From an uncultured Chroococcidiopsis sp. (GTDB lineage: Bacteria; Cyanobacteriota; Cyanobacteriia; Cyanobacteriales; Chroococcidiopsidaceae): 12,354 nucleotides of DNA. Positions within the stretch are counted from its first letter, which is position 1. Each line of letters opens with the position of its first letter. The stretch covers positions 1 to 12,354 of the forward strand of contig CAXTYC010000064.1 in assembly GCA_964248365.1 (NCBI GenBank), written 5' to 3'. The translations under genes were made by a program, and so were the position numbers. Of the stretch, positions 1-12,354 are shown piece by piece. The notes under the pieces are model-generated. The model searched no databases. It was given only the letters and a program-made list of their open reading frames with translations, and was not told the DNA's origin.

Positions 1-103
1 CAATTGCAAACTGCTTAAACCACAAGCGTTTCGGCTTTTCTTAGTGCCATTCGTAATATGTCCAATGCATTCATTCCCACTGGGGCGATATAAAGGCAGG
101 GCG

Positions 104-178
104 ACAATGGGTAGGAGGTACAGAGTATGGGCAAGTGCACTTGTGCATACCCTATTCCCTGTACCTTGCACCCATTGT
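104..178. repeat. Long imperfect inverted repeat (hairpin) downstream of the minus-strand ORF; possible terminator or dispersed repeat
   Basis: ACAATGGGT(104-112)/ACCCATTGT(170-178), AGGTACAG/CTGTACCT, GTATG/CATAC and central palindrome CAAGTGCACTTG (132-143). Confidence 0.6.
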
Positions 179-225
179 TCTCACAACGTTCTTACAACTG
201 ATGACAGATTGCTTTTAGCACATCT

Positions 226-672
226 CTACTTGTTAAAAGCTTCCTTGATGTTATCAACAGTGCGTTTAACAGCATTCGTTGACTTGTCTACTTGTTTTTC
301 AGTCCGAGATGCATCTTCCTCGGCTCTTTGCTCAATTCGATCCCTATCTCTTTTGGCTTTGCCTTCAACAAAAGTACCCTCGTCGTCGGCTTGATCAACT
401 TTTGAGGCATTTTTGTTTGCAGTTTTCTCAACTTTATCTTTTGTACCTTGGATAAGATCCTTGGAGCCTTTAGCAACGTCATCGGCTGCCCCTTTAACCG
501 CATCGCCCACGTCTGCCGCTGCGATCAAGTTAGTAGCAGGATTAGCCATTGCTGCCGTGTTCGAGAAAAAAGCACCTTGCCAAACGAAGGCGATCGCACT
601 AAGACAAAACAGCGTTGTAGCCAGAAAGCGTCCGAAAGTCGAAAGTCGCTTTGTCAAAGAAAAGAGTTTCAT
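226..672 (-). CDS. Cyanobacterial LEA-like/stress-type small protein with N-terminal signal or membrane anchor
   Basis: ORF 226-699. The ATG at 672 is preferred because AGGAGA (682-687, minus) lies 9 nt upstream. Hydrophobic segment FLATTLFCLSAIAFVWQGAFF, then an A/K/D-rich hydrophilic helical tail ending VDNIKEAFNK. Product name is inferred from composition. Confidence 0.7.
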   Translation of the reverse strand: MKLFSLTKRLSTFGRFLATTLFCLSAIAFVWQGAFFSNTAAMANPATNLIAAADVGDAVKGAADDVAKGSKDLIQGTKDKVEKTANKNASKVDQADDEGTFVEGKAKRDRDRIEQRAEEDASRTEKQVDKSTNAVKRTVDNIKEAFNK

Positions 673-849
673 AGGATACAATCTCCTAGTATTCAGCATT
701 TACATTAACTTCAACTGGCTCATCGCTAGATCACTCCGTAGACAGAGGTTCTTCCATCACCAAGAAAGTAGGGAGTAGATAGTTATTAATTATTCTTAAA
801 ATAGTAGGTAGATTTATCCCCATATAAGAAATAAGTTGATTTCGAGATT

Positions 850-1341
850 ATGCCCTTGTCGAATACCCAGCAAAGCGATGCCGTCACTACACAATCCCCC
901 TTGGCTTCAAAGTCTTGGCAAATCAAGCTGCTGTACGACGGTGAATGTCCGTTGTGTGTGCGAGAGGTTAACTTTTTGAAGAAACGGGATGCTGGTCGAG
1001 GACTCGTCGAGTTTGTGGACATTGCCGACGACAACTACAATCCCCAAGAACATGGTGGGATTGACTATGAAACAGCAATGGGGCGAATCCACGCCGTTCT
1101 GACTGACGGCACAATCGTCAAAAATGTGGAAGTTTTTCGTAGAGTTTACGAGATTCTGGGAATGGGGTGGATTTATGCAATCACCAAATTACCCATTATT
1201 GGTTTTATCGTTGATGCTTTGTATGGAATTTGGGCTGACTGGCGGCTTTTCCTCACCGGACGACCGGATCTAGCAACGATTGTTGCCACTCGCCAAAATC
1301 GAATTGAGTGCAAGACACAGGGACGCTGTCAAATCAAATGA
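850..1341 (+). CDS. Thiol-disulfide oxidoreductase, DCC family (DUF393)
   Basis: LLYDGECPLC (DxxCxLC) motif, plus AMGRIHAV and YxxWAxWR segments typical of the family. Confidence 0.9.
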   Translation: MPLSNTQQSDAVTTQSPLASKSWQIKLLYDGECPLCVREVNFLKKRDAGRGLVEFVDIADDNYNPQEHGGIDYETAMGRIHAVLTDGTIVKNVEVFRRVYEILGMGWIYAITKLPIIGFIVDALYGIWADWRLFLTGRPDLATIVATRQNRIECKTQGRCQIK

Positions 1342-1445
1342 ATGAGTCTTTAGATGCTCAGCAGTACGCTCGGTTAGGAGGGTATAGCTGGGGTGTTGAC
1401 CGCAAACAGACTCTTCTGGCTCTAGAGAAACAATATTCTGATTAA

Positions 1446-1513
1446 CAATTATCAATTATCAATGACTAATGACCCTGGACAAATGACTCTTGATAGCTAA
1501 TAGCTAATCGCTA
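1446..1513. repeat. Short tandem heptamer-type repeats (STRR-like) between convergent genes
   Basis: CAATTAT x2, AATGAC(T) x3, TAGCTAA x2 plus a degenerate copy. Confidence 0.55.
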
Positions 1514-1522
1514 CCAACTTTC

Positions 1523-1789
1523 TTAGCAATAAATTGTGATATCTTCACCACATTCATCCGCCAAAAAACATAGACATTTGAAGCGAAGACTTACAATTTG
1601 CTCGTAGAAAGGATTTAATTTACAAAGAGGTGGAATATACAATACCTGGTGTCCTAATTTGATATTGCGCTCAAAAGGACAACGAGCAGGAATTAACTTG
1701 CAGAATAAATGCGCTAACTTGGGGTCATGCACTTCAATTGCCTCTAGCCAATTACAAACTTGATCTCGTAGACTGCTAAATGTGAACAT
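1523..1789 (-). CDS. Mo-dependent nitrogenase C-terminal domain-containing protein (function unknown; not a nitrogenase subunit)
   Basis: CKLIPARCPFER...IPPLCKLNPFYEQIVSLRFKCLCFLADECGEDITIYC is the signature of this cyanobacterial domain. Confidence 0.9.
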   Translation of the reverse strand: MFTFSSLRDQVCNWLEAIEVHDPKLAHLFCKLIPARCPFERNIKLGHQVLYIPPLCKLNPFYEQIVSLRFKCLCFLADECGEDITIYC

Positions 1790-1903
1790 AGCGATCGCTC
1801 CTTGTAATACATTTAAATAATGTCTGTTGCTACCTTTGTACCTTCATACTTATAGATAGGTCTGCTGCTGCCAAGTTATGCAATCAACGTGAGCTGTTAA
1901 TTC

Positions 1904-3115
1904 ATGCGTCCTCGTCAAGGCATTATTGAAGTCTTTTCGACTTTTCTGCAATTTGATGCTGATCGTTTCAGTGCTTGGGCAACTGAACCACGACTGCGGC
2001 GGAGTATGCAAGTAAATTTGACTCGAACGGGGATCGTAGAGTCTAGAGAAGAATTTTGGGTTCTCTATTGGTACAAGCTGTGGCAAACCCAGCCAAATAG
2101 TTTGGCACAATCCCATCTGTGCGCTTACTTGCAAGAAGTGTGCTACTGGGCGGCACACAAAACAAATGCTAGCTTTTCCTCTACCCAGTACACTTTATCT
2201 GACTGCTTCATGATGGCGATCGCACGGTTGGATAAAGTATTGAAAGGCTTTAATCCCCAGCTTGGCTACGGTTTCAAAAATTATGCAACCGTAATTTTCA
2301 CCAGTGTCCTTAAAGATATCCTGCGCCAGCATCAGGAAGTTGATATTTGTACTAACTGGTCGTTATTACGCAAGATCAGCCAAAAACGCTTAGTCGAATC
2401 TTTGCAAAATGTTGGTTTGAATACCGAAGCAATTGCTTGTTACGTGCTTGCTTGGAATTGTTTCAAAACTGTTTATGTCCCAAATCATCCTACTGGTACT
2501 CGTCAACTCCCTAAACCTGATGCTGCTACTTGGGAAGCGATCGCCCAATTATACAACCAACAGCGGCTGGTTCAACTGCCATCTACCCAACAATGCAATG
2601 CTCAAACCCTAGAAAAATGGCTGGGCGCTTGTGCGAAAGCAGCGCGTTCTTATCTATATCCGACTTTTATATCGATCAATACTCCTAAACCAGGACAAGA
2701 ATCAGGCGAATTTTTAGACGATGTAACCGAATTCACTCAAGAAACATTTCTTAATGAAATTATTGCCGCCGAAGAAGAGCAAAGCAAACATCTACAGCAA
2801 GATCAGCTTAAAGCCGAGCTAGCAGAGGCTTTGGCGGGGCTAGATCCCCAGGCACAGAAGATCGTGCAGCTTTACTACGGGCAAGGACTCACGCAACAGC
2901 AAATAGCCCAAAATCTCGATATCAAGCAGTATACCGTTTCTCGGCGGTTAACAAAATCTAGAGAAATTTTGCTGACTTCTCTTGCTCGTTGGAGTGGTGA
3001 GACACTGCATATTTCATTAACTTCAGAAGTACTTAGCTATATAAATACCGTTCTGGAGGAATGGTTAAAAGTCTACTATGACCATCCCTGCCCTCGCTTG
3101 GAGTCTTCCCCATGA
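1904..3115 (+). CDS. Sigma-70-family-like regulator (cyanobacterial long form with C-terminal region-4 HTH)
   Basis: 403 aa. Region-2-like segment (AHLxAYLQE-type ... GFNPQLGYGFKNYA...LKDILRQ) and region-4 HTH LDPQAQKIVQLYYGQGLTQQQIAQNLDIKQYTVSRRL. Confidence 0.85.
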   Translation: MRPRQGIIEVFSTFLQFDADRFSAWATEPRLRRSMQVNLTRTGIVESREEFWVLYWYKLWQTQPNSLAQSHLCAYLQEVCYWAAHKTNASFSSTQYTLSDCFMMAIARLDKVLKGFNPQLGYGFKNYATVIFTSVLKDILRQHQEVDICTNWSLLRKISQKRLVESLQNVGLNTEAIACYVLAWNCFKTVYVPNHPTGTRQLPKPDAATWEAIAQLYNQQRLVQLPSTQQCNAQTLEKWLGACAKAARSYLYPTFISINTPKPGQESGEFLDDVTEFTQETFLNEIIAAEEEQSKHLQQDQLKAELAEALAGLDPQAQKIVQLYYGQGLTQQQIAQNLDIKQYTVSRRLTKSREILLTSLARWSGETLHISLTSEVLSYINTVLEEWLKVYYDHPCPRLESSP

Positions 3116-4275
3116 CTTTTGATCCTGCCTTGCTTCCCACCGCTGATTCGACTCACTTGTGCTTAGATTTGTCCGAAACAGATATAACCCAGGCTTGGCA
3201 GCGCAGCCAGTCTTTTTCTAGCAATAGTTGTTGCTGGAATGCTTATCTCAATTCTATTTGCCTCAATAGTGTTCTGGGCTGGCTACGAGAGGAGTGCGCA
3301 CCCCAAGCTAATGTTTGGTTAAGTGCTACTTTGCCAAGCATTTGGGAGGTGGTTAATGGATCAGCTATTACCCTAGACAGAACCCGATTTGTTTTAGTTC
3401 CCACCGAGGCGATTGATTTAAGTGAGCTGCGAGTGCCGCAAGAATGGGTAGATATTCCAAGCTGGGCAGGAGATTATTATCTGGGAGTGCAAGTTAATCC
3501 AGATGAAGGGTTGGTAAGAATCTGGGGATACACAACGAATCAGCAGCTAAAACAAAAAGGTAGCTACGATCCGCAAGATCGTACATATAGCTTGGATGAA
3601 AATGATTTAATTCAAGATATCAGTGTTTTGTGGGTGGCACGTCAACTTGGTCTAGAAGAACGAACTAAAAGCCATATATCAGCCCTACTTAGTATACCAT
3701 TAGCACAGGCACAAAACTTAATAGCCCGTTTGGGTAATCCAGATGTAATTAATCCTCGGCTAGCCCTCCCGTTCGAGTTGTGGGGAGCTATTCTAGAGCA
3801 TGGCGGCTGGAGACAAAGGCTGTACCAGAGCCGTATGGGACATTCAGAGCAGTGGTCAATTTTACAATGGCTCCAAAGTGGAGTATCAGAAGCGGCAAAA
3901 CAGATCGGTTGGGGACAAGCAGAATGGCAGCTAGCAGGAGGGAAAGGAACAACAATTCCATCAGTAGATTTTTTGTCTCGCTCTTTGGCGATCGCAGGTC
4001 AAAATTATGAGTTGCGGGTGATTCCCAAAGGTGATGCTAATGAGAGAATTTGGCGGTTTGAGCTTATAAATGCCAATAGGGGCGATCGCATTCCAGGCGG
4101 ATTTAAACTGCGACTACTAACTGAGGATTTGCAAGCTTTTGAAGGCAACGAAGACGTAGCTATAAATGCCCAAGAGCATTTATTTGTTGACGTAGTTCTT
4201 GCACCTGGCGAAGGCTTGGTATGGGAAGTAGAACCGATGCCAGACAACTGCGATCGTGAGATCCTGCGATTTTAA
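3112..4275 (+). CDS. DUF1822 family protein
   Basis: WNAYLN, LxxIWEVVNGSAI, ELRVPQEWVDIPSWAGDYYLGVQV...IWGYTT motifs. ATGA overlap with the stop of the sigma-like gene. Confidence 0.88.
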   Translation: MTFDPALLPTADSTHLCLDLSETDITQAWQRSQSFSSNSCCWNAYLNSICLNSVLGWLREECAPQANVWLSATLPSIWEVVNGSAITLDRTRFVLVPTEAIDLSELRVPQEWVDIPSWAGDYYLGVQVNPDEGLVRIWGYTTNQQLKQKGSYDPQDRTYSLDENDLIQDISVLWVARQLGLEERTKSHISALLSIPLAQAQNLIARLGNPDVINPRLALPFELWGAILEHGGWRQRLYQSRMGHSEQWSILQWLQSGVSEAAKQIGWGQAEWQLAGGKGTTIPSVDFLSRSLAIAGQNYELRVIPKGDANERIWRFELINANRGDRIPGGFKLRLLTEDLQAFEGNEDVAINAQEHLFVDVVLAPGEGLVWEVEPMPDNCDREILRF

Positions 4276-4327
4276 CTAAAGAATTCTCATTAAGACAGCA
4301 GTTCTTGAGCTTGATCGCTAAAATCGT

Positions 4328-4398
4328 CACACCAAAAAGCTACGACACCAACAAACTAAACACTTCTTTCCTTTTGTGTCTTTGCGACTTTGCGTGAC
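4328..4398. terminator. Degenerate inverted repeat between convergent genes (CTTTGCG-type cyanobacterial dispersed repeat); possible bidirectional terminator
   Basis: TCACACCAAAAAGCTACGACAC on the left and TTTGTGTCTTTGCGACTTTGCGTGA on the right; pairing is imperfect. Confidence 0.4.
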
Positions 4399-4424
4399 AA
4401 TAATCCAAAATCCACCCATCAAAA

Positions 4425-6353
4425 TCAATGTCCTAACTTAATTTCCCCATCCTTGTCACCACTAGCAAGCGTTTTGCCATCAGGACTAATTGCCACAGCA
4501 TAAACATCCGCATCATGACGAGATATAGTGTTTAGCAACTCTCCAGTTTGTGGATTCCAGAGTTTGATCAGGCGATCCTCTGCACCGCTAACAAGCATGC
4601 CATCTGCTCTAAAGGCTATAGAATTAACATGATTTGAATGCCCAGATAGAGTATGTAGTAGCGCCCCAGTTTGTATATTCCAAAGCTTGATCGTATTATC
4701 ATTACCACCGCTAGCAACCATCTGACCATTTGGGCTAATCGCAACAGAAATAATTCTCGCTGTATGCCCCTTGAGAGTATGAAGCAACTGCCCAGTTTGT
4801 AAATTCCAAATTCTAACTGTGTTGTCTTTCCCGCCACTGGCAATAATTTGCCCATTTGGACTAATTGCCACAGAGCGAACTGTATCTGTATGCCCAACTA
4901 TTGTACGCAGCAATTGTCCTGTTTTCAAATTCCAAATTTTAACTGTCTTATCTCCACTGCCACTAACAATAATTTGTCCATCTGGGCTAATTGCTACAGA
5001 GCGAACTGTATCTGTATGCCCAACTATTGTACGCAGCAATTCTCCTGTTTTTAAATTCCAAATTTTAATTGTTTTATCTCCGCTACCGCTGACAAGAGTC
5101 TGTCCATCTGGGCTAATTGCAATAGACCAAATTGTATCTAAATGCGCTGAGGGAAAGACGCGAAATAATTCACTATTTTTTAGCTGCCATAGCTTGATTG
5201 TTTTGTCTCCACTGCTACTAGCCAGGAGTTGACTATCAGGACTGAAGACAAGACACCAAACTGTGTTTCTATGCTCAAAGACGGTAGAAACCTGATTTTT
5301 ATATTTTGTGTCTGCGGCAATAGATTCACCCATCGGCAGATGTTGTAAATCTTGAGTGTGAGTAAATGTGTATATTGTTCCGGCAAGTAATAATACAGTG
5401 ACAAGACTAGCTCCAATCACTGACTGTGAGTTTCTCAAATTTGGCAGCGGAAAATTAACTCGGTGAATTGGAGTTGAATTTAGATGGTATGGTTTATCAG
5501 CAAGCAACTGTCGTAGGTCATATTCAGTCGTTACCGCTGACGGCTCATCACTTGCTCCACCAGAATCGCTCTCGGTTGAATCTTCATTCCACTTTTGTTT
5601 TAGGTTCCCAATTGGTGCTTTAGTCAGCCCAATATTATAGCTTTCTCCAACTGTATATATTGTTGGTTCCAATGTGACGGTAGACTCTTCTACTTTTCTG
5701 CTAATGTACTGATGTAGTTCATAAGCAGAAATAGATTTATCTTGATTTAAATCTGCTATTCCTGTTTCAATTCCTTCAACTAAATAACGGGTATAACTTG
5801 AAAGGTCAAAACCCTTGTGTGAGGGTAATTCTTGTGTTGAAGTGGCAGCTGTTAGGACTACTCGCCCTTCTCCCCCTAGCTGGTTTTTGATATCTACATA
5901 ATTGGAATTTTGAGATAACCAAATATTAGCAAAAGCATTACTTAAACAACAGTCTAATATCACTACTTGTTGTCTAGAGAGGCTATCGTTCATGATGTCT
6001 TGCACAAAAGTAGCTGGTACTGCTGTTGATTTGACAAGTTCCCCTTGAGAATTTTTACAACTGAGGCGGGTTGTAAAATAAAGCTGGTTGTGATCGTCAT
6101 TTACACAGTGACCAGAGAAAAATAGCAGTACCAAGTCATCATATTCGCGCACTTTCTCTGTAAACAAAAGCGCGATCGCCCTCTGCATTGTCAGTGGATC
6201 GGGGTTTTTTAGTGTTTGCACATAACTAAAATCGCCCAGAAGGGGGTTTTGTAATATACGTTGCATTGCCTCTAAATCTTTTACTACCCCAGGCATCCAG
6301 TTAAAGCCAGGTCCGTAGTCACTCACTCCAATCAGCAATGCTACTCTAGCCAT
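4425..6353 (-). CDS. Caspase-family (peptidase C14, orthocaspase-like) protein with transmembrane helix and 7 WD40 repeats
   Basis: N-terminal VALLIGVSDY, FFSGH(C) and ILDCC (His/Cys dyad present). Hydrophobic VIGASLVTVLLLAGTIYTF. Seven (G)H...SPDG...D.TIK.W repeats. Confidence 0.9.
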   Translation of the reverse strand: MARVALLIGVSDYGPGFNWMPGVVKDLEAMQRILQNPLLGDFSYVQTLKNPDPLTMQRAIALLFTEKVREYDDLVLLFFSGHCVNDDHNQLYFTTRLSCKNSQGELVKSTAVPATFVQDIMNDSLSRQQVVILDCCLSNAFANIWLSQNSNYVDIKNQLGGEGRVVLTAATSTQELPSHKGFDLSSYTRYLVEGIETGIADLNQDKSISAYELHQYISRKVEESTVTLEPTIYTVGESYNIGLTKAPIGNLKQKWNEDSTESDSGGASDEPSAVTTEYDLRQLLADKPYHLNSTPIHRVNFPLPNLRNSQSVIGASLVTVLLLAGTIYTFTHTQDLQHLPMGESIAADTKYKNQVSTVFEHRNTVWCLVFSPDSQLLASSSGDKTIKLWQLKNSELFRVFPSAHLDTIWSIAISPDGQTLVSGSGDKTIKIWNLKTGELLRTIVGHTDTVRSVAISPDGQIIVSGSGDKTVKIWNLKTGQLLRTIVGHTDTVRSVAISPNGQIIASGGKDNTVRIWNLQTGQLLHTLKGHTARIISVAISPNGQMVASGGNDNTIKLWNIQTGALLHTLSGHSNHVNSIAFRADGMLVSGAEDRLIKLWNPQTGELLNTISRHDADVYAVAISPDGKTLASGDKDGEIKLGH

Positions 6354-6905
6354 TTATGACTTCCTCCGCTGATTTTATCAGTTGGTGCTTACCCATAGCT
6401 CTACGCAAGCAATAGGCTATTTTACTAGCAACGCCTAAAAGTATCATTTTGTCGTTCTAGTTTTAAAAAGTTTTTGACAAGGACTCTTATCTATCTTCTT
6501 TGCCCCTGGCTAGCTATGGGTAGTTGCTACAAACTTTTTAACTGTTACAGTCTAAAAGTTACTTATGAGATATTTACGGCTGGCGATCGCGTCTGCCTTC
6601 CTATAAAGATACTCAACCAGTGTAATATTTTTTACTTATACTTGGAAAAATTAGCGTTCGGGTAGCCGAGTAACTTTGTGGTGGGCGATTTCTGTCTAGT
6701 TAGTTACACCCGCAAGTTTATGAGCAATTGTGAGGGTGCGATGCCTGGCGAACAGGCTCCGCTTCGCGTCTACGCTTCCTTTAACTTTTTCAATTTTCTA
6801 TTGTACTTAATATGCCTAACACTTGCAGATAGCTCTAATTGTTGTGTTGGCTTTAACACAATAATAAGTATTATTCTATAAATATTTATTTCACTTATGA
6901 AAAAC

Positions 6906-6924
6906 GTGGGCAATGCCCACCTAC
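6906..6924. repeat. REP-like short palindrome GTGGGCAATGCCCAC(CTAC)
   Basis: Hairpin GTGGGCA/TGCCCAC followed by CTAC; resembles common cyanobacterial extragenic palindromes. Confidence 0.55.
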
Positions 6925-7120
6925 ATACTAGAAAAAGGTTAGCGATCGCCCGCTCATATCAAATATTTTTTCATCTGGACGCTGGGGATTTTGACACCAG
7001 AGCATAATGTATGAAATGAGGATTCAATGAATTTGTAACCACCAGCTTGCTCAAAGGGTTTAGCATTAGTTGAAGCCGAAAGCTGTAGCTTTTGATTTAT
7101 TGATTGAGCGCTTCTCTTCA

Positions 7121-7426
7121 TCAACTATTTAAATTTAAATCAGTAGCATTACCGAATCTACTAATCTGAATGCTCCACTCTCGTATATTTTTCGTTTGGC
7201 GTTGAGCAAGAGTAGGGTCAGCTATGTGCGCTTGCTTTAGCGCTTCTGAACGAAGTTTTCTGGTTTCTGCCGATTGAACGTAAATAGGATGAGCAATGCC
7301 ATATTCTTTCATCCTTCTTACAAGGGTACTTCTAGAAATATCAAGAATGCCTGCTGTTTCTGTTATTGTTTTTGAGAAAAGCAGGCGTTCAATTTCTTGT
7401 TTAGTAATGTTGGTACAACGCTTCAT
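7121..7426 (-). CDS. Small HTH protein with NUMOD3-like motif; possibly a truncated endonuclease-type gene
   Basis: TITETAGILDISRSTLVRRMKEYGI (HTH) and QSAETRKLRSEALK (NUMOD3-like). Starts 46 bp after the rtcB stop on the same strand. No nuclease motif visible. Confidence 0.55.
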   Translation of the reverse strand: MKRCTNITKQEIERLLFSKTITETAGILDISRSTLVRRMKEYGIAHPIYVQSAETRKLRSEALKQAHIADPTLAQRQTKNIREWSIQISRFGNATDLNLNS

Positions 7427-7472
7427 ATTCTAGGAAATTTTATTACTAATACTTGAAGCATCCTACCATTTT

Positions 7473-8654
7473 TCAACCTTTCACGCAAATAACTTGTTTC
7501 AAAGTAGCAACTACCTCTACAAGATCTGTTTGTTGACAAATAACTTCTTCTATCGGCTTATAAGCCCCAGGAATTTCATCCAAAACACCGCTATCTTTGC
7601 GACATTCTACCCCTTTTGTTTGCTCAATCAAATCATCGAGCGAGAAGTGATTTTTTGCCTTATTTCGAGACATCAAACGCCCCGCACCGTGAGAGCAAGA
7701 GCAGTAACTTTCAACATTACCTTTACCCTTAATAATGAAAGATTTTGCACCCATTGATCCAGGTATAATACCGTAATCTTCTGTACGCGCTCTTACTGCA
7801 CCTTTACGAGTAACATACACATCCTCGCCGAAATGCACTTCTTTTTCGGCATAGTTATGATGGCAGTTTACCTCTAATAAAGGCTTAAATGGCTTACCAC
7901 CAGCAAGATGCTTTTCCATTACCCGCTTAAAACGAGCCATCATTACATCTCGATTAAAACGCGCATAGTCTTGCGCCCATTGTAAATCGCGCCAGTAAGC
8001 AGCAAATTCAGGTGTTCCAGCTACGAAGTAGGCTAAGTCGGGATCGGGTAAACGATTTTCTACCAGCTTTGCCAATTCCCTAGCTGTACCAATATGGCAC
8101 TGAGCTAGCATATTACCAATATGGCGGGAACCAGAGTGTAGCATTAACCAAACTTGGTTTTCGGTATCGATACAAACTTCTAGGAAATGATTTCCTCCAC
8201 CTAGAGAACCCATTTGATTCATTGCTTTGCTTTCCAAGCGTTTTACCCCTGGATGCAAATCTTTGAAATCATACCAACGCTGCCAATTTGTTACAGATTT
8301 TTCAATGTTTTTGTTTTCACTGAATCCGACTGGAATAGTGGCTTCAATGTCAAGACGAATTTGCTTTAGTTTACCTTCAAGTTGATCGGCGACAAATGGC
8401 GTTTTAATCGCACCCATGCCGCAACCAATATCTACACCGATCGCAGCTGGGATAATAGCATCGCGGGTGGCAATTACCGATCCTACTAATGCTCCTTTGC
8501 CTAAATGGACATCTGGCATTAACGCTACGTGCTTGAAAACAAATGGCAGCGAAGCTACATTTTTTGCCATCTTGATTTCTTCAAAACCAAGGGCATGATT
8601 CGCCCAAGTAAGTACAGGCGAGCGCGTTGAAATTTCTAGTTTTTCGTATGGCAT
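7473..8654 (-). CDS. rtcB: RtcB family RNA ligase (3'-phosphate/5'-OH)
   Basis: MPDVHLGKG, GVDIGCG, GSLGGGNHF, HSGSR, NCHHNY, RKGA, IIPGSMG, SHGAGR, DEIPGAYK motifs. No intein. Confidence 0.97.
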   Translation of the reverse strand: MPYEKLEISTRSPVLTWANHALGFEEIKMAKNVASLPFVFKHVALMPDVHLGKGALVGSVIATRDAIIPAAIGVDIGCGMGAIKTPFVADQLEGKLKQIRLDIEATIPVGFSENKNIEKSVTNWQRWYDFKDLHPGVKRLESKAMNQMGSLGGGNHFLEVCIDTENQVWLMLHSGSRHIGNMLAQCHIGTARELAKLVENRLPDPDLAYFVAGTPEFAAYWRDLQWAQDYARFNRDVMMARFKRVMEKHLAGGKPFKPLLEVNCHHNYAEKEVHFGEDVYVTRKGAVRARTEDYGIIPGSMGAKSFIIKGKGNVESYCSCSHGAGRLMSRNKAKNHFSLDDLIEQTKGVECRKDSGVLDEIPGAYKPIEEVICQQTDLVEVVATLKQVICVKG

Positions 8655-8694
8655 AACTTTATACTTTTGACATAACGCAAGCTTATACTTCCCC

Positions 8695-8913
8695 TGGAAA
8701 AAACGACTTAAAAATACAGCCAGCCCTCTTCACAAAAACTCTCCCACGCGCCCGATAAATCCTAATACAGGGAAAAAGGAGACTTTAAAAATAGTGCGGT
8801 CCGTCAAACCAGATACCCTAGAAGACCAACAGATAAGCCAATACACAAACCGCACTATTTTTATGCGTCAGGTGTAAGGCTGGCTGTATTTTTAGAGTTA
8901 CATCGGATTCCCC
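8695..8913. mobile_element. Hairpin mini-element (copy 1, outer) in the rtcB upstream region, containing nested copy 2
   Basis: Flanked by direct repeat TTCCCC (8689-8694, 8908-8913). Arms TAAAAATACAGCCAGCC (8709-8725) and GGCTGGCTGTATTTTTA (8878-8894). Right flank GAGTTACATCGGATTCCC recurs at 12180-12197. Mobility is inferred. Confidence 0.65.
8773..8879. mobile_element. Hairpin mini-element (copy 2) nested in copy 1
   Basis: GG-N13-TAAAAATAGTGCGGT (8786-8800), 48-nt loop, ACCGCACTATTTTTA (8849-8863)-N14-GG. Perfect 15-bp stem. Confidence 0.65.
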
Positions 8914-8950
8914 AGGAGGATGCAAGCTTAACTTACACCAGTTCATTCCT

Positions 8951-8989
8951 TTATAATACTTTTATAATACATTATAATACAAAATGCAA
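8951..8989 (-). promoter_or_regulatory. Candidate sigma-70 promoter for rtcB overlapped by three direct repeats
   Basis: Minus strand TTGCAT (8984-8989)-N17-TATAAA (8961-8966). TTATAATAC at 8951, 8962 and 8972. Confidence 0.5.
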
Positions 8990-9199
8990 GAGCAGTCTGA
9001 GCGGGTTTTACCAACAAAAATCAGTGCATGGTATGAGCAGGATTTGGGCGCAGTGTATTACAATTTGTTAAGAAGATAACTCTTCGGGCGATCGCTTGTA
9101 AAAAGCGATGCTCTCACTTGTTATGGATTATATAGGTTAAATTTATAGTTGCAATTGAATGGCTGAAATTGTTTACACAGCAAAATCTGACCAATCTTT

Positions 9200-9227
9200 A
9201 AATCTAAAATCTAAAATCTAAAATCTA
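9200..9227. repeat. STRR-type heptamer tandem repeat (AAATCTA)x4
   Basis: Four exact copies seen directly. Confidence 0.85.
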
Positions 9228-9245
9228 AAATTGTTTTAAACTCCT

Positions 9246-10121
9246 ATGGCACGTCAAGACACGATTTGGGAACAATTCTTATCCCCCATTGTTCGCTTCT
9301 TCATCAATGAAGAGGAGCTAAAGCGTTATGCTGACAGTATTGATTGGCAAAAAGAAGGCGATCGCTTTCGACGAGCAGATGTAACAATTCCCGCCTACTA
9401 CAGTAGTCAAAACTTTCATGGCATTGAGAAGGGATATCTCAATCCTGGTGCAGCAGTTACCTACGATCCTATTACTGGGTATGTCCTGCCACCCAACGAA
9501 ATGCAAGTTCGTCAAGGCTTGATTGATCGTATTCGAGTTAAGCCCCGCCGGATTTTAGACTTAGGCTGTGGTACAGGTTCCACCACATTGATGTTAAAGC
9601 AGGCTTTTCCTCAAGCCCAAGTGATTGGCTTAGATTTGTCGCCCTATATGTTAGTCAGGGCTGAAGACAAAGCTAAAACAGCCCAGTTAGACATCGAGTG
9701 GCGACATGGTAATGCTGAAAAAACTGGATTCCCAGCAGAAAGTTTTGACTTAATAACGATTTCCTTGTTATTTCACGAAACCCCACCAGCAGTTACCCAA
9801 TCAATTTTAAATGAATGTTTCCGGCTGCTTAGAGTTGGCGGCGAAGTGTTAATTTTAGATGGCAACCAAAAAACACTGCGCCATCTAGATTGGCTGAATA
9901 ATATTTTTGAGGAACCGTATATTCGGGACTTTGCAGCAGGGAGTTTAGATGCGTGGATGGGTAAAGCGGGGTTTGAAGCGGTGCAAACTGATGATTTATG
10001 GTTAATACATCAAGTGACGAGGGGTGTTAAACCCCTGAAAGAGGAATCAGTTGTTCCACGTCCCACGTCAGGTGAAAATGCTGTTCATTCTGACTGTTGG
10101 ATTCTAGCTCCTGAATTCTAA
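9246..10121 (+). CDS. Class I SAM-dependent methyltransferase
   Basis: ILDLGCGTG motif I, IGLDLSPYML, SFDL...LLFHE, LLRVGG. Confidence 0.93.
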   Translation: MARQDTIWEQFLSPIVRFFINEEELKRYADSIDWQKEGDRFRRADVTIPAYYSSQNFHGIEKGYLNPGAAVTYDPITGYVLPPNEMQVRQGLIDRIRVKPRRILDLGCGTGSTTLMLKQAFPQAQVIGLDLSPYMLVRAEDKAKTAQLDIEWRHGNAEKTGFPAESFDLITISLLFHETPPAVTQSILNECFRLLRVGGEVLILDGNQKTLRHLDWLNNIFEEPYIRDFAAGSLDAWMGKAGFEAVQTDDLWLIHQVTRGVKPLKEESVVPRPTSGENAVHSDCWILAPEF

Positions 10122-10135
10122 GGTAACATATAGGC

Positions 10136-10864
10136 ATGACTTTAAAAGCAGTTTTATTTGATTTCAACGGTGTTATTATTAATGATGAGCCGCTCCATGA
10201 GAAGTTAATTGAGCAAATATTAATTGAGGAAAACCTACGCCCAATAGCAGGAGAGTTTCGACAGGTTTGTCTGGGTAGAAGCGATCGCGTTTGTTTAACC
10301 GAGTTACTGGGGCGACGGGGTAGAGTTGTCAGCGAAAGTTATTTAACACACTTGATGAAACGTAAGGCATTGGCGTATCAGCAACAACTGGAAAAAATAG
10401 AGAAATTACCACTTTACCCTGGTTTGTCAGACTTGATATATCAGATGCGTAAGCGTAATCTAAAACTAGCCCTCGTCAGTGGGGCAATGCGAAGTGAGAT
10501 AGAATCGGTCTTGAATCGGGCTTCTTTAGCACCAAACTTTCCTGTAATTGTTGCTGGAGATGACATAACTACCAGTAAACCCCTTCCTGATGGTTATCTC
10601 TTAGCAGTCCAACGCTTGAATCAGCAAGATCCCCATTTGCAACTGCAACCAGATGAGTGTTTAGCGATCGAAGATACTCCCGCTGGCATACAAGCGGCTA
10701 AACGAGCTGGAATATCAGTGGTTGGAGTGGCAAATACCTACCCTTTTCATATGATGCAACGACAAGCTAACTGGGCTGTAGATTATCTTTGCGATCTAGA
10801 TTTGCAATGGGTACAACAGGTATTTTCCCAGGCAAACCCTCAGCCTGTTGTTACTGAGTGTTAA
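10136..10864 (+). CDS. HAD family phosphatase/hydrolase
   Basis: LFDFNGVIIND motif I, LVSG motif II, SKP.PD.Y and IEDTPAGIQAAK motifs III/IV. Confidence 0.92.
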   Translation: MTLKAVLFDFNGVIINDEPLHEKLIEQILIEENLRPIAGEFRQVCLGRSDRVCLTELLGRRGRVVSESYLTHLMKRKALAYQQQLEKIEKLPLYPGLSDLIYQMRKRNLKLALVSGAMRSEIESVLNRASLAPNFPVIVAGDDITTSKPLPDGYLLAVQRLNQQDPHLQLQPDECLAIEDTPAGIQAAKRAGISVVGVANTYPFHMMQRQANWAVDYLCDLDLQWVQQVFSQANPQPVVTEC

Positions 10865-10929
10865 AATAACTAATAGCGATTTGATTGGTTGCAATTCATA
10901 GTTCACCCTTTATCCTTCATCCGTATTAA

Positions 10930-11002
10930 GGGGAATTAGCTCAGTTGGTAGAGCGCTGCGATCGCACCGCAGAGGTCAGGGATTCGAGTTCCCTATTCTC
11001 CA
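10930..11002 (+). tRNA. tRNA-Ala(CGC)
   Basis: Acceptor GGGGAAT/ATTCTCC with G3:U70 and discriminator A. D arm GCTCAGTTGGTAGAGC. Anticodon arm CTGCG-ATCGCAC-CGCAG. T arm AGGGA-TTCGAGT-TCCCT. No encoded CCA. Confidence 0.97.
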
Positions 11003-11004
11003 TT

Positions 11005-11160
11005 TGTCATTAAATAATTATTGTCAGTTTTAAAGAATTCTTGTCCAATTTGAGCAGATTAAGGGACACAAGTGACGTATTTTCCTGACTTTCAGCAATT
11101 TTCTCGGTTTTAAAGAATTCTTGTCCAGAGTTGAAACTCTTTTTAAAGAATTCTTGTCCA
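11005..11160 (+). mobile_element. Tn7-like (type V-K CAST-type) transposon end with four TnsB-binding-site repeats; element extends to the right
   Basis: TGT at 11005, then TAAATAATTATTGTC (11011-11025) and three exact copies of TTTTAAAGAATTCTTGTCCA (11028, 11108, 11141). Starts 2 nt after the tRNA. Confidence 0.85.
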
Positions 11161-11335
11161 AAACTACATAACAAAACTTAATTAGATTAGATATATGGAA
11201 TCTAGAAGATTACAGCAAGCCCAAGGCTCTTTATTTATAAATTTATTAAGTAGTTTTACACTATAGCTGAATTTCTCTTGCTTTGCGGCTTTCACTGGGG
11301 CAAAAGCTCCACTACTTAAAAATAGCTGCTTCTTA

Positions 11336-11367
11336 CGGTGCGATCGCAGCACTCCTTTCAAACCACC
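11336..11367 (-). CRISPR. Delocalized single repeat-spacer (homing crRNA) of type V-K CAST targeting the adjacent tRNA-Ala
   Basis: Minus strand GGTGGTTTGAAAG (11367-11355; cf. V-K repeat 3' end GGTGGGTTGAAAG) followed by GAGTGCTGCGATCGCACCG, 18/19 identical to tRNA 10951-10969, which is preceded by GTA (GTN PAM). Confidence 0.9.
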
Positions 11368-11681
11368 CTAAGTATTACAGTTGTAGATTGTTAAGAATAA
11401 GATGAGATCGCTTTTGATAGTGGTAGTACTGTGCCCATGCTTGATGTTCGCGTCGCCATCACGACTCTTGCAAAACTAGCTCAATTCTCCAAACTGCTGG
11501 AAACAGTAATTTGCACAACCACTGTCGCATTTCTGGCACGCAAAGCGCGGATAATAGACCTCGTGCCGCTTTGAATGATGCCATTGGACGAGGCGGTACT
11601 AGAGGATTGGTTGTTTGGTTTTTTTGGGTATTGATGATTGGCTCAACGTGATAGCAGGAACTCTTAAATAAATGTCAGACC

Positions 11682-11830
11682 AGAGAGGAAACTTTAAAAA
11701 TGAAGGCAACCTTGTGTTGAGTTATCTGTGAGCGTCTAGGGCGATTTATATTGAAGGTTGCCTTCATGCGCGACGTTTGAGGGGGAAGCTTCCCCCTCAA
11801 AGCTCGCTTTTTTATGCGTCATTTGTTACC
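11682..11830. mobile_element. Hairpin mini-element (copy 3), loop inverted relative to copy 2, right arm interrupted by a palindrome
   Basis: CC-N13-TAAAAATGAAGGCAACCTT ... AAGGTTGCCTTCAT [insert] TTTTTTA-N14-CC. Flanks are 10/13 and 11/14 identical to those of copy 2. Confidence 0.6.
11768..11807. repeat. Small palindromic insertion (dispersed-repeat-like)
   Basis: Perfect 26-nt palindrome TTTGAGGGGGAAGCTTCCCCCTCAAA (11776-11801), flanked by GCGA/TCGC. Confidence 0.7.
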
Positions 11831-11867
11831 CGTCAACACCAGACAACCCATACTACACAACAGATCC

Positions 11868-12197
11868 AGGGTTTTCCGTCTTAAAAATAGAGCTTGGAAT
11901 TGGCAACAAAAAAATAAATCCGGCTTCAAACAACACAAATAACTCATCCTACCAACAAACTACTCAAAAAAGCCTGATTTATTTTTTCTAGCTTTACCTC
12001 CCGTGCCGTCAAAATCGATCCCCTGTAATACTGACAGCTAACCCAATACACGGTATCCGATATATCCCCTAAAAATGAAGACAGCCTTCAAAAACGATTC
12101 CTCGTTACACCAACAGATCACCCTAATACAGAGACCGCTTCATTTTTAGAAGAAGAAACTGTGGCTGGCTCTATTTTTAGAGGTACATCGGATTCCC
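11868..12197. mobile_element. Hairpin mini-element (copy 4, outer) containing nested copies 5 (~11909-11987) and 6 (12054-12164)
   Basis: CC-N14-TAAAAATAGAGC (11882-11893) and GCTCTATTTTTA (12168-12179)-GAGGTACATCGGATT-CCC. Inner stems 11909-11926/11970-11987 (17/18 paired) and 12069-12080/12138-12149 (12 bp perfect). Confidence 0.62.
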
Positions 12198-12218
12198 ACC
12201 AATACACGGAAAACATTG

Positions 12219-12354
12219 GTTGGGTCGAAGGGGGCTATTATGCCCCGCAGCTCCCATGCGCGAATTGGACGTGCAAGTTTCCCCGCATCCATCTCCCGAT
12301 GTTCTAATACCAAGTTGCGGTCTAAGAAGATATGCTTAGATGAGGAAAAAAAGT
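12219..12354 (-). mobile_element. Group II intron 3' end (domains V and VI), probably degenerate; continues beyond the window
   Basis: Minus strand GAGATGGATGCGGGGAAACTTGCACGTCCAATTC (12295-12262), a 34-nt domain V with GAAA loop and AC bulge. Then a domain VI hairpin ending CGACCCAAC, with A at -7 from an AC terminus. Confidence 0.85.

Follow-up and report, generated by a model that had tools for sequence, protein, structure and literature searches.

The window, a stretch of 12,354 nucleotides from an uncultured Chroococcidiopsis sp., carries seven copies of a short non-coding unit in two nests, together with the end of a group II intron:

8695..8909, plus strand: nest 1, outer unit, of the GG/CC lineage; its inverted repeats are 8710-8725 and 8878-8893, its loop starts at 8726 and the duplicated CC is at 8693-8694 and 8910-8911
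8773..8877, plus strand: inner unit of nest 1, inserted at a GG in the stem of the outer unit (GG at 8771-8772 and 8878-8879); hairpin 8786-8863, with the loop 8801-8846 of an earlier note on this DNA
11652..12217 (start approximate), plus strand: outermost unit of nest 2, with an arm of the TA-lineage type; loop split into 11832-11867 and 12198-12208, right stem cut by the intron
11682..11829, minus strand: unit inserted at CC (11680-11681/11830-11831); hairpin 11695-11772
11770..11807, no strand assigned: short unrelated palindrome in the stem of the 11682..11829 unit
11868..12195, plus strand: unit of the GG/CC lineage; loop 12006-12051, CC at 11866-11867 and 12196-12197
11895..12002 (ends approximate), plus strand: unit with arms of a different lineage, lodged in the left stem of 11868..12195; hairpin 11909-11987
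12054..12162, plus strand: unit inserted at GG (12052-12053/12163-12164); hairpin 12070-12148, with the earlier note's loop 12085-12130
12219..12297, minus strand: group II intron domains 5-6 (Rfam RF00029, 43.7 bits)

All five junction pairs checked in the window show a CC/GG duplication. The outer unit of nest 1 is missing at the orthologous site of a genome of the same genus, where the exact junction is ambiguous, and a paralogous site at C27:63637 lacks the unit of 12054..12162. Loose ends of environmental contigs fall at 11866 (one run) and 12198 (two runs), and the outermost unit of nest 2 harbours the intron's 3' end in its right stem. With a covariance model of the full hairpin, scores were 57.8-70.5 bits for four units of the window and 29.3 bits for the partial unit 12004-12055; four of these five had belonged to the model's training set. 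Upon removal of nested inserts, restored units were recognized at E values of 1e-13 (11682..11829 without 11768-11807), 4e-12, 7e-4 and 2e-3 (the collapsed outermost unit of nest 2). Rfam 15 gave five window matches at E<=1 and none on the loop of any unit, and a scan of nest 1 detected no sigma-70 site inside its units.

The loop motif of about 43 nt noticed in the window is the middle of a mobile unit of about 105-115 bp, which consists of an outer arm, a 16-18-bp inverted repeat, the loop, the second inverted repeat and a further outer arm. This Chroococcidiopsis assembly contains 102-104 copies spread over 46 contigs. The motif does not arise by chance, since the genome yielded 59 loop and 104 hairpin matches and the reversed genome none of either. 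The length of the hairpin is fixed at 77-83 nt while the sequences of stems and arms vary, and the A-run is absent from some lineages. Units occur in both orientations and interrupt insertion sequence (IS), intron and integrase genes; 4 of 16 group II intron 3' ends lie within units. A link to the neighbouring rtcB was rejected because of this dispersal. Relatives are patchy in other cyanobacteria, with homologous loops across cyanobacterial families. The covariance model found copies in the related genomes G003, G005, G014 and G021. A strict whole-hairpin pattern had no match in 400 other cyanobacterial genomes and an arm pattern none in 40 relatives; both patterns are insensitive, as the covariance model found copies in genomes of the arm-pattern set. 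Chance matches made up 4 of 11 among genome contigs and some of 12 among metagenomes, where the A-arm pattern was absent. Viral contigs gave no match. Nine plasmid records carry the Nostocaceae lineage, and the lineages of this genome were found on no plasmid apart from two chance matches in Bacillus. We found no published description of the family in a literature without most subscription papers, among them the original ones on cyanobacterial MITEs and small dispersed repeats.

Target duplications and empty sites are documented outside two arm lineages, and they differ in length. Paralogous empty sites reveal a TA and a GG duplication. Reading by eye of 14 parsed copies of the TA lineage gave 11 TA/TA, one GA/GA and two TA/TT, and the lineage in G014, likewise read by eye, has 3-bp duplications of the TNA type, G-run targets also being seen. 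In the sister lineage found in Nostocaceae, whose ends are GG...CC, 38 of 46 copies are flanked by perfect 3-bp duplications of nine kinds; here the best of the unit lengths 100-107 was chosen, and truncated copies are among the misses. TAA/TTA accounts for 28 of the 38, C precedes in 16 and G follows in 23. Such varied 3-bp duplications are the mark of DDE-type MITEs. A single loop is common to lineages with differing ends and with duplications of TA, GG, TNA and probably 1 bp, and loops that are 83% identical occur in lineages of different target types. The perfect repeat is subterminal; the 13-17 nt outside it match each other only in part and form no inverted repeat.

The GG lineages allow a different reading, in which an IS607-type serine recombinase moves the units via a 2-bp GG core and the apparent duplications are these cores. 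The CC/GG at every checked junction pair of the window and the G-run targets in G014 agree with it, as do target flanks that often resemble the element's own junction and a tandem pair at C40:44265 with a single common GG; a few ends mismatch (AG/GG). However, near-identical Nostocaceae copies have different 3-bp duplications, the three resolvase matches lie away from the units, and IS607, in the available part of PMC6188088, is described as having neither terminal inverted repeats nor duplications; the units have subterminal inverted repeats and duplications. We consider this reading quite unlikely.

The loop itself was the subject of the earlier note. The four loops it quoted are present at the positions and on the strands it gave, and they align without gaps, 26-35 of 46 positions being shared. 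Its split copy (11832-11867 and 12198-12217) and its degenerate copies at about 8726 and 11925 are real as well. One strand is rich in A and C, as it had claimed (A+C 69%, 2105 of 3057 nt; G 10%). The extent of about 46 nt has to be trimmed, since CCK at its start and NGG at its end form the innermost pairs of the stem and only the rest is loop. Its strict consensus did not survive: it fits only two sites genome-wide, and conservation in the family is looser, with T19, GAT 27-29, AA 56-57 and ACA 59-61 as conserved columns. An echo of GAT-N-CC in the flank exists in one arm type only, and lineages without the echo keep the GAT block. The inner 43 nt of 72 sequences folded no better than base-shuffled controls on either strand (mean z -0.1 to 0.2), and nothing supports an extended helix with G-U pairs on the opposite strand. 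A direct repeat of about 21 nt is visible inside some loops and weak overall (0.31 versus about 0.27).

Conservation of the loop is modest. Mean identity is 0.49 for the loop and 0.40 for the stem over composition baselines near 0.30, and the mean evolutionary rate is 1.09 compared to 1.28 in the variable stem, rate variation improving the BIC by 23. Common ancestry could therefore explain much. The loop might be a functionless inheritance from an ancestral element that looks conserved because template switching rewrites the stems faster, a possible but not a probable explanation to which the identities, the small rate gap and the two consensus sites lend themselves. Against it, some columns are slow and the skew has lasted over a tree of about 16 substitutions per site, A+C still being 68% in the fastest columns; moreover, length is tightly held, and loops are homologous across cyanobacterial families. 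Cross-lineage similarity is 0.40-0.50 with a null of 0.35, and comparison of Nostocaceae loops with those of this genome gave 0.60 versus 0.43. Slow columns and lasting skew make it plausible from the sequences that the loop is functional, contacted by a protein or deliberately unstructured.

Stems behave differently from an RNA helix that tolerates wobble. In 40 sequences 91.9% of the stem cells are paired and 194 two-sided changes face nine one-sided ones, which argues for mirror symmetry; rewriting of the stems leaves perfect mirror pairs. The loop is found in both orientations relative to the arms: 8/3, 7/4, 6/3 and 5/5 in four lineages of this genome and 34/12 in Nostocaceae. At one shared locus, an identical 76-nt hairpin is inverted between two contigs that are 91.7% alike. 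That the loop is the core of a MITE-like family spread through the genome, and can invert, had no place in the earlier note's reading. Template switching is described to homogenise arms and invert spacers, but the inversions in the available part of PMC8604942 span only 2-5 bp, far below a 43-nt loop.

Could the unit instead move as a folded single strand, of DNA or derived from RNA, with an enzyme reading the hairpin and the G-poor loop and cutting at a measured distance while end sequences drift? Fixed hairpin length amid varying stems and arms, lineages without the A-run, the skew kept in fast columns, one case of an identical loop between stems only 40% alike and the intron 3' ends in 4 of 16 cases would all suit it. 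We nevertheless think it unlikely, as target-derived duplications are present, the loop inverts with respect to the arms and the Y1 transposases are not flanked by units. Single-strand HUH and integron enzymes are not known to make target-derived duplications. We similarly doubt that the units represent an undescribed class of mini-transposons, in which an enzyme family would recognise a shape instead of an end sequence, grip a hairpin of fixed length whose open loop is poor in G, and cut at a measured distance; lineages would leave 1-, 2- or 3-bp duplications (TA, TNA, G-run), and the loop would be an invertible, exchangeable module passed between lineages at the CC/GG boundary.

The earlier note also suggested a guide loop as in IS110 bridge RNAs, its variable bases specifying target or donor. 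Alternating fixed and variable blocks speak for this, and subterminal inverted repeats and a hairpin of about 80 nt resemble IS1111 ends and the size range of seekRNAs (PMC11187229, part of the text). By a crude longest-match score, loops showed no preference for the target they sit in over the remaining ones (p 0.57, n=23; p 0.64, n=38), and identical loops sit in unrelated targets. Rfam gave no loop match, and PF01548 had none in this assembly, the only one searched, which drops multi-copy IS. Guidance of target choice by the loop is thus largely refuted in cis, and the guide reading as a whole appears extremely improbable.

An autonomous partner with the unit's ends was not found in an assembly that drops multi-copy IS. 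None of the 15 tyrosine recombinase matches (one interrupted by the unit at C12:6164), none of the 21 IS630 matches and none of the four TnpB matches has matching ends. Five matches to Y1 transposases are not flanked by units; two of them have a unit about 600 nt away, on a single side, and the two long RAYT-like ones have none nearby. Three resolvase matches are all away from units. IS30 was absent from five genomes; ISAzo13 is present in four of seven and missing from G000 (this assembly), G679 and G569. DDE_Tnp_4 occurs at 14 loci in four of five genomes, with unlike ends wherever ends were found, and the IS5 copies of this genome also end differently. A 1.5-kb inverted-repeat pair (C41:32086-33618) is a unit interrupted by an IS630. 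No partner emerged from long repeat pairs flanking ORFs, lone arms, recurrent unit neighbours (RT, IS5, IS1, RecT, IS66, IS701) or, among the matches listed, contig-end repeats. Since no transposase with the unit's ends was found, the enzyme class is read from the duplication signatures only.

These signatures have precedents. PHIS elements (PIF/Harbinger, ISL2EU, NuwaII) and IS5-related transposons make duplications of 0, 2 and 3 bp, TWA and C|TNA|G among them; in the portion of PMC4482050 at hand, the 3-bp TWA/TNA with C before and G after resembles the Nostocaceae and G014 lineages, but not the GG lineage of the window, and the GG and G-run lineages have no described counterpart there. No matching transposase was found, the DDE_Tnp_4 and IS5 ends of carrier genomes being unlike the units. 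Prokaryotic MITEs (Correia, RUP, ERIC; the cyanobacterial Nezha, Muzha and MaeMITE) are likewise short, non-coding, multi-copy and hairpin-forming, flanked by duplications and known from empty and filled sites (PMC3184786, as far as available). However, the units have subterminal inverted repeats whose sequence is free to change from one copy to the next, the outer arms are asymmetric, one core is shared across several duplication types and the loop flips. The family might be identical with one of Nezha, Muzha and MaeMITE, for which the available part of PMC3184786 gives sizes of mostly 127-435 bp. Subterminal inverted repeats with asymmetric extensions also characterize IS1111/IS110, with extensions of 7 and 3 nt rather than 13-17 (PMC11187229, same part); the units differ in having duplications, nine kinds of them 3 bp long, and in lacking a fixed target, a loop-target match and, in this assembly that drops multi-copy IS, a DEDD transposase. 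REP/REPIN-RAYT systems share a hairpin shape kept over sequence, strand skew and intron and IS targets (PMC3733652, in part), whereas the units have no common GTAG tag (GTAG in one arm type only) and no adjacent Y1 transposase. These three likenesses extend to integron attC sites, but the units form no cassette arrays, have no integrase link and duplicate their target.

The family is dispersed and nested, with empty sites, target duplications and both loop orientations. We consider it probable, if by no means certain, that these are non-autonomous, MITE-like miniature elements with the loop as their conserved inner module, with DDE mobilisation in trans, template-switched stems and no dependence on loop orientation. 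The unit would act as DNA, and a DDE transposase would be supplied in trans, the likeliest source being the IS5/PIF-Harbinger-related clade in the TNA lineages and either that clade or IS630 in the TA lineage. This enzyme may bind the subterminal inverted repeats, cut some 29-33 nt beyond the inner CC/GG and insert with a 1-3-bp stagger. Hairpin template switching would keep the stems mirrored, rewrite them and flip the loop. The loop would serve as a fixed-length, orientation-independent cis spacer or enhancer, one strand low in G, that lets ends only about 45 nt apart come together, and the target would not be chosen by it. Non-inverted outer 13-17 nt and a lineage-dependent duplication length are, however, atypical for one DDE enzyme; the junction-like targets and AG/GG mismatches of the GG lineages fit a core-crossover recombinase too; and a symmetric mechanism acting on duplex DNA leaves the persistent skew between the strands unaccounted for.

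The cyanobacterial MITE-like family described here would probably escape terminal-repeat tools, since the stem sequence changes with each copy. One core under different ends and duplication lengths provides a natural series on transposase cut sites and target choice, and a flipping loop between mirrored stems offers a clean test bed for bacterial template switching. An enzyme that reads shape rather than end sequence would amount to a transposition chemistry that is new and works with very small ends; otherwise, the units are an ordinary, though unusually diverse, MITE family.

The window is contig C64 of the source cyanobacterial assembly, which comprises 5.58 Mb and contains 5,556 HIP1 octamers. 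The loops quoted in the earlier note occur in the window as given, with 26–35 of 46 positions in common, at two intergenic sites:

Loop motif site 1 (nest 1, within about 8695–8909): between rtcB and a methyltransferase gene
Loop motif site 2 (nest 2, within about 11652–12217): between tRNA-Ala and a group II intron end

The leading CCK and final NGG of the consensus proposed for them belong to the stem, and in strict form this consensus matches only two sites genome-wide. A loop profile matched the genome 59 times and a hairpin profile 104 times on 46 contigs, with no match for either in the reversed genome, and 102 copies were recovered by a covariance model trained on 40 of them. The order within a unit is an outer arm of 13–17 nt, an inverted repeat of 16–18 bp, usually with an A-run at its start and CC at its end, a loop of ~43 nt, the inverted repeat again and a second arm. 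Derivatives that retain both outer arms but lack the loop, or the whole hairpin, lie at C26:49115 and C50:19012–19063 of the source genome. A 2.2-kb region between long perfect inverted repeats (C42:23678–25937) is unrelated to the units.

The units are mobile and their target is duplicated on insertion. Seven of them form the two nests of the window, and CC or GG is repeated at all five junction pairs examined, a count that leaves out two units, one of them cut by the intron:

8693/8910: junction pair, CC or GG repeat
8771/8878: junction pair, CC or GG repeat
11680/11830: junction pair, CC or GG repeat
11866/12196: junction pair, CC or GG repeat
12052/12163: junction pair, CC or GG repeat

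Computational removal of the nested inserts restores ordinary units. A paralogue on contig C27 provides the empty site for the unit at 12054, and the nest-1 unit is absent from the orthologous place in a same-genus genome. Environmental contigs diverge from the window at 11866 (one run) and 12198 (two runs), as expected of copies residing at other loci. Elsewhere in the window, three 27-nt direct repeats immediately past tRNA-Ala(CGC) (11021–11160) are possibly an integration scar, and a ~200-nt stretch (11368–11575), with many copies 67–68% identical in another cyanobacterial genome (G003), is probably another mobile-element remnant.

Duplication length differs by lineage. In the Nostocaceae sister lineage a perfect 3-bp repeat flanks 38 of 46 parsed copies (the best count among lengths 100–107, the misses including truncated copies): TAA in 15, TTA in 13, and also ATA, CAA, TTT, TGT, CTA, TAT and TAC. 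By manual count C precedes it in 16/38 and G follows in 23/38. Copies having the same loop are flanked by different repeats, hence the repeat derives from the target. The 14 parsed TA-lineage copies of the source genome comprise 11 with TA/TA, one with GA/GA and two with TA/TT, and an empty site exists at C37:332. GG stands at both ends of all 16 parsed GG-lineage copies, as the parser demanded; by eye, four read AG/AG in a shifted register and a few show AG/GG mismatches. A fourth lineage appears, if weakly, to have a 1-bp repeat. Another genome, G014, holds TA, TNA and G-run lineages, some units lacking the A-run. That the units are MITEs is well shown. A serine-recombinase core at these ends is distinctly improbable. 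Duplications of 0, 2 or 3 bp, C|TNA|G included, are described for PHIS/IS5-clade members in PMC4482050.

The earlier note had suggested that the loop might be a guide resembling an IS110 bridge RNA. We scored the longest match of each loop to its own target halves against permuted targets, and own targets did no better (8.26 vs 8.29, p 0.57) for the 23 of 77 full-length copies with ends locatable by the parser, nor in 38 sister-lineage copies (7.61 vs 7.64, p 0.64). Lineages of the TNA and the G-run type have loops 83% alike, and stems 40% alike enclose one identical loop. PMC11187229 defines seekRNA systems by two features, a specific target and matches to its two strands; duplication seems not to be characteristic of them. 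No IS110 transposase was found in the source assembly, where multi-copy IS are missing. A guide function is very improbable.

In 40 copies, pairing holds for 91.9% of stem cells; 194 changes are two-sided and 9 one-sided, counts inflated by relatedness of the copies. That wobble pairs are almost lacking nevertheless speaks for mirror symmetry of the DNA. Loops folded no better than shuffles on either strand. Mobility through a folded strand is unlikely. Both loop orientations occur in every lineage tallied. One metagenome has an identical 76-nt hairpin in opposite orientation in two of its contigs, which are 91.7% alike over a length of 863 nt, although an assembly artefact is conceivable. PMC8604942 and PMC5941160 describe template switching as homogenising arms and inverting spacers, although the inversions there are much shorter than the loop flip.

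Loop identity among copies with unrelated stems is 0.46 vs 0.30 from composition, rate variation among loop columns is favoured (BIC 4499 vs 4522), and A+C stays at 68% in the fastest of them. The mean rate is only slightly below that of the variable stem (1.09 vs 1.28), so ancestry accounts for much of the conservation. These patterns suggest that the loop is partly under selection; a neutral loop, which would be compatible with the MITE reading, is rather doubtful.

Of 16 group II intron 3' ends in the source genome, four are located within units (P about 9e-5 by Poisson, assuming that 20% of the genome is non-coding), and another genome has one such case:

Window 12218–12219: group II intron 3' end in unit
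Source genome C68:8331: group II intron 3' end in unit
Source genome C5:881: group II intron 3' end in unit
Source genome C40:45364: group II intron 3' end in unit
Locus L174, about 1600 (another genome): group II intron 3' end in unit

Three of the source-genome ends and the other-genome end are placed within the stem's A/T-run, and an additional C follows each of them on the intron strand. A family of 27 IS630-type ends has a subterminal motif resembling the CAACAGAT block of the loop; 29 of 72 loops contain the motif, and about four of these ends lie in or beside units (source genome C22:81594, C24:75278, C41:32356 and C41:35159). This sharing may reflect a candidate common binding site or a candidate safe-haven effect. 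The same unit lies inside two RecT-family open reading frames of G014 (L272:4454–4531 and L269:8384–8461). At locus L040 a unit (2501–2578) precedes by ~80 nt a 580-aa open reading frame (2660–4399) without Pfam or NCBIfam match, which we take to resemble a replication-initiator-type protein. At C12:4600–8500 of the source genome a unit interrupts the second of two tyrosine recombinase genes accompanied by a DUF6262 gene, presumably a Tn554-like layout.

No description of the family was found in the literature searched, which took in few subscription papers, passages of the reviews PMC3184786 and PMC10969869 and no sequences of the named cyanobacterial MITEs. Of 27 further genomes in the same family, four have copies according to the covariance model (15, 31, 2 and 1); among 150 genomes from the order, scanned under stricter filters, three gave matches. 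One sister-lineage end pattern occurs in 31 of 301 genomes sampled from Nostocaceae, our label for the family to which a named Nostocales genome belongs, and the lineage is also present on plasmids of Nostoc, Tolypothrix and Fischerella. In a pattern search of genome contigs, 7 of 11 matches were true members, five from named cyanobacteria and two from a bin. Sister-lineage loops share 0.60 identity with those of the source genome vs 0.43 when shuffled, 22 of 31 exceeding every shuffle, which indicates by sequence comparison that they are homologous. Many searches for a partner transposase found none, the source assembly being without multi-copy IS. We consider it reasonably probable that the units form a MITE family mobilised in trans by a DDE transposase, a class suggested by analogy with the PHIS/IS5 clade, for which the loop would serve as a fixed-length, orientation-free spacer or enhancer.

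Follow-up and report, generated by a model that had tools for sequence, protein, structure and literature searches.

Probable scar of a V-K_V2 CAST behind tRNA-Ala(CGC) in a Chroococcidiopsis-like cyanobacterium

Here, we describe a locus near one end of a 12,354-nt stretch of DNA (the window), which is the entire contig C64 of assembly G000. We conclude that this locus is very probably the scar of a V-K_V2 CAST that once homed to tRNA-Ala(CGC) in a Chroococcidiopsis-like host, received an IS701-family insertion, and lost the rest of its sequence. The left end and the guide are identifiable as those of V2 elements, the PAM and the end are 54 nt apart, an IS701 end adjoins the guide, V2 parts are absent from the assembly, and the host lies outside Nostocales on a one-gene tree. 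From these observations, we infer the order of events as well as a horizontal arrival of the element. We class the locus as a remnant of V-K_V2, not as a functioning member; what is left would be an inactive scar. Target, guide, and spacing are already published and entail no new mechanism; what is new is small, namely, that the host groups with Chroococcidiopsis, outside Nostocales, and that other non-Nostocales families have orphan V2 ends of a similar kind.

The left end, its guide, and the tRNA target

The features of the locus are listed below with their window coordinates and strand.

10930-11002, plus strand: tRNA-Ala(CGC), the host attachment gene (ARAGORN; Rfam RF00005, 64.6 bits)
10948-10950, plus strand: GTN-type PAM (GTA), from the sequence
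10951-10967, plus strand: 17-nt anchor protospacer, with a chance match on to 10969; identical to the Anchor_Protospacer of V2 rows in the accessible part of PMC12416283 Dataset 3
11000-11004, plus strand: predicted left copy of a 5-bp target-site duplication (CCATT); right end and right copy not found in G000
11005-11159, plus strand: V-K_V2 left end with terminus TGTCATT and four TnsB-type sites (11010, 11030, 11110, and 11143); site spacing of 80 and 33 nt, as in the relative G041
11160-11335, no strand: linker from left end to guide, V2-homologous; BLAST matches run without a break to 11371 in 21 of 26 relatives
11338-11354, minus strand: 17-nt anchor (homing) spacer, 16/17 match, T for C at position 4; same spacer in the KVJ20 row of PMC12416283 Dataset 3, as far as that dataset was available
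11355-11368, minus strand: truncated repeat R* (GGGTGGTTTGAAAG)
11372-11605, minus strand: remnant of an IS701-family element (its terminal inverted repeat and the decayed 3' part of its transposase gene) replacing the array/tracrRNA/cas12k region (BLAST to an element of genome G003; inverted repeats)
12219-12297, minus strand: 3' domains of a group II intron near the contig end (Rfam RF00029, 43.7 bits); other contigs carry related pieces; not a component of the CAST

A type V-K left end with a TGT terminus and repeated TnsB sites is present 3' of the tRNA gene, and a truncated repeat with a 17-nt spacer matches a protospacer that lies outside this end and has a GTN PAM. An earlier note on this DNA had located the GTA PAM, the start of the protospacer, the TGT at 11005 at a distance of 54 nt from the PAM, four TnsB-type sites, and a truncated repeat with a spacer matching at 18 of 19 positions, and we find each of them at the position it gave. 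The TnsB-type site motif occurs four times in the window compared with a mean of 0.00 in 200 shuffles, and the pattern of GAAAG plus spacer occurs once compared with 0.00 in 200 shuffles; because both patterns were derived from the window itself, these counts show that the features are not due to chance, but they do not establish the identity of the features.

The protospacer contains GCGATCGC (window 10956-10963), which we take to be the abundant cyanobacterial HIP1 word; because of it, roughly half of the guide finds a match at a great many genomic sites. The HIP1-type word accounts for 8 of the 17 protospacer bases, and still, sequences within one mismatch of the 17-mer are found genome-wide at just two places in the 5.58-Mb assembly, i.e., the tRNA and the guide spacer. 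Read as 19 nt (11354-11336), as in the earlier note, the spacer does match at 18 of 19 positions, with T for C at position 4. However, 23 of 25 relatives match at neither position 18 nor position 19, arguing that the guide unit is the usual 17 nt (16/17 match) and that the matches of the window at these two positions are probably incidental.

The earlier note had contrasted the terminus with the TGTACA of ShCAST, a contrast that falls away when V2 elements are considered: the terminus is TGTACATT or TGTCCATT in 25 of 25 relatives, and the window lacks the fourth base. Judged by this comparison of sequences, TGTCATT is the V2 terminus TGT(A/C)CATT minus one base. The 1-nt deletion comes from this assembly alone, the near-identical contig of run X1 starting at 11008, and other contigs with a full-length terminus come from other strains. 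The deletion probably spoils the spacing for TnsB.

The mismatch at spacer position 4 had been interpreted as an rU:dG wobble. Among 25 relatives, the spacer/target bases at this position are C/C in 10, C/T in 8, T/T in 6, and T/C in 1, with a search pattern that permitted C or T alone at spacer position 4. Protospacer position 4 is base 25 of the tRNA, which is C or T depending on the host and which, in the standard tRNA structure, pairs with G10. Because the non-wobble mismatch (8/25) is commoner than the wobble (1/25), a wobble is not needed; rather, we conclude that the mismatch follows the polymorphism of the tRNA D-stem and is not designed, and the guide seems to have retained the tRNA allele of a previous host.

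Comparison with V-K_V2 elements

Scanning a genome collection with the repeat-spacer pattern alone yielded 26 loci, all in records named Nostocales. The same end follows tRNA-Ala(CGC) at 25 of these 26 loci, and the distance from PAM to TGT in the 25 relatives is 54 nt in 22, 55 nt in 1, and 57 nt in 2. Window positions 11001-11371 align over their full length with 21 of the 26 relatives (69-76% identity) and partially with 5, and no BLAST match to the relatives extends past 11378. Behind the guide, 21 of the 26 relatives have further CRISPR repeats; three of three downstream ORFs tested encode Cas12k (788-809 bits on NCBIfam Cas12k), and the three relatives with both ends on one contig have tnsB, a tnsC of 301-306 aa, and tniQ at the far end. 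Thus, homology bears out the claim of the earlier note that this is a homing site of a Cas12k CAST at tRNA-Ala(CGC). Two of the three two-ended relatives (G041 and G042) have a 5-bp duplication starting with CCAT (CCATG and CCATA), and in the third, a second element abuts the right end. Because complete relatives show such equivalent duplications, the predicted CCATT duplication is of the right kind.

V-K_V2 was defined by Ziemann et al. (2025; PMC12416283), who reported a PAM-to-end distance of 54 nt compared with a mean of 62 nt for V1 and an occurrence exclusively in Nostocales. In the portions of the supplement available, the V2 systems of Dataset 1 include our scan matches KVJ20, CMAA1605, FACHB-892, CENA369, and Peltigera cyanobiont 232; the V2 targets of Dataset 3 include an identical tRNA-Ala(CGC); and the KVJ20 row of Dataset 3 has the tRNA, the protospacer, and the T-for-C anchor spacer, all as in the window. 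The window has the 54-nt distance from PAM to left end and the V2-type end consensus, with 69-76% identity to the ends of those V2 systems that the accessible part of the paper names. Compared with a V-K_V2 element such as that of Nostoc sp. KVJ20, as far as the available data describe it, the window is alike in tRNA-Ala(CGC), the GTA PAM, the 54-nt spacing, the left-end sequence, the spacing of the sites, R*, and the anchor spacer with T for C at position 4; in contrast, it keeps only the left 370 nt, its terminus is one base short, an IS701 end takes the place of the array, and the host is not a member of Nostocales.

The arrangement also agrees with the anchor-spacer layout of V-K homing described in the available portions of PMC9938897 and of Hsieh and Peters (10.1101/2021.02.06.429022), including the GTN PAM of V-K CASTs, a tRNA target, a repeat remnant of 12-13 nt that precedes a 17-nt spacer close to the left end, and a PAM-to-end distance within 46-82 nt. 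Unlike the elements in those accounts, the window is without an effector, a tracrRNA, and an array, and it adds no mechanistic novelty. With V-K_V1 (ShCAST-like, including a resident element at tRNA-Arg(CCG) described below), the window has the general layout and the homing logic in common, whereas the TnsB-site sequence and the terminus differ, and V1 distances are ∼62 nt (63 nt in the resident element) versus 54 nt.

Following the homing mechanism in the literature, a complex of Cas12k and tracrRNA with a short R*-spacer RNA would have bound the 17-nt protospacer behind the GTA PAM; TniQ and TnsC would have recruited TnsB, and the element would have inserted left end first, 54 nt from the PAM. 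Because the insertion fell just behind the tRNA, the tRNA stayed intact. At a later time, an IS701-family element would have landed 3 nt upstream of R*; the CAST would have lost everything beyond the guide (array, tracrRNA, cas12k, cargo, tns genes, and right end), and its terminus would have become one base shorter.

The tRNA-Ala(CGC) site is a hotspot, with a V2-type end at 10 of 61 named loci that have this tRNA, several of these being short remnants. Two complete V2 relatives (L183, ∼16050-16070; L184, ∼430-445) have a further end lying back to back with the right end, a sign of repeated insertion at one tRNA-Ala site.

Loss of the rest of the element and rival readings

The IS701 end begins 3 nt beyond R*. 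A multicopy 1465-bp element of G003, which has 22 matches in that genome and a transposase scoring 387 bits on NF033540 (cut-off, 150), matches the window from exactly 11372 with 68% identity over 204 nt, including the last transposase codons. A coding gene in 11370-11650 was considered and rejected: six-frame translation gives stop-ridden pieces only, and the region is IS701. Two decayed ends of this one IS701 family are present in G000 (window 11372-11605 and C23:6037-6215); a full copy of the family was not found there. The junction also lies on a 491-nt contig of run X1 that spans 11008-11498 with four differences and, therefore, exists in a near-identical strain, although run X1 may not be independent of the assembly. 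Further along, window 11700-11807 has inverted repeats (14-nt arms 40 nt apart and a 19-nt hairpin) that are also present on other contigs and in related genomes and look like small mobile or REP-type repeats. Elsewhere in the window, 1904-6353 encodes an ordinary cyanobacterial cluster of a sigma-70 region 4 protein, a DUF1822 protein, and a WD40 protein whose N-terminal domain is long; 7121-8654 contains rtcB (RNA ligase, PF01139) and, behind it, a short reading frame for a helix-turn-helix protein; and a repeat resembling a group II intron lies at 8825-8912.

When four V2 right ends were compared with G000 using BLAST, only the left end described here was matched at E <0.02, and fuzzy searches of G000 for an opposite end, using the terminus and the TnsB site, gave nothing beyond this locus. 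V2 TnsB, TniQ, and Cas12k have only distant matches in G000 (36-56%), consisting of pieces of the V1 element (C19 and C22) and a fragment of a TniQ (C26), and V2 TnsC has no match in G000. The cas12k, tracrRNA, and array of V2 type, which are present in homologous elements, occur neither in the 1 kb that follows the guide nor anywhere else in the assembly. Using the KVJ20 tracrRNA/array region, the region upstream of cas12k, and four proteins as queries, we did not find V2 tracrRNA, the Arc_2 regulator, Cas12k or TnsB of the V2 clade, or the 306-aa TnsC in G000; neither did we find tnsB, tnsC, and tniQ beside a cognate right end in this assembly. Because the missing V2 parts are consistent with loss, we file the locus as a remnant and not as a working member. 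Accordingly, the "complete" footprint of the earlier note is complete as a footprint, but the element is not, with the IS701 end 3 nt past R* and V2 parts not found in the assembly. The earlier note would also have counted the lack of both an opposite end and any tns remnant in the genome against its identification; the assembly has neither an opposite end nor cognate tns genes, but it does have tns pieces of V1 type, and this half-way outcome shows decay and not a wrong identification.

The comparison with empty-site strains that the earlier note had proposed agrees with an insertion: the end is absent in five of five same-genus genomes with a readable tRNA flank. It is also absent at 16 of the 16 non-self loci listed (of 29), 2 of which have V1-type ends instead. 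The DNA 3' of the tRNA in six same-genus genomes maps, by synteny, to scattered contigs of G000; for this reason, the original right flank is not placeable.

G000 has a second CAST, a V1-type V-K element at tRNA-Arg(CCG) (C22:3396-4975 and C19:1-3201; L290 and L291). It has its own terminus, a short array, and a guide with one mismatch, and its right end adjoins kaiC. Its cas12k is a C-terminal fragment (profile positions 480-629), its tns genes are broken into several frames, and the tns and cas12k pieces in the assembly belong to it. If both ends represent one insertion, then TTAGAAA on both sides is a duplication of 7 nt and not 5 nt; the relatives are too divergent to show the empty site of this element.

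Could the V2 element still be largely intact and only split by the assembly, with pieces of IS701 and of a group II intron having landed inside it and its remaining parts lying in gaps? The assembly comprises 102 contigs, this contig ends 1 kb past the guide in a group II intron repeat that likely caused the assembly break, and completeness counts consider marker genes only; hence, missing parts could lie in unassembled repeats. However, cas12k, tnsB, tnsC, tniQ, and the right end add up to ∼6 kb of unique sequence, and none of them was found; the array and tracrRNA are expected less than ∼1 kb from the guide, as in the relatives, whereas the 1 kb concerned is assembled and holds other things. 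We consider this reading very unlikely. We give next to no credence to the idea that the left end and the tnsBCQ cluster on C19 belong together as one element. That cluster is the sole tns cluster of the genome and begins at a contig end, but the C19 end is TGTCGATTG, which has a different type of TnsB site and agrees with the left end found on C22 at tRNA-Arg(CCG). Moreover, its TnsB is 36-45% identical to V2 TnsB, which is the V1-to-V2 range in PMC12416283, and CCATT does not follow the C19 end; end sequence, TnsB identity, and the lack of CCATT together rule the cluster out as a partner. Nor do we find it plausible, beyond a very slight chance, that the resident V1 Cas12k system still makes use, in trans, of an RNA expressed from the surviving repeat-spacer. 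The spacer and R* are nearly intact, and the genome has kept a V1 tracrRNA and array; against this, the fragmentary V1 cas12k is the only cas12k, the V1 tns genes are split, the DNA upstream of R* is an IS end, and no promoter-like site stands above chance (two such sites versus 3.1 expected, none upstream of R*). In RNA-labelled runs (n = 6), shares were small (0.07-0.14), and run X2 covers 10703-10886 only, short of the guide. A decayed V-K_V2 element remains our preferred reading of the locus.

The host and V2-type ends outside Nostocales

The HAD-family protein encoded beside the tRNA groups with Chroococcidiopsis records (SH-aLRT, 91 and 86), separately from the Nostocales clade (support, 100 and 99), in two quick trees; this placement of the host is that of one 242-aa gene. 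The closest named relative of the protein is titled Leptolyngbyaceae and falls in the same Chroococcidiopsis group. hetR was not found in G000, while a Nostoc control gave 264 bits. The host of G000 is, thus, outside the Nostocales range reported for V2. Our search of the literature found no report of a V-K CAST or Cas12k in Chroococcidiopsis and, under the name V-K_V2, only the defining paper and an editorial as relevant, most subscription papers being outside the search; the accessible part of the V2 supplement (PMC12416283) has no Chroococcidiopsis entry.

Among 28 genomes of the host family, three have a DNA match to the left end, and none has a TnsC at V2 level. A strict V2 terminus pattern occurs in 12 of 401 genomes of the order, in five families: 7 are among the 27 genomes of a family whose tested member falls within the Nostocales clade, and 5 belong to the four others. 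Orphan left ends at tRNA-Ala are present in G000, G017, and G054, all at 54 nt, and in G026 at 59 nt, and all four hosts lie outside the Nostocales clade. In G017, the end follows tRNA-Ala(CGC) and there is no guide; in G054, distance and tRNA are the same and the guide is decayed; and in G026, the end follows another tRNA-Ala. None of G017, G054, and G026 has a Cas12k of V2-level identity, the best being 43%, or 49% over a broken piece of 51 residues. In the named collection, the tRNA-plus-terminus pattern has 48 matches, of which 1 is titled Chroococcidiopsidaceae and 1 is unclassified; because the collections overlap, named and unnamed counts are not additive. A metagenome scan for the closest end variant gave one contig with an orphan end and a decayed guide, which is no new case because its BLAST figures are the same as those of G054. 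A V2-type terminus 46 nt long was found on 1 of 72,556 plasmids, a conjugative plasmid of Chroococcidiopsis sp. CCNUC1 (NZ_CP097481.1; L348, 90-135), and no CAST genes are listed in the 36 kb around it in a gene table that is incomplete. A short end similar to this terminus lies on the second contig of G004. Orphan V2 ends also occur inside Nostocales, and the close relatives of V2 TnsC, which are all that this search finds, are at loci named Nostocales in 24 of 24 cases. The non-Nostocales sample is small.

Elements in two other genomes concern the question of what such ends represent. G319 (C95, ∼188200-209800; L331 and L332), a non-Nostocales host, has an apparently complete CAST with V2-like termini at tRNA-Phe, comprising an array, a long Cas12k-like frame (32-38% to V2), TniQ, a 306-aa TnsC (44%), and a 639-aa TnsB. 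In G281 (C1, 3091500-3111400; L335), elements with V2-type termini lie close to tRNA-Pro and follow a V1-type end in a stack; their TnsC is 56-62% identical to that of V2, and one end contains an array. These complete CASTs, with V2-like ends and intermediate proteins, may represent an undescribed sister clade. Because V2-like ends with divergent proteins exist outside Nostocales in G319 and G281, ends alone are no strict proof of V2, and the end in the window might derive from such a sister lineage native to non-Nostocales hosts instead of from V2 proper. In its favor, the G319 CAST outside the Nostocales clade is complete with TGTCCATTAAAT termini, a TnsC at 44%, and a Cas12k at ∼38% to V2, and the ends closest to the window are in non-Nostocales hosts (G054, 86% over 259 nt including the tRNA; G017, 81% over 336 nt). 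However, the window shares with published V2 elements, in the data available, the site sequence, the spacing, the 54 nt, the R* variant GGTGGTTTGAAAG, and the exact anchor spacer; G319 differs from the window in site sequence and target tRNA; and the end tree places the window among Nostocales V2 ends (support, 92). In this 49-row tree, which leaves out 8 loci that the end pattern skipped and 1 with <60% identity, the window is in an unresolved group of seven with Nostocales ends, and the non-Nostocales ends form no resolved clade. On balance, we regard a sister-lineage origin as unlikely, and an origin from V-K_V2 itself as the preferred reading.

Taken together, we lean, by a modest degree, toward a scenario in which V-K_V2 CASTs reached Chroococcidiopsidaceae and at least two other families, possibly via conjugative plasmids, homed to tRNA-Ala at 54 nt, and survive there only as left-end scars that gene-based surveys miss. 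For tool builders, the complete elements with V2-like ends outside Nostocales are more useful than the locus described here. The position-4 mismatch follows the host tRNA allele in both directions, suggesting, on the basis of the sequences compared, that Cas12k homing tolerates this mismatch and that guides may move between hosts uncorrected. A dead left end with its guide records which CAST subtype visited a genome after the genes are gone, and as such a record, the window extends the V2 subgroup beyond its reported host range. If the scenario of wider spread is true, a host factor or regulator limiting the persistence of V2 to Nostocales would be a testable consequence.

Follow-up and report, generated by a model that had tools for sequence, protein, structure and literature searches.

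The small dispersed repeats of Nostoc, reportedly described by Elhai and colleagues in 2008, are said to be cyanobacterial sequences of 21-27 nt that nest within themselves and carry compensatory changes in their stems. Elsewhere among small or enzyme-dependent elements, IS607 inserts at (G)GG without duplication and bears helically phased repeats 20-60 bp inside one end (PMC6188088), and ssr9 of ISPpu9 is a non-coding module moved by an IS110 enzyme (PMC12288879). A review of MITEs has Nezha only as a reference and does not contain the word 'nested' (PMC10969869).

The window considered here, i.e. the whole stretch of DNA that was analysed (12,354 nt), is the complete contig C64 of G000, a 5.58-Mb assembly in 102 contigs, and contains seven hairpin units in two nests. 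They belong to what we regard as a real, mobile superfamily of MITEs, apparently undescribed, with unusual end diversity and deep nesting. Our preferred reading, to which we assign a probability of roughly one half, is that this new superfamily carries degenerate ISAzo13-type repeats and would be moved in trans by DDE transposases.

The genes of the window include an RtcB ligase, a methyltransferase and a tRNA, and the frequent HIP1 octamer marks the contig as cyanobacterial. No gene for a mobility enzyme is among them, in agreement with the preliminary description of this DNA, which had noticed no candidate recombinase. The top NCBIfam match of the RtcB-family ligase is an intein-containing model, yet the gene has no intein; a 101-aa ORF without an NCBIfam match follows it, the two together occupying 7121-7426 and 7473-8654 on the minus strand. 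Three 27-nt direct repeats (11021-11160) lie just 3' of the tRNA (10930-11002). A short heptamer tandem repeat at 9200-9235, of a kind typical of heterocyst-forming and related cyanobacteria, reaches very high depth in metagenome contigs.

The hairpin units and their nests

All six units of the preliminary description were recovered in place together with their arm pairs; the seventh is the outer host of nest 2, which encloses that nest (Table 1). Its right arm is decayed and, in addition, cut by the 3' end of a group II intron that the preliminary description had missed. Its end matches that of an intact copy at G000:C30:37203. The subtype 1 unit in its loop has a close sister at G000:C27:63560. 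The covariance model described below matches the inner unit of nest 1, a copy in its own seed, at 8785-8864 (E 4.5e-11), and the subtype 2 unit, a copy outside the seed, with an E of 2.1e-4; the ends of this latter unit are uncertain by 1-2 nt.

Table 1. Hairpin units and associated elements in the two nests of the window
Feature	Position	Strand	Basis or remark
Subtype 1 unit, host of nest 1, CC junctions	8694..8911	+	Arms 8709-8725 / 8878-8894; profile score
Subtype 3 unit in nest 1, GG on both sides	8773..8879	+	Inserted at the host's loop/arm border
Outer host of nest 2, subtype 4, preceded by TA (11652-11653)	11654..12217	+	Left arm 11666-11681
Subtype 3 unit at the left arm/loop border of the outer host	11681..11830	+	56.9 bits once 11768-11807 is removed
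GC-rich palindrome of another kind, 40 nt	11768..11807	.	Sits in the right arm of the subtype 3 unit 11681-11830
Subtype 1 unit in the loop of the outer host, carrying two inserts	11867..12196	+	Profile score after de-nesting
Subtype 2 unit in the left arm of the subtype 1 unit 11867-12196	11895..12004	+	Arms 11908-11926 / 11970-11987
Reversed subtype 1 unit where loop and right arm of 11867-12196 meet	12054..12164	-	Copy in model seed
Group II intron 3' end, running off the contig	12218..12354	-	D5/D6 at 12219-12297; Rfam RF00029, 43.7 bits, above the gathering score

It had been claimed that in silico removal of inner copies restores their hosts, and scores against the family profile bear this out: the host of nest 1 rises from 14.9 to 36.7 bits when its insert is removed, and the subtype 1 host in nest 2 from 27.5 to 52.3 bits when both of its inserts are. 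The outer host has no prior profile score as such and reaches 24.9 bits over part of the model once de-nested. One of the proposed cuts, 11682-11830, leaves one C too many in comparison with intact copies, whereas 11681-11830 fits. The CC or GG flanks attributed to the units hold for two of the subtypes, but not for the outer host, which follows TA, nor for the subtype 2 unit, which has no clear duplication. GC-rich palindromic elements of 30-60 nt occur in the arms or loops of units at L268, L270, L279, L444 and L448 as well as in the window, and are probably other small mobile repeats. Apparent half-units at L268, L270, L273 and L279 are whole units with small inserts.

How large is the family in G000? 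An arm scan gave 48 hairpins, 46 of which seeded a profile (two doubtful ones were left out); the profile search returned 109 merged matches, 88 of them at E<0.05, against 0 in the reversed genome, and the arm scan alone scored 77 in G000 versus 1 in the control. We estimate that there are ~90-140 units; a wider catalogue holds 141 entries, some of them probably redundant. A neighbour lies within 250 nt of 43 of these 141 units, compared with 6.8 (maximum 20 in 2000 trials) when units are placed at random on the same contigs, so that the suggested preference for other family members as targets is borne out as preferential nesting, even with solitary units making up 75 of the 86 clusters. A ~2-kb nest at G000:C41:28300-30260, with at least 15 units by eye, is deeper than those of the window, and further nests lie on C58, C40, C7, C24, C28 and C22.

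The units are non-coding, 100-116 nt long and dispersed in 88-141 copies. Each has an end segment of 12-17 nt on either side; between these come paired A-run/T-run arms, continued by a perfect stem of 8-12 bp, and a spacer of 44 nt that is conserved and holds two short boxes ~20 nt apart. Seen as terminal inverted repeats, they have perfect inner arms and only partly complementary outer 12-17 nt. Spacer and arms are common to all subtypes, which thus present one central hairpin module with differing ends and junctions (CC, TA, TWA or none), and the CC/GG core once thought to be universal is not. Among 16 simple copies of subtype 1, whose target is T-T-C-C-C-A-like, CC stands on the left in 13 and on the right in 15. 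Subtype 3 junctions, judged by eye, are CC in three copies and GG in one; those of subtype 4, likewise by eye, are TA/TA in 17 of 18 copies and GA/GA in the other, and this subtype has the same 13-nt register as the subtype found in Nostocales (see below). Subtype 2 makes no duplication and often occupies one fixed position in the arms of other units. A tree of 64 cores clusters by subtype, with mixing; having few columns and some mislabelled ends, it was not used to order events. Two aberrant copies were also seen, one on C26 (minus strand, near 49138) in which subtype 1 ends are joined and the whole hairpin is gone, and another with collapsed arms at C50:19012.

Mobility and distribution

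A paralogous empty site was found for 5 of the 86 clusters (two IS1 genes, two intron RT genes and one intergenic site), one copy of the 2-nt repeat being kept at four of these loci and no duplication being present at the fifth. A unit in a Tn554-like recombinase gene adds a restored reading frame that implies an empty state, consistent with the retention of one CC; this gene, which also has a stop, is the second of a three-gene cluster at G000:C12:4598-8482 comprising two tyrosine recombinases and a third gene. Because empty alleles exist at five loci in paralogous genes, the units are mobile, and together with their patchy spread this upholds the initial view of them as non-autonomous mobile units, which break genes in soil- and rock-dwelling cyanobacteria. 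It is scarcely credible that they are instead fixed regulatory hairpins or terminators spread by ordinary recombination: although long stems flanked by A- and T-runs could act as two-way terminators, the units interrupt ORFs precisely and were not found in most relatives searched, and the empty alleles refute a terminator origin while leaving room for a secondary terminator effect.

The junctions of subtype 1 deserve separate consideration, for they are not simple duplications. All 16 copies have C immediately to the left of the crossover, and over about 7 nt the consensus of the targets is similar to the donor junction. Two sites could be compared with a reading frame or a paralog; in both, the C-run of the donor is found on the non-target side, its register having slipped one base to the left at one site and to the right at the other. 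These features hint at a circular, core-retaining route. The main alternative to the preferred reading, possible though unlikely, would accordingly have subtypes 1, 2 and 3 move as circles by means of a conservative recombinase of the IS607-type serine, IS110-type DEDD or tyrosine class, with crossover in a core of 1-3 nt and the donor copy kept, and would regard the ISAzo13-like subtype as a side branch that captured transposon ends. The (G)GG rule and phased repeats of IS607 (PMC6188088), beside the two spacer boxes, and the precedent of ssr9 (PMC12288879) lend it some plausibility; against it, non-consensus repeats present on both sides of units (GG, GA, TTG, CAA) point to true duplications. 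No circle junctions were seen in four read runs, for which assembled contigs only were searched, and contig joints across 8656-8947 and 11681-11841 are not evidence, other organisms or copies being their possible source.

Beyond G000, a covariance model built from 29 of its copies matches 3 of 27 other genomes of the taxonomic family, with 8, 16 and 2 copies. A single, weak match in an order-level scan (G049) was left out of the count, and a phylum scan of 150 other genomes, with tight filters and 30 candidates scored per genome, gave one match, a 51-nt palindrome taken as false. The model missed a unit upstream of an integrase in G003 (L259, on C5), which means that the filtered scans understate the extent of the family. 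A loop pattern revealed units in Spirirestis, Tolypothrix, Brasilonema, Hassallia and Stigonema, for which the covariance model gives 16, 2, 18, 5 and 13 copies, respectively, at E up to 0.01, and two further copies were read on Nostoc plasmid DNA, neither of which is annotated as a repeat. Since the model made from G000 alone finds this Nostocales subtype at E down to 1.8e-7, we place it in one family with the units of G000. The distribution is patchy, extending to three of the 27 taxonomic-family genomes and five Nostocales genomes.

Other searches added little. Exact and degenerate end patterns gave 0, 1 (non-cyanobacterial) and 0 matches in genome contigs, 0 in viral contigs and 0 in the metagenome; a 17-mer search gave 120 matches, mostly due to chance, with 4 real units among them; and BLAST with one copy found no real match in 40 relatives or in PLSDB. 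Named records from pattern searches, which may duplicate genomes already counted, were not counted again. A check against Rfam 15 found no match on the units at E up to 1, and no description of the hairpin family was found in the literature searched, although cyanobacterial MITE catalogues such as PMC11602168 and PMC3542288, or ISfinder, may hold some subtypes. The family thus appears to be an undescribed one of land-dwelling cyanobacteria.

Stem covariation and group II introns

Are the stems free to vary because the units are recognized by their fold, at a single-stranded DNA or RNA stage, as was originally proposed? In an alignment whose copies had been picked for matching arms, 93.8% of stem cells are paired, both sides being changed in 110 and one side in 7 of 464 cells, and covariation exceeds that of all 500 shuffles and all slid controls. 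The covariation on which the proposal was founded is hence real. However, stem changes are of the Watson-Crick type only, with G-T pairs nearly absent, both strands of the units fold with similar energy, and the spacer of the 16 subtype 1 copies lies in the two orientations at 8:8, i.e. the loop is inverted in 8 of them. Template switching is reported to perfect stems and to invert loops (PMC8794818), and because it explains stems, strand symmetry and loop inversion without selection on the fold, covariation does not show recognition by fold. The best remaining hint of a role for structure is a mini-stem of 3-5 bp between the end segments of each subtype, whose letters are subtype-specific yet complementary.

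On these grounds we consider it improbable that a folded single strand, free in its stem sequence, serves as the substrate of an HUH enzyme (RAYT- or IS200-like) or of an integron-like integrase. Such a substrate would agree with the covariation and the mini-stems and would have a parallel in REPINs, ~100-nt hairpin mobile units (PMC3116915); but several simple, intact copies have mismatched or unpaired inner arms, and the likeness of the two strands and the inverted loops are unlike attC, as is the tendency of units to interrupt genes rather than to flank cassettes. The enzymes fare no better: the best integron integrase score in G000 is 49.7 bits against a cut-off of 265, strong Y1 matches look like ordinary IS200-type copies, and two weak, possibly RAYT-like genes lie 12.5 and 24 kb from any catalogued unit, none being flanked by units.

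A different connection with RNA is suggested by the group II intron of the window, which has the outer host of nest 2 as its 3' exon. In G000, a unit forms the 3' exon, cut near the stem base, at 4 of 17 intron 3' ends examined (16 Rfam matches and one truncated), and one intron 5' end follows a unit end. Units make up 0.27% of the genome, for which ~0.05 unit-exon intron ends would be expected, a contrast that is inflated by accessory regions richer in both. One type of group II intron with a hairpin in its 3' exon is seen in the window and at G000:C68:8331, C5:881, C72:~8778 and C28:518; class C introns, by contrast, insert after hairpins. Could the units, then, be moved through RNA by intron reverse transcriptases or be by-products of introns? 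Despite the excess of unit exons, this is very improbable: neither the ends nor the domains of an intron are present in the units, whose junctions bear repeats of 2-3 bp and which interrupt RT genes themselves, and the link reads as one of introns using units as targets.

Candidate enzymes and comparison with known systems

The lead towards ISAzo13 originated from L268, where a unit abuts an ISAzo13 element whose terminal repeat resembles the unit end. Five complete ISAzo13 (PF07592) elements have repeats of ~24 nt and TWA duplications in 5 of 5 cases, as found with a repeat finder that demanded a direct repeat; in four of the five, the layout is G, 12-13 nt and an A-rich box. Against these repeats, unit ends of the Nostocales subtype score a mean of 7.78 of 12, compared with 6.12 for shuffled flanks (6.93 at the top of 200 shuffles), and 12 of 41 ends reach at least 9 of 12, versus 1.4 after shuffling. 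A script recovered the same 3-mer on both flanks of Nostocales units at 16 of 24 sites; following a 1-nt correction of register by reading at 5 more, the count is 21 of 24. Copies with identical cores carry TTA or TAA (TTG on both sides in one case, CAA in another), and it follows that the 3-bp repeat derives from the target. A search of 8 other unit-bearing genomes found ISAzo13 genes in 7 of them (G014 has none), but such genes also occur in 8 taxonomic-family genomes without a covariance-model match (10 of 27 are ISAzo13-bearing). The Nostocales subtype, as its ends and flanks suggest, is very likely an ISAzo13 MITE, and we hold with high confidence that it is moved by a DDE enzyme.

For the window's own subtypes, the same reading would be an extension by homology that we make tentatively, at rather less than even odds. 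The 165 unit ends of G000 do not match the five ISAzo13 repeats (5.96, versus 6.19 when shuffled), nor any repeated contig-end IS terminus in the assembly. No ISAzo13 gene is assembled in G000, where multi-copy IS have collapsed out of the 102 contigs and only contig-end stubs survive. The ends of C72, C84 and C102 belong to one such collapsed multi-copy element, which has a terminus resembling the ISAzo13 repeats of G021 and G017 and a gene absent from the assembly. ISAzo13 is the only partner family with positive evidence, and this concerns a subtype from outside G000.

If the preferred reading is correct, a unit end together with its A-run would constitute a degenerate terminal inverted repeat of ~24 nt, bound in trans by a transposase of the ISAzo13 type or a related DDE enzyme. 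Each subtype would follow a different transposase variant, which would set the junction at 0-3 bp. Nesting could arise if resident ends attract the enzyme, which then places a further copy beside them, as IS30 does (PMC9333248), and the variable but perfect stems and inverted loops would stem from template switching at the hairpin rather than from selection on the fold. The units would then offer ISAzo13 transposases, enzymes with a mechanism that has, to our knowledge, gone untested, a minimal substrate of natural origin; they would also be a clear case of MITE diversification by change of ends. A warning would follow as well: repeats can acquire perfectly compensating stems by template switching, and such stems are no proof of a structured RNA.

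A broader scheme, which we think doubtful, sees one hairpin chassis whose ends have been swapped repeatedly and for which unrelated enzymes now provide movement: the TWA subtype would depend on an ISAzo13 DDE transposase, the CC and no-duplication subtypes on a core-retaining recombinase. Subtypes would target fixed positions in the arms of one another, an intron lineage would home to the stem base, and the spacer would be a shared landing site for an enzyme or host factor, the whole forming an ecosystem of hyperparasites. Were it true, two recombination chemistries would meet in a single non-coding element, and the enzyme that serves the CC subtype would provide a new tool for integration with low specificity.

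Which recombinase might serve the CC subtype or the putative circles? The catalytic domain of IS110 enzymes is absent from G000, which has one C-terminal fragment only; by eye, no ends of a similar kind are apparent at the five IS110 loci of three further unit-bearing genomes; and a comparison of the loop with its own target, as for an IS110-like guide, gave p=0.33 (16 copies). The earlier analogies with IS1111 elements and attC sites fail the tests run, i.e. no DEDD domain, no integron integrase and strands that are alike. IS607 TnpA is missing from the unit-rich genomes G000 and G200, no end matches were found to 25 IS607 loci, and a GG/CC core of the IS607 type fits subtype 1, but not the TA or TWA subtypes. 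A XerC-like integrase, three of whose four paralogs lie within 1.2 kb of a unit, would speak for movement as circles, yet it occurs in 22 of 28 taxonomic-family genomes, whereas clean adjoining arm pairs are confined to G000 and one G003 locus (53 loci scanned), and its adjacency in unit-rich genomes does not exceed what the 4-fold higher density of units on contigs under 100 kb would lead one to expect. At G000:C46:16942-16999, a right half-unit directly follows the stop of a XerC-like integrase, the left half being absent from the assembly. Resolvases failed as partners or were unspecific, the Tn554-like trio on C12 is a victim of unit insertion, and Pfam searches of 84 ORFs beside 17 units of other genomes revealed no common neighbour. 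The enzyme that moves the window's copies was not found among the partner families tested in G000.

How, then, do the units compare with systems already described? They are far longer than the small dispersed repeats that Nostoc is said to carry, and the palindromic inserts inside units may be such repeats. ISAzo13 elements and their MITEs share with the Nostocales subtype ends that start with G, 13 nt to an A-rich box, a repeat of ~24 nt and TWA duplication; by contrast, a unit's ends are less alike than the repeat pair of an ISAzo13 element, inner arms are perfect yet vary from copy to copy, and the subtypes of G000 have CC, TA or no duplication. IS30 and IS911 resemble the units in their 2-bp duplication, and a second class of targets beside resident ends offers a model for nesting, but IS30 has terminal repeats of 26 bp and end-to-end junctions, whereas units land inside arms and loops (PMC9333248). 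With IS607, the units share the (G)GG target, as far as subtype 1 is concerned, and phased short repeats, although IS607 is without inverted repeats (PMC6188088). Sub-terminal inverted repeats, a dinucleotide at both junctions and a non-coding module moved in trans recall IS110/IS1111 elements and ssr9 (PMC12288879), from which the units are set apart by the lack of a DEDD domain and of a guide match between loop and target, and by low target specificity. Like REPINs, they are hairpin mobile units of ~100 nt in many copies (PMC3116915); unlike REPINs and RAYT, their arms are not conserved in sequence, many copies lie inside genes and no RAYT is flanked by units. Finally, the units are short, non-coding, multi-copy and gene-disrupting and have inverted arms, as prokaryotic MITEs do, but they differ from the MITEs covered in the review in combining at least 8 end types on one module with loop inversion and nests of at least 15 units (PMC10969869).
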